From positions 64,001 to 128,000 of the forward strand of contig BTVV01000002.1 in the NCBI GenBank assembly GCA_045863855.1: 64,000 bases of DNA, read 5' to 3'. Under the pieces are notes generated by a model. That model ran no database searches. It was not told the origin of the DNA and saw only the letters and a program-made list of their open reading frames with translations. How positions within the stretch are numbered: position 1 is the stretch's first letter; the number at the start of each line of letters is the position of its first letter. Below, in pieces: positions 1 to 64,000 of this stretch. Origin of the DNA: Planctomycetota bacterium. Its GTDB lineage: Bacteria; Planctomycetota; SZUA-567; H5-PLA8. The translations under genes were made by a program, and so were the position numbers.

Positions 1-30
1 TACCAGCGGCAGTTGGATCAGTTGGCCTGA
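1..30 (+). CDS. 3' end of an upstream gene (partial, ...YQRQLDQLA*)
   Basis: Frame 1 is open to TGA at 28-30 and is followed by a terminator; too short to identify. Confidence 0.4.
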   Translation, partial: YQRQLDQLA

Positions 31-58
31 AGTCCGAAAGCCAGCAGACAGTCTTTAC

Positions 59-93
59 GGGCCGTGCATTTCGATGCGCGGCCCTTTTTATTT
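59..93 (+). terminator. Rho-independent terminator
   Basis: GGGCCGTGCAT-TTCG-ATGCGCGGCCC is an 11-bp stem (one G:U) with a UUCG loop, followed by TTTTTATTT; it lies between convergent genes. Confidence 0.85.
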
Positions 94-564
94 GCGCTTC
101 CGCGCCAGCGGCTTGGCCAGGACCAGGTCGGCGGTCGTATAGCCCAGCTTCTCGTACAGGGCCCGCGCCGCCGCGTTATGCCCGAAGACATGCAGCCGCA
201 CCTCCCGGCATCCCAGCGCTTGGGCGCGGCGCTCGAAGAGCCGCATCGCCTGCGTACCCAAGCCCCGGCCGCGGAAGGGCGCGAGGATGTAGATCTGGCA
301 TAGGAAGAGGCTGCGCTTGCCCTGCTTCGCGTACCACAGGTAGCCGACGGTGCGGGCGCCTTCGCGAAGCGTATCGAAGTAATGCCCGTGCGTGCGGGAG
401 GCATGGGGCAGCATGGTTTGGAGCTGCGTACGGGCGTTGCGGCGGGCTGTCTTGAGAGGCAGGGCATCGGCTCGCGCACGGTCGCGCGGGTAGTCGCGCA
501 TGATCATCCGCATAAGCGTGCGGTATTCGCCGGGGGTGCAGGGCGTGCGGCGCATGGAGGCCAT
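88..564 (-). CDS. GNAT family N-acetyltransferase
   Basis: Motif A 'PFRGRGLGTQAM', 'LHVFGHNAAARALYEKLGY', 'VGYLWY'. Confidence 0.9.
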   Translation of the reverse strand: MASMRRTPCTPGEYRTLMRMIMRDYPRDRARADALPLKTARRNARTQLQTMLPHASRTHGHYFDTLREGARTVGYLWYAKQGKRSLFLCQIYILAPFRGRGLGTQAMRLFERRAQALGCREVRLHVFGHNAAARALYEKLGYTTADLVLAKPLARKRK

Positions 565-581
565 CCCTGCGGGCGGTCGCG

Positions 582-3437
582 CTATTCTTCCTGGTCGCCG
601 AGGCCGGCCTTTTTGAGCAGATCGCCCAGCGTCGATCCGCCGCCGTCCTGGCTGCGCAGTCGCTGGCGGACTTCGTCGCGCGAAGCCTCGTCGCCGCGGC
701 GCGGGCCGTCCTTGCGCATCTTGCGCGGGTCCTTCTTACCCTTGCCGGCCTTGTCGAAGAACTTGGCGAACTCGGGCTTGATGGCCGGCTTCTCGTCGGG
801 CTTGGCGCGCTTGGGCCGGCCGTCGCGTCCTCCGGGGCCGCCTGGGCCTCCCGGTCCGCTTCTGCCCGCCGGAGCGCCGCGGCGTTCGCCGCGTCCGCCC
901 TCGCGCGAGGGACCGCCGGCCGGTGCGCCGGGACCGCCGGCCGCGGGTGCTCCGGTTGCCGCCGGCGCGCCTTCGCGCGGCTTGCGCGGACCCCGGGGCC
1001 CGCGCGGACGCGCGCTGCGCTCGCCGCGCCCGCCCGCCGCGGCTTCCGCCGACTCCAGCGCCTTGATCGAGAGGCTGATACGCTTCTTGCCCGTATCGAT
1101 GCCGATCACCTTCACGCGCACGGCTTGACCGACGGTCAAGAGCGCCGCCGGATCGCGCACGTATCGGTGCGAGAGTTCGCTGATGTGGACCAGCCCGTCC
1201 TGATGCACGCCCAGATCGACGAAAGCGCCGAACGCCGTCAGGTTCGTCACGACGCCGTTGAGAACCATTTCGGGCTTCAGGTCGGCGACGTCCTGCACGC
1301 CTTCGTTGCCTTCGGGTAGCGCGAACGTCCCGCGCGGATCGCGGCCGGGGTGGCGCAGTTCCCAGAAGATATCCTTCAACGTGTGCTCGCTGACTTCGGG
1401 CGAGCGGAACTCCTCGAGGCGCAGCTTGTTGACGTGCTCGGCGTTCCCGGCCAGGTCCGCGGCCGCGACCCCCGCCTTCTGCGCCATCGCTTCGACCAGC
1501 TCGTAGCGCTCGGGATGAATGGCCGTGTTGTCCAGCGGATTCTCGCCGCCTTTGATGCGCAGGAAGCCGACGGCTTGCGTGTAGGCGCGCTCGCCCAGCC
1601 CTTCGACGTCTTTCAGCGTGACGCGGCGCTTGAAGCCGCCCAGCACTTCGCGCGCGGCGACGATCTTCGCGGCCTTCTCGGCGTCAAGCCCGGACACGTG
1701 GGCGAGCAGTTCGACGCTGGCTTTGTTCAAGTCCACGCCGACGCGATTCACGCAACTGTCGACTACCTCAACGAGCTTGTGCTTCAGGAACTCCCCGCCC
1801 AGATCGTGCTGGTATTGGCCGACGCCGATGAAGCGGGGGTTGAGTTTCACCAATTCGGCCAGCGGATCCTGCAGGCGCCGGCCGATGGAGACCGCGGCGC
1901 GCGCGGCCAGTTCCAGCTTCGGAAACTCTTGCTTCGCTTCTTTCGAGGAGCTGAACGCGGCGGCGCCGGCCTCGTTGACCAGCACGCGTCCGACGCGGCG
2001 CGGCAGCTCGCCCGAGATCAGCACTTCGCGCACGAAGGCGTCAGCCGCCCGGCCGCTGCTGCCGTTCCCGATGGCGATCACTTCCACCGTATGCTCGGTG
2101 AGCATGCGAATCAGGGTCGCGCGCGCTTTGATGCGCGGGTCTTCCACGGGTGTGGCGATTTCGGCCTTCGGCGCGGATTCGGCGGCCGTGGGCGTCTCGG
2201 AGGACGCCGGAGCCGTTTCGAGCTCGGCGGCTGGCGCGGGAGCCCCTTCTAAAGGTGCGGGCGCTTCGGCGGGAACCGCGGCGCTGCCCGTTTCGGCCGG
2301 CGCGGCGGTTTCCGCTTGGGCGGTTTCGGCGATCGGCTTCGATTCGGTCTTCTTCTTCGGCTTGGGCTGCGGCTGTTCGCGGCGCAGGTACACCTTTTCC
2401 TGCGTGACGACGGCGCCGGCTTCGTCGAGGAGCACCAGATGGACGGCTCCGGCCCGCGCGGGGCCCACCGCCAGCACGCGGCGGTTCCCGAAGGGAGCCT
2501 GGAGCAGCAGCGCGCGAAGGTTGCGCCCGAAGAGCTCCGCCGCGGCCTGTTCGGCGCGCTGGCGCAGCTCGCGGCGCAGTTCTTTTTCCAAGGCCGGCAG
2601 GAGAATCCGGTCGAGACACGTGCGCAACGCTTCTTCCAGCGCCGGCGCGAAGATCGTCCCGGGCTTGAGTTCCAGCTTGGCCTGCACCAGCTCCTGGAGC
2701 TTCTCGCGGGGATACTCCAGCGCGACCTTGAGCTTCTTTTCGCTTTCGCCGCGCAGGACCGCCAACACGCGGTGCGAGGGCAGCTTGCCGACGGGTTCGC
2801 GGAACGCGGAGAAGTTCGCGTACTTGGTCTTGGCCAGATCGACGCCTTCACGCGGACCGGCGGCGAGGTGCGCTTCCTCGGCCAGGAGCTTGCGGGCGGC
2901 GCCGCGAATTTCGGGATCGTAGGCCAGCCGTTCGGCCACCAGGGCTTGGGCGCCGGCCACGGCCTGCGCGGTTTCCTTTACTTCCTTTTCGGCATTGAGA
3001 TACGGCGCGGCCAGCTCGTCGAGCGTGGCGGCCTGCGCTTCCTGCTTGAGGAAGATCTCGGCCAGCGGAACGAGGTTCTGATCGCGCGCGCGGTCCGCGG
3101 GATTCTTTTTGGTGCGCGGGCTGTAGGGGAGGTACAGGTCTTCCAGGGCCGGCCGGTTGGGCGCGGCGCTGATCTTCGTGCGCAGGTCGTCGGTCAGTTG
3201 CCCGCCGGCCTGCATCGAATTGAGAATCACCTGCCGGCGCGTCTCGAGTTCGGTGACGGCTTGGAAGCGGTCGGCGATGACCTGGACTTTGGTCTCGCTG
3301 AGGTTGCCGGTCTGCTCTTTACGGTAGCGCGCCACGAAGGGCACGGCGTAACCGTCCTTGAGCAGATCCAGCGTCCCGGAGACTTGCTCGGGCTGAATCT
3401 TCAAGTCCTGGGCCAGCGATTCAACAAGGGTGCTCAT
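582..3437 (-). CDS. tex: Tex family RNA-binding transcription accessory protein (YqgF, HhH and S1 domains) with a disordered insertion and tail
   Basis: 'VPFVARYRKEQTGNL', 'IAIGNG', 'AVSIGRRLQDPLAELVK', 'IGVGQYQHD', S1 'VTNLTAFGAFVDLGVHQDGLVHISELS'; start taken at ATG 3437 (MSTLVE). Confidence 0.95.
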   Translation of the reverse strand: MSTLVESLAQDLKIQPEQVSGTLDLLKDGYAVPFVARYRKEQTGNLSETKVQVIADRFQAVTELETRRQVILNSMQAGGQLTDDLRTKISAAPNRPALEDLYLPYSPRTKKNPADRARDQNLVPLAEIFLKQEAQAATLDELAAPYLNAEKEVKETAQAVAGAQALVAERLAYDPEIRGAARKLLAEEAHLAAGPREGVDLAKTKYANFSAFREPVGKLPSHRVLAVLRGESEKKLKVALEYPREKLQELVQAKLELKPGTIFAPALEEALRTCLDRILLPALEKELRRELRQRAEQAAAELFGRNLRALLLQAPFGNRRVLAVGPARAGAVHLVLLDEAGAVVTQEKVYLRREQPQPKPKKKTESKPIAETAQAETAAPAETGSAAVPAEAPAPLEGAPAPAAELETAPASSETPTAAESAPKAEIATPVEDPRIKARATLIRMLTEHTVEVIAIGNGSSGRAADAFVREVLISGELPRRVGRVLVNEAGAAAFSSSKEAKQEFPKLELAARAAVSIGRRLQDPLAELVKLNPRFIGVGQYQHDLGGEFLKHKLVEVVDSCVNRVGVDLNKASVELLAHVSGLDAEKAAKIVAAREVLGGFKRRVTLKDVEGLGERAYTQAVGFLRIKGGENPLDNTAIHPERYELVEAMAQKAGVAAADLAGNAEHVNKLRLEEFRSPEVSEHTLKDIFWELRHPGRDPRGTFALPEGNEGVQDVADLKPEMVLNGVVTNLTAFGAFVDLGVHQDGLVHISELSHRYVRDPAALLTVGQAVRVKVIGIDTGKKRISLSIKALESAEAAAGGRGERSARPRGPRGPRKPREGAPAATGAPAAGGPGAPAGGPSREGGRGERRGAPAGRSGPGGPGGPGGRDGRPKRAKPDEKPAIKPEFAKFFDKAGKGKKDPRKMRKDGPRRGDEASRDEVRQRLRSQDGGGSTLGDLLKKAGLGDQEE

Positions 3438-3640
3438 GTTGGCAACCTGCACGTTAGGGGGTGTCGTGTAGCAGCGTGCGGGTACTGTACCCAACGAGAG
3501 CGGGTTGAACAGCACACAATCTGAGGACGGGACGGCATTATAGCCGCTTCACCGGCGGCATCTTCCCTTTGATCGCATGGTTGATCGATCACTACGGAGT
3601 ATCGTCAATTAAATGAAATGAACCCGGAACGGTATTCTCC

Positions 3641-4546
3641 TCACCCCTCCAGCTTGAAGCCCTGACGCTTTGCCAAGGCGCGCAGCCAGTCGGCGCATTC
3701 GGCGTAGCGCTGGCCGAGGTTTTCCAAACTGCCCAGGTCGATGCCCACGGGGCCGTCGTAGCCTTGGCGGGCCAGTTCCGCGAAGAGCGCCTCGAAATCC
3801 ACGGTGCCTTGGCCGGGCGGGAGATGGCGATTGTCGGTCCCGTCGTTGTCCGCCACGTGCAGGCCCGCGATGCGGCCTTCGAGCTTGCGCGCCGAAAGCG
3901 GGAGGAGTTCTTTCTGCGCCTGCAGGTGTGCGCAGTCGAAATTGGCTTTGAAGTTCGGCCGGCCGACGTGATCCATCAGGCGCAGCATCGAATCGGTCCC
4001 GCTGATCATTTCGCCCACGCGCGGCTCGATGATCAGGTCCAGCCCGGCGTCGGCGGCCAGATCGGCGCACCGCCGCACACTCTCGGCCAGCGCGTCCCAT
4101 TGCCGCGCCCACGAAAAGCCCTCGGGTACGCGGATCCGGTATTCCTCTTTGAACTTGATCGCGCCGACGTAAGGCTGGGCGCCCAGGAACTCGACCGGCG
4201 GGGTGAAGCTGGCGATGTGGACCGTCCGCGCGCCCAGGTACGCCGCCGTCTCGACGCCCAGGCGGAAGATGCCGTATGCGGCTTCGCGTTCCTCGGGGTT
4301 CTGGCTGACCAGCGGCCGCAGGACCGGGCAGAAGTTCACGCATTGCATCTCGCGGCGCGCGAGGGCCTCCTTGAAGCGTTCGCGCGCGCCGTGCATGGCG
4401 CGGATGTGGTCTTCGCCGACGCCCTCCAGCTCGATGTAGCGAAAGCCGAGCGCCTTCAGTTCGTCCACGGCCTTCAGGCCGTCGTCGAGCGTGGGCGGAT
4501 AGCCGTAGCGGTCGATCGTGTAGAGGTAGCAGGCGGTCAGCAGCAT
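3641..4546 (-). CDS. Sugar phosphate isomerase/epimerase (xylose isomerase-like TIM barrel)
   Basis: 'LIIEP', 'NFDCAH', 'LHVADNDG..NRHLPPGQGTVDF...GYDG' metal-ligand pattern; GGAG RBS upstream. Confidence 0.9.
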   Translation of the reverse strand: MLLTACYLYTIDRYGYPPTLDDGLKAVDELKALGFRYIELEGVGEDHIRAMHGARERFKEALARREMQCVNFCPVLRPLVSQNPEEREAAYGIFRLGVETAAYLGARTVHIASFTPPVEFLGAQPYVGAIKFKEEYRIRVPEGFSWARQWDALAESVRRCADLAADAGLDLIIEPRVGEMISGTDSMLRLMDHVGRPNFKANFDCAHLQAQKELLPLSARKLEGRIAGLHVADNDGTDNRHLPPGQGTVDFEALFAELARQGYDGPVGIDLGSLENLGQRYAECADWLRALAKRQGFKLEG

Positions 4547-4593
4547 GGTTGGGCTCCTTGGAGTTGGGCGCGTCGGTCTTGCGCCTGCTTAGC

Positions 4594-4634
4594 GTGCGTC
4601 CCAAAACGTCTCGCGTCCCGGCTTTAGGACGCAC
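4594..4634. promoter_or_regulatory. Candidate operator (inverted repeat) between the divergent epimerase and AraC genes
   Basis: GTGCGTCCCAAA-N17-TTTAGGACGCAC, 11 of 12 positions complementary. Confidence 0.4.
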
Positions 4635-4690
4635 TCTTACCTATACCCGCTCCGCTATATGCCGATCCGATGATTGACTAGGCCGTTTCG

Positions 4691-5563
4691 ATGCTTCAAG
4701 ATGCGCCCATGGCGGACTTCGAGATCGCGCGCCTGGTCGTCGCGCTGTACCAGGAGAAAGGGCACCGCTACCGCTTCCGCGGCGAACGCCACGCGGGACT
4801 GTGGGAGTTGTTCTGCCTCGACCGCGGCCGCGCGTTCGTGCGCGTCGGCACGCAGCGTTTCCAGGCGCGCCCCGGCGATGCCTTTCTGTATCCGCCCGGC
4901 GCGTTCCACCAGCATCAGGCCACGCGCGGGCAGGCGCCGCATTACTTCACGGTCGCGTTCACGGCGCGGCACGCGGGAATCCTGAAGTGCCTGTGCGGGC
5001 GGGCGTGGAATCTGCCGGGGCCGCTGCGCGCGCCGTTGGCGCGGTTGGTGGCCGAGGAACCTCAACGGCTGGCTGCCGGGACGCTGCGCCGCGCGCTGCT
5101 GGCGCAGTTCCTCGCCGAATGGCTGCGTCTGGCGGAGGGCGCCGCGCCGCCGCGCGCCGAAACCTCGGCGCCGCGCGTGACGTATCACGAGAACGCCGCT
5201 CAGGCCGCGGTCGCCCGCGCACTGGGGTATATCGACGCCCACCCGGACGAAGCCGTGAGCCTGGAAGCCGCGGCGCGCGCGGCGGGCGTCTCGCCGCCGT
5301 ACTTAAGGCAGCTTGCGCGGGCCGAACTGGGGCACAGCTTGCGCGAAGAAGCCAAACGCCGCCGCGTCGCGCGCGCCAAGCACTTGCTCAGCCACGGCAC
5401 GGGCAACGTGAAGGAAGTGGCCGCGGCCGTGGGCTACGAGGACGTGAGCGCCTTTACGCGCGCATTTCGGCGAGTGGAAGGTCTGGCGCCGCGCGCATAC
5501 GCGCGAACGATCGCCGCGCGCGGGCCGACGCCGCTGCCCGAGTGGTTCAAGAAGCGGCGTTGA
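4691..5563 (+). CDS. AraC family transcriptional regulator (cupin + HTH_18)
   Basis: N-terminal cupin 'ERH..WEL..PGDAFLYPPGAFH'; C-terminal 'VKEVAAAVGYEDVSAFTRAFRRVEGLAPRAY'; start may be ATG 4709. Confidence 0.93.
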   Translation: MLQDAPMADFEIARLVVALYQEKGHRYRFRGERHAGLWELFCLDRGRAFVRVGTQRFQARPGDAFLYPPGAFHQHQATRGQAPHYFTVAFTARHAGILKCLCGRAWNLPGPLRAPLARLVAEEPQRLAAGTLRRALLAQFLAEWLRLAEGAAPPRAETSAPRVTYHENAAQAAVARALGYIDAHPDEAVSLEAAARAAGVSPPYLRQLARAELGHSLREEAKRRRVARAKHLLSHGTGNVKEVAAAVGYEDVSAFTRAFRRVEGLAPRAYARTIAARGPTPLPEWFKKRR

Positions 5564-5578
5564 ACAGGGGCTCCCCGC

Positions 5579-7717
5579 TTAGCCCATCCGGATCGCGTAG
5601 CCGTGCTTGTGGCCCAGCCAGAGCGCGATGAGCGTCCAGAAGACCGCGGCCAGCGCTTCGCCGATGACGAGCCCGATGAAGAAGCGGCGCGACTCGTTAT
5701 AGAGTTTCATCCCGCCGAACTTCGAGACGAGCCATTTGAAGAGCCAGCCCAGGAAGAAGGCGAACCAGAGCCGGTCGATGGTCCCGGCCATCCAGAGCAC
5801 GTATCCGGAAGGGTGCGGCCACCAGAACAGGAAGCGCCGCGCGGCCACGAACCCCGCCAGCACCGTCGCGCCCACGGCCATCCAGGCCAGCTTGTTCCAA
5901 TCGCGCTGCGCTTCTTTGGGCCGCTCGGAAAGGGGGATCTGCTTGCCCTGCGCCGACGCCTCGGCTTCTTTCTTGGCGTAGCTGTCGACCTTGGCCGAGA
6001 TGCGCCCGATCCGTTCGGCTTCGTCGCGTGGATACGGGTTGAAGAACCAGCCGAACCCGTTCACGCCGCCTTGGGTGTACGCGATGGTCAGGAACGTCCC
6101 GAAACTCAAAGCCAGCATCAACGCCACGGCCGCGGCCATGCCGCCCAGCGCGTGCGTCCCGCGCAATCCGGCGGTGCGCGCGAGATGCAAGCAGTTCATG
6201 ATGTGCGGCAGCGGCACGATGCGGTACCAGTCGGCGCTGAACATGCGGTCCCAGATCGTGAGCATCACGGTGTTCTTGGCGCCCATGACCGTCGGCGGAA
6301 CCGCCGCATGCAGGATCTGCACCGGAAAGTTGGCGAACTGCATCGAGAAGACGCCGGCCTCCGCGACCAGCCGCGCCAGACCGGTCATGACCAGGATAAA
6401 GAGCATCACGATCGCCACGCCGTAGTACCACGTCACCCCGGCCCACGAGAGCCACGTCACCGAACCGATCGCGCCCAGGGCGAAAATGCCCCAGAGCAGG
6501 CGCGGCGAGGGCTCTCCCGGCCGTTCTTCGTACGGTTCGCGGCCCAGCGCTTGCCGCAGCGTGCGGCCCAGTTCGCTGCGCGCCGCCCAGAAGCCCAGCA
6601 GCACCATGGCCAGCAGCGCTCCGGCGCCCTGCGCGTTGTACGATTCGTTCAGCACCGCGCCGCCGTGCGTCGTCATCAGCGCGAGGTTGCAGAGTTTCTG
6701 TACGACGTAGAAGAACCAGAGGCTGAAAGCGACTTCCAGCGAGAGCAGGTAGGTCAGCCCCACGATGGACGGGAAAAAGTGAAAGTGGATCGAGCCCAGG
6801 TTGTTCCACGGCGGCTCGGTCAGGTACTTGGTGTTCCAGTTCCAGTTTTCCAGGGGGAAGGTCGGCACGTTGGGATAGTAGGAGTTCAACGCGTTGACGC
6901 TGTGAACCAGGAACGTAGTCAGGATGCCCAAACGCGCCAGCCCATGCGAGAGGAACGGCTGCGATTTGCCGCTGGGATCGCCGACGCCCGCGAGCATCTC
7001 CTCGGGCACCTGAGCCATGGGAAAGGGCAGGCGTTCCTGCTCCGACCAGCGTTTGTGCAGCAGCGCCGCGATCGAGAACCACAACCCGTACATGCACGCG
7101 ACCACGATGCTCCAGCGCCAGTACGGACCCCACCACGCCGCCCATGGCACCGACTGCCCCTGTGGCAACCCCGTATAGAACCATTCCACCGGCCGCGGTT
7201 CCGGTGAGCTGGGGTCGAGCGGATCGCTGGGGAAGAATCCGGGACTTAAAAACGGGTGAACCAGTTCGGTCAGATTGTTCTCAGGCCTCGCGTGGAAAAT
7301 CGGACCGGTCACGCCGGTGCTGAAGAAGGCCCAGAAGCCCACTCCCGGCACCGCGTAGACGACGTACGTCATCACGAAGACAAGGGTCAAGTCCTGCCGC
7401 GTCAGTCCCAAAGAGCGCCCGGCCATACGGACTGCGATGTTCAGGCCCACCACCAGGAGCAGCAGGTAGACCACCGGAAGCATCGGGAACGAGTTGAAGC
7501 TGAACCAGCTCGCCGCCAGCACGAAGTCGCTGTAGGGCACAAAGACGCTGAGGATCAAGATGCCGATAAGCGCCACGATCCAGCCGCGCCACGTCGGGGC
7601 TTCGGAGACGTGTGCCTGCAAGCCCTGCAATTGATCCAGGCGATCGCGCGCGATCTTGGGGCCTTCGCGCCACGGATGGTCGCTGGGATCGCTGGAAGGC
7701 TGTTCGGCTTCAGGCAT
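5579..7717 (-). CDS. Polytopic membrane protein, DUF6785/DUF6784-like (putative transporter), paralog 3
   Basis: About 16-18 hydrophobic segments; 'W..QERLPFP.AQ.P', 'PSIVGLTYLLSLEVAFSLWFFY', 'WWPHP.GY', 'GW..K....K.GG..LY...RRFF.G...GE'. Confidence 0.8.
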   Translation of the reverse strand: MPEAEQPSSDPSDHPWREGPKIARDRLDQLQGLQAHVSEAPTWRGWIVALIGILILSVFVPYSDFVLAASWFSFNSFPMLPVVYLLLLVVGLNIAVRMAGRSLGLTRQDLTLVFVMTYVVYAVPGVGFWAFFSTGVTGPIFHARPENNLTELVHPFLSPGFFPSDPLDPSSPEPRPVEWFYTGLPQGQSVPWAAWWGPYWRWSIVVACMYGLWFSIAALLHKRWSEQERLPFPMAQVPEEMLAGVGDPSGKSQPFLSHGLARLGILTTFLVHSVNALNSYYPNVPTFPLENWNWNTKYLTEPPWNNLGSIHFHFFPSIVGLTYLLSLEVAFSLWFFYVVQKLCNLALMTTHGGAVLNESYNAQGAGALLAMVLLGFWAARSELGRTLRQALGREPYEERPGEPSPRLLWGIFALGAIGSVTWLSWAGVTWYYGVAIVMLFILVMTGLARLVAEAGVFSMQFANFPVQILHAAVPPTVMGAKNTVMLTIWDRMFSADWYRIVPLPHIMNCLHLARTAGLRGTHALGGMAAAVALMLALSFGTFLTIAYTQGGVNGFGWFFNPYPRDEAERIGRISAKVDSYAKKEAEASAQGKQIPLSERPKEAQRDWNKLAWMAVGATVLAGFVAARRFLFWWPHPSGYVLWMAGTIDRLWFAFFLGWLFKWLVSKFGGMKLYNESRRFFIGLVIGEALAAVFWTLIALWLGHKHGYAIRMG

Positions 7718-7820
7718 AAGGTTACTTCGATAGCCTTCCCAAGCCTGTATCGCAAGCACAAGCCGCGAATTACGCGAGCCGACCGGCTCCCTTCGTGCGC
7801 CGAACCGAAGAAAGTACCGC

Positions 7821-9977
7821 TCAACTGATCCTGATCACGTGGCCTTCACGATGGTTTTTAAGGATGAAGATGAGGACCCAGAGAACCGCGGCCAGCGCCT
7901 CGCCGACCACCATGCCGATAAAGAAGCGACGTGCGGCGGAATAGATCCGCATCCCGCCGTATTTGCTGATCCCGAATTTGAACAACCAGCCCAGAAAGAA
8001 ACTGAACCAGAGCATGTCATGCGGAAACCACGCCATCCACATCACGTATCCTGCCGGATGCGGCCACCAGAAGATAAAGCGCCGCAGCACCGTGAAGCCC
8101 GCCATGACCAACCCGCCCACGCCGATCCAGGTGAGCTTAACCGTGTCGCTGCGCGCTTCCTTGGGAATCTCCTCCGGCGGGATGCTCTTCCCGCTTTGGG
8201 CCGCTTGAGCCTGCTTCTTCTCCCACGCCTCGACCTTCGAGGATACTTTCCCGATCGTCCCGAACTCGCTCTGCGGATAGCCGTTGAAGAACCAGCCGAA
8301 CGTATTGGCGCCGCCTTTTGTGTAGACCGTGTTAAGGAAGGTGAAAAAGCTCAGGCCAAAAGTGAGCATGATCGCGACACCCATGCCGCGGAAGACCGTC
8401 CGCTTGCGCAGTCCGGTCAGGCCCGAGAGATGCAAAGCGTTCAGGAGTCCCGGCAGCGGGACAATGCGGAACCAGTCGGCCGTGAAGATGCGGTCCCAGA
8501 CGAACAGCCGCACCACTTGGGCCTGCCCCAGAGCCGCGGGGGACGCGGCGAAGTTCAGCAGGTGGATCGGGAAGTCGTAGAATTGCGCGGCGAAGACGCC
8601 CGCTTCAGCGATCAACCGCGCCAGCCCGATCATCACCAGCACGAAGAGCAGCAGAATCGTAATAGCCCAGAACGGCCCCACGCCGAACCAATAGAGCCAG
8701 GCCACGGTTCCCGTGAAGCACATGACCAGTCCGGCCCAAAGCGACCTCGGGGAGAGGTCTCCTTCGTGCGCTTCGTAGCTTTCGCGTCCCAGCGCCTGGC
8801 GCAGCGTCTTGCCCAGTTCGCCGCGCGCCGCCCACAATCCGACCAGTACCAGCATCAAGAGCGCGCCGCTGCCCTGCCCCACGCGAGCGTCGGCCACCAA
8901 GCCTTGCCCGTACGCCGGCGCGAAGATCAAGTTGCTCAACTTCATCACGCCGTAAAAGAACCAGAGGCTGAAAGCGACTTCCAGCGAGAGGAGGAACGTC
9001 AGCCCCACGATGGACGGGAAGATGTGCATGTGCAGCGTGCCGATCTGGCTCCACGGCGGTTCGGTAAGGTATTTGCCGTTCAGTCCCGGGTTCATCAACG
9101 GGAGTTCGGGAATGTTCGGATAGAACGAACTCATCGAGTTCCAAGAATGGATCAGCAGCGTGATCCCGATGCCCCACAACGCGATGCGGTCTTTCAAAAA
9201 CGGTTTGTCCTCGGAGCCGGTTTGACCGTAGCCCGAGAACATCTCGAACGGTACCTGCGCCACCGGGAAGGGGAGCCGCTCCTGGTCGCTCCAGCGTTTA
9301 GAGAGCAGCCCCGCGATGCTGAACCAGAGCCCGTACATCAAGGCCACGACCACCAGCCAGCGCGCATACGGCCAAGCCCAGGCTTCCCAAGGCACCGACT
9401 GCCCCGGCGGGAGTCCGGTGTAGAACCATTCCACCGGGCGCGGTCCGGCGGCATCGGCGCTCGCGGGATCCTTCGGAAAGAAGCCGGCGGTCAGGAACGG
9501 CTGCACGGTTTCCACCCAGCCGTTTTCGGGCCGCGCGTGGAAATAGCCGCCCGTCATCCCGGTGCTCCAGAACGCCCAGAAACCCACGCCGGGAATCGTG
9601 TACGTCACCATCGTCATGCAGAAGACCAGCGTCAGGTCCTGCCGCGTCAGCCCCCAGTGCTTGCCCACCAGCAGCGTGGCGATCTGCGCCGTCAGCAGGA
9701 TGCCGAAGACAAGCGTCACCGAGAGCATCGGGAAGGCGTTGAACGAGAGGGGCGTGCCGCGCATCACGAAATCGGTATAGGGAATGACTGCGGCGATGCC
9801 GCCGGTGGCCAGCAGCCCCAGCATCCAGCCGCGCCAAGTCGCGCCTTCGGCCTTCACGCCGGCGCCGAGTTGGCGCTCCAGTTCGGTCAGGGCGATGCGC
9901 GGGCCCAAGCGAAAACGGCCGGCCGGTGCGGCGCCGCTGGAGGATTCGGGTTCGGAGTGTGGTTCGGGTTCGCTCAT
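7821..9977 (-). CDS. Polytopic membrane protein, DUF6785/DUF6784-like, paralog 2
   Basis: Colinear with 5579..7717 and shares all the same motifs. Confidence 0.8.
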   Translation of the reverse strand: MSEPEPHSEPESSSGAAPAGRFRLGPRIALTELERQLGAGVKAEGATWRGWMLGLLATGGIAAVIPYTDFVMRGTPLSFNAFPMLSVTLVFGILLTAQIATLLVGKHWGLTRQDLTLVFCMTMVTYTIPGVGFWAFWSTGMTGGYFHARPENGWVETVQPFLTAGFFPKDPASADAAGPRPVEWFYTGLPPGQSVPWEAWAWPYARWLVVVALMYGLWFSIAGLLSKRWSDQERLPFPVAQVPFEMFSGYGQTGSEDKPFLKDRIALWGIGITLLIHSWNSMSSFYPNIPELPLMNPGLNGKYLTEPPWSQIGTLHMHIFPSIVGLTFLLSLEVAFSLWFFYGVMKLSNLIFAPAYGQGLVADARVGQGSGALLMLVLVGLWAARGELGKTLRQALGRESYEAHEGDLSPRSLWAGLVMCFTGTVAWLYWFGVGPFWAITILLLFVLVMIGLARLIAEAGVFAAQFYDFPIHLLNFAASPAALGQAQVVRLFVWDRIFTADWFRIVPLPGLLNALHLSGLTGLRKRTVFRGMGVAIMLTFGLSFFTFLNTVYTKGGANTFGWFFNGYPQSEFGTIGKVSSKVEAWEKKQAQAAQSGKSIPPEEIPKEARSDTVKLTWIGVGGLVMAGFTVLRRFIFWWPHPAGYVMWMAWFPHDMLWFSFFLGWLFKFGISKYGGMRIYSAARRFFIGMVVGEALAAVLWVLIFILKNHREGHVIRIS

Positions 9978-10005
9978 CGTGCTCGAAAGTTATCAGGTCC
10001 AGGGT

Positions 10006-12156
10006 TCAACTGATCCAGATCGCGCGGCCGTCCTTGGTGCCGGCCAGCAAGTACACGAGACCCCAAACCGCCGCGGCCAGCGCTTCGCCCACGATCATGC
10101 CGATGAAGAAGCGGCGGGCAGCGGTATAGACCCGCATGCCGCCGTACTTAGCGATGCCCCACTTGCACGCCCAGCCCAGGAAGAAGCTGAACCACAGGCA
10201 CGCGATCGGGAAAGAGGCCATCCACATCACGTACCCCGCCGGATGAGGAAACCAAAAGACGAACTGGCGCAGAATCATAATCAGCGACATCGCCGCGCCG
10301 CCGGCGCCGATCCAGGCCAGTTTCGAAGTCGCCACGCGCGCTTCGGTGGGGGCTTCGCTCTCCGGCGCCTGTTTTCCTTCCTTTGCCGTATCCGCTATTT
10401 TCTTTTCCCACGCTTGCACGCGGCTGCTTGTGCGCGCATAGCCGTTCATGTCCATCTCGGGCTGATTCTTGTAGAAATACCCGAATTCCGTCGCGCCGCC
10501 CGACGTGTAGGTCGTATTCAAGACCACGAAAAAGCCCAGGCCCAGGCTCAGCGCTACGCCCAGGGCGATCCCTCCCATGGCCGATTTCCGGCGCAGGCCC
10601 AACTGGCCGGCCAGATGCAGTCCGTTGACGATATTCGGCAGCGGCACGATGCGGAACCAGTCGCTGGTGAAGACGCGGTTGAATGTCAGCAGGGGGACGA
10701 CGTTCTGCGCGCCCATGGCCGCCGGCGGAACGACGTAGTTCAGCAAATGAATCGGGAAGTCGTACACCTGCGCCGCCACGATCCCGGCCTCCGCCACCAG
10801 CCGAGCCAATCCGGTCATGACGATCATGAACAGCAGCACCATCGCGATCGCGTAGCCCATATCGATGCCGTACCAGATCAGCCAAGCCACCGCGCCGAAG
10901 AAACTCACGGCCAGCAGTAACCACAAACTCCGCGAAGTCGGATCGCCCGGCTGCGCCGTCTCGGGTTCACGCCCCAGCGCCTGCCGCAGCGACCGGCCCA
11001 ACTCGCTGCGCGCCGCCCAGACCCCCAGCAGCACGAGCATCAAGAGCGCTCCGGTACCTTGGTTGATGTAGGTCTGATCCACCGTCTCGGCGCCGTGCAT
11101 GGGCACGAAGATGAAGTTGGCCAGCTTCTGCAGCGCGTAAAAGAACCAGAGGCTGAAGGCGACTTCCAGCGAGAGCAGGAACGTAAGCCCGACGATGGTC
11201 GGGAAAATGTGCATGTGCAATCCGCCCAGCGCGTTCCAGGGCGGTTCGGTGAGGTACTTCGCCTGCAGATTCCAGTTGCGCAGCGGCAGTTCGGGCATGT
11301 GGCCCATGTAGGTTCCCGCCGCGTTGTAGCTCTGCAAAAGGAAGGTCAGCACCAGTCCCCAAAGGGCGATCCGGTCGGTGAGGAACGGCTTGCCTTGCGC
11401 GCCCGCATCCCCGAAGGGGCGCAGCATCTCTTCGGGCACCTGCGCGACCGGGAACGCCAGGCGTTCCTGGTTCGACCAGCGTTGGATCAACAGTCCCGCG
11501 ATGGCGAACCACAGGCCGTACATGCACGCGACGACCAGCATCCAGCGCGCGAACGGCCCCGTCCACGCGCTCCACGGGATTTCCTTACCCTCCGGCAGTC
11601 CCGTGTAGAACCACTCCACCGGCCGCGGTCCCGGGTCGCTCGGGTCGGCGGGGTCACGCACGAAAAAATCGGGGCTTTGGTGCGGCAGCAGCAGGTTTTC
11701 GAAGTCGTTCGCCGAAGATGCGTAATGATCGGCCGCGGTCATCTGGGTGCTCCAGAAGCTGAAGAACCCCGCTCCCGGAATCGCGTACATCACCATGGTC
11801 ATGCAAAAGACGAGTGTCAGGTCCTGCCGCGTCAGCCCGAAGGCCCGCCCGCAGACGGTGAGGCCGGCCAACAGCACGAGGGTCAGCGCCACCGAGAGCA
11901 TCGGGAATGCGGCGTAGGAGAAGGTGGAGCCGCGGTAGACGAAATCGGAATAAGGGATCAGCCACGTGATGCCGACAACGGCCAGGGTGCCCAACAGCCA
12001 GCCGCGCCAGGTCGCGCCTTCGGCGCTTTGAGTGGACTTCGATTCGAGGTCGGCCTGTTCCCGCGCCAACCGCGGCCCCAAACGGTAGTCCAGGGTGCCG
12101 CCTGCGCCAGCGGGCTCCGAAGTGCCGGGAGCGGACGTTTCGTCGTGATCGGCCAT
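10006..12156 (-). CDS. Polytopic membrane protein, DUF6785/DUF6784-like, paralog 1
   Basis: Colinear with the other two copies; GAGG RBS upstream. Confidence 0.8.
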   Translation of the reverse strand: MADHDETSAPGTSEPAGAGGTLDYRLGPRLAREQADLESKSTQSAEGATWRGWLLGTLAVVGITWLIPYSDFVYRGSTFSYAAFPMLSVALTLVLLAGLTVCGRAFGLTRQDLTLVFCMTMVMYAIPGAGFFSFWSTQMTAADHYASSANDFENLLLPHQSPDFFVRDPADPSDPGPRPVEWFYTGLPEGKEIPWSAWTGPFARWMLVVACMYGLWFAIAGLLIQRWSNQERLAFPVAQVPEEMLRPFGDAGAQGKPFLTDRIALWGLVLTFLLQSYNAAGTYMGHMPELPLRNWNLQAKYLTEPPWNALGGLHMHIFPTIVGLTFLLSLEVAFSLWFFYALQKLANFIFVPMHGAETVDQTYINQGTGALLMLVLLGVWAARSELGRSLRQALGREPETAQPGDPTSRSLWLLLAVSFFGAVAWLIWYGIDMGYAIAMVLLFMIVMTGLARLVAEAGIVAAQVYDFPIHLLNYVVPPAAMGAQNVVPLLTFNRVFTSDWFRIVPLPNIVNGLHLAGQLGLRRKSAMGGIALGVALSLGLGFFVVLNTTYTSGGATEFGYFYKNQPEMDMNGYARTSSRVQAWEKKIADTAKEGKQAPESEAPTEARVATSKLAWIGAGGAAMSLIMILRQFVFWFPHPAGYVMWMASFPIACLWFSFFLGWACKWGIAKYGGMRVYTAARRFFIGMIVGEALAAAVWGLVYLLAGTKDGRAIWIS

Positions 12157-12303
12157 GAATGATGTCTACCTCGTATACCTCGCCCAAGCGCCATCGCAAG
12201 CTCTGGCCGGGGTTAGATTAAAACGCGACGGGCAGCGGCACGGAGCGAAATAGGTTCAATCCTGCTTACATCCCGAAAGCAGGCGCGTTATCTTGAGTGA
12301 GCC

Positions 12304-13167
12304 ATGGACATCGTACTGGATATCCTGCGCGACCCGAAGGTGCTCGCGACGATCGAGATCTTTGCCGTCGCGTTCCTCGTGGTGGTGCTGGCGCGCTCGG
12401 TGCTGCGCCGGAGCAGCCTGCCGCCGGATCAGAAGGTTCGGATTCGGTCCCTGATTACCAGCGGCGCTTTTTTTATCGCTATCACGATCCTGTTCAGCAT
12501 CTGGGCGGATACGGTTCGCGAACTGTTGGTCGCGCTGACCGCCTTTGCCGTGGCGGGGGTGATCGGCAGCAAGGAAATGATCCTGTGCGTGCTGGGCTGG
12601 GTCTATAAAGTCTTTTCGAACACGCACCATACGGGCGACCGGATCCAGGTGGGAGACTTGCGCGGCGACGTAGTGGCCGTGCGGATCCTCAGCAGTACCC
12701 TGGCCGAGGTGGATAAGCAGACCGAGCAGAGCACCGGGCGGCTTGTCACGCTGCCTCACGCGCTCCTGCTGACCATGGCCTGCTACAACGAGTCGCAGGG
12801 CGAAGGCTTTCGCTGGCTTGAGTTCAGCGTACCGGTGAACGATGCGGCGGAAGTCGGCCTTGCGCGCGAGGTCTTGGAAAGGGTCGTAGAGCCGATTCAC
12901 CGGGAACATCGCGACACCATTATTCGGCGCAAGGATGAACTCGAAGAAGGCTTCGCGGTCAACGTACGCACCATCGAGCCGAAAGTGTATCTCTCGGTGG
13001 AAGGCGGCAAGCCCCTACTGATGCTGCGTATGCCGGTCTTGCCGCGGCGATTGCGCGATACCAAAGACCGTTTGGCGAACGACTACTTCCGTGAACTCGC
13101 CGTGGCTCAGGCCAAAATGAACGCCAGCAAGCCCGCTCATCCGAAAACAGAAGCCACCTCAAATTAG
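12304..13167 (+). CDS. Small-conductance mechanosensitive channel (MscS family)
   Basis: Three N-terminal TM helices, then 'GDRIQVGDLRGDVVAVRILSSTLAE..TGRLVTLPHALLL'. Confidence 0.85.
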   Translation: MDIVLDILRDPKVLATIEIFAVAFLVVVLARSVLRRSSLPPDQKVRIRSLITSGAFFIAITILFSIWADTVRELLVALTAFAVAGVIGSKEMILCVLGWVYKVFSNTHHTGDRIQVGDLRGDVVAVRILSSTLAEVDKQTEQSTGRLVTLPHALLLTMACYNESQGEGFRWLEFSVPVNDAAEVGLAREVLERVVEPIHREHRDTIIRRKDELEEGFAVNVRTIEPKVYLSVEGGKPLLMLRMPVLPRRLRDTKDRLANDYFRELAVAQAKMNASKPAHPKTEATSN

Positions 13168-13280
13168 ATTTTTAGGCGGCCCCTGGTCAGCCAGATTTAT
13201 CAAAGTGATATACAGTAAACGACACGGCTTAATATTATAACTATCTACTATTAATAGTTTTAAATGGCATTCTGAAACAA
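13168..13280. promoter_or_regulatory. AT-rich intergenic tract with perfect 12-bp palindrome ACTATTAATAGT (13247-13258)
   Basis: Abrupt drop in GC; palindrome read directly from the sequence. Confidence 0.5.
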
Positions 13281-13407
13281 GAAACGCCACCCGTCCAGGA
13301 TGGCCTCCATTTTGATTACCTCAAACATTGGGTCAAAGCCGGCTCGACCTTGGGTCCGCGAAGTGGCTAGTGCCGGACGACGGAACGCACAAAAGGGAGC
13401 ATTGGAT

Positions 13408-13602
13408 ATGTATCGAATCTACGTTCCGTATGGGATAAGTCGAAAGCTGGAGGATCGCTTAATCGCGTCCATGCCTGAAGCACTGGCGACGGCTCAATCG
13501 ATTGCCACGGAATTGCAATACGAATGCCTGGTTATTCGCACCAATCAGATGGGATACGGACAGGTGGTGGCGGTGGTGGAAGCGGGCGGGCAGGTGCGGT
13601 AG
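13408..13602 (+). CDS. Small hypothetical protein (64 aa)
   Basis: AGGGAG RBS before ATG 13408; protein-like composition (MYRIYVPYG...VVEAGGQVR). Confidence 0.55.
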   Translation: MYRIYVPYGISRKLEDRLIASMPEALATAQSIATELQYECLVIRTNQMGYGQVVAVVEAGGQVR

Positions 13603-13727
13603 GTGACGAGTCTTGGGGAATAATCGTCGCCGGCTGCACGTTGGGCTTGCTCGAACCTCGCATCTTTGGGATGATGGTTCGGTGCGGCTGGATTCGCCGC
13701 GCCGGCTAAAGACGAGAGTCCGAAACC

Positions 13728-14315
13728 TTGAAGATCCTGATCGCCGACGACGAGCCCATCAGCCTCAAGTTCCTGGAGAGCCAGTTGCGCCGCTGGGGAC
13801 ATGACACGGTGGTGGCGCGCGACGGCCAGCAGGCTTGGGAGCTCTTCAATCAGGATCCCAGTTTGGGGCTGGCGGTGCTGGACGTGCGGATGCCGCAGAT
13901 CGACGGGCTGGAATTGTGCCGGCGGCTGCGCGCGGACGAGCGCTTCAAGACGCTGTACATCATTTTTCTCACCGGACTCACCGACAAGAAAGACATGGTC
14001 GAGGGCCTCGACGCGGGCGCCAACGACTATGTGGTCAAGCCGTTCGATCCGACCGAGTTGCGGGCGCGGATCGCAATCGGCGAGCGCATGGTCAACTTAA
14101 TGCACGAGTTGCAGCGTTCGCATGCCGAGATCCGGCAGTTGGCGACGTTGTTGCCGGTCTGCGCGTGGTGCCGCAAGGTCCGCAACGACGACGGCTATTG
14201 GAACGATCTGCAGCTCTATATCGTCGATACGCTGGGCACGAAGATCACGCACGGGATCTGCCCGTCGTGCAAGAGCGAGCAGATGAAGAAGCTGGCGCCC
14301 AAGAAAAAGACCTGA
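13728..14315 (+). CDS. Response regulator: REC domain + coiled coil + C-terminal CxxC/HxxCxxC module
   Basis: 'ILIADDE', phospho-Asp in 'VLDVRMPQIDG', 'GANDYVVKPFD'; tail 'LPVCAWCRKVR..GYW..THGICPSC'. Confidence 0.92.
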   Translation: MKILIADDEPISLKFLESQLRRWGHDTVVARDGQQAWELFNQDPSLGLAVLDVRMPQIDGLELCRRLRADERFKTLYIIFLTGLTDKKDMVEGLDAGANDYVVKPFDPTELRARIAIGERMVNLMHELQRSHAEIRQLATLLPVCAWCRKVRNDDGYWNDLQLYIVDTLGTKITHGICPSCKSEQMKKLAPKKKT

Positions 14316-14350
14316 CTTGGCGTGGCGGGTCCGGCGGATACGCTGCGTGC

Positions 14351-14998
14351 GTGTGTTCCCGCGCTGAAAAGGCCGTGCTGCTACTGGCGTATGCGCTCAC
14401 CTTTGGCGCGCTGGCGATAAATCCCCGCGAACGCGACGCCTGGGCGCTCGAGAACCTCGTCCCATTCCTCGAACTGCTGGCCTGCGCGATCTACTACCGC
14501 TGGGTGGAACTGACGCGCGCGAGCTACGTGCTGATCTTCGTGCATCTCGTGATCCAGATGATCGGCGGGCATTACACGTACGCCGAGGTGCCGCTGTTCA
14601 ACTGGCTGCGCGACGAGTTCGGCTGGTCGCGCAATCATTACGACCGCGTGGCCCATTTCGCCGTGGGATTCTGCCTGTACGTGCCGGTGCGCGAGATCTG
14701 CCTGCGGCGTTCGCCGCTGGCGGGAAGCAAAGCTTGGACGTCCTTTTTCGTGTACAGCGTGCTGACGGCCGTGGCGGGGATCTGGGAAGTCTGGGAGTGG
14801 CTGGTGGCGGAATGGGCGTACAGCGACCTGGGGACGGCGTACCTGGGCACGCAGGGCGATGCGTGGGACGCGCAGAAGGATATCCTGCTCGCGCCGGTGG
14901 GCGCGGTGGCCGCGGCGTTGCTCTTCACGCGCTGGCACAACCGGTTGCTTAAGGGGCTGCCGCAAAAATGGGAAGCTCGCCTCAAGGAGCCCGCATGA
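14351..14998 (+). CDS. DUF2238 / YjdF-like inner membrane protein
   Basis: 'W.LEN', 'IGGHYTYAEVP', 'RNHYDRVAHFAVG', 'EVWEW', 'YLGTQGDAWDAQKD'; GTG start inferred. Confidence 0.88.
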   Translation: MCSRAEKAVLLLAYALTFGALAINPRERDAWALENLVPFLELLACAIYYRWVELTRASYVLIFVHLVIQMIGGHYTYAEVPLFNWLRDEFGWSRNHYDRVAHFAVGFCLYVPVREICLRRSPLAGSKAWTSFFVYSVLTAVAGIWEVWEWLVAEWAYSDLGTAYLGTQGDAWDAQKDILLAPVGAVAAALLFTRWHNRLLKGLPQKWEARLKEPA

Positions 14999-16095
14999 AG
15001 ACGCGCGCCGCCGTACTCTTCGAGACCGGACAACCGTTCGCAATCGAGACGCTGGACCTGGAGGCGCCGCGCGCGCGGGAGGTGCTGGTGCGCGTGCAGG
15101 CCGCGGGGGTCTGCCACAGCGACTGGCACCTCGCCACGGGCGACACGAAGCATCCGCTGCCGGTCGTGCCGGGGCACGAAGGATCGGGCGTGGTCGAAGC
15201 CGTCGGCCCCGAGGTGAGCGCCGTGAAGCCCGGCGACTTCGTCGCCTTGAACTGGGCGCCGTACTGCGGGAGTTGCTTCTACTGCACGCACGGGCGTCCG
15301 GCGTTGTGCGAAAGCTACGTCGAGCCGATCTGGAAGGGCTTGCAGATGGACGGCTCGACGCGCTGGACGCTGCGCGGGAAGCCGGTGCATCACTACTGCG
15401 CGCTTTCGTGCTTCAGCGAGTACGCCGTGGTGCCCGAAGCGAGCTGCGTGAAGCTCGAGGGTTCGATCGATCCGCGCATCGCGGCTTTGATCGGCTGCGC
15501 GGTGACGACCGGAGTCGGCGCGGCGGTAAATACGGTGGCGCTGCCGGCGGGGGCGAGCGTCGCGGTCTTCGGCGCGGGGGGCGTGGGGAGTTGCATCGTG
15601 CTGGGCGCGAAGGCCGCCGGCGCGGGTACGGTGATCGCGATCGACCGCGCGCCGGAGAAGGCGGCGCTGGCGCAGGCGCTGGGCGCGGACGAAGTGCTGG
15701 AGGCGGGGGCCGGCGTGCCGGCGCGGATCCGGCAGCTGACGGGCGGGCGCGGCGCGGATTACGTGTTCGAGGCGGTCGGCCGGCCGGAGGTTCAGGAGCA
15801 GGCGCTGCGCTGCGCGCGTCCCGGCGGGACGGTGGTGCTGGTGGGGCTTGCGCCGATGGGCAGCGCGACGAACCTGCCCGGCGCAGTGATCACGCGGCGG
15901 GAGCTGACCGTGATGGGGAGCTACTACGGGACGTGCGAGCCGCGGCGCGATTTCGTGCGTTTCGCGGAGTGGCACCGGTCGGGCAAGCTGCCGCTGGAGA
16001 AGCTGATCACGCGGACGTACAAGCTCGAGGAGATCAACTCGGCGTACGCCGATCTGCTGGCCGGCAAGCTGGCGCGGGGCGTGGTGGTGTTTTAG
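14995..16095 (+). CDS. Zn-dependent alcohol dehydrogenase (class III-like MDR)
   Basis: 'GVCHSD', 'GHEGSG', structural Zn 'CGSCFYC......LC', 'IGCAVTTGVGA', 'VFGAGGVG'; ATGA overlap with the upstream gene. Confidence 0.93.
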   Translation: MKTRAAVLFETGQPFAIETLDLEAPRAREVLVRVQAAGVCHSDWHLATGDTKHPLPVVPGHEGSGVVEAVGPEVSAVKPGDFVALNWAPYCGSCFYCTHGRPALCESYVEPIWKGLQMDGSTRWTLRGKPVHHYCALSCFSEYAVVPEASCVKLEGSIDPRIAALIGCAVTTGVGAAVNTVALPAGASVAVFGAGGVGSCIVLGAKAAGAGTVIAIDRAPEKAALAQALGADEVLEAGAGVPARIRQLTGGRGADYVFEAVGRPEVQEQALRCARPGGTVVLVGLAPMGSATNLPGAVITRRELTVMGSYYGTCEPRRDFVRFAEWHRSGKLPLEKLITRTYKLEEINSAYADLLAGKLARGVVVF

Positions 16096-16211
16096 GAGCG
16101 TAAGGCGCCGGCCTCCATGCATTCAGCCCCCCGTTGCCAAGCGTCGGAGGCCGGTTAGGCTGTAGTCGCCTTATACGGGGACCGAAACCACCCACTTCAG
16201 GAGGATAGGCC

Positions 16212-16595
16212 ATGCGAGCGTTACTGGCGACGGTGCTGGTGCTGGCGGTCTGTGCGGCGCCGCGGGTTTGCGCGTTCGGCGTCGATATCGGGCCGGTCAA
16301 AATCCATGGGACGAAGGTCAAGATCGGCGAGGACATCACGCTGCGGATGACCGTCGACCGGATCGACCGTGCCGAGAAGAAGGAAGGCGAGCAGGAAGGT
16401 AAGATCGTCAAGATCAAGACGCACCGCAAGGGCGACGACACGGATAACTTCGAGATCACGGTCAATCCCGACGACCTGGACGAAGACAGCCGCGACTACC
16501 TGCCGCGCGTGAAGGAAGAGCGCACGTACAGCATGAAGGTGAAGAAGCAGGACAGCGGCTGGAAGCTCCTGAAGGTGCGTCCGGACGACGACTAA
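16212..16595 (+). CDS. Hypothetical secreted/periplasmic protein (127 aa)
   Basis: GGAGGA RBS, signal peptide (MRALLATVLVLAVCAAPRVCA), charged beta-rich mature part. Confidence 0.8.
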   Translation: MRALLATVLVLAVCAAPRVCAFGVDIGPVKIHGTKVKIGEDITLRMTVDRIDRAEKKEGEQEGKIVKIKTHRKGDDTDNFEITVNPDDLDEDSRDYLPRVKEERTYSMKVKKQDSGWKLLKVRPDDD

Positions 16596-16756
16596 GCCGG
16601 GGAAGCCGTAGCGGTCATTTGCGGCGCGCTTGGGGAACTCCCCGGCGCGCCGCGTGCATTTCCGGGCGCGGTTGACAGCACCGGCTGGGGACGGGAACAT
16701 GCACGCGACCGAAGCCAGGTTCCTTTTAATCGTTTCCGCAGCGAGGACGCCACGCG

Positions 16757-18160
16757 ATGAGCTCGAGTTACCGCATCGAAAAAGACACGATGGGCGAGAT
16801 GAAAGTCCCGCAGGAAAAGCTGTGGGGCGCGCAGACGCAGCGCAGCCTGGAGAACTTCAAGATCGGCGAAGAGAAGATGCCGCGCGCGCTGGTTTACGCG
16901 CTGGTGCTGGTGAAGAAGGCCGCGGCGCTGGTGAACGTGGAATTGAAGACGCTGGACGCCAAGCTGGGCGAAGCGATCGCGAAGGCCGCCGACGAGGTGC
17001 TGGCCGGGAAGCACGACACCGAGTTTCCGCTGGCGGTCTGGCAGACCGGGAGCGGCACGCAGACGAACATGAACTGCAACGAAGTCCTGGCTAACCGCGC
17101 GAGCGAACTGCTGGGCGGCGTGCGCGGCGAAGAGCGATTGGTGCATCCGAACGACCACGTCAACAAGGGCCAGTCGAGCAACGACGTCTTTCCGACGGCG
17201 ATGCACGTGGCGGCGGTGAAGGAACTGATCGAGCACACGCTGCCGAAGCTGCGCGCGCTGCGCGGCGCGTGGGCGGCGAAGGCGCGCGCGTTCATGGACG
17301 TGGTGAAGATCGGCCGGACGCACCTGCAGGATGCGACGCCGCTGACGCTGGGGCAGGAGTTCAGCGGGTACGTCTCGATGCTGGACCACGGGATCGCGCA
17401 CGCCGAAGCGGCGCTGCCGCATCTGTGCGAACTGGCGCTGGGCGGCACCGCGGTGGGCACGGGGCTGAACGCCGCGCCGGGGTACGACGTGAAGGTGGCG
17501 GCGAAGATTTCGGAGCTGACCGGGCATCCGTTCGTGACGGCGCCGAACAAGTTCGAATCGCTGGCCTCGAAGGACGCCTTCGTCCACGCGCACGGGGCGC
17601 TCAAGACGCTGGCGGCCTCGCTGACGAAGATCGCCAACGACACGCGCTGGCTCTCCAGCGGGCCGCGCTGCGGGATCGGCGAGATCGCGATTCCCGAGAA
17701 CGAGCCGGGCAGCAGCATTATGCCGGGCAAGGTGAACCCCACGCAGTGCGAGGCGCTGACGATGGCCTGCGCGCAGGTGATGGGCAATGACGTGGCGATC
17801 AACATCGGCGGAATGAGCGGGAACTTCGAGCTGAACGTGTACAAGCCGCTGATCGCGCACAACTTCCTGCAGAGCTGCCGGCTCTTGGGCGACGCCTCGG
17901 AGTCGTTCCGCACGAACTGCGTCGAAGGCATCGAGCCCAACCCGGCGCGGATCGAGCAGAACCTGCGCGAGAGCCTGATGCTGGTGACGGCGTTGAATCC
18001 GCATATCGGGTACGACAACGCGGCCAAGGTGGCGAAGCACGCGCACAAGAAAAACCTGACGCTGAAGCAGGCCGCGGCGGACCTGGGGCTGGTGAAGCCC
18101 GAGGACTTCGACGCGTGGGTGAAGCCCGAAAAGATGATCGGCAACAAGCCGGTGGTTTGA
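16757..18160 (+). CDS. fumC: Class II fumarate hydratase
   Basis: 'RIEKDTMGE', '[12 protein letters not shown]', '[10 protein letters not shown]', signature '[15 protein letters not shown]'. Confidence 0.99.
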
Positions 18161-18243
18161 ATGCGCGCGGAAAGTCCGAAAGGAATGCGGCCTTCGCGGC
18201 AAGAACCCTTCGTGCCGCATTCTATCGAGACGCAGGGGCCGGC

Positions 18244-19065
18244 ATGAGCATCCAGCTTGTCATTATCGTCGGCATCATCGTGGCCTACGTGGCGGCGTCG
18301 GTGGCCGAAGGGATGGTCCTGAGCGGCGCGGCGAGCCTGCCTCCGGATGTGCGCGAGCGCGTCTTCCGGCGCGAGGCGGCGCTGGGCACGATCTGGCGGA
18401 TCGTCGGCGGGCTGGGCCTGGCGCTGGTGGTGATCGGGCTGCTCAAGACGTTCGGGTTTATTCGGGGCGGGCCGAAGATCCCCTGGGGGCTGTACACGTT
18501 CGCGGGGGGCTTCGCGCTGATCTGCCTGGAGCGGACGCTGCGAAGCTGGGGCACGTTCGGCAGTTACGCGAAGGAAGATCCGCAGGGTCCGGCGCGCGCG
18601 GCGGCGTTGAACGCGGCGCTGCTGGTCACGCTGGTCGAGCTGGCGCTGGGCGTGGGCGTCGTCTGGTTCATCAAGGATAAGGCCATCGGGCCGGGCGGCG
18701 GTTCGAGCGCGTCCACGGCGCCCGCGGAGTCGGCATCGGACGAGGCTGAGGCAGACGGTTCGACCGGCGGCGGTCCGGCGCCCAGGCCGGAGAAGATCGC
18801 GATCTGGATTCCCGCGCCGCAGGCGAAGGCCTTGATCGGCAAAGACGACGCGTATTTCGACCTGCTGGTGAGGTGGGGCCAGGTGCGCAAGAAGGAAACC
18901 GGCGGCGAGCTTTTCTATCAGGCGCAAGACTTGAAGTCGCTGAAGCAGGCGGGGCTTCCGGCGGTGCAGGAGATGGAGGAAGGGTTGAAACGGATGCAGG
19001 CTGCGCCGCCCGAGCCGCCGGCCGCGGCGGTGAAGTCGCCGGAGGGCGAGCGGTTGGAGGAGTAG
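18244..19065 (+). CDS. Hypothetical membrane protein (4 TM) with a possible C-terminal MerR/Xis-like HTH
   Basis: Four hydrophobic segments, a Ser/Ala/Gly linker, then 'WIPAPQAKALIG..FDLLVRWGQVR..GGELFY..DL..L'. Confidence 0.7.
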   Translation: MSIQLVIIVGIIVAYVAASVAEGMVLSGAASLPPDVRERVFRREAALGTIWRIVGGLGLALVVIGLLKTFGFIRGGPKIPWGLYTFAGGFALICLERTLRSWGTFGSYAKEDPQGPARAAALNAALLVTLVELALGVGVVWFIKDKAIGPGGGSSASTAPAESASDEAEADGSTGGGPAPRPEKIAIWIPAPQAKALIGKDDAYFDLLVRWGQVRKKETGGELFYQAQDLKSLKQAGLPAVQEMEEGLKRMQAAPPEPPAAAVKSPEGERLEE

Positions 19066-19076
19066 GCGGGTTTTAA

Positions 19077-19171
19077 GGCAAACGGCAAACTTCAAACGGC
19101 AAACTTCAAACGGCAAGATCCAAACAAGCTTCAAGCTTCAAACTTCAAACTTCAAACGGCCATACGGCCAA
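19077..19171. repeat. Heptamer tandem array (GGCAAAC / TTCAAAC units)
   Basis: ggcaaac ggcaaac ttcaaac ggcaaac ttcaaac ggcaaga tccaaac ... ttcaagc ttcaaac x3; lies between convergent genes. Confidence 0.9.
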
Positions 19172-19218
19172 CCCCAACCCCATTCTCGATGCGTGACGCC
19201 AGTGGCTGCTCGCGGGGC

Positions 19219-19941
19219 TCATACGCCTGCTTCGTCGAGCTTCTTGGCCATCAATTGCAGCGTTGCTTCGAGGCACTCTTCGCCGAAGGCGGCCGAGGCG
19301 TCGCGGGGATCGGGGCCGCCGACGCCTTGCGGCCAGACGGAGCGGTCGGGGCCGAGTTGCGCCAGGTCGGGCAGATCGGGGCGCAGGGCCAGGACGAGCG
19401 AGGTCTCGTTCTTGGCGGCGTGGTCGGTCTGCGAGCGCCACTCCTTCACGATATCTTCGGTGACGCCCAACAGTTTGAGGCCGAAGCGGTCTTGGCGTTC
19501 GGCGAGGCCCGAACGCCACTGATGGCGCGAGGGGCCGTGCCCGTCGGCGAAGACCGCGCGGAAGCCGGCGCGTTTGAGTTGTTCGAGGATCGCGTCGAGC
19601 AGCGCGTTGAAGGCGCCGGGGCCGATCCAGTAACAGCTTCCGTCGAGCGGGCGGTGCGGCGTGGTGGACTCGTGGTATTCCATGCCCTGGAGGACGACGC
19701 CCTCGGGCGTGGTCTTCTGGCGGTCGGGGCCGAGGTGAATGGGCGGCATCACGATCCCGCCGAAGCGCTGCGCGGCGCGTACGAAAAGCCCCTCGCTGAT
19801 GATCGCGTCGCTGCCGAGCGGGAGGTGTTCGCCGTGCCATTCGAGCGTGCCGAGCGGCAGGTAGGCCAGCGGGCGCTGCTTCAACCGCGCACGGAACTGG
19901 TGCGGCAGCAGATCGGAAAAGCGAACGCGTTCGTTGGACAT
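19219..19941 (-). CDS. Creatininase / creatinine amidohydrolase family protein
   Basis: 'PLGTLEWHGEHLPLGSD', 'ADGHG', 'DHAAKNETS'; starts 2 nt after the upstream stop. Confidence 0.92.
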   Translation of the reverse strand: MSNERVRFSDLLPHQFRARLKQRPLAYLPLGTLEWHGEHLPLGSDAIISEGLFVRAAQRFGGIVMPPIHLGPDRQKTTPEGVVLQGMEYHESTTPHRPLDGSCYWIGPGAFNALLDAILEQLKRAGFRAVFADGHGPSRHQWRSGLAERQDRFGLKLLGVTEDIVKEWRSQTDHAAKNETSLVLALRPDLPDLAQLGPDRSVWPQGVGGPDPRDASAAFGEECLEATLQLMAKKLDEAGV

Positions 19942-19943
19942 GG

Positions 19944-22900
19944 TTACTCCGGTCCGGTGCGCACGGTGCCGGGGAGGTCCGGCTCGGGCTTCGTTCCAGG
20001 GACGGCATCGGGCTTCGCGCCGTCTTTCGCTTTCTCTTTTTCGTCCGGGCCGTGGGACGAGTAGCCCATGCTGAGGTATTCCTGGGCGAAGTTTCCGAAG
20101 CCGGGGTAATCGCGGCGGGCGTAGGCGGCGCGCTGGGACTCCAGTTCGGCGACCTTGCGCAGGAAGCGCATCAAGTCGGGGTACTTCTCGGGCGTCACGC
20201 GCTGCATGGGCATCAAGTAGGAGCGGTTGCAGAAGAGCTTCGCGCCGCGGACGTTGAAATCGGCGAGGTAGAATCCGAACTCGCTGCACAGGAAGAGATC
20301 GTCAGGAACCTGAACCCAGGCGTGCCCGGCGGGCGCCTCGTAGACGATGTGGTGATCGAGGTCGGCGACTTCGCTGCGCACGAGGAGGTCGTAGGTGCGT
20401 TCGGGCGGTCCCATGAGGCGCTGGATGCCGGCGGGTCCGAGGAAGGGCTGGACGAACCAGGTGCTTTCGGCCTGACCGGCCAGCGAGGGCACGTTGCCGG
20501 CGTAGACGAAGCGCAGCGCGTCGCCGGCGTGTTCCTGCCCGTGGAGTTTGACCTGGCTGAGTCCGATATTGGGCCAGTAGCCGCGGACGACGCCTTCCTT
20601 GATCTGTTCGGCTTTGCGCGGATCTTCCAGTTCGCGCCGGACGGCTCCGGCGGTGGCGCCGAAGATGTGGAACTGGCCCTGGACGGAGGCGTTGCCTTCG
20701 CCGTCGAGCGCGACGGAGACGTCGTGGCGCAGGGGGAGCAGGCCCAGGGATTCGGCGTGGAGGCGTTTGATGCGCACGCCTTCGTCGCCGACGGTGAGGG
20801 CGAGGGAGCCGGCCTGATTGGCGACGAGGAGGCCGAGGTCGAAGTAGCGCGCGGGCTGCCCGGAGAACTGGAGCCAGGATTCGGGTCCGTCCTTGGGCTG
20901 CAGGACGAGCATGCGGCCCAGGGATCCGTAATTGCCGAAGACGACGGGATCCCAGGACCGGGTGGCGTTCTTGCCGCGCCAGTTTCCGGCGGGGACGTAG
21001 GCGCCGTTGACGAAGGCGTGCCTTACGTCCAGGCCGGCGGCCTTGCACATCGCCTGCGCCAGTTCGCTCATCTGGGAGCTGCTTCCAGCGCGCAGCGCCC
21101 AGACGTCGTCGAGGTTGCGGGATTCCTGTCCGGGCTGGATGTTGCCGCGCACCCATTCGGCGATGGCGCGGAAGGCGTGTTCCTCGCTGGGCATGGCTTG
21201 GGCGAGCTTGACGGCGATTGCGGCGGCGTCGGCGGGCAGAAAGTTCTCGTCGCGGCGCATCAGCCAGCCGGTGGCCCGGAACGGGCGTTCGGGCGATTCG
21301 ATGAAGACCAGCGGAATGACTTCCTCGTCGCCCTCGCCCGCCATGTACGGCTCGACCTTGATCCCTTCCACCTGTTTATTGGACCACTGGTAGACCGTAT
21401 AGCCTTCGGGTCCGGGGAGGATTTTTTCTTCGATCAGCTCCGGGCGAATCTTGCGGATGCGCAGCTTGTGGTCCTTGGGCAGCAGGACGACCCAGCGCGA
21501 GATCGCGCGCGGGGCATCGAGCGCGTTGAAGTTGAAGGCCATCTGGAACGAAGGTTCGATCTCGTCGGCCTCGGCGTGTTCGAGGTAGGCGTGTTCGAGG
21601 ATCGAGCCGGCGCCGACGCGGTAGTAGCTGGCCGATTGCGCGAAGTTGAAGTCGTGGACATTCTGGGGCATGAAGACCGAACCGTCAGGGTTGAGGGTGC
21701 GGACGAAGACCATGTCCTGGCGCTGCGCGGCGACAAGCTGTTCGGAGAGTTCGTTGATGCCGTCGAGGTTGAGCACCTTCTGCGCGATGTGGACGTAGGA
21801 TTCGCGGGAGAGATCGGGGAAGACCTTGGTGACCATGAAGTCGACGATCCAGGCGTGGTTGGCGCGCGGATAGTTGAGCTGGGAGAACTGCGAGGTATCG
21901 ATCTGGGCGACCTCGACGTCGTAGGGTTTCCACCAGGGTTCTCCGCCGCGGCCTTCGATCTCGCGGAGCCTGCGGCGGAGTTCGAAATCGCCGGGGTGCT
22001 CTTTCAGGCGCGCCTGGATGCGCGCGGCGGCGGCTTCCTTGCGGCCGAGCAGGATTTCGAGATCGACGAGGCGCACGACGGCGGTGCGGTTCTGCGGCTG
22101 GCGCGCGGCGATCTCCTCGCGCAGCTTCAGCGCGCCTTCCAAGTCGCCCTGTTCGATCTTGAGGTCGGCGCGGAGCGAGAGGTGTTCGTCCTTGCGCTCG
22201 GGGAATGCGCGTTCCTGTTCGTCGAGGAGCTTGGCGGCTTCGTCGAGCGCGCCCTTGCGCAGGAGGCGCTGATAACGCGCGCCCTGCGGTTCGAGGCCGA
22301 GCGCGTAGAGCCGCTCGCGCAGTTCCCGCGCGCGGGGACGGCTGCCCGAGACCTCGTGGAAGCTGACGAGCTGCGGGAGAAACGCGGCGTCGAGCTTGGC
22401 GGCGAGTTCGTACTGGCGTTCGGCCAGCGCGTAGAGTCCCTTCTGGTAGTACAGCAGCGCGAGACGCTCCTGCGCGAGCGGCGAATCGGGATACGCGGTG
22501 GCGCAGGCTTTGATGCGGTCGAAGGCCATGTCCTTCAGTTCGCGCTCCTGGAAGAAAGACGCCAGCGCCAGGAGATGCTGGTGATTGCCGGGCACGAGGC
22601 TCAAAGCGCGTTCGCGCATGCCGCGGGCTTCTTCTTCGTGGCGCGTCTCGGCGTTGCCGCCGTGGCGTCCGACGCTGGAGAGGACGTGCGCGGAGAAATC
22701 GAGCGCCTGTATGGAATCGGGCCAGGTGCCGGCGATGCGCCTCGCGACGGCTTCGCGCGCGGCGGCGTCGTTCTCCTGGCGTGCGGCCAGATCGAGCCAG
22801 CGCAATTCGGCGGCGTTCAGGTCGCCGGACTCGGCGAGCGCGGCGAGACCGTCCCTCGCGCTGCGGCGATCGGCAGGGAGCTTGGCGAGGAAGTACTCGG

Positions 22901-24050
22901 CCAGCGCTCCGGCGGCGGGTTGTGCAAAGCGGAAGCCCGCGACGGGCACGACGGCGTGCTTGGCCAGTTCTTCCGGAGGCAGCGGCGCGACGGCGACGCC
23001 GGCGAGGGGACCTTGGTCGAGGCCCAGGACGCGCAGCGCGATATCGCTTGCCACGGGCAATTTGACGAGGATCGGGTTGGCGCCTTTGAGCAGCCGCGTG
23101 CGGACGAGGACCGGATCGCGCGGAAAGCGTTCGTCCTGGGCGGGCAGGACGATGGGTACGCCGCGCAGGAAAATCTTGGCGTTGGACGGTCCGCCGAAGA
23201 CGAGGAGCGCGTCGCGGTCTTCGTCGCTTTGCAGGCTGGTGAACGCGTAAAAAATGCCGCCTGCACCGGGAAAAAGGCGGCTGAGCTGGAGGACGCGGAA
23301 GGCGGCTTCGAGATCCTTGCGCACGGGGACGGGCTTCCCGCGGGCGTCGAGGAAGGTTAAGTCTTTGAGGCCCTGCTCGGGGGCGAAGCGGCGTTCCATG
23401 GGGTTGTTCTGGTCTTCTGCGCCGAAGGGTCCGGCGGCAAACTGCCAGCGGTCGAGGTAGCCGAGGTTCTTAATCGCATCGCGGGCTTTGGCCGGTTCGT
23501 CGCGCTGCATGTAGAGCGTGGCGAGTAGGTCGAGCATGGCCAGACGCACGGGGGGCGCGGCGGCGGGGACGGAGGTTTCGAGGGCTTGGATGAGTTCGGC
23601 ACGGCATTCGGTGAAGGCGAGTCCGTCCATCGCGCGCATCGCGAGTCCCATGCAGAGGGGCGATTGGGCGGAAGCGCGGAGCATGCGGATCGAGAGCGCC
23701 TGGGATTCGGCGTAGCGGCCTTCCATGATCGCGACGCTGCGCAACCCTTCCAGCGTTTCGAGGTCGTTGGGCTGGGCGTCGAGGGATTCATCGAACGCCT
23801 TGCGCGCGCCGGAAAAGTCGTTTTTGAAGACGAGTTCCCAGCCGCGCATGCTGAGCGCGGGGAGCTTGGCAGGGTGTTTGGCCGGCGCGATTTCCTGGCT
23901 GGCCGGCGGCGGCACTTTGGGCTCGGGCGGCGCTTCGGCCGGAGGCTGTTCTTCCTCTTGTTGTTGGGCGCGGATGGGCAGGGCGAGCGCGGCCCCCAGC
24001 ATCAAGCAGAGCCAGCATGCCAGGCGCAGGCGCGGGGCGGGGATGAGCAT
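19944..24050 (-). CDS. Large secreted TPR protein with C-terminal DUF3857/transglutaminase-like/DUF3858-type architecture
   Basis: Signal peptide; many TPR-like helices; 'RTLNPDG....GSILEHAY'; degenerate TGase core 'WALRAGSS..ELAQAMCKAAG'; C-terminal 'RVTPEKYPDL..FL..V'. Confidence 0.75.
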   Translation of the reverse strand: MLIPAPRLRLACWLCLMLGAALALPIRAQQQEEEQPPAEAPPEPKVPPPASQEIAPAKHPAKLPALSMRGWELVFKNDFSGARKAFDESLDAQPNDLETLEGLRSVAIMEGRYAESQALSIRMLRASAQSPLCMGLAMRAMDGLAFTECRAELIQALETSVPAAAPPVRLAMLDLLATLYMQRDEPAKARDAIKNLGYLDRWQFAAGPFGAEDQNNPMERRFAPEQGLKDLTFLDARGKPVPVRKDLEAAFRVLQLSRLFPGAGGIFYAFTSLQSDEDRDALLVFGGPSNAKIFLRGVPIVLPAQDERFPRDPVLVRTRLLKGANPILVKLPVASDIALRVLGLDQGPLAGVAVAPLPPEELAKHAVVPVAGFRFAQPAAGALAEYFLAKLPADRRSARDGLAALAESGDLNAAELRWLDLAARQENDAAAREAVARRIAGTWPDSIQALDFSAHVLSSVGRHGGNAETRHEEEARGMRERALSLVPGNHQHLLALASFFQERELKDMAFDRIKACATAYPDSPLAQERLALLYYQKGLYALAERQYELAAKLDAAFLPQLVSFHEVSGSRPRARELRERLYALGLEPQGARYQRLLRKGALDEAAKLLDEQERAFPERKDEHLSLRADLKIEQGDLEGALKLREEIAARQPQNRTAVVRLVDLEILLGRKEAAAARIQARLKEHPGDFELRRRLREIEGRGGEPWWKPYDVEVAQIDTSQFSQLNYPRANHAWIVDFMVTKVFPDLSRESYVHIAQKVLNLDGINELSEQLVAAQRQDMVFVRTLNPDGSVFMPQNVHDFNFAQSASYYRVGAGSILEHAYLEHAEADEIEPSFQMAFNFNALDAPRAISRWVVLLPKDHKLRIRKIRPELIEEKILPGPEGYTVYQWSNKQVEGIKVEPYMAGEGDEEVIPLVFIESPERPFRATGWLMRRDENFLPADAAAIAVKLAQAMPSEEHAFRAIAEWVRGNIQPGQESRNLDDVWALRAGSSSQMSELAQAMCKAAGLDVRHAFVNGAYVPAGNWRGKNATRSWDPVVFGNYGSLGRMLVLQPKDGPESWLQFSGQPARYFDLGLLVANQAGSLALTVGDEGVRIKRLHAESLGLLPLRHDVSVALDGEGNASVQGQFHIFGATAGAVRRELEDPRKAEQIKEGVVRGYWPNIGLSQVKLHGQEHAGDALRFVYAGNVPSLAGQAESTWFVQPFLGPAGIQRLMGPPERTYDLLVRSEVADLDHHIVYEAPAGHAWVQVPDDLFLCSEFGFYLADFNVRGAKLFCNRSYLMPMQRVTPEKYPDLMRFLRKVAELESQRAAYARRDYPGFGNFAQEYLSMGYSSHGPDEKEKAKDGAKPDAVPGTKPEPDLPGTVRTGPE

Positions 24051-24157
24051 CGAGCGGCGTCTCCGGATCGGCAGCGCACAGCCTACGGGGAACCGAGCGC
24101 GCTTGCGAGCGCCGAGCCGATGGGTTCAGATGGAGCATCCGGCCGAAAGGAATACCC

Positions 24158-25093
24158 TTGGCTCAACGTCCGTCCCCGCCGCCCGCGATCCGCACGCTCA
24201 AGATGGCCGAGCATCTGCCCGGGCACGCGGGGTCGCTCCCGCTTTCGGTGCGCTGGCACGACGTGAATCAGATGGTCGGCGCGCACGATCACGACTTCTA
24301 CGAATTGGTGCTGGTCACGCACGGGCGCGGCGAACACTTCACCAGCCGCCGGCGGGTGCTCACCACGGCCGGCGACGTCTGGGCGATCCGGCCCGGGCAC
24401 TGGCATACGTATATGAACGCGAAGCATCTGGGCGTCTTCAACTGTCTGATCGGGACGAGCCTGTTCAAGGAGCTGGCGCCGGGCTTGCAACGCGCGCCGG
24501 GATCGGTGGAGCTGTTCTGGCGCGGACCGGCCAAGCAGGCGCGCGACGGCTGCTGCCTGTTGCGCCTCGACCCGGCGCGGCGTCTGGAAGCCGAACGGAT
24601 TCTGGAGCGGCTGGCCGAGATACTTTCGCGCGGCGACGCGTCGGCCGAACTGGAAGCGCGGGGCGAACTGTGGGCTTTTCTGGCGATCCTTTCCCGCGCG
24701 GCGGAGACGGAGTTACTCGACGCGAAATCCGCGGAAGCGCGCGCCGATGCGAAGGCCCCCCGGCACGACGCAGCCGTCGCGGCGTTGGAACTGCTGGAGA
24801 CGCGCTTCGCCGAGCCTCTGGCGGTGGAAGAACTGGCCGCGGCGGCAGGGGTGAGCGCGCCGCATCTGACGCGGCTCTTCCGGCGTCTGACCGGGCGCAG
24901 TCCAATGCAATACTTGAACGACGTGCGCATCCAGCGCGCATGCACGCGGCTGGCGGAATCGGACGAGCCGATCACCTCCATCGCCGGCGCGGTGGGCTGG
25001 CCCGACCCGAACCTATTTGCGCGGCGCTTCCGGCAGGCGCTGGGCGTTTCGCCGCGGGCGTACCGGGCGGAGAAGAAGGGGCGTGGGGGGTAG
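24158..25093 (+). CDS. AraC family transcriptional regulator (RhaS/RhaR-like)
   Basis: 'HDHDFYELVLV..GRGEH..GDVWAIRPGHWH'; 'ITSIAGAVGW.DPNLFARRFRQALGVSPRAYR'; exact start uncertain. Confidence 0.93.
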   Translation: MAQRPSPPPAIRTLKMAEHLPGHAGSLPLSVRWHDVNQMVGAHDHDFYELVLVTHGRGEHFTSRRRVLTTAGDVWAIRPGHWHTYMNAKHLGVFNCLIGTSLFKELAPGLQRAPGSVELFWRGPAKQARDGCCLLRLDPARRLEAERILERLAEILSRGDASAELEARGELWAFLAILSRAAETELLDAKSAEARADAKAPRHDAAVAALELLETRFAEPLAVEELAAAAGVSAPHLTRLFRRLTGRSPMQYLNDVRIQRACTRLAESDEPITSIAGAVGWPDPNLFARRFRQALGVSPRAYRAEKKGRGG

Positions 25094-25255
25094 GGTGCGG
25101 GAGAACGGCAAAGGGCCTCCATTGAAAGACTTCCCCGCCATGATCGTTTTATGCTAGTTCGTGCCCAGCGCGGACTAGTGCCGGACCCCCTCGCTGGGGT
25201 CTAATGCCTCCATGCGCGGAAGAAGCCGCGCCGGATGCTTCAGCGAGGAAACGAG

Positions 25256-26176
25256 ATGCCCGCCACCGTCCCGGCCGTCGACTTCAACCGCACGATCCAG
25301 CTCAGCGACGAACAGATCCGCTTCTACCAGGAGAACGGGTTCATCCAGATCCTGAACGTGCTGACGCCCGACGAAGTCGATTTCGTCCGCGAGAGCATCG
25401 CCGAAGCGATCGATCACCTCTCGCGCACCAAGACCGGCAAAAGCCAAGGCAACCCCTTCTACAGCAAGGTCTTTCACCAGGAAGTGAACCTCTGGCGCAT
25501 TCACGAGGGCGTGAAGCGCTACACCCTTTCGCGCCGCCTGGGCGAACTGGCGCGGCAGTTGACCGGCGTCGCCAAGATGCGCCTTTGGCACGATCACTGC
25601 CTGTACAAGATGCCCGAGCAGAGCCTCGCCAGCGACTGGCACCAGGACTGGCCCTACTGGCCGATGTACCACGCCGGCGCGATGAGCTGCTGGATGGCGC
25701 TGGACGATGTGAACGAGACCAACGGCTGCCTGCAGTTCGTGCCCAAGAGCTTTAAGTGGGGCATCTACCCGGCCATCGCGCTGGGCAGCGGAAAGAAGCA
25801 GCTCGAAACGATGCTGAACGAGGAAGAGCGCGCGAAGTTCAAGCCCGTCGCGATGCCGATGCCGGCCGGGAGCTGCACGTTCCACGATGGGCTGTGTTTC
25901 CACTACGCCAATCCCAACCGCAGCGATAAGCCGCGCCGCGCGATTGCCACGATCTACCAGCCCGACGGGACCGAGTTCCGCAAGAAGGGGCATATCTGCA
26001 CCGATCCGTTGAAGCTCAACGACGGCGACAAGCTGGTCGACGAGATCTTCCCGGTTGTGGCCGAAGGGAAACCCTATCCGACGACCACCTTCTACGATGC
26101 GCGGGAGCGGCTGAAGAGCGAAGCCGCGCTGAACGACGCTCGCCACGCGCGCATGAAGGCGGCGGCGGAAGCGTGA
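25256..26176 (+). CDS. Phytanoyl-CoA dioxygenase (PhyH) family Fe(II)/2-oxoglutarate oxygenase
   Basis: 'FYQENGF', HxD 'WHQD', 'W.ALDDV..NGCLQFVP.S', distal His 'FHDGLCFH..N.S..PRR'; GAGG RBS. Confidence 0.93.
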   Translation: MPATVPAVDFNRTIQLSDEQIRFYQENGFIQILNVLTPDEVDFVRESIAEAIDHLSRTKTGKSQGNPFYSKVFHQEVNLWRIHEGVKRYTLSRRLGELARQLTGVAKMRLWHDHCLYKMPEQSLASDWHQDWPYWPMYHAGAMSCWMALDDVNETNGCLQFVPKSFKWGIYPAIALGSGKKQLETMLNEEERAKFKPVAMPMPAGSCTFHDGLCFHYANPNRSDKPRRAIATIYQPDGTEFRKKGHICTDPLKLNDGDKLVDEIFPVVAEGKPYPTTTFYDARERLKSEAALNDARHARMKAAAEA

Positions 26177-26182
26177 ATCCAG

Positions 26183-26317
26183 TTCGGATTGAGGATATTA
26201 GATTGCGGCTTTCGGATTAAACGGCCGAGGCGAGCGTAGCGGCTTGTCCGTTGAAGTGCAGTCGTTCAATCCGTTATCCGCCATCCGCCATCCGCCATTC
26301 ACAATTCACAATCCCAG
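26183..26317. repeat. Inverted pair of heptamer arrays (NNCGGAT x5 / ATCCGCC-ATTCACA x7)
   Basis: Left arm 26183-26217: ttcggat tgaggat attagat tgcggct ttcggat. Right arm 26269-26317: atccgtt atccgcc x3 attcaca x2 atcccag. Confidence 0.8.
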
Positions 26318-26320
26318 GTA

Positions 26321-27142
26321 TTACCCATAGGGCCCCTTCCCGTGGAAGCCCAGCACGCGGCGCAGGCGCGCGTCGTCGCGCGTGCGCGCTTCGACCCATT
26401 CGGGCAGGCGGTAGTGCATGAACGGGTAGAACCGTTGGGCGACCCAGCGCATCCCGAAATGCATCTGGAGCAAGTAGCGCGTATCGCCGGACGAATTCGG
26501 CGCTCCGCGGTGCCAGCATTGTCCGTTGTGCAGGTAGGCGTCGCCGGCGCGCGCGTACATGCTCACCGGCCCGCGTCCGTCGAACTTCGGCGCCGCCGTC
26601 TTCGGCGGCGGATGCCTTCCCGCGTAGTGGCTGGCCGGAACGAACTGCGTCGGCCCGTGCGTTTCGTCGAGGACGTCGCTGAGCAGAATCTGAAACGTGA
26701 ACTGGCAGATGGGCATGCGCAGCCGGGCGTCGTGCCGTTCGATCCCTTCGGGCAGCGGAAACAGGAGATGCTCGTCCACGTGCCAGCCGTCGATGGCTTT
26801 GCCCGAAGGATTCACCACCGCGTTGTTCGCCACGAGGTGGCAGTGGGGCCCCAGGATCCGTTCGGCCAGCGAGATGAACGGTTCGCGCGTGAGCAGTTCC
26901 AGAAAGAGCGGGTCGAGTTCGAAGAGGCGGCACATCACGATGTCGCCGTAGCGGTTATGCGTATCGGCCAGGCCGGGGTTCGCGAAGGCTCGATCCAGCG
27001 CGGCGCGCAATGCGGCGCACTCGCCGGGCGCCAGGACCCCGGGCAGCGGACAGAAGCCGTCGCGTTCGAAGCGTTCGGCGATCGCGCCTTGTTCGGCCTC
27101 GGCGGGCACGGCGGAGACGGCAGGCACGGTCAGCGTGGTCAT
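26321..27142 (-). CDS. Phytanoyl-CoA dioxygenase (PhyH) family protein
   Basis: 'FERDGF', 'WHVD', 'GPTQFVPASH', 'AGDAYLHNGQCWHRGAPN.S..R'; start at MTTLTV inferred. Confidence 0.92.
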   Translation of the reverse strand: MTTLTVPAVSAVPAEAEQGAIAERFERDGFCPLPGVLAPGECAALRAALDRAFANPGLADTHNRYGDIVMCRLFELDPLFLELLTREPFISLAERILGPHCHLVANNAVVNPSGKAIDGWHVDEHLLFPLPEGIERHDARLRMPICQFTFQILLSDVLDETHGPTQFVPASHYAGRHPPPKTAAPKFDGRGPVSMYARAGDAYLHNGQCWHRGAPNSSGDTRYLLQMHFGMRWVAQRFYPFMHYRLPEWVEARTRDDARLRRVLGFHGKGPYG

Positions 27143-27305
27143 GGGCTTCGTCCTCGGGTCTGCTTCAGGTAACCCCACGGCGGAGCCGGACGCCATGGGT
27201 ACTCGTTCCCCGAATCGGGCGGCTTGGGGGCTAAAATCGACATCTTTCCGTCCCGCGGGCCGATACGCGGTATACTGATAGGGAAGGCATCCCGAGGCCG
27301 CCGCG

Positions 27306-28259
27306 ATGAGCACTCGCCCGCCCGCGCCCGAATATTTGGCGCTCGACGAACTGCAGCCCCGTGTGGACCTCGCCAGTTACTGGCGCGTCGGGCCGGTCTG
27401 GTACACGTACCGCATCCCCGGGCACCACCTGCTCTTGATTCATCGCGGGACGCTGGAGGCCGATACGCCGCAGGGGCGCATCAAGGCCAAGGACGGCGAT
27501 CTGATCTGCTTCCGGCCGACGGAGCACAACGAGTACGGCACGAAGGGGAAGCTGGAGTTCTTCCAGGCGCACATCGATTTCGCGCCGCCGCCCAAGGAGG
27601 CGCAGACGCCGTGGCTGGGCGAGGCCGGCCCGCTGCCGCTGCACCTGCCGATGGGGGATGCCTACGAGCCGCTCGCGCGGGTGTACGAGACGTTGATGCT
27701 GGAGTTGCCGCAAAGCGGCGCGGTCCACGAACTGCGGGTGCGCCAGGCGGTCTTCGAGATGCTGGCGCTTATCGCCGAAGCGCAACTGGGCCGCCAGCGC
27801 CGCCGGGGCGAAACGCAGGCGCCGCGCATCGACGCGTGGCAGCGCGCGCGGCTGCGGCTGGGCGCCGACCTGGACGCCGAGCTGCGGCTGGGGCCGCTCG
27901 CCCGCGAGCTGGGAGTCTCGCGCGATCATTACAACAGCCGATATCGCCCGCGCGTCGGCGTGAATCCGATCGAGCACCGTACGCGGGCGCGGCTGCTGGC
28001 GGCGCTGCGGAGGCTGCGCGAAGGGACCGAGCCGGTGAAGGTCATCGCGCGCGCGCTGGGCTGGGCGGATACGAAGAGCCTCACCCGCGCCTGCAAGCGC
28101 CACTTCGGCCTTGCGCCGCGGGATGTCCGCGCGGGGCAGAGCTTGCCGACGCCCGAAGCGCCGGGTACGGAGAGCGAGCGGCTGTATCCGATCAACAAGC
28201 ATGTGGTGCCGCCGGAGGCGGGGGCGCGGTATTTCGAGAAGTGGAGGGTGCGGAAGTAG
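27306..28259 (+). CDS. AraC family transcriptional regulator
   Basis: Cupin-like N-terminus; 'LARELGVSR..', 'VKVIARALGWAD...TRACKRHFGLAP'. Confidence 0.88.
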   Translation: MSTRPPAPEYLALDELQPRVDLASYWRVGPVWYTYRIPGHHLLLIHRGTLEADTPQGRIKAKDGDLICFRPTEHNEYGTKGKLEFFQAHIDFAPPPKEAQTPWLGEAGPLPLHLPMGDAYEPLARVYETLMLELPQSGAVHELRVRQAVFEMLALIAEAQLGRQRRRGETQAPRIDAWQRARLRLGADLDAELRLGPLARELGVSRDHYNSRYRPRVGVNPIEHRTRARLLAALRRLREGTEPVKVIARALGWADTKSLTRACKRHFGLAPRDVRAGQSLPTPEAPGTESERLYPINKHVVPPEAGARYFEKWRVRK

Positions 28260-28270
28260 GGGACTGCATC

Positions 28271-28448
28271 GCCGCAGAGACGCGGAGGGCGTGGAGAAAG
28301 GCAAAAATGTCCTCTTCTCCCCATTCTCTTATTGCGCGCATGGCCTCCTCGTAGGCTTAAGAGTCCTTGCCTTTCAGTCCAAAATCCCCAATCGACCATC
28401 CCCCATGCGCGCTTTCCCCTTGCACTCGCATTCCCGCTTCCCCCCGCT
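28271..28448. repeat. Intergenic short-period repeats (CGCGGAG-type nonamers, small hairpin, degenerate heptamers)
   Basis: cgcagaga cgcggaggg cgtggagaa; ggagaaagg...cctcttctcc; aaaatcc ccaatcg accatcc. Confidence 0.5.
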
Positions 28449-28501
28449 AACTTGAACGCGTCGCCTGCCACAAACCGCTAATCCGCCGCGAGGGTCGCGC
28501 C

Positions 28502-29479
28502 GTGAAGATCCAGCAGTTGGTGTTTCCCGATCAGCATCGTTGCGAAGTCGAAGAGACGGAGCTTTCCGAACGCCTGGGTCCGGGCGAGGTGCTGGTCAAG
28601 AACCGCGTCACGCTGGTGAGCGCCGGGACGGAACTGGCGATGTTCACGCGGACGCACCGCGGCTTCGACGAGCCGGATTTCGCGTACGCGAAGTATCCTT
28701 TCCGCCCCGGCTATGCGGCGGTGGGCGAGGTGGTCATCGGCGTCGGCGATATCAAGCCGGGGACGCGCGTCTTCCACGCCACCAAGCACGGCACGTACGC
28801 GAAGCTTTCGGCGCAGGATGTCATCGTGCTGCCGGAAGGGCTGGCGGACGAGCACGCGACGTTCTTCGGCCTCGCTCAGATTTCGATGACGTCTCCGCGC
28901 CTCGCGCCACCCAAGATGGGCGAGCATGTGGTGGTGATCGGGATGGGGCTGATCGGCAACCTGTGCGCGCAGTTGTACGCGCAGGGCGGCGCCGGGCGCG
29001 TGGGTTGCGCGGACTTGACGCCCTTCCGGCTCGAGAAGGCGCGCGCCTGCGGCCTGATCGAAGGGTTTAACACGCGCGAAAAGCCGCTCACCGAGTGGGT
29101 CAAGCAGTTCGGCCCGCGCGGGGCCGAGATCGTCGTCGAAGCCGTGGGCATCAACCCCACCATCGACGCGGCGCTCAAGTCGGTGGCCGACCGCGGTCTG
29201 GTGGTGCTGCTGGGCAGCCCGCGCAGCAAGATGGAGATCGATCCGTACTTCGATATCCACCGCAAAGGCATCGCGGTGATCGGCGCGCACGGGCGGAACG
29301 TCGATGCCGTGACGAGGCAGCAGGATCAGCCGCTGTTGCTGGAGTGGCTGAAGAACGGGAAGCTGCGCGTGGAGCCGCTGATCACGCAGCGCATGCCGTT
29401 TACGGAAGGCTTGAAGGCGTACGAGGGCCTGCGCGACCGGACGGATGAATATCTGGGCGTGATCCTGACGTATCCGTAG
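28502..29479 (+). CDS. MDR-superfamily dehydrogenase lacking canonical Zn ligands (BchC-like/sugar-acid dehydrogenase-like subgroup)
   Basis: 'VSAGTE', 'YPFRPGYAAVG', Rossmann 'VIGMGLIG', 'EPLITQR'. Confidence 0.88.
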   Translation: MKIQQLVFPDQHRCEVEETELSERLGPGEVLVKNRVTLVSAGTELAMFTRTHRGFDEPDFAYAKYPFRPGYAAVGEVVIGVGDIKPGTRVFHATKHGTYAKLSAQDVIVLPEGLADEHATFFGLAQISMTSPRLAPPKMGEHVVVIGMGLIGNLCAQLYAQGGAGRVGCADLTPFRLEKARACGLIEGFNTREKPLTEWVKQFGPRGAEIVVEAVGINPTIDAALKSVADRGLVVLLGSPRSKMEIDPYFDIHRKGIAVIGAHGRNVDAVTRQQDQPLLLEWLKNGKLRVEPLITQRMPFTEGLKAYEGLRDRTDEYLGVILTYP

Positions 29480-29508
29480 CGGATTCGGACTCGGTGCAGG
29501 GCGTTTAC

Positions 29509-29535
29509 CACGGAGAACGCGGAGCGCACGGAGTA
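29509..29535 (+). repeat. Nonamer tandem repeat C(A/G)CGGAGNN x3
   Basis: cacggagaa cgcggagcg cacggagta. Confidence 0.75.
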
Positions 29536-29632
29536 CGGGCTGGTATTCGATTGAAGGGCACGGCGAGCATCACTCGTATCGGTTCACGCGATGCAGGTGG
29601 TTCCTCATTCGCAGCGGCGAACGGTGTAAGCG

Positions 29633-30799
29633 TTATTTCTTTCTTGCCAAGACCAGATCGCGGAAGCGGCTGAACAGGTAGAAGCTGTCGTGCGGGCCGG
29701 GGCTGGCTTCGGGGTGGTACTGCACGCTGAAGGCGGGCAGTTCCTTGTGCCGCAGGCCCTCGACGGTGTTGTCGTTGAGGTTGATGTGGGTGACCTCGAC
29801 TTCGCGCGGTAGCTTTTTCGGATCGACGGCGAAGCCGTGGTTCTGGCTGGTGATCTCGACTTTCTGCGTGCTCTGGTCGAGCACGGGGTGATTCGCGCCG
29901 CGGTGGCCGAACTTGAGCTTGTAGGTTTGCGCGCCGAGCGCGAGGCCGAGCATCTGGTGGCCAAGGCAGATGCCGAAGACCGGCACCTTGCCCAGCAGGC
30001 CGCGGATCGTTTCGGGCGCTCCGGCCACGGCCGCGGGATCGCCGGGGCCGTTGGAGAGAAAGACGCCGTCGGGCTTGAGCTGGAGAATCTCGGCGGCGCT
30101 GGTGCGCGCCGGGACGACGGTCACTTCGGCGCCGACTTCGGCGAGGCAGCGCAGGATGTTCTGCTTGATGCCGAAATCGACGGCCACGCAGCGAAATTCG
30201 TTGGGCTTCGCGTGCAGCGTCGCCAGCGGACCGGCGGTCTCGGGGCGTTCGAATCCCTTCAGAAAGCCGCCTTCCCATCGGTAAGTCTTCTCGCAGCTTA
30301 CGTCGAAAGCCAGGTTGCGGCCTTCCATGCGCGGGCTGCTGCGGGCCTGTTCGATCAAGTCGGCGTCGGAGCGCTTGGCGCTGGCTTCGCTGCACGCCAG
30401 CAGTCCGCGCATCACGCCGCCGACGCGCAGCTTCTTGGTCAGCGCGCGGGTGTCGATGTCTTCAAGCCCCGGAACGCCTGCCTTTTCGAGGAACGAGCTG
30501 AGATCGTCGCCGGCGCGGTAGTTGCTTTTGAGCGCGGCCAGTTCGCGGACCAGGAAGCCTTCGACCCACGGCTTATGCGATTCGTTGTCGTCGGCGTTGA
30601 CGCCGTAGTTCCCGATCAGCGGATAGGTCATCGTCACGATCTGCCCCGTGTAGGACGGATCGGTGAGGATTTCCTGGTAGCCGGCCATGGAGGTGTTGAA
30701 AACGACTTCGCCGCAACGGTCGGTGCGCGCTCCGAAGGCTCGGCCGCGGTAGACCGTACCGTCTTCCAGCGCCAGCCGGGCGGGCGGCAGCGTGCGCAT
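29633..30799 (-). CDS. carA: Carbamoyl-phosphate synthase small (glutaminase) subunit
   Basis: 'LALEDGT', '[21 protein letters not shown]', 'LSNGPGDP', catalytic 'GICLGHQ', '[14 protein letters not shown]'. Confidence 0.99.
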
Positions 30800-30958
30800 G
30801 CTCACGAAGTCGATTCCTTTCCGTGCGGGGTGCGGGCGCGCGACAACGGAGAGCGTTTTATCCGCGCGCGCGCGGCGGCGCAATCGCATGCGAAGCGTTC
30901 TTGCCCGCAGGCTCGGGCGCGTCAAGATAGGTGCATAGCCTTCGTCCAAGGAGCGCCC

Positions 30959-31993
30959 ATGGCCCGCTTGTACCTTTCGCCCTCCGAACTTCACGCGCGG
31001 ATGATGCAGGATCTGGAACTTCCGCTGGCGTACCGCAAGGGGCCGGTGCCGGCCTGGCAGCGCAAGCTGCGCCCGAAGCTGCGGGAACTGGTGGGCGCGT
31101 GGCCGGCGAAGCGAGCCCCGCTAAAGGTACGGTCGCTCTGGAAGCGCGAACACCCGCTGGGCCGGATCGAGAAGATCGCGTTCCAGGCCGAGCCGTACAG
31201 CGACGCGCTGGCGTACGTGTGCCTTCCGCGCGACGTCAAGCCGCCGTACACGTGGTTCGTCTGTCTGCAGGGGCATTCGACGGGGATGCATAATTCCATC
31301 GCGGTGGATCGCGAGGACGAATCGAAGCCGATCGAGATCCAAGGCGACCGGGACTTCGGCTTGGGTTGCATGAAGCGCGGGATCGCGGCGCTGTGCATCG
31401 AGCAGCGTTCGTTCGGACTGCGGCGCGAGCAGGTTCAGGAGCGCAAGGCGCAGCACGGCTGCCACGACGCGACGATGCACGCGCTGATGCTGGGCCGGAC
31501 GCTGATCGGCGAGCGCGTTTTCGACGTGGACCGCGGTCTGGATTATCTGGAAACGCGCGGCGACGTGGACTGGAAGAAAGTCGGCGTGATGGGCAACAGC
31601 GGCGGCGGGACGATCAGCGTCTTCGCTGCGGCGCTCTTGCCTCGGCTGAAGTTCTGCATGCCGTCCTGCTACTTCTGTACGTTCCGGGGCTCGATCATGT
31701 CGATCGGGCACTGCATGGACAACTACATCCCCAGCTTGCTGCTGTATGCCGAGATGCCGGATGTGATGGGCTTGTTCGCACCGAAGCCGGTGGTGGCGGT
31801 CGCGGGGCTGACCGACGAAATTTTCCCGGTTAAGGAGGTGCGTTCGGCCTTCAGAGACTTAAAGCGCATTTATAAAGCGGCCGGGGCGGAGCGGCACTGC
31901 CATCTGGTGATCGGTCCCGAAGGGCACCGCTTTTACGCGGATCTGGCTTGGCCGAAGATGCTGGCAGAACTAAACCGGGCGGGAAAAGATTGA
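30959..31993 (+). CDS. Alpha/beta hydrolase (Abhydrolase_7/acetylxylan-esterase-like)
   Basis: AAGGAG RBS; 'CLQGH', nucleophile 'GNSGGG', 'HCMDNYIP', 'DEIFP', 'GHRF'. Confidence 0.88.
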
Positions 31994-32058
31994 GTCGGCC
32001 CTCCGCGGAGGTAAGGTAAACGGCCTTGGAGCTGGCCCTGTTGAAGGAAGGATGGACC

Positions 32059-32547
32059 ATGTCGCACCGCGCCGCGCTGGTTGAAGCCCTGGAAGCCAAT
32101 CTTAACCGCACGCTGAGCTATTTCGATGCGCCGGCCGATGCGCTGGCGCGAGCGTATGCGCCGGGAAAGTGGACGCTGCAGGTATTGCTGGTGCATCTCA
32201 GCGATACCGAGGCCGTGTTTTTGGATCGCTTGCGGCGTATCGCGAGCGACGAAAAGCCGCTCTTGCTGGGCATGGACCCCGACCGCTGGGCGGCCGGTCT
32301 GGATTACAAGCGCCGCGATGTGAAGCTGGCGAAGCTGCAATACGAAGCCGCTCGCCGCGGGATCATCGAACTGGCCGTGAAGGCTTCGCCCGCACTGGAT
32401 GCCCGAAGCGCGCCGCATTCGGAAGGCGGCACGCGGACCTTCGCGCAAATCTTGAAGACCGCACTGGACCACGACGAGCATCACTTGGAGCAGGCGCAGG
32501 CGATATTGGACGGGAAGACGTGGGTGGCTACGAAGAGCGGGTATTAA
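32059..32547 (+). CDS. DinB/YfiT family metalloprotein
   Basis: 'YAPGKWT...LVHLSDTE', 'D.DRWA', 'HDEHHLEQ'. Confidence 0.9.
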   Translation: MSHRAALVEALEANLNRTLSYFDAPADALARAYAPGKWTLQVLLVHLSDTEAVFLDRLRRIASDEKPLLLGMDPDRWAAGLDYKRRDVKLAKLQYEAARRGIIELAVKASPALDARSAPHSEGGTRTFAQILKTALDHDEHHLEQAQAILDGKTWVATKSGY

Positions 32548-33166
32548 AGCTGGCGCCAGACTTGGCGCGCGCATTCCGCCCGCTGGCTCGATGCATCCGC
32601 CAGAACAGGTAGACACTTCCCGTCCAGCACGCCAGCATACAGAGCAATCCCGCCTGGCACGTCAGCCAGCCGATCAGCTTGGCTTGCCTGAGCACCCGCA
32701 GTTTGCCGAACAGATACAGCCAATCGTGCTGCGCGTCGCCGCCGCCGATGGTAACCAGCGGTAGCACCAGTTCGGTGGCGTCGGCCATGTAGACGCCGGT
32801 GTGGTAGCAGTTCGTCGCCAGCCACGCGAAGCAGAAGCAGATCGCGAAGTAGTCGCGTTGCCGGAAAAACATAATCATGCTGCCCAAGGGCGCGGCGAAC
32901 TGCAGGATCGTGCCGCCTGCCGCGCCAAGAAATGGGCCGAACCAGCTGAAGAGCGGATGGCCGGCTTCGTGGATCGGCAAGTTCAGGCTGTGCAGCAGAG
33001 TCCAGTAATGCGGATCCCAGAGCATGCGCAGACCGATGTAGATGCAGTACACGAACAGCGGCGCGCGCACGAGCCAACTGCGCCCACGGCACCAGTCCAG
33101 CGCATCGGCATGCACGAGGCCGGGGAATGTGCGGAGCCGTTCGATCCAGTTGGTGCCGCTCGCCAT
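32528..33166 (-). CDS. Membrane protein with HExxH motif (M50/M50B-like intramembrane metalloprotease candidate)
   Basis: 'NLPIHEAGH', 'GGT..Q', 'YMADA', 'HDW'; about 5 TM; GGAG RBS. Confidence 0.7.
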   Translation of the reverse strand: MASGTNWIERLRTFPGLVHADALDWCRGRSWLVRAPLFVYCIYIGLRMLWDPHYWTLLHSLNLPIHEAGHPLFSWFGPFLGAAGGTILQFAAPLGSMIMFFRQRDYFAICFCFAWLATNCYHTGVYMADATELVLPLVTIGGGDAQHDWLYLFGKLRVLRQAKLIGWLTCQAGLLCMLACWTGSVYLFWRMHRASGRNARAKSGASFNTRSS

Positions 33167-33270
33167 GTCCGCTCCGGGTCCCACCTATTGTTACCATAGC
33201 TTCAGATTCTTGACCCCGCTCTATCGGCGGGGGGCGAGCTTACATAGAAGCTCTAAGCGAGGATCCCCTC

Positions 33271-34422
33271 ATGTACCGTTACCTGCTGCTCGTGATGCTG
33301 CTTTGGCGGGGGGCTGCGGCTTACTCGAGTGAGGCGCAGGTCACCGCCCTGCGCGTGCCGGAGGGCGGGATTCAGCCGCAGGCCGCTGTGGATACTCAAG
33401 GCCGTGCCCACCTGGTGTACTTCAAAGGTGCGCCGGCGGCGGGCGATCTGTTCTACGTGATCTCTTCGGACGGCGGCTCGACTTGGTCGAAACCGCTTCG
33501 GATCAACCGGACGCCGAACAGCGCCATAGCCACCGGAACCATCCGCGGCGTGCACCTCGCGTTGGGCAAGAACAACCGCCCCCACGTGGCGTGGATGGGC
33601 AGCAAGGACGCTCAGCCGCGCGGACCGAACGGCGCGGCGCCGATGCTGTATACGCGGCTCGACGATGCCGGCACGGCTTTCGAATCCGAACGGAATGTGA
33701 TGCAGACGACGGACGGTTTGGACGGCGGCGGCAGCCTCGCGGCGGACCCGCTGGGACACGTATACGTGGTCTGGCACGGGAATGCGCCCGGGACCAGGGA
33801 CGAAGCGGCGCGGCAAGTCTTTGTGGCTGCCTCGCAGGACGAGGGCCAAACCTTCGGGCGCGAGACGCCGGCTTCGGCTCAAGCGACCGGCTGCTGTGCA
33901 TGCTGCGGGATGCGCGCCTTCTGCGATACGCAGGGCCGCTTGTACATCTTGTATCGCGCGGCGATCGAGAAGGTGAACCGCGACATGGTATTGCTGAGCG
34001 GGAAGGCCGGACAGTTCCCGCTGCAAGGCGCGATGTTGCATCCCTGGAAGGTGCCCGCTTGCGTGATGAGCACCGCATCGCTGGCGCCGCAGGCTTCCGG
34101 AGCGCTGGCCGCGTGGGAGACGCAGGGACAGATTCATTACGCGCGCATCGACGGGAGCACCGGGAAGAGCGGAGCCGTCGCGGCGGCGCCCGGCGACGCC
34201 GGCAAACGTAAGCATCCCGTGGCGGCGTCCGACAAGAACGGACTTACGCTGCTGGCCTGGACCGAAGGTACGGGTTGGAATCAAGGCGGCGCGGCTGCTT
34301 GGCAGCTTATCGACGCCCAAGGCCTCCCGGTTGGCGCTTTGGGGCGAGCCGAAGGCGTGCCGGTCTGGGGCCTGGTCGCGGTCTTTCCCCGCCCGAACGG
34401 GGGCTTTGCGATTATCTATTGA
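33271..34422 (+). CDS. Secreted BNR/Asp-box (sialidase-like) beta-propeller protein
   Basis: Signal peptide; Asp-boxes 'SSDGGSTWS' and 'SQDEGQTFG'; 'GCCACCG' cluster. Confidence 0.8.
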   Translation: MYRYLLLVMLLWRGAAAYSSEAQVTALRVPEGGIQPQAAVDTQGRAHLVYFKGAPAAGDLFYVISSDGGSTWSKPLRINRTPNSAIATGTIRGVHLALGKNNRPHVAWMGSKDAQPRGPNGAAPMLYTRLDDAGTAFESERNVMQTTDGLDGGGSLAADPLGHVYVVWHGNAPGTRDEAARQVFVAASQDEGQTFGRETPASAQATGCCACCGMRAFCDTQGRLYILYRAAIEKVNRDMVLLSGKAGQFPLQGAMLHPWKVPACVMSTASLAPQASGALAAWETQGQIHYARIDGSTGKSGAVAAAPGDAGKRKHPVAASDKNGLTLLAWTEGTGWNQGGAAAWQLIDAQGLPVGALGRAEGVPVWGLVAVFPRPNGGFAIIY

Positions 34423-34432
34423 TGCCGCGTCC

Positions 34433-35410
34433 CTAACTTAAGTGCTCGCCGGGGCGGGGGCGGATGTGGTGGCGGAGTTGCAGTTCCTTGGCGGCGTGTT
34501 CGAGGAAGGTGAGCAGTTGCGTGGCTTGGTCGGACTTCGCGTCCAGGGCCATGCGGTGGAACTGCTGCTTGAGGCCGACGAAATAACGATTGGCGTCGAG
34601 GAGCCGTTTGGCAAGCAGCCGCGCGACGAACCAGGCCACGTCCACATGAGCGTGGAATAGCTTCTCTGCGCTCTCGACCACTTGAAACGTGCAGGGCTCC
34701 AGTGCGCGGACGGACGCGGTATGCCCGGTACCGAGCAGCGCCGAGATCTCGCCGAAGAGCACGCCGCGATCCCAAACCATGAACAGCGGCGTTTCGTTCT
34801 TGAGCACCTCCACCGATCCGGTGCGCAGGATCAGCAGCTTTTCGTCTTTAACGCCCTGGCGCAGGATGGTTTCGCCGGGCAGGAACTGTTCGTATTTAAG
34901 CTGCACGTTCTCGAGCCCGATGGCTTCGTAATGCTGGCGCTCGAAGAGCTTCCAAGACTGGTGCCAGTACTCGGTAAAGCGTTCGAGCCCGCTGGCGTCT
35001 TCGGCGGCGGAAACATTCACGGCCTTGGAGCGGCGCATGAACTCCTGGCGCTGATCGGCGAGGAAGTTGCTGGTCTCGACCAGCCGCCACGCCAGCGTTT
35101 CGGCGACCTCGCGGCAGACTTCGGGTTCCTTGCGCAGGAAGCTTTTGACGTCGCTGACCACTTTGGCGCGCACGGGGGTAAACGCACGAGCCGTGGCCAT
35201 GTGCGGAAGCCCCATCAGCGCGCCGATCTCGCCAAGCAGCGCTCCGGCATCGCGCACCGAACAGATACGCTCGCCGCCTTTTACGATCTCCACTTCGCCT
35301 TCGGAAAGAATATAAAGCAGGTCGCTGCTCTCGCCCTCCTTGAGCAGTTCATGCCCCGCGGGAAAGGACTGGTCCTGAACCTCCGCCACCAGCTTGAGGA
35401 TCGTATCCAT
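34433..35410 (-). CDS. Tandem cyclic-nucleotide-binding-domain protein with no output domain
   Basis: Two cNMP barrels: 'FPAG..L.EGE....LYILSEGEVEI..GEIGAL' and 'FLPGETILRQG...L.ILRTGSVEV..FGEISAL', each with a C-helix. Confidence 0.9.
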   Translation of the reverse strand: MDTILKLVAEVQDQSFPAGHELLKEGESSDLLYILSEGEVEIVKGGERICSVRDAGALLGEIGALMGLPHMATARAFTPVRAKVVSDVKSFLRKEPEVCREVAETLAWRLVETSNFLADQRQEFMRRSKAVNVSAAEDASGLERFTEYWHQSWKLFERQHYEAIGLENVQLKYEQFLPGETILRQGVKDEKLLILRTGSVEVLKNETPLFMVWDRGVLFGEISALLGTGHTASVRALEPCTFQVVESAEKLFHAHVDVAWFVARLLAKRLLDANRYFVGLKQQFHRMALDAKSDQATQLLTFLEHAAKELQLRHHIRPRPGEHLS

Positions 35411-35491
35411 GCGCGTTCGCCTCGGTCCCGGGGATCCGGCAGGCCAAAGTGTCCGCAAACCGGCGCTCCCGTCAACCGAGTAGATCGCGGC

Positions 35492-36748
35492 TTACGGTAC
35501 AACCCGCGCTGCTCCGCCGGCGAGACATACGCTCTCGATGCGAAGTTCCTGTTCCTTTCCGGCCGCAAAGACCGGTTCAAGCACCAGCTCATGTATGCGC
35601 TCGGGGTCGAGCCCTGTTGCCACGAGGTGGCAGAGGTTTACGTTTCCGCCGAACTTGGCCGAGGAGGCATCGAACTCGGGGCCGTGGTCCCTATTTTGAA
35701 TGTACTCGCCGTCGATCCGGACACGATACGTTCCCGACGCGGAGGTTTTGGTGCCGAAGAGCAGGACGGTGGAAGCTTGAAATCGGAGCGTCCAAGGCGC
35801 AACAGAGGCCTTGGTCTGTTCTGCCGGACTTTCGGCGCCGGCGGTCACCTTTCCGGTATGCGCGCGCACTTCATCGTCCAGCCAGCGGCTCATGACGGAA
35901 TCGTGCCAGGCGGCCGTACGCAGCGGAGGCACGACCGCCCAGCCCGAGGGCTTGGGCTCGGCTAGGGCCAAGCGGTAACGCGTCCAAGTGAAGTACGTCG
36001 CGCCGTGAAGCGGGCGCTCGGGAAGCTTGCAAACACGTTCTTCTTTCACGCATCGGGCAAGCGCTTCGAAAGCGGCTTCGGCAAAGATCAGATACCCTTC
36101 GTCGCCCGGATGAGCGGGATCGAAAGGCCAAAGCTTCTGGAGCGTCGTCGCGCCGCTCTTGACGCGCCGGTAGACGCGCTCGACGGCATCGCCCGCGCAC
36201 GTTCCGTAAGCTTCGGCCAGCGCCAGGTGCGCTTCGCGGCGCTTCATGCGCGGGAACCGGGACTCGTCGATATCGTACTTAAAGGGGAAGATGACCGGCA
36301 GGACGGGGCAGCGAGCTGCGCCGATGGTGCGGCGGAGGATGGATTCGTACGCCGCGAGGGAGTCCACGTCCTCGCCTTCGATCCCGTCGTTGGCCGTGAA
36401 GTCCAGGAAAAGCAGGTCAGGCTTGTGGCGTAAAGCGTCCCGCTCGAGCCGGAAGACGCCGAGCAGCGAGCCGGTTCCGCCGATGGCGGCGTCGTGAAAT
36501 TCGAACCGTGCCTGCGGGTAGGTCTCGCGCAGCATGCGTGCGACTTGTGCGCGGTAAGAAGTGTACGCCTGATCGCTGGCGTTGGCGCCCCAGGTCAGCG
36601 AACCGCCGAGGAAGACGACGCTGAGGCGCTCGCCTGCCTGCGCGCGTTTGGCGAAGGCGGCAAAGCTGGCTTCGCCCGCGGAAAGCGCTGCCGCGGCACA
36701 CGAGACGCCCAGCATCAGCGGAATGGCATTCGAACGGTGCGGACGCAA
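35492..36748 (-). CDS. SGNH/GDSL hydrolase, secreted
   Basis: Block I 'FLGGSLT', block II 'AIGGTGS', block III 'DFTAND', block V 'DPAHP..EGY'. Confidence 0.9.
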   Translation of the reverse strand: MRPHRSNAIPLMLGVSCAAAALSAGEASFAAFAKRAQAGERLSVVFLGGSLTWGANASDQAYTSYRAQVARMLRETYPQARFEFHDAAIGGTGSLLGVFRLERDALRHKPDLLFLDFTANDGIEGEDVDSLAAYESILRRTIGAARCPVLPVIFPFKYDIDESRFPRMKRREAHLALAEAYGTCAGDAVERVYRRVKSGATTLQKLWPFDPAHPGDEGYLIFAEAAFEALARCVKEERVCKLPERPLHGATYFTWTRYRLALAEPKPSGWAVVPPLRTAAWHDSVMSRWLDDEVRAHTGKVTAGAESPAEQTKASVAPWTLRFQASTVLLFGTKTSASGTYRVRIDGEYIQNRDHGPEFDASSAKFGGNVNLCHLVATGLDPERIHELVLEPVFAAGKEQELRIESVCLAGGAARVVP

Positions 36749-36767
36749 AGCGGTTCTCCCGAACGGC

Positions 36768-39700
36768 TCAAAATCCCAAGTAACCCCACAGCGCCGGCTC
36801 CAACCGCGCTTCGATGGCTTCGTCCGATGTGCCCGTGGCCATCCGGTTCGACCAGTAGATGCGCTCCTTGACCTGCACGCCGTCGTTGGAGGTCAGGAGC
36901 CCCCAATCGAATTTCAGGCGCAGCCCCGGCTTGGGCTTCAGGCCCAACGCGTTGAGCGGGATCGAGGCCTCCAGCGTGTAGGGACTGGCGCCGCCCATCG
37001 CGATCTCGAGGTCATTCAGTTCGACCACGCGTTCGAAGGCGGTCTCGCCGCCGGCGGGGGTGAAGGTCTTCCAGGCCTCGTCGGGCTTTGCGCCTTTGGC
37101 AAAGGCCTGATAGAGCACCGCCAGCGGCTTGCCTTTGACGAACGTAATGAGCAGGCGCTGATCGCCTTCGACGGGCTTGGTTCGCGCGGGCGCGGCGGAG
37201 GCGTTGGAGCTGAATTGCAGATCGAGGCACGCGCCGGTCTTGAAGCAGCGGTGGACATCGTCGGCGGCATTCTTGAGCGGCCCGGTGCCGATGGCCGTGA
37301 GACAGACGTAGAGATTGAACTCGTCGTACCCCAGGTCCAGCGTCGCGTTCACCTCGTCGCGGAGGCGCACGCCTTCGCCGCCCCATTCCTTCTTGCCGCG
37401 CTTGCCATCGATGACGGGCGGCTCATGCCGCGCTAGCGCCTGGATCAGCAACGGGCGGCCTTCGATTCGGCGGCGCTGCTGGTTGGCTTCCCACGCGCGC
37501 ACGCGCTCCAGGTCCTCGGCAGTCACTTGGAACTCCGCTTCCGAGCGCTTGAACTTTTCGAGCCCGCGAACCTCCAGCACACTCATGAAGGTGAACCCCG
37601 CGATGGCGTAAAACTTTCCGTCCGCTTCGCTGCGCGTGAAGAATCCGTGGAAATGCTCTTGGTTGCCGCTCAGCGGATCGAGCCGCATACCGGGCTTGGC
37701 TTCGGATGGACCGAAGAAGCGCGCGCGGGCGTCGCTTTTGTGGGAAAGGATCTGCCCGGCGAGCAGTCCATCGGAGGTCCAGAGCCACCACTGCCCGGTG
37801 TTGCCGTGGGTGACGAAGAACTCGCCCAACGCGCCATCCGTCATGGTCTCATGGCCGATGATCGCGAACTGGTTCGCGACCAAACCGGGTGTCCAAGGCG
37901 GGATGCTGAGGCCCGAGACGCCGCCGCCGGCCGGGTACTGCCAGAGCGTCTTGCCGGCTGCGTCGAGCGCGTAATTGACGGTCCGCTCTTCGCGCGAGGC
38001 GCTGCGGTGTAAGCCCACGAAGGCGCCGTTGCCGAGCGCGAAGTTGGCCGGACCGGGCAGCGGTTTGGATTCGAAAACGGGCGTGCCATTGGGAAGCACT
38101 TCCTTCACCGAATAGTACGATCCAAAGGCGACGCAGCCCAACTTTTCGTCGAACCGGTTGACGCCGCCGTAGCGATGGGCCTCGCCTTTCTTTTCGAAGC
38201 GGACCTCCGGCGGATCGACCTCCCCGTTGCCGTCCAGGTCGGACCAGACGAAGAGGTAGTGCTTGGGTACTTCTCCTTTCAGCAGCGCGAGCACGGGCGC
38301 TTTCATCAGCGGATCGTACCCGGTGGCATCGCCCATGGCCGCGACGCGCCGGACGGTCCCGCTGGCTTCGTCGTACAGGTAGACCACGCCGCGCGAAGCG
38401 GCGGGATGCATCATCAGCGGCGCGGTGGCGAGGTAGGTGCGCTCGCCCAGTTTGTACGCCAGCAAGTCGGACTCGAGTCCCTGGGCCATCAGCCCCCGGA
38501 TGCGGCTGGTATGGCGGGTCCAATCCAGCTCGAATTCCACGCGCCCGAAGTACGCGCGGGATTTGTCGAAGCGGTTGAGCGTCCCGCCGCCGCCGTAATT
38601 CGTGTTCCCGAGGATCTCTTTGACGAAGGTCCCGTCGGTCTTGTACTGAACGATGCGGCGCGGCTCGTTTTGGGATTCGAGCACCCACAGGCTGCCGGCC
38701 GTATCCGCACATAGGCGATGGACCTTGCCGAAGCGCTGCGCGTCCCACGCGCCGGGCTGCATGCCGCCGGGCTTTCCGATCGTGCGTACTAATTGGCCTT
38801 GCCCGTCGTAGACGTGAATGGGCTCTTTGCCGTCATTGATCCAAGGCCAGACGTAGAAATGCCCGTCCGGGCCAACGGTCATGACACTGGGCGAGCAATC
38901 CTTCACGATCTCGGTGAGGGCGCCGGTCTCGCGGTCGACTTCGACGATGGAGCGATGGTCTTCGCGGATGGCAAAGAGTCTGCCGTCGGTTCCGCAAGCG
39001 AGTCCGTGCCAGCCGAGCGCGGCGGGCAGTTCCTTCAAAGCTGCCCCGGTCTGGCCGTCGTAAACGCCCACGCGCTTGACCGAGGTCTCGACCACCGGCT
39101 TTTCGCCGCCCAGGTAGCTCAATGCCGCTACGCCGAGAATCCGGCAGCGCCGCGTATCGAGATTCACGATATGCGACCGCGTGAGGTGAACACCGTGCTC
39201 CAGCGGCCCGTCCGCGCGCGCACACTCGTTGTCTTCGCCGTTGTCGTACCAGGGCCGGACGACGCGCAAGCGCACTGCGCGCGTCTCGAACTCGGCGCCA
39301 AAATCGACGTAGCCGTCGAGGTAGCGCGCGAAAGGATTATCGGTCCACTTGTACTGCGCCGTGCGGCGGCGCTGCTTGTACGTGGCGACATGCCGCCAGC
39401 CGGGCTTCGACTCCCGTTCTTCGCAGGCCGGACCTTCCAGCGGAACCGGACCGGGGGCGCCCATCCATACATCTATTTCGGTAACGGCCGCTTCGATCTC
39501 CTTGATCGCCAGACCGCGGAGCTTCTGCGGTTGAGCCCATTCGAGCACGTACAACCCCGGCGCATCGTCGCTGAGCGGTTGTTCGCGTTGCGCGTCCCAG
39601 GACCCGTCGGGCTTGACGGCGCCCGAATTGACGCGGGCCTTGGCAGTCGATGCCAAGTTGGCGAAACGCCGCCGCAACAGCTTGAGCCCTTCGAGCCGCG

Positions 39701-41945
39701 CCATCCACGGTTGAGCGGGGAGCAGGTCGTCGCCGGTCCAAGTGAAGCGAATCGCGCGCGTCTCGCAGTTCGCTGGCGCGGGCACGCAATCCCACGCACT
39801 CAACTTCGAAACGTCGATGGGTGTCCAATCGGCGGCGTGATCCGGACGGGGCGGATACGTCGCGCCGGGCTTAAGCACGCTTAGCGTCATGGTCTCTTTG
39901 GCGTCCGATTTCGGAAAAACCAAGCTGCCCAGGGGGATCGGCTGTTTGAATGCGAGGACGAGATGCTGCGAGCTTTGCTCTTTCAGGCAGGTCGATTCCA
40001 AATAGACGCGGCCTTGGCCCATGGGCGTTCGCTTACTCGGATCTACGTCGCGGCCAGGCACGTGCCCGCCCATACGCAATATGAAGGGCAGCAGGTGCTT
40101 TTCGTTCTTGAGGTCAGGCTGCGGCAAACAATGCTGCTGATCGAGGAGATCGCCGGCGGCGGCGTTCTCCAGCCACGAGGCCGATCCGGCTCCAAAGGTG
40201 AGGTAGATTTTGCCGCCGTGAGCGGCCATGGCGCGATACTGCCACTCGCGCCCGCCGCCCCCGTATGAAAAGAGTTTCTTGATCTCGCGCGTCTGCGCAT
40301 CCATGCGATAGACGGTTCCATGCGCGTTGATGTACACGGCTTCGGCGTCGGCGGCTAAGTCGCCTACGCCGATCCAGGGTCCGAAATCGTGCCGGCCCCA
40401 TTGTTTCTTGCCGTTGAGGTCGCACTCGATGAAGCAAACACCGGCCTCGGCCATGGATGAACCGAAGTACACGCGGTCGCCTCGCGTGGCGCAGGCCCAA
40501 AACGGACTGTGGTCGGAAAGCCAACCGTTGGCGCCGCCGTGTCCGGTGAGCCACGGCGTGCGGTCGGGCCAGACCTGATCGACGTTGGGATACGGCGTAA
40601 GTTGGTAAGCCAGTTCGACGGGCGGCGCGCCAATGGCCTTAAAGCGGTACGTGCCGGGCTCGACGTAGTTTCCGTTCTCGTCTTTCAAATCCCAGGCTTC
40701 GTCCTTGCTGCCCGGCGCGAGCGGCCGCTGGGCAAAGAGGTTGCGAACTCGCACGCCCGCGGCGGAATCGATGACCGCGGAAACTTCGCCGTCAAGCGCC
40801 GCGGAGTACGGAATGCGCATCGGCGGGCGATCGTCTTGGGAGCGCGGAGCGGGTGGGGAGCCGTCCTTCAGATCCACGAAGGCTCCGCAGCCGTTGATCC
40901 ACGGTTCCGGTCCGCCGCGGTCAACGGCTTCGATCGTCACGCGCAGCGCGCGGGTGGGCGCGGGTGCGAACGAGCACCAGCGGTAGGAGAAAGCCCAATG
41001 CTGGAAGCCGTGCGTTACCGCCGCTTCCTCGATGGGCTGGACGGCTTCCCAGTCCTCGTCGGGCGCAATGGCCGGATGCGTCTGCACCTCCGGCTTCAGG
41101 CGCTGGACTTGTTGCACGGTGGCGTTGGAGTACAGGAATACGCCCGCGATCGGGTGCGGCTCTTCCCAGGCCAGAACGGCCCATGCAGGATCCTGGGCGG
41201 AGAGTTTCTTCGCGCGCTTGCCGCCCGACCAGCCCGCACCTTTGGGCAGTGCGTCGGGATCTTGCGCATCGGAGGTGCTGTCGCTGAAGCCGCGCGCGAG
41301 CGGCGTGAGACTGGCCAGGCGGCGCTTGTAGAAGCGCCAGTAGCCAAGCTGCGCCGGGCCGCTGGCGCGCACGTCCTTATAGAGGAAAGCGCGCGTGCTC
41401 AATCCCGGCGGCAGTGCCGCGAATTTCAAAAAAGGCTGCGCGGAAGCGAACTCGACCGCCGCCCATGCCTCGGGCTGCAGCGCATCCGGCACGCCCTGGA
41501 CATTGGGCTTCAGGTAAAAGACCTCGCCGCCGCTGCGCGAGCCTTCGCCGTTCCAATCGGCCGCATGAATCGCCAAGCTGCCCACCGCTACGGGGGATTT
41601 GAGCACGATCAGGAACCGGTATTCGTTCTCGGCGCGGCCCTCGGCGGCCTCGGCTTCCCAGAGCTGCTCCTGCCCGTTGGCTTTCGGGTCTGCGAAGCCC
41701 AGCACCTTTTTGATGCGCAACGGATCGGCCGGCGCGGCTTGTCCGTTGACGAACTGCTTGGACAGTTCGAAATCGACGGCTTCCGGCGCGAAGGCGGGCG
41801 CGAAGAGCGGTTCCTGCGCGTGCCCCCAGCCGATGCAAAGGCCCGCGAGGAACGCCAGTCCCAGGCGAAGGAAGGCGGCGCGCGGCGATCTTACCGAAAC
41901 CTGCATGGCGAAAGCTCCCGAGCGAACGGTTCCCGTCGTGTTCAC
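36768..41945 (-). CDS. Giant secreted multidomain protein (duplicated galactose-binding-like modules, FlgD-type Ig, NHL-like propeller, C-terminal CBM9/DOMON-like)
   Basis: Signal peptide; 'GVRVRNL....WDLKDENG..VEPGTY'; NHL-like blades; 'WSDLDGNGEVD'; 'PVIDG..EW...LGYDEFNLY...YTLEASIP..LG'; start could be ATG 41906. Confidence 0.75.
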   Translation of the reverse strand: MNTTGTVRSGAFAMQVSVRSPRAAFLRLGLAFLAGLCIGWGHAQEPLFAPAFAPEAVDFELSKQFVNGQAAPADPLRIKKVLGFADPKANGQEQLWEAEAAEGRAENEYRFLIVLKSPVAVGSLAIHAADWNGEGSRSGGEVFYLKPNVQGVPDALQPEAWAAVEFASAQPFLKFAALPPGLSTRAFLYKDVRASGPAQLGYWRFYKRRLASLTPLARGFSDSTSDAQDPDALPKGAGWSGGKRAKKLSAQDPAWAVLAWEEPHPIAGVFLYSNATVQQVQRLKPEVQTHPAIAPDEDWEAVQPIEEAAVTHGFQHWAFSYRWCSFAPAPTRALRVTIEAVDRGGPEPWINGCGAFVDLKDGSPPAPRSQDDRPPMRIPYSAALDGEVSAVIDSAAGVRVRNLFAQRPLAPGSKDEAWDLKDENGNYVEPGTYRFKAIGAPPVELAYQLTPYPNVDQVWPDRTPWLTGHGGANGWLSDHSPFWACATRGDRVYFGSSMAEAGVCFIECDLNGKKQWGRHDFGPWIGVGDLAADAEAVYINAHGTVYRMDAQTREIKKLFSYGGGGREWQYRAMAAHGGKIYLTFGAGSASWLENAAAGDLLDQQHCLPQPDLKNEKHLLPFILRMGGHVPGRDVDPSKRTPMGQGRVYLESTCLKEQSSQHLVLAFKQPIPLGSLVFPKSDAKETMTLSVLKPGATYPPRPDHAADWTPIDVSKLSAWDCVPAPANCETRAIRFTWTGDDLLPAQPWMARLEGLKLLRRRFANLASTAKARVNSGAVKPDGSWDAQREQPLSDDAPGLYVLEWAQPQKLRGLAIKEIEAAVTEIDVWMGAPGPVPLEGPACEERESKPGWRHVATYKQRRRTAQYKWTDNPFARYLDGYVDFGAEFETRAVRLRVVRPWYDNGEDNECARADGPLEHGVHLTRSHIVNLDTRRCRILGVAALSYLGGEKPVVETSVKRVGVYDGQTGAALKELPAALGWHGLACGTDGRLFAIREDHRSIVEVDRETGALTEIVKDCSPSVMTVGPDGHFYVWPWINDGKEPIHVYDGQGQLVRTIGKPGGMQPGAWDAQRFGKVHRLCADTAGSLWVLESQNEPRRIVQYKTDGTFVKEILGNTNYGGGGTLNRFDKSRAYFGRVEFELDWTRHTSRIRGLMAQGLESDLLAYKLGERTYLATAPLMMHPAASRGVVYLYDEASGTVRRVAAMGDATGYDPLMKAPVLALLKGEVPKHYLFVWSDLDGNGEVDPPEVRFEKKGEAHRYGGVNRFDEKLGCVAFGSYYSVKEVLPNGTPVFESKPLPGPANFALGNGAFVGLHRSASREERTVNYALDAAGKTLWQYPAGGGVSGLSIPPWTPGLVANQFAIIGHETMTDGALGEFFVTHGNTGQWWLWTSDGLLAGQILSHKSDARARFFGPSEAKPGMRLDPLSGNQEHFHGFFTRSEADGKFYAIAGFTFMSVLEVRGLEKFKRSEAEFQVTAEDLERVRAWEANQQRRRIEGRPLLIQALARHEPPVIDGKRGKKEWGGEGVRLRDEVNATLDLGYDEFNLYVCLTAIGTGPLKNAADDVHRCFKTGACLDLQFSSNASAAPARTKPVEGDQRLLITFVKGKPLAVLYQAFAKGAKPDEAWKTFTPAGGETAFERVVELNDLEIAMGGASPYTLEASIPLNALGLKPKPGLRLKFDWGLLTSNDGVQVKERIYWSNRMATGTSDEAIEARLEPALWGYLGF

Positions 41946-43027
41946 GCCACCTGCGCCGACCAGGCCGGCCGAGCGGTCTCTTCTTCGAAGACGGCCGGAA
42001 TACGAACCGTCGAGTCGGCCTGCGCGCGGCCCGCACGCAAGGCGTCGATCAGCGCGCGTCCTTCCTCCAGCACCGCATGCAAGTCGTAGCCCAGGCGCTT
42101 GGCCGGTACGGCCAGCGGCGTGGCGCTGGGGAAATTTCCGTGCAGCACGACGTCCAGGTCTTGTCCGATCACGGCGCCGGCATCGGCCAAACCCGCGAGC
42201 GCGTGTTCGATCAGGTGGTCGTCGGCGATCAGCAGGCCATCGGGGCGCAGGCGCTGGTCGGGATGCAGGAGCAGATGCGCCGCGTTTCGAGCACCGATGC
42301 CGAAGCGCGGGCTGACCAATTGCGTCCAGTGACGCTGGGTCTGCATGCCGCGTGCGGCCACGGCGGTGTAAAGCTTCTCGCGAAACGCCTCGGAATGAGT
42401 GCCCAGTACGAACCCGATGCGCGAGCGGCCGCAGGCTTGGAAGCGATCGAGCGCGCGCCGGATGTACGAGTCGTGGTCCAGCGCCAGCGCCGCGATGCCC
42501 GGCATTGGCCGGTCCATCACCGCCACACGCGGTATCGGAGCGGTCAGCAGGATCGAATCGGGCGCCAGGTAAATGGGGCCTGTCGCGAAGATCAGCCCCG
42601 CCAGTCTGCTGGATTCGACGTCTTCAACCAATCGGAAGTAGCTCTCGTGGTCCTTGAACTCGGCGCCGTAGTAGGAGGGCACGCGCTGCGGTCCCGCCGC
42701 ATCCGCCTGTTTCGCGACCTGCTGCAGTACTTCCCAAAAGCGCGACCAGTTCGCATCCTGGTTATTCCGGAACGGAAAGACGAGCCCGTAGCGCGAGAGG
42801 TGCGGAGGATGCTTGGAGACGAACGTACCCAACCGCCCGCGTGCATATACGAAACCGTCTGCGGTGAGCTGATCCAGCACGCGTTGCACCGTCATGCGGC
42901 TGGCTTGGAAGCTACGCTCCAATTCGGCTCGCGTGGGCAATTGCGCGCCCGGCGCGTACGGCCCCGCCACGATGCGCCGGCGTAGGTCCGCCAGGATCTC
43001 GACTTGTTTACTTTGCGGTCTACTCAT
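41942..43027 (-). CDS. GntR-HTH + LacI-type periplasmic-binding-fold regulator (AraR-like)
   Basis: 'PGAQLPTRAEL...FQASRMTVQR.L..L..DGFV..RGRLGTFV'; C-terminal 'RPDGLLIADD..DLDVV'. Confidence 0.9.
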   Translation of the reverse strand: MSRPQSKQVEILADLRRRIVAGPYAPGAQLPTRAELERSFQASRMTVQRVLDQLTADGFVYARGRLGTFVSKHPPHLSRYGLVFPFRNNQDANWSRFWEVLQQVAKQADAAGPQRVPSYYGAEFKDHESYFRLVEDVESSRLAGLIFATGPIYLAPDSILLTAPIPRVAVMDRPMPGIAALALDHDSYIRRALDRFQACGRSRIGFVLGTHSEAFREKLYTAVAARGMQTQRHWTQLVSPRFGIGARNAAHLLLHPDQRLRPDGLLIADDHLIEHALAGLADAGAVIGQDLDVVLHGNFPSATPLAVPAKRLGYDLHAVLEEGRALIDALRAGRAQADSTVRIPAVFEEETARPAWSAQVA

Positions 43028-43029
43028 AA

Positions 43030-43336
43030 TGCCTCCATCATAACCGTATACGCCGACCATCTGCCATCGGCCGATGTTTATCATGGCAATAACTATTATT
43101 TCAGTATGATGAAGTTTAAGATTGTCATTAAATCTTTATTTATAATGTATTATATGATAAGTAGCAGGTCATTATGCTTCCCTCAAGCAGGCCAATGCGC
43201 CATCTATTTTAAGTATATATTAACTATATGGCCGGGTGAGACTCAGAGATTTAATACTTTACTTATATTCACAACAATAAAAATTATTGGTGTAGCCGTA
43301 CATTGTAAGGATACTCTGGGACAGCAAAGGAAACGC
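43030..43336. promoter_or_regulatory. Very AT-rich divergent promoter region; candidate GntR-type site TGTAGCCGTACA (43291-43302)
   Basis: Strong AT enrichment, TATAAT-like hexamers, TGTA-N4-TACA dyad; AAGGA RBS before 43337. Confidence 0.55.
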
Positions 43337-44467
43337 ATGCCTGCCATCGATTTGCCTTGGAACCTGGAGCATCTCCAGACCGCGCCAAGCTGGTCCTGGT
43401 GGGGCGACGCGGAAGCGGATGGCTTGCGTGGTCTGACTTACACGAACGAAACCTATCGCGGTCGCTCGTCCAGGGTGTTTGCTTGGTACGGGCGCCCCAA
43501 GGAGGCACGCGAGCCTGCTCCGGCCATGGTGTTGGTTCACGGAGGCGGTGGAAAAGCCTTTGGCGAATGGGTGCGCTTATGGGTCGCGCGAGGCTACGCC
43601 GCGCTGGCGATGGATCTTGGCGGCTGCGGACCTGACGGCCAGCGCCTGCTCGATGGCGGGCCGGGGCAGGATCACGACCGGAAGTTCATGTGCATGCACG
43701 AACCGCCCGAGTCGCACTGGTGTTTCCACGCCCTTGCCGCGGTCATGCGGGCGAACTCCCTGCTGCGCAGTTTTCATGAAATTGATCCCGTACGCGTGGG
43801 CGTCACCGGCATTTCGTGGGGCGGCTTTTTGACCTGCCTCGCCGCGGGGCTCGATCCGCGCTTCGCGCTGGCGATGCCCGTCTACGGCTGCGGCTTCATC
43901 CACGAGAACAGTTCGGTGGATTGGCTGGCGATCTTCGCCAAGCTGCCGGCCGAACAGCGCGAGCGCTGGGTGCGCTGGTACGATCCGTCCTCGCACCTGA
44001 GCGCCGCGCGTCTCCCGATGCTATTCGTAAACGGTACCAACGACTTTGCGTATCCACTGGACAGTTACATGAAAACCTTCGGATTGCCGGCGGGTCATAA
44101 GCGCTTAAGCGTGCGCGTGCGGATGCCGCATGGCCATGAGCATGGCTGGGCGCCGCCGGAGTTGGCGCGCTTTGCCGACTGGCACCTGCGCGGCGGCGAT
44201 GCGTTGACGGAATTCGGGCCTCTCGAACACCGGGGCGAATGCGGCTTCGCGCCGGTGCGGCCCGCATCGCAAGCCCACTCGCCGCAATTTCACTTCACCG
44301 CCGACGCCCTGGCTTGGCAGTCGCGCCATTGGCATTCGCTGCCTGCAATGCTGCATGATGGCGTGTTGACGACTCCGCCCATTCCCGCGGAAGCTCGCGC
44401 CTGGTTCTGCACGCTCGAAGAACCCGGCGGTTCCTCGCAAAGCACCACGGTCGCGATCGCGCGGTAG
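43337..44467 (+). CDS. Alpha/beta hydrolase (acetylxylan esterase/S9-like)
   Basis: 'VLVHGGGG', nucleophile 'GISWGG', 'NGTND', 'PHGH'. Confidence 0.88.
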   Translation: MPAIDLPWNLEHLQTAPSWSWWGDAEADGLRGLTYTNETYRGRSSRVFAWYGRPKEAREPAPAMVLVHGGGGKAFGEWVRLWVARGYAALAMDLGGCGPDGQRLLDGGPGQDHDRKFMCMHEPPESHWCFHALAAVMRANSLLRSFHEIDPVRVGVTGISWGGFLTCLAAGLDPRFALAMPVYGCGFIHENSSVDWLAIFAKLPAEQRERWVRWYDPSSHLSAARLPMLFVNGTNDFAYPLDSYMKTFGLPAGHKRLSVRVRMPHGHEHGWAPPELARFADWHLRGGDALTEFGPLEHRGECGFAPVRPASQAHSPQFHFTADALAWQSRHWHSLPAMLHDGVLTTPPIPAEARAWFCTLEEPGGSSQSTTVAIAR

Positions 44468-44532
44468 GCGTTGCATCCCGCTTGCCGGGCAGTAGCCTCC
44501 GCTCATTCGAAGCCACGCCCCGGAGGCCGCCC

Positions 44533-45282
44533 ATGCTGCTCACCGAAGACCACGTCGATCTGCCAACTGCCCGCGGTCCGATGCGCGCGTTCCGCTACCA
44601 GCCGGCTGTGCCCGGCAAGTATCCGGGCTTGGTGCTCTGGTCGGAGATTTATCAGGTTACCGCGCCGATCGCCCGCATCGCGCGCGCGCTGGCCGGTGAA
44701 GGGTACACGGTGCTCGCGCCGGAGGTGTACCACGAGTTCGAGCCGCCGGGCTCGCCCTTCCAATACGACAAAGCCGACACCGACAAAGGCAACCGCTACA
44801 AATTCGAGAAGGAACTCGCCAGCTACGACGCCGATGCGCGCGCGGCGTTGGACCACCTGAAGTCGCTGCCCAGTGCGAACGGGCGGCTGGGTTCCATCGG
44901 CGTCTGCTTGGGCGGCCACTTGAGTTTTCGCTGCGCGTTCAACGCCGACGTGAACGCCGCGGCATGTTTTTACGCGACGGACATTCACACGGGATTCCTG
45001 GGCCGGGGCAAGCAGGACGACTCGCTCGCGCGCTCCCGCGAGATCAAGGGCGAACTGCTGATGGTCTGGGGGCGCCAGGACCCGCACATCCCGCTGGCCG
45101 GCCGGCGCCTGATCTACGATACGCTTTGCGCGGGCAAAGTGAATTTCACGTGGCACGAGTTCAACGCGCAGCATGCGTTCATGCGAGACGAAGGCCACCG
45201 GTACAATCCGGCGCTGACACGGCTGTGTATGGGCATGGTACGCGAACACTTCCAGCGCACGCTGCAAGCCGGCGTGGCCTGA
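44533..45282 (+). CDS. Dienelactone hydrolase family protein
   Basis: 'WSEIYQVT', nucleophile 'GVCLGG', 'QDPHIP', 'AQHAFMRDEG.RY'; GGAGG RBS. Confidence 0.93.
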   Translation: MLLTEDHVDLPTARGPMRAFRYQPAVPGKYPGLVLWSEIYQVTAPIARIARALAGEGYTVLAPEVYHEFEPPGSPFQYDKADTDKGNRYKFEKELASYDADARAALDHLKSLPSANGRLGSIGVCLGGHLSFRCAFNADVNAAACFYATDIHTGFLGRGKQDDSLARSREIKGELLMVWGRQDPHIPLAGRRLIYDTLCAGKVNFTWHEFNAQHAFMRDEGHRYNPALTRLCMGMVREHFQRTLQAGVA

Positions 45283-45291
45283 AGCCGAGCG

Positions 45292-46386
45292 TTAAGCATA
45301 GTCCGCCAGGTACACCGGTTGGCGCTTGGCGCCCCAGTTTCCCGGTTGCGCTTCAAAGACCCCGGGGCACGCCGTGCCGCAGTCGGGGCACGCGCCTTGG
45401 GGCGTCAGGCGGTACGCGAGTATCGTGTACCAGTCCCGCACGATCAGCGGCTTGCGGCAGCAGTGGCAGGAGGTTGTGCCGCCTTCCCGGTCGTGCACGT
45501 TTCCCGTGTACACAAAGCGCAACCCGTTCCGGATCGCAATCTCCCGCGCGCGCACGAGCGTCCGTGGCGGGGTGGGGGGGTGGTCCTGCATTTTCCAGTC
45601 CGGATGAAAGGCCGTGAAGTGGTGCGGCACATCCGGGCCCAATTCCCGCATCACCCATTGCGTCATGGATTCGATCTCGGATTCGCTGTCGTTTTCGCCA
45701 GGAATCAGGAGCGTGGTGATCTCGAACCAGACCTTTGTCTCGTGTTTCAGATACTTCAATGTCTCCAGCACCGGCGCGAGCTGCCCGCCGCAAATCTTGG
45801 CGTAGAAGTTTTCGGTGAAACCTTTCAAGTCCACGTTGGCCGCGTCCATATAACGGTAAAACTCGGCGCGCGGCTCGGCACACTGGTATCCCGCCGTCAC
45901 GGCAACACTGCGGATCCCTTGAGCACGGCAGGCTTGCGCCACATCGATGGCGTACTCGTGGAAGATCACGGGATCGTTGTATGTAAACGCGACGCTGCGG
46001 CAGCCCAGGTCTTTGGCGGCGCGTGCGATGGTATCGGGTTGCGCTCGATCGGCCAGCGTATCGAATTCCCGCGATTTGCTGATGCTCCAATTCTGGCAGA
46101 ACTTGCAGGCCAGATTGCAGCCGGCGGTGCCGAAGCTGAGGATCGGCGTGCCGGGCAGGAAGTGATTGAGCGGCTTCTTTTCGACCGGATCGATGCAGAA
46201 GCCCGACGACCGGCCGTAGGTGGTGAGCACCATCCCGCTCCCTTCGCGCTTGCGCACGAAGCACATTCCGCGCTGGCCGTCGTGCAAGCGGCAGAATCGT
46301 GGACAAAGGTCGCATTGAATGCGGCCGTCGTCCAGAATGTGCCAGAACTTTGCGGGGTGCGGTTCGAGTTTGTGGGACACGTTCAT
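45292..46386 (-). CDS. amrS: AmmeMemoRadiSam system radical SAM enzyme
   Basis: 'IQCDLCPRFC..GMCFVR', 'IDPVEKKPLNHF', CxxxCxxC 'GCNLACKFCQNW', 'AFTYNDP', 'YTGNVHD'. Confidence 0.95.
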   Translation of the reverse strand: MNVSHKLEPHPAKFWHILDDGRIQCDLCPRFCRLHDGQRGMCFVRKREGSGMVLTTYGRSSGFCIDPVEKKPLNHFLPGTPILSFGTAGCNLACKFCQNWSISKSREFDTLADRAQPDTIARAAKDLGCRSVAFTYNDPVIFHEYAIDVAQACRAQGIRSVAVTAGYQCAEPRAEFYRYMDAANVDLKGFTENFYAKICGGQLAPVLETLKYLKHETKVWFEITTLLIPGENDSESEIESMTQWVMRELGPDVPHHFTAFHPDWKMQDHPPTPPRTLVRAREIAIRNGLRFVYTGNVHDREGGTTSCHCCRKPLIVRDWYTILAYRLTPQGACPDCGTACPGVFEAQPGNWGAKRQPVYLADYA

Positions 46387-46404
46387 CCTCCCGCGTCCAC
46401 CGGA

Positions 46405-46638
46405 CTAATGCGGATGGCGCGTGGAGGCTTGCAGGCGCGCCACGATTTTCAACCCGTGGGAGCAGTACAGTGCCAGGTAACCGAACACCAGCGCTGGAGC
46501 GGCCATCGCATAGAGCAACGGGAATGGCATGTCCGTCGCATGCCAACCGAACAGACAAGCCGGAATCGATATCGCCCAGCTCAAGATAAGACCGGCGCCG
46601 AACATGGCCAGAATGCGGCTACGTACCCGGCTCTGCAT
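46405..46638 (-). CDS. Small hypothetical membrane protein (2 TM)
   Basis: GGAGG RBS, two hydrophobic segments, fills the operon gap. Confidence 0.6.
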   Translation of the reverse strand: MQSRVRSRILAMFGAGLILSWAISIPACLFGWHATDMPFPLLYAMAAPALVFGYLALYCSHGLKIVARLQASTRHPH

Positions 46639-46667
46639 AATCCGAGCCTCCAGGCTCTAACTTCAAG

Positions 46668-48284
46668 TTATCGAGCGGGCGCGGGTGAAGTCAACGGCAA
46701 TCCGTCACCGCCTTCGTTCCGTTTGGGCCGGTATACGCGCAGCGCCCCGTGTTGCGCTTCAAACTCGTAATGCTCGCGCATGACGTCGAGCATGGCGTCG
46801 CTAAAGCGCTGCCGATGCCAGGACGGATCTCCGAAGAGATCGAACTTCAGAACGATGCGGTCGTAGCGACGATTGCGCAATTCATCCAGAAACGGTCCTT
46901 GAATCCACAAGCCCTGTTCGGCCAATTGCGTCATCTCGAAGGGCTGGAAACGAAGTTCTTTCCCGGCCAACACGACCAGCGTAGTGTCTTCCGAGAGCAC
47001 GGCGCCCGGCGCGTCGCGCAGCGCTTTCAACACGAACGGATCCTGCTCTTCAAGGCGTCGTTGCAAGGCATGCTCCATTTCGGCGAGCAGTTTCAGGTGA
47101 TCGAAGCGCACGAACTGAACGGTAAGCAACAGGATGGCCCCGCACGCGCCCAGCACGGGGAACAGGCCCTTGCCCCATAACTCTTTTAGCGGCGGCGCCG
47201 CGGCGAGGAGATCGGCGAGCAGCAATCCGGTAAGGACGCCGCACACGCACAGGAACTCCAGTTGGTAGTTGATGAACGCTCCGGCTTTCCCAATCATCAA
47301 GGATGTCGCGAATGCCGTGAGGCCGTAGAGGCACCACAAGAGCCTCGGGTGCGGACGCTCCGCGTGAGGAGTTTGCATCCAGGAGGTGAACTGCCAAAGA
47401 CCGCCCAACCCACCCAGAACGACCAGGCGGCCGTGCTCTTCCATCAGCGATGCCAGCATGTGGCACGCCTGCGGCCAAGAGTAGTGATTGCGATTGGCCG
47501 TCACCAGGTGATTCCAGAAGCCGCCGTCCGTAAAAAGGGTTGCGAGGATCAGCAGGAGGAATCCCGCGCCGACGAATCCCGCCGTGAAGCGCAGGCCACG
47601 TCCCAGATTTTGCACGCAGGCCGCCGCGACGCACGCCGCGGGCGCCGCCAGCATCGACTGCTTGGTGAACAGCGCGGCAATGAGCAGTACGCCGACTGCG
47701 TAGGGGCCCCACGAACGCTCGAATGCTCGCGCGCTCACCACCACCGCGGCCAAGGAGCAAGCGACGGCCAGCGTGTCTACGCGCAGAAGCACGCCCCACA
47801 AGAAAGCGTAGGTGGGCGCGAGGACCGCGCCCCCCGCGGTCAATGCGAAGGCCAGCGCGGCGAGGTAATCGTCGCCGCTGCACGCGCCGCGGCGGCGCAG
47901 ATCCAGCGCATGTGCGCCCACGGCCCATGCGGCCAGCGCGGCCGATGCAAAGAGCGCAAGCACGCTGACCCAACGGCCCGCGGAAAGATAATCCCCCGTG
48001 AACCAGGCGGCGAAGCGCGTGGCGGCTCGGAACACGGGCGGATAGTTGGTGACCGTATGCGGAGGCTCGCGCCACGATTCGTAGAGGCCATGCCCGGCGT
48101 CAGCCGCGTGCAATTGCGCCAGAATCGGCCCTTCGCCGTAATCGAGTTCGTAAGGAAAGTGGGTTGCCGTCCAGGCCCAAAGCGCGAACTGCGCTCCCAG
48201 CCAGAAGCCCACGGCCACCGGCGGCGCCAGCGGAAGCCAGTTCCAGCGGCCCATCGGTTCAAGCGAATCCTGTTCCCGAATCAT
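46668..48284 (-). CDS. GT-C fold (PMT/ArnT-like) membrane glycosyltransferase
   Basis: First-loop 'DYGEG', 'YPPVF', 'GRWVS', 'RVD', 'ALFTKQS', about 11 TM; C-terminal 'FQPF.MTQL..QG.W'; ATGA-coupled to the upstream paralog. Confidence 0.78.
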   Translation of the reverse strand: MIREQDSLEPMGRWNWLPLAPPVAVGFWLGAQFALWAWTATHFPYELDYGEGPILAQLHAADAGHGLYESWREPPHTVTNYPPVFRAATRFAAWFTGDYLSAGRWVSVLALFASAALAAWAVGAHALDLRRRGACSGDDYLAALAFALTAGGAVLAPTYAFLWGVLLRVDTLAVACSLAAVVVSARAFERSWGPYAVGVLLIAALFTKQSMLAAPAACVAAACVQNLGRGLRFTAGFVGAGFLLLILATLFTDGGFWNHLVTANRNHYSWPQACHMLASLMEEHGRLVVLGGLGGLWQFTSWMQTPHAERPHPRLLWCLYGLTAFATSLMIGKAGAFINYQLEFLCVCGVLTGLLLADLLAAAPPLKELWGKGLFPVLGACGAILLLTVQFVRFDHLKLLAEMEHALQRRLEEQDPFVLKALRDAPGAVLSEDTTLVVLAGKELRFQPFEMTQLAEQGLWIQGPFLDELRNRRYDRIVLKFDLFGDPSWHRQRFSDAMLDVMREHYEFEAQHGALRVYRPKRNEGGDGLPLTSPAPAR

Positions 48285-49855
48285 GGTTTCTCGCGCGCCG
48301 CTTGCCGCGGCCGGTACAGGAAGAAGGCGCCGATGCGGCGCTCGAACGCATACGCGTTTCCCATGGACTCGAGCATCTCTTCCGTGAAACGTTCGCGGTA
48401 AAAGCCCGGGTCCTTGCCCAGTTCGAAGTTTAACGCGATCAGAGCGTACTTCCCGGACTTCAGCTCTTCTAGGAACGGGCGCTGATCCCAAGCGCCCTGC
48501 AGGCTCAATTGAGTCATAATGAACGGCTCGAATTCGAGCGGCCGGCCGGCCAGAACCAGGTACGTGCAGTCTTCGCAGATGACCGGGCCTTTCGTTTCAC
48601 GAATGGCCTTTATCATCATGGGACCGTGCACGCGCTCCTGGGAATCTTTGTAACGCGTCGCGCTGGCGATCCAAAGCGTATGATCGCCTCGCCCCAGACT
48701 CCAGGCCAGCAGCAGTGCGGCGCATACGCCTGCTACCGTTCGCCAGCCCGCTTCTTTGCGCGCGCAAGCGAGCAATCCGTCGGCGGCTAAAGCGCCTCCT
48801 AAAGCGATCGAGATGGCGAGCGCTTCGATGAAATAGTTGGGGTTGGATCCTACTTTTCCCACGCTGGCCGAAGCCAGCCAAGCAAATACGAAATAAAGCA
48901 GCGCGACCAGCCGCGCGTGGGGACGCGCGCCGCGCGGCGAGGTTGCATAAAGCCCGGCTTGGTGGAGCGCTCCGGCCAAGCCTAACAGGGCGAACCAGCG
49001 CTCGCTGACCAACGTTTCGGACCACATCGAAAAAATGCGCTCGACGAAAAATGCGTTGCGGTTTCCGGTGATAATATTCTCGAAAAATACGCGGCCGGTC
49101 AGCCACTCGCCCAAGCCGATCAGAGCCAGCCCGGAAACCCCCAGGGCGGCACAAAAGCACAGTCCTTCCTTCCAGGAGCGCAAGCACCACGCCAGGCCGA
49201 TCGCCAAGGGTGCGGCGATCATCGAATGTTTCGTGTACAGCGCGAGGAGCAGCAGCGGCAGCAGGAGCCACGCCCAGCGTCCTCGCGCGGCCAACATCGG
49301 GTATACCGCCACGGCCGCGAGCGAGAGCGCCCAGCCCATGGCGTCGGGGCGGTAGAGCATGCCCCAGTAAAAAATGGGCTCGGAACCCAGGACGCTTAAT
49401 CCTGCGGCGACGCAGGCGCCAGCGTGGAGTGCGCGCGAAGTACCGGCCGAGCTATCCGTGGTGAGGCGCCATACCAGCACGCTTGCGGCAGCGGCGGCCG
49501 CCAAGGTGCTTAGGGCGCTCAAAAGCCGGCCCCCGGCCAGCAGCGATCCCCAGGCTCGTCCCACGCCCCAAGCCGTCCAGAGATAAACCGGCGGGTATAC
49601 CGAAGCGCGGTACGGTGGCGTGGCCAGCGCGTCGTAATGGGGACCGCCCGAATCCAAGAGCGCCGTCTGCGCGAGAATGGTGCCTTCGCTGTAGTCGATG
49701 GCATAGTCGAAGCCGACGACCAGATCGGCCCATTGAACGAACTGCGCGCATCCGCGCAGGCTCAAGACCAGCATGGGCAGAAGCACCAGCCACGCAATCC
49801 AGGTGCGGCGCGCCGGGGGCTTCTCGGAAGGCGTAATTCCATTTGAGTCGGCCAT
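48281..49855 (-). CDS. GT-C fold (PMT/ArnT-like) membrane glycosyltransferase, paralog
   Basis: 'DYSEG', 'YPPVY', 'GRLLS', 'RPD', 'ALYTKHS', 'GKVGSNPNYF.E', 'FEPFIMTQL..QG.W'. Confidence 0.78.
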   Translation of the reverse strand: MADSNGITPSEKPPARRTWIAWLVLLPMLVLSLRGCAQFVQWADLVVGFDYAIDYSEGTILAQTALLDSGGPHYDALATPPYRASVYPPVYLWTAWGVGRAWGSLLAGGRLLSALSTLAAAAAASVLVWRLTTDSSAGTSRALHAGACVAAGLSVLGSEPIFYWGMLYRPDAMGWALSLAAVAVYPMLAARGRWAWLLLPLLLLALYTKHSMIAAPLAIGLAWCLRSWKEGLCFCAALGVSGLALIGLGEWLTGRVFFENIITGNRNAFFVERIFSMWSETLVSERWFALLGLAGALHQAGLYATSPRGARPHARLVALLYFVFAWLASASVGKVGSNPNYFIEALAISIALGGALAADGLLACARKEAGWRTVAGVCAALLLAWSLGRGDHTLWIASATRYKDSQERVHGPMMIKAIRETKGPVICEDCTYLVLAGRPLEFEPFIMTQLSLQGAWDQRPFLEELKSGKYALIALNFELGKDPGFYRERFTEEMLESMGNAYAFERRIGAFFLYRPRQAAREKP

Positions 49856-49906
49856 GAGCCCAACAGGATAGTATGGGCGCTCGATTCGCACCAGACCGGG
49901 GCATGC

Positions 49907-51814
49907 TTAAGGATTGCGGTCGCGTTCGATGCGCGGAATCAGCTCACCGGCGTCCGGTCTGGTATCGTCCGTGCTCGATCGGCTTCGAAACTCGTCCATG
50001 CCGGGCGGTTCCGGAAACGCGCGCTCGGGGGACCATCCGGCCTGCCGCGCCTGTTGGTAAAGCGGTTCGTGGATGCGGTCGAAGACCATCCTTCGCACCT
50101 CGGCCGGCGAACGCTCCCAAAGCCTGGCCTTGAGCGGAATCGGCACCGCACCGGGCGGGCTGAGCATCGTCTGCACGAAGCCATCGGCGACCAGGTTGAC
50201 GAAGGGAGGCAGGACCAGCGCGCCGCGCGCCGTCAGGCGTCCGGCGGTGAATTCGCGCATGTAATGGTCGTAGATACGGTCCTTGGCCAGGCGCAGAAAG
50301 CGCTGCGCCGTTTCGGACTGCCCTTCCGCCCAGCCTTCGAGAATCGCGCGCTGAATCAACATGGCCAGCGTGGAGCGGACGTGCTCGATCACGTCTTGCC
50401 CGCGCGTGAGTTGGCGCACGACGAAATCCTCTAGCGGTAACGCGTAGGCGCCGCGCGCCTGCGCTCCGTACGTGCGGCGCAGTTTCTCGTAATAGCCTTC
50501 GGCGGCGGCCGGTCCCGAAAGAAGATACGCTTGCGGTACGGCCCATTCGAGAAATCCGCGATGCGAGGCCGCGAAATCGGCCGCGCTGTAAAAGCCCGTG
50601 TTCTTTCGTGCGCCCGCGTCCGTCAACGCTTTCTCGAAGGCATCGAAGAGCCGCGCGTCGGGGCTTTGACTGTAGTAGCCGTTGACCAGATCGAGATTCA
50701 CGCGGCCGCCGAAGGCGAGCATCTGCAGACTGTGCAGGATGAAGCGGTCGGCGGTAAGCATGTCGTAATCGTACGCGTGCTCCACGGCTTCGCCGGCCGC
50801 GATGCCGCGATCGGCCCAGTACAAGCTGTGCGCGGCCGGATGACGCCAGTCGAGCGGTCCGAATTTTTCCGTCAGCGCCGCCATGACGGACGGGTCCATG
50901 CGATAGTAGCGGCGCAGTTCCAGCGCGCGCCAGAAGGCCAGCGCCTTGGCCACGGTGCCGGCGTCACGGGATTCCGCGAACCACGAGTAGACCCGCTCGT
51001 CGACGGCGCGGCGTGCCGGATCGGCTTCCCGCGCCAGTGCGGCCTTGATGCCGCGTTCGCCGAAGCGCCGGAATTCCAGCGCGCGTCCGATGCGCCGCAC
51101 GCCTTCCGCGTGCTCCGGCAGTCCCAACGCCCACCACGATTTCAGCACTTCTGCCGCGGCGGGGCTTTGGAGAACCAGGGATTCGAAATCCCCTGGAGCG
51201 TCCGACAGCGCGCGCATCGCCGCAAGCGCTCTGGACTGCCCGCCTTCCGGAGGCGCGCCCAACAACTCGTGCCACTCCGATGCGAACTGCCGCTTGTAGT
51301 ACCAGTGCGAACCGACGGCGAACTTGCCGAGCTTGTGGAAATAGATCATCGAAAGTTCGTGATAGAGTCGAATCTCGTGCGGATTGGCGGGAATGCCCTT
51401 GTCGCGAAGCAGGCGGATGCCGTTCTGCACCCACAGCCACTTCTCTTCGTCGGTCTGCACCGCATCGGAGATGTTGTAGGCCATGTTCCAGGCCTGGAAG
51501 GCCCAGACCGAAGGAAAGCGGGGCTGCAGATCGGTGATCCAGCCGGCCAGTTCCATCGCTTCGTAGAAGCGGCCTTCATCCTGCATGCGTCCGGCACGCA
51601 GCCAGAGGTAATCGACCGCGAGCCCGCGAAAACTCCCCAACGCAGCCTGGGTGATCGCGATCTGCGGGGGCAACTCTTTGAGCCGTTCGGGATCGAGCGT
51701 CATCTGCAGCGCTTCGCGCCGCGCGTCGATGGCCGGCATGGTTTGCGCCGCGCCCAGCCAAGCCGCGGCGGCAAGACCCAGCGCCGTCAGGATCGCTCCG
51801 CGCTCCGAACTCAT
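49907..51814 (-). CDS. Membrane-anchored helical (TPR-like) ABC-associated protein, PilG-like N-terminal region
   Basis: N-terminal anchor; 'LGSFRGLAVDYLWLRA', 'ITDLQPRF..VW..QAWNMAYNIS', 'GI.LLR..GIP.NP'; ATGA overlap with the permease. Confidence 0.7.
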   Translation of the reverse strand: MSSERGAILTALGLAAAAWLGAAQTMPAIDARREALQMTLDPERLKELPPQIAITQAALGSFRGLAVDYLWLRAGRMQDEGRFYEAMELAGWITDLQPRFPSVWAFQAWNMAYNISDAVQTDEEKWLWVQNGIRLLRDKGIPANPHEIRLYHELSMIYFHKLGKFAVGSHWYYKRQFASEWHELLGAPPEGGQSRALAAMRALSDAPGDFESLVLQSPAAAEVLKSWWALGLPEHAEGVRRIGRALEFRRFGERGIKAALAREADPARRAVDERVYSWFAESRDAGTVAKALAFWRALELRRYYRMDPSVMAALTEKFGPLDWRHPAAHSLYWADRGIAAGEAVEHAYDYDMLTADRFILHSLQMLAFGGRVNLDLVNGYYSQSPDARLFDAFEKALTDAGARKNTGFYSAADFAASHRGFLEWAVPQAYLLSGPAAAEGYYEKLRRTYGAQARGAYALPLEDFVVRQLTRGQDVIEHVRSTLAMLIQRAILEGWAEGQSETAQRFLRLAKDRIYDHYMREFTAGRLTARGALVLPPFVNLVADGFVQTMLSPPGAVPIPLKARLWERSPAEVRRMVFDRIHEPLYQQARQAGWSPERAFPEPPGMDEFRSRSSTDDTRPDAGELIPRIERDRNP

Positions 51815-53385
51815 GACGCGCCCCGCGCCACTTCGCGCTTGCGGAAGATCAGCCAGGCGGTCACACCCGTCGCGCCTGTCCAGGCCAGTCCGATCCACCC
51901 TGCGCAGGCCCATACTTCGCCGCCTTCAACCAGCCGGCCGCTGACCACGGCATCGACGGGTGCGAAGCGGCTGAACTGCTTCAATACGGCCGCCAAGGCG
52001 CCGACGACGACCTTCAGGACCGCCGCCAGCAGTTTGGCGGCCTCGCCGGGCGTATTCTCGCCGAAGAATTCCAGCGCCTCGCCCAGGTATCCGCTCGAAC
52101 TTGCGAAGACTAAAACCATCAACGCCAGCAGGCTTGCGACGGGAAATCCGAGGAACGTGGCCGCACAAAGCCCCAGCGCGCCCAGGAAGATCAGTTTGAC
52201 CCACTGCATCGCCAGTGCGCGCGCCAGGTTTCCTTCGAAGCTCCCCGCCGCATAAAGCACTTCCAGTCCTTCACCGGGCAGAAACGTGGCGGTCGTATCG
52301 AAGGTCTGTTGCGGTGCAAGCGGGTTTTCGTGAACGATGGTGAGTTCCAGCCGCCCATCGGGGCCGATCTCCTCGAGCGGTACGGGCAGCACGAGGTACG
52401 CGTTCACCGGCATGCGAATGCCGCGTTCGCGCCCGTTGAACGCGATGCGCATCAGCAATTCCAAGTTGGGCGGCGCGCCGGATGTGCGCATCCGCATGCG
52501 CAACTGCACAGCCGCGCGGTCTCGTACCGCCTGCTCCAGTCCGGTGAAGATAAACGTGCGGCGCTGGTGCGGCGAAAGGTTGTGCGCGTTCAGTTCCACC
52601 TGATGCCGAACCTGGCGTTCGAATGCGGCGCGTCCCGTTTCGGCGACGAAGGCCGGATCGTTCGCCTCAACTTCTCGGATGCGCCGGCGAACTTCCTCCT
52701 CCAGGCCCGCGGACGCTTCCGGGGCCAGCGCCTTCCGCGCGGCGAGCACATCTTCCGCGACCGCCCGCGCGTCCTCCACATCGAGCGCCGGCTGCGTGGC
52801 CAGCAAGCGCGTGAAGCCCCAGATCGCCAGTCCCGCGACGCAAAGCAGCAGTGCATTAAGCAGCGCCAGTCCGATCCCCTTGCCCAGCAAGTACGCGCCG
52901 CGCGAAAGCGGCTTGCTCAGTACTGTATAGATGCGTTTGTCTTCAATTTCGTGGCAGACCGTCCCGCACGCCAGGAAAATGGTCATGAAGCTCAGCAATA
53001 GACCGGTCGCGCCGAGGGTGTAACTCAAAAAAGTTTGGATCCGGTAGCGCAGCGGCGAGCCCGGATCGAGCGTCAGCGGAAGCGTGACGAGCAACAGCAG
53101 CAACACGCAGACGAAGACGACGGCCACCCGCATGCGCAGCGCTTCGTCGAGAAACGTGCGCGCCACGCCCAGCGGCGCCCAGGCGTACGAGAGCAGTCCG
53201 CGCACCAGCGCCAGCCCGGCGAAGAACGTCCACGTCGCGGCGGTTGCACCCAAAATGGCCACGCCGGCGCCCGCGCGCCACGGCGCCCATCCCGTGGCCG
53301 CCCACACGATCGCGCCCGCGACGCCCAATCCGGCAAGCGTCAGAATCGCCGCCCAACCCCAGCGGCCTGCGGCGCTGTGGGGCAT
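51811..53385 (-). CDS. ABC-2-type permease with a large extracytoplasmic domain
   Basis: 'EIEDKRIYTVLSKPLSRGAYLLGKGIG'; multiple TM; start at MPHSAA, 2 nt after the ATPase stop. Confidence 0.85.
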   Translation of the reverse strand: MPHSAAGRWGWAAILTLAGLGVAGAIVWAATGWAPWRAGAGVAILGATAATWTFFAGLALVRGLLSYAWAPLGVARTFLDEALRMRVAVVFVCVLLLLLVTLPLTLDPGSPLRYRIQTFLSYTLGATGLLLSFMTIFLACGTVCHEIEDKRIYTVLSKPLSRGAYLLGKGIGLALLNALLLCVAGLAIWGFTRLLATQPALDVEDARAVAEDVLAARKALAPEASAGLEEEVRRRIREVEANDPAFVAETGRAAFERQVRHQVELNAHNLSPHQRRTFIFTGLEQAVRDRAAVQLRMRMRTSGAPPNLELLMRIAFNGRERGIRMPVNAYLVLPVPLEEIGPDGRLELTIVHENPLAPQQTFDTTATFLPGEGLEVLYAAGSFEGNLARALAMQWVKLIFLGALGLCAATFLGFPVASLLALMVLVFASSSGYLGEALEFFGENTPGEAAKLLAAVLKVVVGALAAVLKQFSRFAPVDAVVSGRLVEGGEVWACAGWIGLAWTGATGVTAWLIFRKREVARGAS

Positions 53386-53387
53386 CT

Positions 53388-54644
53388 TCACGAGCGCCGA
53401 TCCTTGTCGAGCAAATCGTCGAGTACGCTGCGATCCACGCGAGCGGCATCGTTCAGCAGAGGTTGCGCGGGTTTGGCTGGCGCGGGAGGCTTGGGCTGGG
53501 GAGATTCCGACGCGGCGCCGGTAAGCAGTTCGTTCAATACCTGCCGGTCGGCCACCGGTGGGCTTGCCTGCGTTTCGGCAGCCGGCGCCGGCTCGGCCCT
53601 CGGCCGGGGCGCGGTTGATTGCGCGAGTTCCGTAAGCACCTCGCGGTCCACGCGCGTGCCCGTTAACGCCACGGAGGCCGGCGTGAGCACCGGCTCGGCC
53701 GCGGCAGCCGATTCCACTCCCGCTCCCAAAAATCCCGCCACGGGTCCGCCCGCACCGGCGCCATGCGTCGTCGCGCCTTCGGCGTGCGCCTGTTCGACCA
53801 GTTCCAAAAACAACGCTTCGAGCTTCTTTCGCGGCGCTTCGACGCGCCGAACTTTCGCGTGTCCCGTACCTTCGATCAGCGCCCGCACCGGCTCGACTTC
53901 CTCCGGCTTCAGACCTTCGGCCTCGAAGATCACCGCGTCGCGCTTGGCGAGCAGTTCGTCGACGGTGCCTTGCGCGCGCACGCGGCCGCCGTACAGCACC
54001 GTTACGCGGTCGCAGACGTCTTCGACATCGGCGAGCAGATGGCTGCACAGCAGCACGGTCTTTCCGCGTGCTTTCAGATGTAAAATCAAATCTTTAATCT
54101 GGCGCGTGCCGATCGGATCGAGCCCCGTCGTGGGCTCGTCGAGGATCAGCAACTCGGGATCGTTGATCAGCGCCTGCGCCAGTCCGATGCGCCGCTGCAT
54201 GCCCTTCGAGTATTCGCCGACGGGGCGATGCTGCACGGCTTCGAGGCCGACCATCTCCAGCAGCATGTCGATGCGCCGCTTCCGCTCGGATCGCTCCAAC
54301 TCGAACAGCCGCCCGTAGTACTCGAGCGTCTCGCGCGCATTGAGGAAGCGGTACAAGTAAGATTCTTCGGGCAGATACCCGATCTTCGCCTTGGCGCGGA
54401 CATCCGAAGGCAGCCGGCCGAAGACGCTGATTCGGCCGGACGTGGGATGCAGCAGTCCCAGGATCAACTTTATGGTGGTGGACTTGCCGGAACCGTTGGG
54501 CCCCAGCAACCCGAAGACTTCGTGCGCGCGTATCTCCAGGTCCAGGCCGTTCAGCGCCTTTACGCGCGGGCGCAGCCAGAAATCGCGGAAGACCTTGGTC
54601 AGGCCGCGGCATTCGACGAGCGCGGTGGGGGCGTCGTTGGACAT
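53388..54644 (-). CDS. ABC transporter ATP-binding protein with an extended repetitive C-terminal tail
   Basis: Walker A 'GPNGSGKST', signature 'YSKGM', Walker B 'LILDEP', H-loop 'CSHLL'. Confidence 0.97.
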   Translation of the reverse strand: MSNDAPTALVECRGLTKVFRDFWLRPRVKALNGLDLEIRAHEVFGLLGPNGSGKSTTIKLILGLLHPTSGRISVFGRLPSDVRAKAKIGYLPEESYLYRFLNARETLEYYGRLFELERSERKRRIDMLLEMVGLEAVQHRPVGEYSKGMQRRIGLAQALINDPELLILDEPTTGLDPIGTRQIKDLILHLKARGKTVLLCSHLLADVEDVCDRVTVLYGGRVRAQGTVDELLAKRDAVIFEAEGLKPEEVEPVRALIEGTGHAKVRRVEAPRKKLEALFLELVEQAHAEGATTHGAGAGGPVAGFLGAGVESAAAAEPVLTPASVALTGTRVDREVLTELAQSTAPRPRAEPAPAAETQASPPVADRQVLNELLTGAASESPQPKPPAPAKPAQPLLNDAARVDRSVLDDLLDKDRRS

Positions 54645-54649
54645 GGCGT

Positions 54650-56050
54650 TCAGCGCTTCGGCGGCGGCGCGGCCTCCTGCTGCTGTTCCAGGTAGCGCCG
54701 GCGTTCGCGCTCGGCGCGGATGCGCGGGTCGCGGTTCACTTCCAGATACAGTTCCTTCGTGCCGGACGGAAGGTAGAACGTCTCAACGTCTCCGGCCAGA
54801 ATCTCTTCCAGCGCGTCCTGCAAATGCCGGCTGCGGACAATGCGCGGATTCTGCAAGTACTGCGGCGCCAGCGCCTGGAACGTTTCGGCTTCCGCGCGGA
54901 CTTCCTGGACCTCGTTGCGCCGGTAGGTGCGCGCTTCTTCCATCAGGCGCGCGACGGTGCCGTACACGTCCGCGCCCAGTAACTGCTCGTCGAGGGCCGC
55001 TTCGGCTTCTCGCACTTGTGCTGAGATCTTCGCGCGCCGGGCGGTCTCGTAGAGCGCAATGGCGTCGAGCAGCTTCAGGTAGCGGTCGCCGGCCATATCG
55101 GTCAGCGTCTGGCTGCGGAATTTCGCGGCGGCCTCCAGCTTGTTGGCCTTCTCGCTCTCGGACGCGATCACGGCCTGAAAATCCTGCCGCAGCGCCAGCG
55201 GCGGCGTGGGATCGGCCAGCGCCACGTTGACGACGCGGATTCCCGTACCCATGCGGTCCAGCGCCGCTTGCACGACCGCGCGCAAATCTTCCTTGGCGAT
55301 CTGCCCCGCGCGGAATGCGTCGGCGCTGGTCCGTGCCGCCAGATGCACCGCGGCCTGCTCCGAAGCCGACCGAACCAGCTCCTCGGCGCGCTTCAGCATC
55401 CCCGGTCGACCGCCCGCGGTCCCGATCGCCGAAGCGAAGCGCACGGCCTCTTCGCGCGGCACCGCCCACGTCACGCTCCAATGCGCATGGAAAATGTTCC
55501 GGTCGCCCGTCAGCAGCGAGCCGTCCTGCCCCGGCACCAGCCCGCCCGTGGGAACTTTTAATTCTTCAAGCTTCTTGCCGTGGTCCTCGGGCTTCACCTC
55601 GAACCAGAACGCGCGATCCAAGTTCACGACCTGTTGCGTCGTCGGAACCGTGATGACTTCGTCGATCGGCTGCGGAAACGCGAAGTATGGCCCGCCGGCT
55701 TCGCGAACCGTACCGGCTTCGGTGGCCACCACACGGCCCAGCCGCAGCAGCACCGCGACTTCGCCTTCCTGGACGTAGAACCAGCCGCTTCCGAAGAAGG
55801 CGACCACCAGCAGCGCCATCACCCATTTCAGGAGCCCAAAGCTGACCTTCAGCGCATCCGAAAGCGAACGGTTGGCCGGATCGAGGTCTTTATCCGCATC
55901 CGGTCCTTCCGGCTCGGCGTGATGATGGTGATGATCGTGCCCGAAGATCGAGATCTTCTTGGGCTCGTGCCCGTGGCCGTGATCGTGCGCATGCCCATGG
56001 TCATGCCCGTGATCGTGCCCGTGCGTATGTTCGTGTTCGTGGCCGGCCAT
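54650..56050 (-). CDS. HflK-like SPFH protein with His-rich N-terminus
   Basis: 19 His in the first 44 aa, one TM, 'E.AVLLRLG', 'FPQPIDEV', 'LLTGDRNI', 'PP...DFQAVIA', coiled coil, 'Y..NP.I'. Confidence 0.88.
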   Translation of the reverse strand: MAGHEHEHTHGHDHGHDHGHAHDHGHGHEPKKISIFGHDHHHHHAEPEGPDADKDLDPANRSLSDALKVSFGLLKWVMALLVVAFFGSGWFYVQEGEVAVLLRLGRVVATEAGTVREAGGPYFAFPQPIDEVITVPTTQQVVNLDRAFWFEVKPEDHGKKLEELKVPTGGLVPGQDGSLLTGDRNIFHAHWSVTWAVPREEAVRFASAIGTAGGRPGMLKRAEELVRSASEQAAVHLAARTSADAFRAGQIAKEDLRAVVQAALDRMGTGIRVVNVALADPTPPLALRQDFQAVIASESEKANKLEAAAKFRSQTLTDMAGDRYLKLLDAIALYETARRAKISAQVREAEAALDEQLLGADVYGTVARLMEEARTYRRNEVQEVRAEAETFQALAPQYLQNPRIVRSRHLQDALEEILAGDVETFYLPSGTKELYLEVNRDPRIRAERERRRYLEQQQEAAPPPKR

Positions 56051-56066
56051 GCCGCGCTCCCGATTC

Positions 56067-56999
56067 CTACTTCTTCTCGCCCACGTCCGGCTTCGGCATG
56101 GGCCGCGCATCCGGCTTCAGCAGGTCGAAAGGCGCGGTTTCCATGTCGAGCAGGAAGGTGGTGTTCTGCTTCAGCGTCTTGCGCAGCGCTTCGATTTCGC
56201 GCAAAAAGATCGCGAAGTCCTCGCTCTTCTCGAAGACGTTGTAGTACTCGGCGGCCGCGGCGTCGCCTTCGGCGCGGATCGCTTCGGCGCGCCGGTCGGC
56301 GAACGCCTGGATGATCCGAGCCTGCGATTCGGCTTCGCTGCGAATCTTGCTCGCGATCGCGTCGCCGCTGCTGCGCGCGGTGCTCGCCATCCGCTCGCGC
56401 GTCTCGCGCATGCGCGTGAAGACCGTCTTCGAAACGTCCTCGGGCAGACCCAGCCGCTTCAAGCCCACCGTCTCGACCTGGATGCCGTAGCCCTGCGCGC
56501 CCAGTTCTTCCTGCAGCCGCGTCTTGATCTTCTCTTCGACCTCCGCCAGCTTGAGCTGCTGCGGATCGGTGCTCGTCAACTCGTCGAAACGGTACCGGCT
56601 CACGATCGCGTTCGCTTCGCGCAGGCGTGCTTCAAGCTGCTTCTGGCCGTCGGTTACGTTTCCCAGCGAGCGGAAGAAGGCCAGCGGGTCGCCGATCCGC
56701 CACGCCACGTAAGCGGTCACGATCAGCGTGTGATTGTCTCGTGTCGTCATTTGCTCCAGCCGCGTCTCGTGAAGCTGCACCCGCCGGTCGAAGACGCGCA
56801 CATCCTGGATCGGATAGGGCCACTTCCAATACAGGCCCGCGCCTTCGCCGTCGGCGTTCTTCACGGCGCCGTCGCCGGCTTTACCGAAGGTCGTCACCAC
56901 CGCGGCTTCGTTGAAGCGCACGGTGAACGAGACCATGTAGAGCAGCAGAACCAGCACCACGAGGATGCCGGCGGCCATCGAATGAAGGTGCTTCGGCAT
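56067..56999 (-). CDS. HflC-like SPFH protein
   Basis: One TM, 'E.AVVTTFG', 'GLYWKWPYPIQ.V..FD.R', 'WRI.DP..F', 'LP.....VF.RM...R', 'I.AEGD..AA..Y', 'F..FLR..E'. Confidence 0.92.
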   Translation of the reverse strand: MPKHLHSMAAGILVVLVLLLYMVSFTVRFNEAAVVTTFGKAGDGAVKNADGEGAGLYWKWPYPIQDVRVFDRRVQLHETRLEQMTTRDNHTLIVTAYVAWRIGDPLAFFRSLGNVTDGQKQLEARLREANAIVSRYRFDELTSTDPQQLKLAEVEEKIKTRLQEELGAQGYGIQVETVGLKRLGLPEDVSKTVFTRMRETRERMASTARSSGDAIASKIRSEAESQARIIQAFADRRAEAIRAEGDAAAAEYYNVFEKSEDFAIFLREIEALRKTLKQNTTFLLDMETAPFDLLKPDARPMPKPDVGEKK

Positions 57000-57006
57000 G
57001 GCGGAC

Positions 57007-59049
57007 TTACTCCTTGGACTGCAAGTTCACGGGCGCCAGTTCCGCGCCCTGGTCCTTCAGGTCGAAACGAACGGTCAGATTACGGCGGTCGGCCAGGAGC
57101 AGATACTTGCGCCGCTCGGCCAGCCCGTCGGCCAGCACTTCCAGGTATCGGCGCATGCGGTACAGCCGCGGCGCGCGAGCGTAAGCGAGCAATTCGCGCT
57201 CGAAGCGCTCGGCCTTGGCGCGCTCCGCGTTTTCGCGTTCGTGCCGGTAGGCCCGGGCCTCGGCGATTCGTTTCGAAGCTTCGCCGCCGGCCGACTGTAG
57301 CAGCGTTTCGATCTTCGCTTCCTGCGCCGCCAGCGCCGCGGCATCGCTCTGATCCTGGCGCAAGGCTTCGAGCCGTTCGATCTCCGCGCCGATCGTACGA
57401 GCCAGTTCGGGTGTGCCGGCCGCGGCGGCGAGTTGTCCGATTGCTTCGCGCAGCGCGACTTCGATCCGCGCTTCGCGTTCCTGGTGCGCTTGAACTACGC
57501 GGTGGAACGCTTCGGCAACTTCCTGCGGAGGATGGATACCGGCCATGCCCACGAAAACCACGTCCAGGCCCAGCCGTTCGCGGTCGGCCTCGGCTTGCAG
57601 AAGTTCGCGCAGCTTCGGGCCCAAGGCTGCGCGTTCGGGCCCCAACCAGGTGTCTTCGTCGCCGGCCAGAAGTACGCGCGCCGTCTCGCGCTCGGCCAGC
57701 GCCACCAGCGCCGCTTCCGGATCCTTCTGATGGCGCGAGTACGCCACCAGATCTTTGATCCGGTAATTGAGGAAGACTTCCGCCGCCAGCAGCGAGACCG
57801 AAGGAGCCTTGCCGCCGCCGGTTTCGCCGTCGCCTTGCGGCATCTGAATCAGCGCCCGCGGCGGAGCGACGAGCAGCAGTTCTTCGGCTTCCGCGTGCTG
57901 ATTATTCCAAAGGATCGGAGCCTGATCGTCCATCATATGCGCGTGCGAGCCCACGACGATCTGCCGGATGCGCGTCACGTCGTACAGTTCCGCGCGTTCC
58001 ACCGGCCAGGGCCATTTGAGATGCAGTCCCGGATCCAGCGGCTCGGAGCGGGACAGTTCCCCGAAGCGCAGCACGAGCGCCTGCTGCTGCGGTTCGACTT
58101 TCACCAGACACGAGAGCAGCAACAGCGCCGCGACGGCCACGCCGGTTAGCGGCGCCAGCCAGAGCGAGAGCAACTTCCAGAACCAGCTCCGCGTCACTTC
58201 GAAGCCGAACTGATAGTTCACCGCTTCTTGCAGCGCGCTGGCCAGGCTGCCGGGACTGGTCAGCAATCCCAGCAAACGGCTGTCGAACGCCGGCCGCGGT
58301 GTCTCGCCGGGCTTGCGCGGGCGATACAGGTTCAACACCAGCCCCGCCAGCATCTCCGCGCCCAGCAGGCCCTCCAGTACGCACAGGACAAAGGGCAGGT
58401 AATGCAGCAGCGCGTAGGATTCGAAGTGGACGAATGCCAGCGCCAGCGTCACGGCCGCCGAGACCAGCGCGGTGCCCATCAGGAAGCCCGCGCCGCCGCG
58501 CAACAGGATCCACTCGGCCTGCCGGGTCATCCCTGCCACATAGCGGCCGATCAGGAAGGTCGCGAATGCGATGCCCAGCGCGAAGGCCATGGGCAGAAGA
58601 GGGCGCGTCAGCCCGTGTGCGCTTTCGGCATGCGCGCTCAGCCAAGTCTCGGCCGCGCCCATCCGCCAGATCGCTCCTGCGAGCAGGAAGATTCCGGTGC
58701 ACAGGCCCGTCAGCGGCAGCCCGATGCGGCGAAGCTGTTCCAAACGCCGCTGCGCGACGTTCAATTCGGCCGCGGTCTCGCCGAAAAGCTGCGTGTCCGG
58801 CCCGGCCGAGGCAAGGCGTTCGGCCTCCAACGCTTCCATCCGCTCGAGCCGGTGTTGGTGATAAAGGAGCAGCAAGCATAGCCACACGGGGATGCCGCCG
58901 GCCGCGTACCAAGCCGCGGGCAAAAAGACGATCGGATCGCCGGCGAACGCGATCGCCGCCAGCCCCGCCGCCGCCGCCAGTTGCGCGCCCAAACCGAGCA
59001 ACGCGCCTGCTACCGCGCGCTGGTAACTTTGCGGAGTCAGCGCGCTCAT
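57007..59049 (-). CDS. HflK-like SPFH protein with a large multi-TM N-terminal domain
   Basis: About 7 N-terminal TM, 'YRPRKPGE..RPAFDSRLL', 'EAVNYQFGFEVTRSWF', then 'LRFG..PGLHLKWPWP', 'IHPPQEVA.AF..V..A', 'AP.LY..RRYL'; GGAGG RBS. Confidence 0.88.
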   Translation of the reverse strand: MSALTPQSYQRAVAGALLGLGAQLAAAAGLAAIAFAGDPIVFLPAAWYAAGGIPVWLCLLLLYHQHRLERMEALEAERLASAGPDTQLFGETAAELNVAQRRLEQLRRIGLPLTGLCTGIFLLAGAIWRMGAAETWLSAHAESAHGLTRPLLPMAFALGIAFATFLIGRYVAGMTRQAEWILLRGGAGFLMGTALVSAAVTLALAFVHFESYALLHYLPFVLCVLEGLLGAEMLAGLVLNLYRPRKPGETPRPAFDSRLLGLLTSPGSLASALQEAVNYQFGFEVTRSWFWKLLSLWLAPLTGVAVAALLLLSCLVKVEPQQQALVLRFGELSRSEPLDPGLHLKWPWPVERAELYDVTRIRQIVVGSHAHMMDDQAPILWNNQHAEAEELLLVAPPRALIQMPQGDGETGGGKAPSVSLLAAEVFLNYRIKDLVAYSRHQKDPEAALVALAERETARVLLAGDEDTWLGPERAALGPKLRELLQAEADRERLGLDVVFVGMAGIHPPQEVAEAFHRVVQAHQEREARIEVALREAIGQLAAAAGTPELARTIGAEIERLEALRQDQSDAAALAAQEAKIETLLQSAGGEASKRIAEARAYRHERENAERAKAERFERELLAYARAPRLYRMRRYLEVLADGLAERRKYLLLADRRNLTVRFDLKDQGAELAPVNLQSKE

Positions 59050-59110
59050 GCCGCCCTCCGTCTTGCCAGAAGTGGCGCTTTCCGGGCCAACCGCGGCGCC
59101 TGCTCGCGCG

Positions 59111-59116
59111 TATAAT
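59111..59116 (+). promoter_or_regulatory. Possible -10 element of the divergent permease gene
   Basis: Perfect TATAAT about 40 nt upstream of ATG 59157; no recognisable -35. Confidence 0.35.
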
Positions 59117-59156
59117 CGGCAGCCGTTCGATTCGTCTGCGCCCACGGGATGCCGGC

Positions 59157-60131
59157 ATGCCGAGCCGACTCTGGACAATCGCCGCCAATACGTACTGCGA
59201 ATCGATCCGCCAGCCGGTCTTCGTCGTGCTGCTTTGCGGCGCCAGCCTGCTCCTGATGCTTAACATCGCCGTCTGCGGCTACGCCTTCGAGGACGACAAC
59301 AAACTGCTCCTGGACCTGGGCCTCAGCACGATCTTCCTGGGCGGACTGCTGCTCGCGGCCTTCACCGCGACGGGTGTCTTCAGCCGCGAGATCGAGAACA
59401 AGACCGTACTGACCGTGATCAGCAAGCCCGTCGGACGTCCGCTCTTCGTGGCCGGCAAGTTTCTGGGCGTCGCCGCCGCGCTGGCCACGGCGTGCTGGGT
59501 CTGGACCCTTTTGTTCATGCTTACCGTTCGCCACGGCGTCATGACCCGCGCCAACGATCCCTTCGACGAGCCCGTGCTGCTTTTCGGCCTCGGCGGTTTT
59601 GCGCTCGCGGGGTTGCTCGCCGCCTCGGCCAATTACGCGTACCGCTGGGTCTTCGCTTCCACCTTTACCGGAGCGCTGGTCGTCATCGAATCGATCGCTT
59701 ACATCCTGGTGCTCTGCCTTGGCAAAGGTTTTGTCATTCAGCCGCCCGAGACCGATTTCGATCCGCGCCTTTGGCTGGCCGCGCTGCTGGTCTTCGAGGC
59801 TCTGGCTGTGCTCTGCGCCGTAGCTATCGCCGTTTCCACGCGGTTGGGTCAGGTCATGACCCTGGCGATCTGCTCGGCGGTCTTCCTGCTGGGCTTGAGC
59901 AGCGACTTCTTGTTCCGCGCGCGCGCCGAAGAGAACGCGCTCGCCAAGATCGCCTACTCGCTCGTGCCGAATTTGAACTTCCATTGGCTGGCCGAACTGC
60001 TGCATCGCGAACACACCCACCTGGATGAACTCTGGCCCTTGCTGGGGCTTGTCAGCGCCTACAGCGCGCTCCACGTGGCCGCGATTCTGGCGCTGGCCGT
60101 GGCGTTCTTTCAGACCCGCGAGGTCGGATAG
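59157..60131 (+). CDS. ABC-2-type permease (PilI-like)
   Basis: 'IAANTYCESIRQP', 'REIENKTVLTVISKPVGRPLFVAGKFLG', 'PNL', C-terminal 'F..RE'. Confidence 0.88.
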   Translation: MPSRLWTIAANTYCESIRQPVFVVLLCGASLLLMLNIAVCGYAFEDDNKLLLDLGLSTIFLGGLLLAAFTATGVFSREIENKTVLTVISKPVGRPLFVAGKFLGVAAALATACWVWTLLFMLTVRHGVMTRANDPFDEPVLLFGLGGFALAGLLAASANYAYRWVFASTFTGALVVIESIAYILVLCLGKGFVIQPPETDFDPRLWLAALLVFEALAVLCAVAIAVSTRLGQVMTLAICSAVFLLGLSSDFLFRARAEENALAKIAYSLVPNLNFHWLAELLHREHTHLDELWPLLGLVSAYSALHVAAILALAVAFFQTREVG

Positions 60132-60187
60132 TTCCGCGCCGCCGTTCGTTCTCGTGTGCTTCAAACCATTCACGTTCGTCTGTCCAT

Positions 60188-62191
60188 TCATGCCGCATGC
60201 GCCGCGTGCACGCGCGCCGGTTCCGCCAGCGGCGCTTCCGCCGGACCGTCCAGGTCTTCGCCTTCGCGCACCAGCCGGGCGGAATTGAAGATCACGATCG
60301 CTTCCGCGCCCGCGTGCAGCAACGCCGCGAGCGCCGGCGGCAGGCCGCCCGCCGCGCTGACCGCCAGCAGCGATACGATGAACAGCCCGCCGAAGATCAA
60401 GTTCTGCCGCACCACGGTCGTGGCGCGCTTGGAGAGCCGAATGAGGAACGGAATGCGGTTGAGGTTCTCGTTCATCAGCGCGATCGAGGCCGAATGAATC
60501 GCCACGTCGCTGCCGGCCGCGCCCATGGCGATGGAAATGTGGCCGGCCGCCAGTGCCGGAGCGTCGTTCACGCCGTCGCCCACCACCGCCACTAAATGCC
60601 CGCGCTTTTTGATCCCTTCCACGATTTCCAGCTTCTCGCCGGGCAGCACTTCGGCCTTGAGGTCCGTGCAGTGCATCTCGGCCGCGACGCGCCGTGCGAC
60701 GCTGACACGGTCGCCCGTTACCATCACGAGCTGCGGGACGCCCAGCGCGCGCAGCTCGTCCAGCGCCGGAGCGGCCGACGGTCGCGTCTTGTCTTCCATG
60801 CCGATCCAGCCCAACACCCGCGCGCCGCGCGAGACATGCAGCAGGCTCAAGCCTTCGGCTTCCGCGCCGGGCGCTTCACCCAGGTCGAGGCCGCGTTCGG
60901 CCAGCCAGGTCGCGCGTCCGACGCACAAGTCTTCGCCGTCCAACACCGCCAGGACGCCGTGCCCGGAGACTTCCTCGAAGCGTTCGGGCTCCCGGATCGG
61001 TATCCGCGCGCGCTGGGCGACTTCCAGGACCGCCTTGGCCACCGGGTGCTTGCTGTGCTGTTCCGCGATCGCCGCCGCCGCCAGCAGTTCCGCCGCGTCC
61101 ACCCCCGGCGCGGGGCGCAGCTTGGTGACCGAAAGCGTTCCCGTGGTCAGCGTGCCGGTCTTGTCGAAGATGATGGCCGTCAGGTTGCGCGCGACTTCCA
61201 GATCGCTGGCCTTCTTGATCAGAATCCCCAGCCGCGCGGCGGCCGAAAGCGCCGCGACCATCGCCGTCGGCACCGCCAGGATCAGCGCGCACGGCGTCGC
61301 GATCACCAGCATCGAGATCGCACGGTTCAGATCTTTGGTGAAGAAGAGAACGATCCCCGCCAGCATCAGGACCGTCGGCGTGTACCAGCGAGCGTAGCGG
61401 TCCATCAGCCGCGCGATCGGCGTGCGCGTCCGTTCGGCCTGCAGAATGAGCTGCTGCACCTGGCCCAGCGTCGTGTCTTCGCCGGCCTTCGTGATCTTGA
61501 CCTCCAGCGTGCCGGTTAAGTTGATCGTGCCGCCGAAGACCTCCGCCCCCTGGCTCTTGTCCACGGGGATCGATTCGCCCGTGATCGTGGCTTGATTGAC
61601 CGTGCTGAACCCGGTGAGCACGACGCCGTCGCCGGGGATATTGTCGCCGGGCCGCACGCGAACTACGTCGCCGGCGCGCAAATCCTTCGCCTCGATCTCC
61701 TGCTCGCCTTCGGGTCCGACCTTGAACGCCCGCGTCGGCGTGACGCGAATCAGGCTCTCGATGGCCGCCCGCGCGCCCAGCGCCGTGCGGCTCTCGATCA
61801 GCTCGGCCAGGATCATGAAAAATGCGATCGCGCCGGCGGTGAGGTATTCGCCCATGGCGAATGCCGCGAGGAAGGCCAGCGCCACCAGCTCCGTCATGTG
61901 CGTGTGGCCGGTGCGTAGATCTTTCCAAGCGTTCGCGACGATCGGCGCGCCCAGCAAAGCCGCCGCAAGGAAGGCCAGCGCATCGGAGTAGAAATTCCGG
62001 ACCACGTGCGGCTCGGCGAAATCCGGATGGATTCCTACCGTGCCCGAGGGTTCGCCCGTCGCAGCCGCAAAGAGGTACCGCGCCGCGAGGCTCGCGACCA
62101 GCAGCACCCCGCCCAGCAACGTGACCACGATCTCCAGGCTGGCCTGCCCGGAATCGGCGGTGATCTGATCCTTCAAGTTCGAATGGGCCAT
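60188..62191 (-). CDS. P1B-type heavy-metal-translocating ATPase lacking an N-terminal metal-binding domain
   Basis: 'TGES', TM4 'ATPCAL', phosphorylation site 'DKTGT', 'SKHP', 'MVTGD', 'GDGVNDAPAL'. Confidence 0.95.
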   Translation of the reverse strand: MAHSNLKDQITADSGQASLEIVVTLLGGVLLVASLAARYLFAAATGEPSGTVGIHPDFAEPHVVRNFYSDALAFLAAALLGAPIVANAWKDLRTGHTHMTELVALAFLAAFAMGEYLTAGAIAFFMILAELIESRTALGARAAIESLIRVTPTRAFKVGPEGEQEIEAKDLRAGDVVRVRPGDNIPGDGVVLTGFSTVNQATITGESIPVDKSQGAEVFGGTINLTGTLEVKITKAGEDTTLGQVQQLILQAERTRTPIARLMDRYARWYTPTVLMLAGIVLFFTKDLNRAISMLVIATPCALILAVPTAMVAALSAAARLGILIKKASDLEVARNLTAIIFDKTGTLTTGTLSVTKLRPAPGVDAAELLAAAAIAEQHSKHPVAKAVLEVAQRARIPIREPERFEEVSGHGVLAVLDGEDLCVGRATWLAERGLDLGEAPGAEAEGLSLLHVSRGARVLGWIGMEDKTRPSAAPALDELRALGVPQLVMVTGDRVSVARRVAAEMHCTDLKAEVLPGEKLEIVEGIKKRGHLVAVVGDGVNDAPALAAGHISIAMGAAGSDVAIHSASIALMNENLNRIPFLIRLSKRATTVVRQNLIFGGLFIVSLLAVSAAGGLPPALAALLHAGAEAIVIFNSARLVREGEDLDGPAEAPLAEPARVHAAHAA

Positions 62192-62399
62192 AGGCGTTCA
62201 GTATCGTATCGGTCGAGTAAGGTCCGGCGATTACATCCTTTAAGGAAGTGTCAGGCGGCGCGCGAACGCGCATCTCCGTGTCATACGGACGCCAAGCGTC
62301 TCCTGTTCTCCTAAATCCAATCCAAGAACCAGAATAGGAGGCTTTAAGGGCTACAAGGTGGGGACCCTATTTGAAGCGATATCCATCTCAAAACGAACC

Positions 62400-62450
62400 G
62401 ACTATCCCTGTAAGAATTGTAATTACATTAGGTTATGTGAATATAGGCGC
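62400..62450. promoter_or_regulatory. AT-rich candidate operator upstream of the P1B ATPase
   Basis: Palindrome TGTAATTACA (62418-62427) followed by TTAGGTTA. Confidence 0.35.
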
Positions 62451-62451
62451 G

Positions 62452-62491
62452 CAAAAGAAAACGCCCACAGGTCTGACCGACCCGTGGGCGT
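62452..62491 (-). terminator. Rho-independent terminator of tRNA-Lys/rpmB
   Basis: ACGCCCACAGGTC-TGACC-GACCCGTGGGCGT stem followed on the minus strand by TTTTCTTTTG. Confidence 0.8.
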
Positions 62492-62517
62492 GATATTTCG
62501 AAGTACCGAGCGTGACC

Positions 62518-62805
62518 TTACTTCTTCTTGGCCGCACCCTTCTCGGCGCGAATCTCGCGCAGGATGCTTTGCTTCGGCGCCTTCGTGATCTTGCCATCGC
62601 GCAGACACTTCGTGCATACCCACACGCGGTGGACATGTCCGTTCGTCTCGACGACTTTCATCTTCTGGAGGTTCGGCTTGAACCAGCGCTTGGTCTTGCC
62701 GGTAACCTTGACGCCGACGCCGCCCTTGGCCTTCGCCAAGCCACGATGGACGTAAGACACGCCCGCGACCGGAGCCTTCTCACAGACCTGACAATGCGAC
62801 GCCAT
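62518..62805 (-). CDS. rpmB: 50S ribosomal protein L28 (four-Cys form)
   Basis: 'HCQVCEK', 'KTKRWFKPNLQ', 'VWVCTKCLR.G'; GAGG RBS. Confidence 0.97.
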   Translation of the reverse strand: MASHCQVCEKAPVAGVSYVHRGLAKAKGGVGVKVTGKTKRWFKPNLQKMKVVETNGHVHRVWVCTKCLRDGKITKAPKQSILREIRAEKGAAKKK

Positions 62806-62844
62806 CGTGACACCTCTGCTTCTCAAGCATCCTAGAGCGGCTAA

Positions 62845-62920
<76 letters not shown>

Positions 62921-62937
62921 GCAAAAAACGAGGGGTC

Positions 62938-62965
62938 ATTGTAGCGACGATCCATGAGCGCGCAA
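62938..62965 (-). promoter_or_regulatory. Sigma70-type promoter for tRNA-Lys-rpmB
   Basis: TTGCGC-N16-TACAAT on the minus strand, ending 17 nt before the tRNA. Confidence 0.65.
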
Positions 62966-63179
62966 GAGGCATTGGGCTGCTCACGCGCATTCCTCATTAA
63001 GCGCCTGGAAAAGCCTACAAGGTGCAGCACACCTGAAGGCTCAAAATCCTCTTGCGCCAAGGAACCCTGTGCCTAAAATCGTTCGGCTTGGATGGTTTCC
63101 TTGCTCGGATCGGCGGTTTTGCGCCCAAACCCTGGCAGCCACAGTTGTAACAGAACGTACTCGCGTACGGGGAGTCGCC

Positions 63180-64000
63180 ATGTCTGCGGACGTTAATGTG
63201 CTCGGCCTTGTCGATGAAATTTGCGCGCAGCCGCAACTTACGCCAGAGCTTTTGCTCAAGCTGCGCGGCGTGGCTCGGAATAATCTGGCTGAGCGCAAGG
63301 CGCTACAGCAGCGGCTTTCGGTTCTGGAAGGCGAGAGCCTCTCCGCCGAAGAGAAGGCACTGCGCAAGGCGGCGTTCACATGGATTCTCGATCGCTCCGA
63401 CCAAGGGCTCAAGGATTACCACGGCTCGCTGGCCGATCTGATCCGCGGCGAACTCGCGCTTGATCGCGGCGATCACGCGCAGGCGATCCAGCAGCTTAAG
63501 GCCGGCGCGCAGCGCCATCCCAATTCGCCCAAGATCGAGATCGAACTGGCCGCCGCGCATCTGGCGTCGAAGCAGACCGACGAAGCGCTGGCCATTCTGC
63601 AGCGCCTCGAAAGCCAGGGCCTCAAGGACGCCGACTTGTTCTTCCAGAAGGGGCATGCGATCGAGATGCAGGGGCGGCAGGAAGCCGCGTGCAGCGCGTA
63701 CGAGCAGGCGCTGGCCGTGGACGCTCAGCATGCCGACGCCGCTTTCCGTCTCGCGTACTACCTCGATTTGCGCGGCGAAGACAAGAAGGCCATCGAACTT
63801 TATAAGCGCGTCACCGGGCAAGGTCCGTCTTTCGTCAACGCGATGGTCAATCTGGCGTTGCTGCTGGAAGATCAGGAAGACATGGACGGCGCGATCCATT
63901 GCCTGAAGGAAGCGATGCGCGTCGATCCGCAGAACCGCCGCGCGGCGATGTACTTGCGCGACTGCATCGAATCGCTGGACATGTACTACGACGAAAACGA
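63180..64000 (+). CDS. TPR protein (partial, runs off the window); resembles planctomycete TPR + RNA polymerase alpha-CTD proteins
   Basis: Not in the ORF track because it has no stop. GGAG RBS, open frame MSADVNVLGL...; TPRs 'AYEQALAVDAQHADAAFRLAYYLDLRGED..AI.LY', 'NLALLLED', 'PQNRRAAMYLRDCIESLDMYYDE'. Confidence 0.8.
   Translation, partial: MSADVNVLGLVDEICAQPQLTPELLLKLRGVARNNLAERKALQQRLSVLEGESLSAEEKALRKAAFTWILDRSDQGLKDYHGSLADLIRGELALDRGDHAQAIQQLKAGAQRHPNSPKIEIELAAAHLASKQTDEALAILQRLESQGLKDADLFFQKGHAIEMQGRQEAACSAYEQALAVDAQHADAAFRLAYYLDLRGEDKKAIELYKRVTGQGPSFVNAMVNLALLLEDQEDMDGAIHCLKEAMRVDPQNRRAAMYLRDCIESLDMYYDEN

Follow-up and report, generated by a model that had tools for sequence, protein, structure and literature searches.

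Our analysis suggests that a gene cluster in a planctomycete encodes an FtsH-independent cage of the HflK/HflC type that holds metal transporters, with an ABC transporter module as a second partner in many Planctomycetota; we put the probability of this reading at roughly 55%. That the cage serves metal transport seems to us fairly probable, and a functional tie between the ABC module and the cage is slightly favored. The cluster lies in the window, the 64,000-nucleotide stretch of DNA that we analyzed, and is the join of two modules. Module M consists of genes for an HflK-type, an HflC, and a second HflK-type protein (the trio) together with one clade of P1B ATPases, and it occurs in Proteobacteria too. 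Module A, found in most Planctomycetota, comprises an ABC ATPase, permeases, and an anchored helical protein. The features in the window are as follows.

60188..62191, minus strand: P1B ATPase, 667 aa, no N-terminal metal-binding domain; TPC in M4 and His in M6; trio-linked clade in the tree
59157..60131, plus strand: ABC-2 permease A, inverted relative to its neighbors; ABC2_membrane_2 match, E 1.1e-6
59050..59156, no strand: divergent intergenic region of 107 nt between permease A and subunit 1
57007..59049, minus strand: cage subunit 1, HflK-type, with six-helix CDF-like domain, anchor helix, SPFH domain, and coiled coil
58303..59040, minus strand: CDF/ZnT-fold membrane domain, subunit 1 residues ~4-249, with 0 of 4 site-A metal ligands
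56067..56999, minus strand: cage subunit 2, HflC type, single membrane anchor
54650..56050, minus strand: cage subunit 3, HflK type, with a His-rich N-terminal tail preceding the anchor helix
53388..54644, minus strand: ABC ATPase; Walker A/B, signature, and H-loop intact; Pro/Ala-rich C-terminal tail
51811..53391, minus strand: ABC-2 permease B; long hydrophilic segment inserted between membrane helices
49907..51814, minus strand: all-helical protein, 635 aa, hydrophobic N-terminal helix, no Pfam family

The trio consists of three adjacent Band_7 genes on the minus strand (59049-57007, 56999-56067, and 56050-54650), followed on that strand by the genes for the ABC ATPase, the ABC-2 permease, and the all-helical protein; successive junctions are gaps of 7, 16, and 5 nt and then overlaps of 4 and 4 nt, the junction between ABC ATPase and permease B becoming a 2-nt gap if the start is the ATG at 53385. 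Profiles and coordinates confirmed this gene content (SPFH trio, ABC ATPase, permease, and helical protein), which had been proposed in an earlier note on this DNA. The second permease and the P1B ATPase, which the note had placed at the flanks, are also present, but the note had missed that the permease A gene (59157-60131) is encoded on the plus strand, where it diverges from the trio and converges on the P1B gene. One transcript therefore cannot cover both pump and trio in the window, and the pump falls outside the trio operon. The eight-gene block has the same layout in relatives of other genera. Two multi-helix genes downstream were considered as members of the system and rejected, as they are present only in the window and in genome G002 among the flanks compared. 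Contigs from four metatranscriptome assemblies (two studies) are mostly 90-99% alike across the block; they carry no information on strand or level and are therefore not evidence of its expression.

Anchor, SPFH domain, and C-terminal coiled coil are present, as in canonical HflK/HflC, and the best solved-structure matches of the cage subunits are E. coli HflK/HflC. Subunit 2 passes the hflC cut-off (TIGR01932, 137 bits versus 134.4), and the two K-type subunits both fall under the NCBIfam hflK cut-off (102 and 72 versus 159.4 bits). The trio subunits separate in the tree from stand-alone hflK/hflC pairs, whose K and C members form clades of their own (100 SH-aLRT each); the SPFH and P1B trees are both quick trees without bootstrap, and we claim no direction of transfer from them. 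The E. coli HflK/HflC-FtsH complex (PDB 7vhp, 7wi3, and 9cz2) likewise combines K- and C-type subunits with SPFH domain, anchor helix, and coiled coil, whereas the window encodes subunits of three types, adds a membrane domain of CDF fold and a His tail, and has transporters rather than ftsH or hflX as neighbors; the canonical FtsH modulator is a two-gene hflK-hflC unit, and the window holds three genes. Subunit 3 carries 19 His among its first 50 residues, in a tail that would face the cytoplasm by HflK topology and that is optional (present in 11 of 33 readable subunit-3 sequences).

The absence of ftsH and hflX from the window, pointed out before, holds for the whole of its contig: ftsH lies on contig C59 and hflX on C5. 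No ftsH was found near loci L001-L137 except at L034, which is the ftsH locus itself. Lack of linkage does not imply that the trio does not bind FtsH. A separate canonical hflKC pair, for which the earlier note had proposed a check, was not found in the window genome (93.9% complete); the trio is its sole HflK/C-type set, FtsH is also encoded, and the only other Band_7 protein (708 aa) is unlike HflK/C. The trio might thus be a divergent FtsH modulator of metal-transporter turnover, with the fused or neighboring transporters as substrates or sensors, a reading with which the E. coli structure matches agree, as does the statement in PMC13086221 that hflKC does not invariably adjoin hflX. We regard it as decidedly improbable: the K-type subunits lie under the hflK cut-off and apart from the stand-alone pairs, a trio and a separate hflKC pair coexist in genomes G163 and G147 and, according to the same paper, in P. 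aeruginosa, and the permanent fusion of a cage subunit to a whole pump, described below, would suit a resident client better than a substrate.

The cage reading preferred here draws on the architecture of subunit 1. This protein, which the earlier note had called multi-TM HflK-like, is HflK-like with 7 predicted membrane helices, and its six-helix domain, overlooked in that note, is a CDF/ZnT zinc-transporter fold in which all four metal ligands are lost. In a structure model built from an alignment that held one intact CDF fusion (L072) among its 38 rows, the domain matched SLC30A10 (9kvx; Z 14.7, rmsd 3.2, 181 aligned) and ZnT3 (9jj1; Z 14.2, rmsd 3.9, 201 aligned), with the next unrelated structure at Z 10.6; the Atlas model, free of L072, gave a TM of 0.65 to a CDF cluster. 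Profile comparison without the L072 row matched CDF at 94-95% probability (E 1e-7 to 2e-8; controls, 0.06-0.3%). The site-A positions in helices 2 and 5 are Y48, G52, F189, and T193 in the window; they are H/D/H/D in intact CDF-HflK fusions (39 to 44 of 44 per position), and 37 subunit-1 sequences retain either none of the ligands (25) or one (12). Subunit 1 thus shares a six-helix fold and profile homology with these fusions and with CDF/ZnT transporters such as SLC30A10 and ZnT3, and differs from the transporters in having neither site A nor the C-terminal CDF dimer domain. Proteobacterial versions of subunit 1 show a weak CDF signal, with scores of 37 and 20 bits for two sequences and no match for two others.

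Transporters with intact sequences are found fused to HflK in other genomes: P1B-HflK at L135, L136, L137, and L076, CDF-HflK at L032, L133, and L072, and SO_0444-HflK at L123, L129, and L131. Every fusion gene is followed by HflC; of 9 loci examined, 7 have a second HflK-type gene by NCBIfam typing and the other two have one by local profiles. The intact P1B, CDF, and SO_0444 transporters occupy the same cage position as the CDF-like domain of subunit 1. The fused transporters belong to efflux families, the opposite direction to the import attributed to HmtA (see below). The literature searched, mostly outside the subscription journals, yielded no publication on a CDF-HflK/SPFH fusion or on a metal-transporter role of such a cage.

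The separate pump passes TIGR01525 (534 bits versus a cut-off of 346) and has the DKTGT, TGES, HP, and GDGxND motifs. Among 70 trio-linked-clade pumps, the M4 motif is CPC in 55 and deviates in 15, including TPC in the window, and the M6 His is kept in 64. The P1B-2 subclass (ZntA/CadA) has CPC, an M5 Lys, and an M6 Asp; assignment of the window pump to it was rejected, given its TPC, its M6 His, its lack of the M5 Lys, and its grouping apart from CadA-like pumps. A complex prediction for the pump (residues 12-648) with subunit 1 (1-330) scored 0.01 and was counted neither for nor against an interaction.

Module M is putatively orthologous to the P. aeruginosa locus PA2439-PA2438-PA2437-(PA2436)-hmtA (PA2435), which has three SPFH genes and a P1B ATPase in the same order; that locus has no ABC module and its pump is co-transcribed, whereas the window pump is split off by the inverted permease. 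Its SPFH genes are probably paFlo5-7 of PA14, judging from there being a single three-SPFH operon. Proteobacterial plasmid loci of module M order carry the same subunit-3 clade as the window, and two Burkholderiaceae pumps placed in the tree fall in the same P1B clade; a search toward HmtA through a gammaproteobacterial relative returned no P. aeruginosa name among the 120 matches listed. Zinc depletion induces PA2434-PA2439 5.6-14.4-fold (PMC4542158) and Zur binds the PA2439 promoter (10.1101/2021.05.28.446167), as supported also by PMC11761036; hmtA mRNA is not repressed by zinc (10.1101/2021.05.28.446167). HmtA is a Zn/Cu importer according to two reviews (PMC8456098 and PMC10393844), of which the latter asks for confirmation. 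Because zinc shortage induces the same-order locus and HmtA has been described as importing metal, the direction of metal export assumed in the earlier note is unsupported. Its remark that no functional characterization existed was likewise too strong, given published work on this regulation and on a triple deletion: in the portion of PMC13086221 available to us, loss of the three SPFH genes gave ~20% less biofilm and slightly attenuated virulence, the assays described include none on metals, and the genes are interpreted as FtsH interactors or given no role. At trio and P1B loci, the zinc context includes a CobW-family GTPase (L065 and L105) and a zinc ABC importer (L105). The regions upstream of 9 P1B and 17 subunit-1 genes yielded no shared Zur-like palindrome.

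A survey of gene neighborhoods bore out the earlier proposal of conserved co-occurrence. The trio, traced by subunit 1, was found in 35 of 151 genomes searched, a count that leaves out G088. With a P1B search profile built partly from trio-linked pumps, the P1B clade was detected in 34 of the 35 trio genomes, and subunit 1 in 34 of 35 genomes with that P1B; the P1B search of the genome collection returned 8 loci. The P1B gene adjoins the trio in 28 of the 35 genomes and module A does so in 25, from 14 families (both partners, 20; P1B only, 8; ABC only, 5; neither, 2); the sampled genomes are related, so these counts are not independent. The trio is kept with the ABC module while the P1B gene lies elsewhere in 10 genomes; four of these displaced pumps have VPA instead of CPC. 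Of 25 metagenome loci that extend 6.5 kb or more upstream of the long helical protein, 24 hold SPFH genes and 19 hold the P1B gene.

These data also bear on whether the cage serves the metal pump only, as a four-gene kit known from Proteobacteria, with the ABC module a passenger because the kit once landed between the genes for permease A and the ABC ATPase and the resulting linkage was passed on. The helical-protein family is present in 108 of 151 genomes, 18 of 20 of its loci fetched away from a trio are ABC-permease-helical protein clusters without one, and trio and P1B occur together without an ABC module in eight of the sampled genomes and at four annotated plasmid loci. Moreover, the ABC-linked pumps form largely one subclade in the tree, so that a single event could explain the ABC link. 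We nevertheless consider a passenger module unlikely, as the linkage is seen in 14 families and in no fewer than six gene orders within the phylum and survives relocation of the P1B gene, and trio-linked ABC ATPases bear an extra tail. This long tail, which in the window contains three short DRxVLxxL-like repeats, was found at 26 of 30 trio-linked genome loci versus 1 of 19 others. The one tailed exception is a joint cluster divided between contigs. In other gene orders, permease A is the first gene of the operon.

Module A, putatively homologous in sequence to PilG/PilH/PilI of M. xanthus, has in common with these proteins and with Flavobacterium GldA/F/G an ATPase, an ABC-2 permease, and an anchored partner; it differs in its two unlike permeases, its link to the cage, and the lack of a steady pilin neighbor in Planctomycetota. 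Its matches to NCBIfam GldA and GldF lie under the cut-offs (193 versus 402.6 and 21.6 versus 288.5 bits). The 635-aa helical protein gave no match at E 0.001 or better in a fold search, with weak TPR/HAT-like similarity only, and Atlas and homolog searches with it returned unnamed proteins only. The cage could mainly organize this ABC machine as a PilGHI- or GldAFG-like transporter for envelope or pilus biogenesis, the P1B ATPase being an accessory metal supplier or changed in substrate. The 10 genomes in which the ABC module stays with the trio and the pump does not, and the relaxed metal ligands of the P1B clade, would fit such a role, as would Ca. Manganitrophus (L106), where the ABC module sits between a prepilin gene and pilZ/pilM; in M. 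xanthus, pili require PilGHI, according to PMC3724824. We judge this quite unlikely, because the P1B clade accompanies the trio in all but one of the 35 genomes and largely keeps CPC and the M6 His, and a prepilin motif adjoins just 1 of 25 metagenome loci, the one without a trio. A DUF1559 pilin adjoins 1 of 13 trio-free helical-protein loci with scanned neighbors, and the helical protein of Manganitrophus, used as a query against metagenomes, found no match.

Under the preferred reading of a transporter-holding cage, the three SPFH proteins would assemble into a single periplasmic cage, HflC alternating with two HflK-type kinds, as extrapolated from E. coli, whose cage has 24 alternating subunits; one HflK-type kind would bear the bulky membrane domain and the other occupy the remaining positions. 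Instead of FtsH, its clients would be transporters, which in relatives are fused to a cage subunit. The CDF fold without its metal site probably serves as a docking post, and the separate P1B ATPase would move the metal, most likely Zn or Cu; as this pump has no metal-binding domain of its own, metal on the cytoplasmic side may be fed to it or buffered by the subunit-3 His tail. The ABC module would be a second fixed partner in many Planctomycetota, and the system most likely serves to acquire metal or to deliver it into a confined periplasmic space, rather than for bulk detoxification. Co-occurrence, the lack of a nearby ftsH, and the natural fusions support the earlier idea of a trio cage organizing a client other than FtsH; its coupling to export, and in particular to export of an extracytoplasmic product, was not borne out. 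A bolder and rather doubtful version is a metal chamber with exchangeable cartridges (P1B, CDF, or SO_0444), in which here the dead CDF docks a free P1B ATPase and the ABC machine, and metal passes to or from the ABC cargo apart from the bulk periplasm.

Comparable arrangements exist in other organisms. Mycobacterial PacL-CtpC "effluxosomes" are reported to rely likewise on a metal-motif membrane scaffold that organizes P1B ATPases, with a role in efflux (10.1101/2021.10.01.462712 and PMC13043812). The scaffold, PacL, is not known to be an SPFH protein. The human stomatin cage, which encloses aquaporin-1 and UT-B, is also an SPFH cage with transporter clients, but it is eukaryotic, faces the cytoplasm, and has one subunit type and nonmetal clients (PMC12407830).

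For the question of FtsH-independent roles of bacterial SPFH cages, the genes of this family name candidate clients, which can be read from fused transporters in some genomes and from a disabled transporter fold with a free pump in others. A metal-transporter cage offers a testable explanation of why an SPFH trio accompanies hmtA in P. aeruginosa and, because HmtA was characterized by overexpressing the pump gene, may account for HmtA behaving unlike other P1B pumps. The ABC link points to a widespread and unstudied envelope machine in Planctomycetota.

The block consists of eight genes, as the earlier note had it; seven lie on the minus strand, and permease A, whose strand the note had left unstated, lies alone on the plus strand.

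62191-60188, minus: P1B ATPase
59157-60131, plus: ABC-2 permease A, between the P1B pump and the trio
59049-57007, minus: trio gene 1 (subunit 1, HflK-type), Band_7
56999-56067, minus: trio gene 2 (subunit 2, HflC), Band_7
56050-54650, minus: trio gene 3 (subunit 3, HflK-type), Band_7
54644-53388, minus: ABC ATPase
53391-51811, minus: ABC-2 permease B
51814-49907, minus: helical protein, 635 aa

From the trio into the ABC ATPase the genes are separated by 7, 16, and 5 nt, followed by two 4-nt overlaps down to the helical gene. The named records closest to the block are from Planctomycetota. Neither ftsH nor hflX lies near it, as previously noted, each being on another contig of the same genome, and a check for a separate canonical hflKC pair found, beyond the trio, only a fourth Band_7 gene, encoding a 708-aa protein unlike HflK/C. 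Upstream from permease A, on its strand (59050-59156), is a motif, AAC-N16/18-CGTA(G/T), that resembles an ECF-sigma promoter; it recurs in the matching regions of loci L021, L023, L025, L026, L044, and L045, and its enrichment genome-wide is only mild (186 occurrences with 16/17 spacing versus 144 to 155 for shifted spacers). Beginning 15 nt past the helical gene are genes for two paralogous multi-helix membrane proteins (48281-49891 and 46668-48491; 35% identical) without a Pfam match, which we take to resemble lipid-linked glycosyltransferases; among the flanks compared, they occur only in the window and G002.

The block is made up of two modules, the trio with its P1B ATPase and the ABC module. 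Among 30 relatives compared, the layout recurs in G001, G002, G004, G007, and G012 and is kept in G009 as far as the contig end; in G023, all genes share one strand, with permease A and the trio first, then P1B and the ABC ATPase, and finally permease B and the helical protein. In the G001 locus (L021), permease B and both HflK-type subunits (1 and 3) each have a frameshift, possibly an assembly error. Across the phylum, one even sample of 151 genomes was searched with three alignments, and the fetched regions were mapped by local profiles. Subunit 1 of the window type was found in 35 genomes, G088 being left out since its protein is an intact CDF fusion. A pump of the trio-linked clade (at least 690 bits, against 627 in the next genome down; in G098 the gene is cut by a contig end) is present in 34 of these 35, and subunit 1 in 34 of the 35 genomes with a clade pump, the sole exception being an assembly of 1340 contigs. 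The co-occurrence survey thus bears out the linkage, with the ABC module adjacent in 25 of 35: pump and ABC module both adjoin the trio in 20 genomes, 8 have the pump alone beside it, 5 have the ABC module alone, and 2 have neither there. Fourteen families and at least six gene orders are represented among the 25 ABC-linked genomes, although the sampled genomes are kin, so that counts overstate independence. In a further five genomes, trio and ABC-module genes lie together, the pump being elsewhere. The 2.6-Mb genome G020 has subunit 1, pump, and helical protein on three contigs (L028, L081, and L140), each without an adjoining partner.

The helical-protein family is far wider than the trio (108/151 genomes), and 18 of 20 fetched trio-free loci consist of ABC ATPase, permease B, and helical protein alone. 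Of 80 metagenome loci of the long helical protein, 25 extend 6.5 kb or more upstream of it; SPFH genes are present in 24 of these and the pump in 19. The ABC ATPase carries a low-complexity tail of about 100 residues with short leucine motifs in 26/30 trio-linked genome loci versus 1/19 others (a joint cluster split between contigs); the tail is one sign of co-adaptation with the trio, and its distribution may reflect a single ancestral gain. The ABC module may act together with the trio. In its model (pLDDT 79), the helical protein consists entirely of helices, and its only fold matches, TPR/HAT-like, are weak. The neighbors of the module in Planctomycetota are mostly housekeeping genes; in Ca. 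Manganitrophus it lies among clustered type IV pilus genes, an arrangement reminiscent of M. xanthus PilGHI (PMC3724824). Near trio-free modules or their helical genes there are often genes for H+-pyrophosphatase (L085, L086, L091, and L097), rsfS (L086, L088, and L102), and riboflavin kinase (L095 and L098). At G000:C14 29960-31245 (L150), another ABC ATPase gene is accompanied by one resembling permease A, with no cage genes present.

Subunit 1 bears a CDF fold whose metal site has been lost. In its model (pLDDT 83), six membrane helices are joined by a cytoplasmic linker to an anchor helix, which is followed by the SPFH domain and a coiled coil. In a comparison with 48,161 solved chains, residues 4-249 best matched SLC30A10 (Z 14.7, rmsd 3.2, 181 aligned) and ZnT3 (Z 14.2, rmsd 3.9, 201 aligned), followed by EspB (Z 10.6) and ZnT1, ZnT8, and ZnT4 (Z 9.7 to 9.8). 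Because helical bundles can reach Z scores of up to about 13 by chance, further checks were made. The Atlas's own model aligned with a CDF cluster at a TM score of 0.65 across 207 residues. Compared with 44 intact CDF-HflK fusions, the subunit-1 profile scored 94.0% (37 rows; E 1.4e-7) or 95.3% (25 ABC-linked rows; E 2.3e-8), whereas the controls (reversed, permease, and SO_0444) scored 0.06 to 0.3%; with the E threshold relaxed to 10, the profile matched 101/120 fusion-family proteins and 0/120 controls. The signal is weak in proteobacterial subunit 1: two sequences gave 37 and 20 bits, and two gave no hit. At site A, the four ligands are kept in 44, 43, 44, and 39 of the 44 intact fusions, with His at the last position in 5; the window protein has none, and of 37 relatives 25 have none and 12 have one, so we call the domain a dead CDF.

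The window pump has the P-type motifs and lacks an N-terminal metal domain. In 70 distinct clade members, M4 is CPC in 55 (otherwise CPT, VPA, TPC, or one of five single variants) and M6 has His in 64, motifs that do not fit the ZntA or the CopA pattern, so that the metal is not readable from them. Four pumps of one genus (L108-L111), with M4 VPA, M6 Gln, and a long branch, lie far from their own trio and are possibly no longer metal pumps. Of the 33 subunit 3 sequences that could be read, 11 have a His tail. In quick trees, the 44 rows of trio-linked pumps group together (SH-aLRT 95), distinct from CadA- and CopA-like pumps; part of this group is ABC-linked, and the other part, which has the trio only, includes the two Burkholderiaceae pumps. 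Subunit 3 forms one clade (SH-aLRT 99), as does subunit 1 with weaker support (SH-aLRT 86), both separate from stand-alone hflK and hflC pairs. Outside the phylum, trio and P1B occur without the ABC module on plasmids and chromids of Burkholderia ubonensis, Paraburkholderia, Rhizobium, and Klebsiella aerogenes. Genes for a CobW-family GTPase and an ABC importer of zinc lie beside the Paraburkholderia locus; L065 likewise has a CobW gene at its flank, and L068 an S14 gene. Close relatives of the pump are carried by scattered Enterobacterales among the matches listed (Citrobacter, Raoultella, Kluyvera, Kosakonia, and some Salmonella enterica).

The core module does have a probable counterpart that is partly studied, contrary to the earlier note's statement that no functional characterization was known. 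P. aeruginosa PA2437-PA2439 (HflC/HflK family) and hmtA are 5.6- to 14.4-fold upregulated in a znuA mutant (PMC4542158) and raised at the protein level under zinc depletion (PMC11761036); the PA2439 promoter is shifted by Zur, and zinc did not repress hmtA mRNA (10.1101/2021.05.28.446167). On the basis of overexpression data, reviews describe HmtA as importing Zn/Cu, and they want this confirmed (PMC8456098 and PMC10393844); deleting the three-SPFH operon of PA14 is reported to have slight effects (PMC13086221). Metal export is not favored as the direction of transport, and the proposed coupling to an exported product found no support.

In the same survey, HflK-type domains were found fused behind P1B (L135, L136, L137, and L076), CDF (L032, L133, and L072), and SO_0444/ArsP (L123, L129, and L131), three mutually unrelated metal transporter types; CDF-HflK fusions occur in several phyla, and L032 has a CadA-like pump in addition. 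The order at these loci, fusion, then HflC, then plain HflK, suggests why there are three genes: a large membrane domain may be bearable at only some K positions of the ring. The E. coli HflK/HflC cage consists of 24 alternating subunits (PMC12048511), and transporters are enclosed by stomatin (PMC12407830). ATPases go unmentioned in the available portion of a survey of prokaryotic SPFH operons (PMC2636767), and in our literature search no paper came up that treats an HflK/C cage bearing transporters or the CDF domain of subunit 1. With these corrections, the core idea of an SPFH cage around transporter clients holds on genomic and structural grounds; the three subunits would co-assemble, and transporters would be the clients that their cage encloses.
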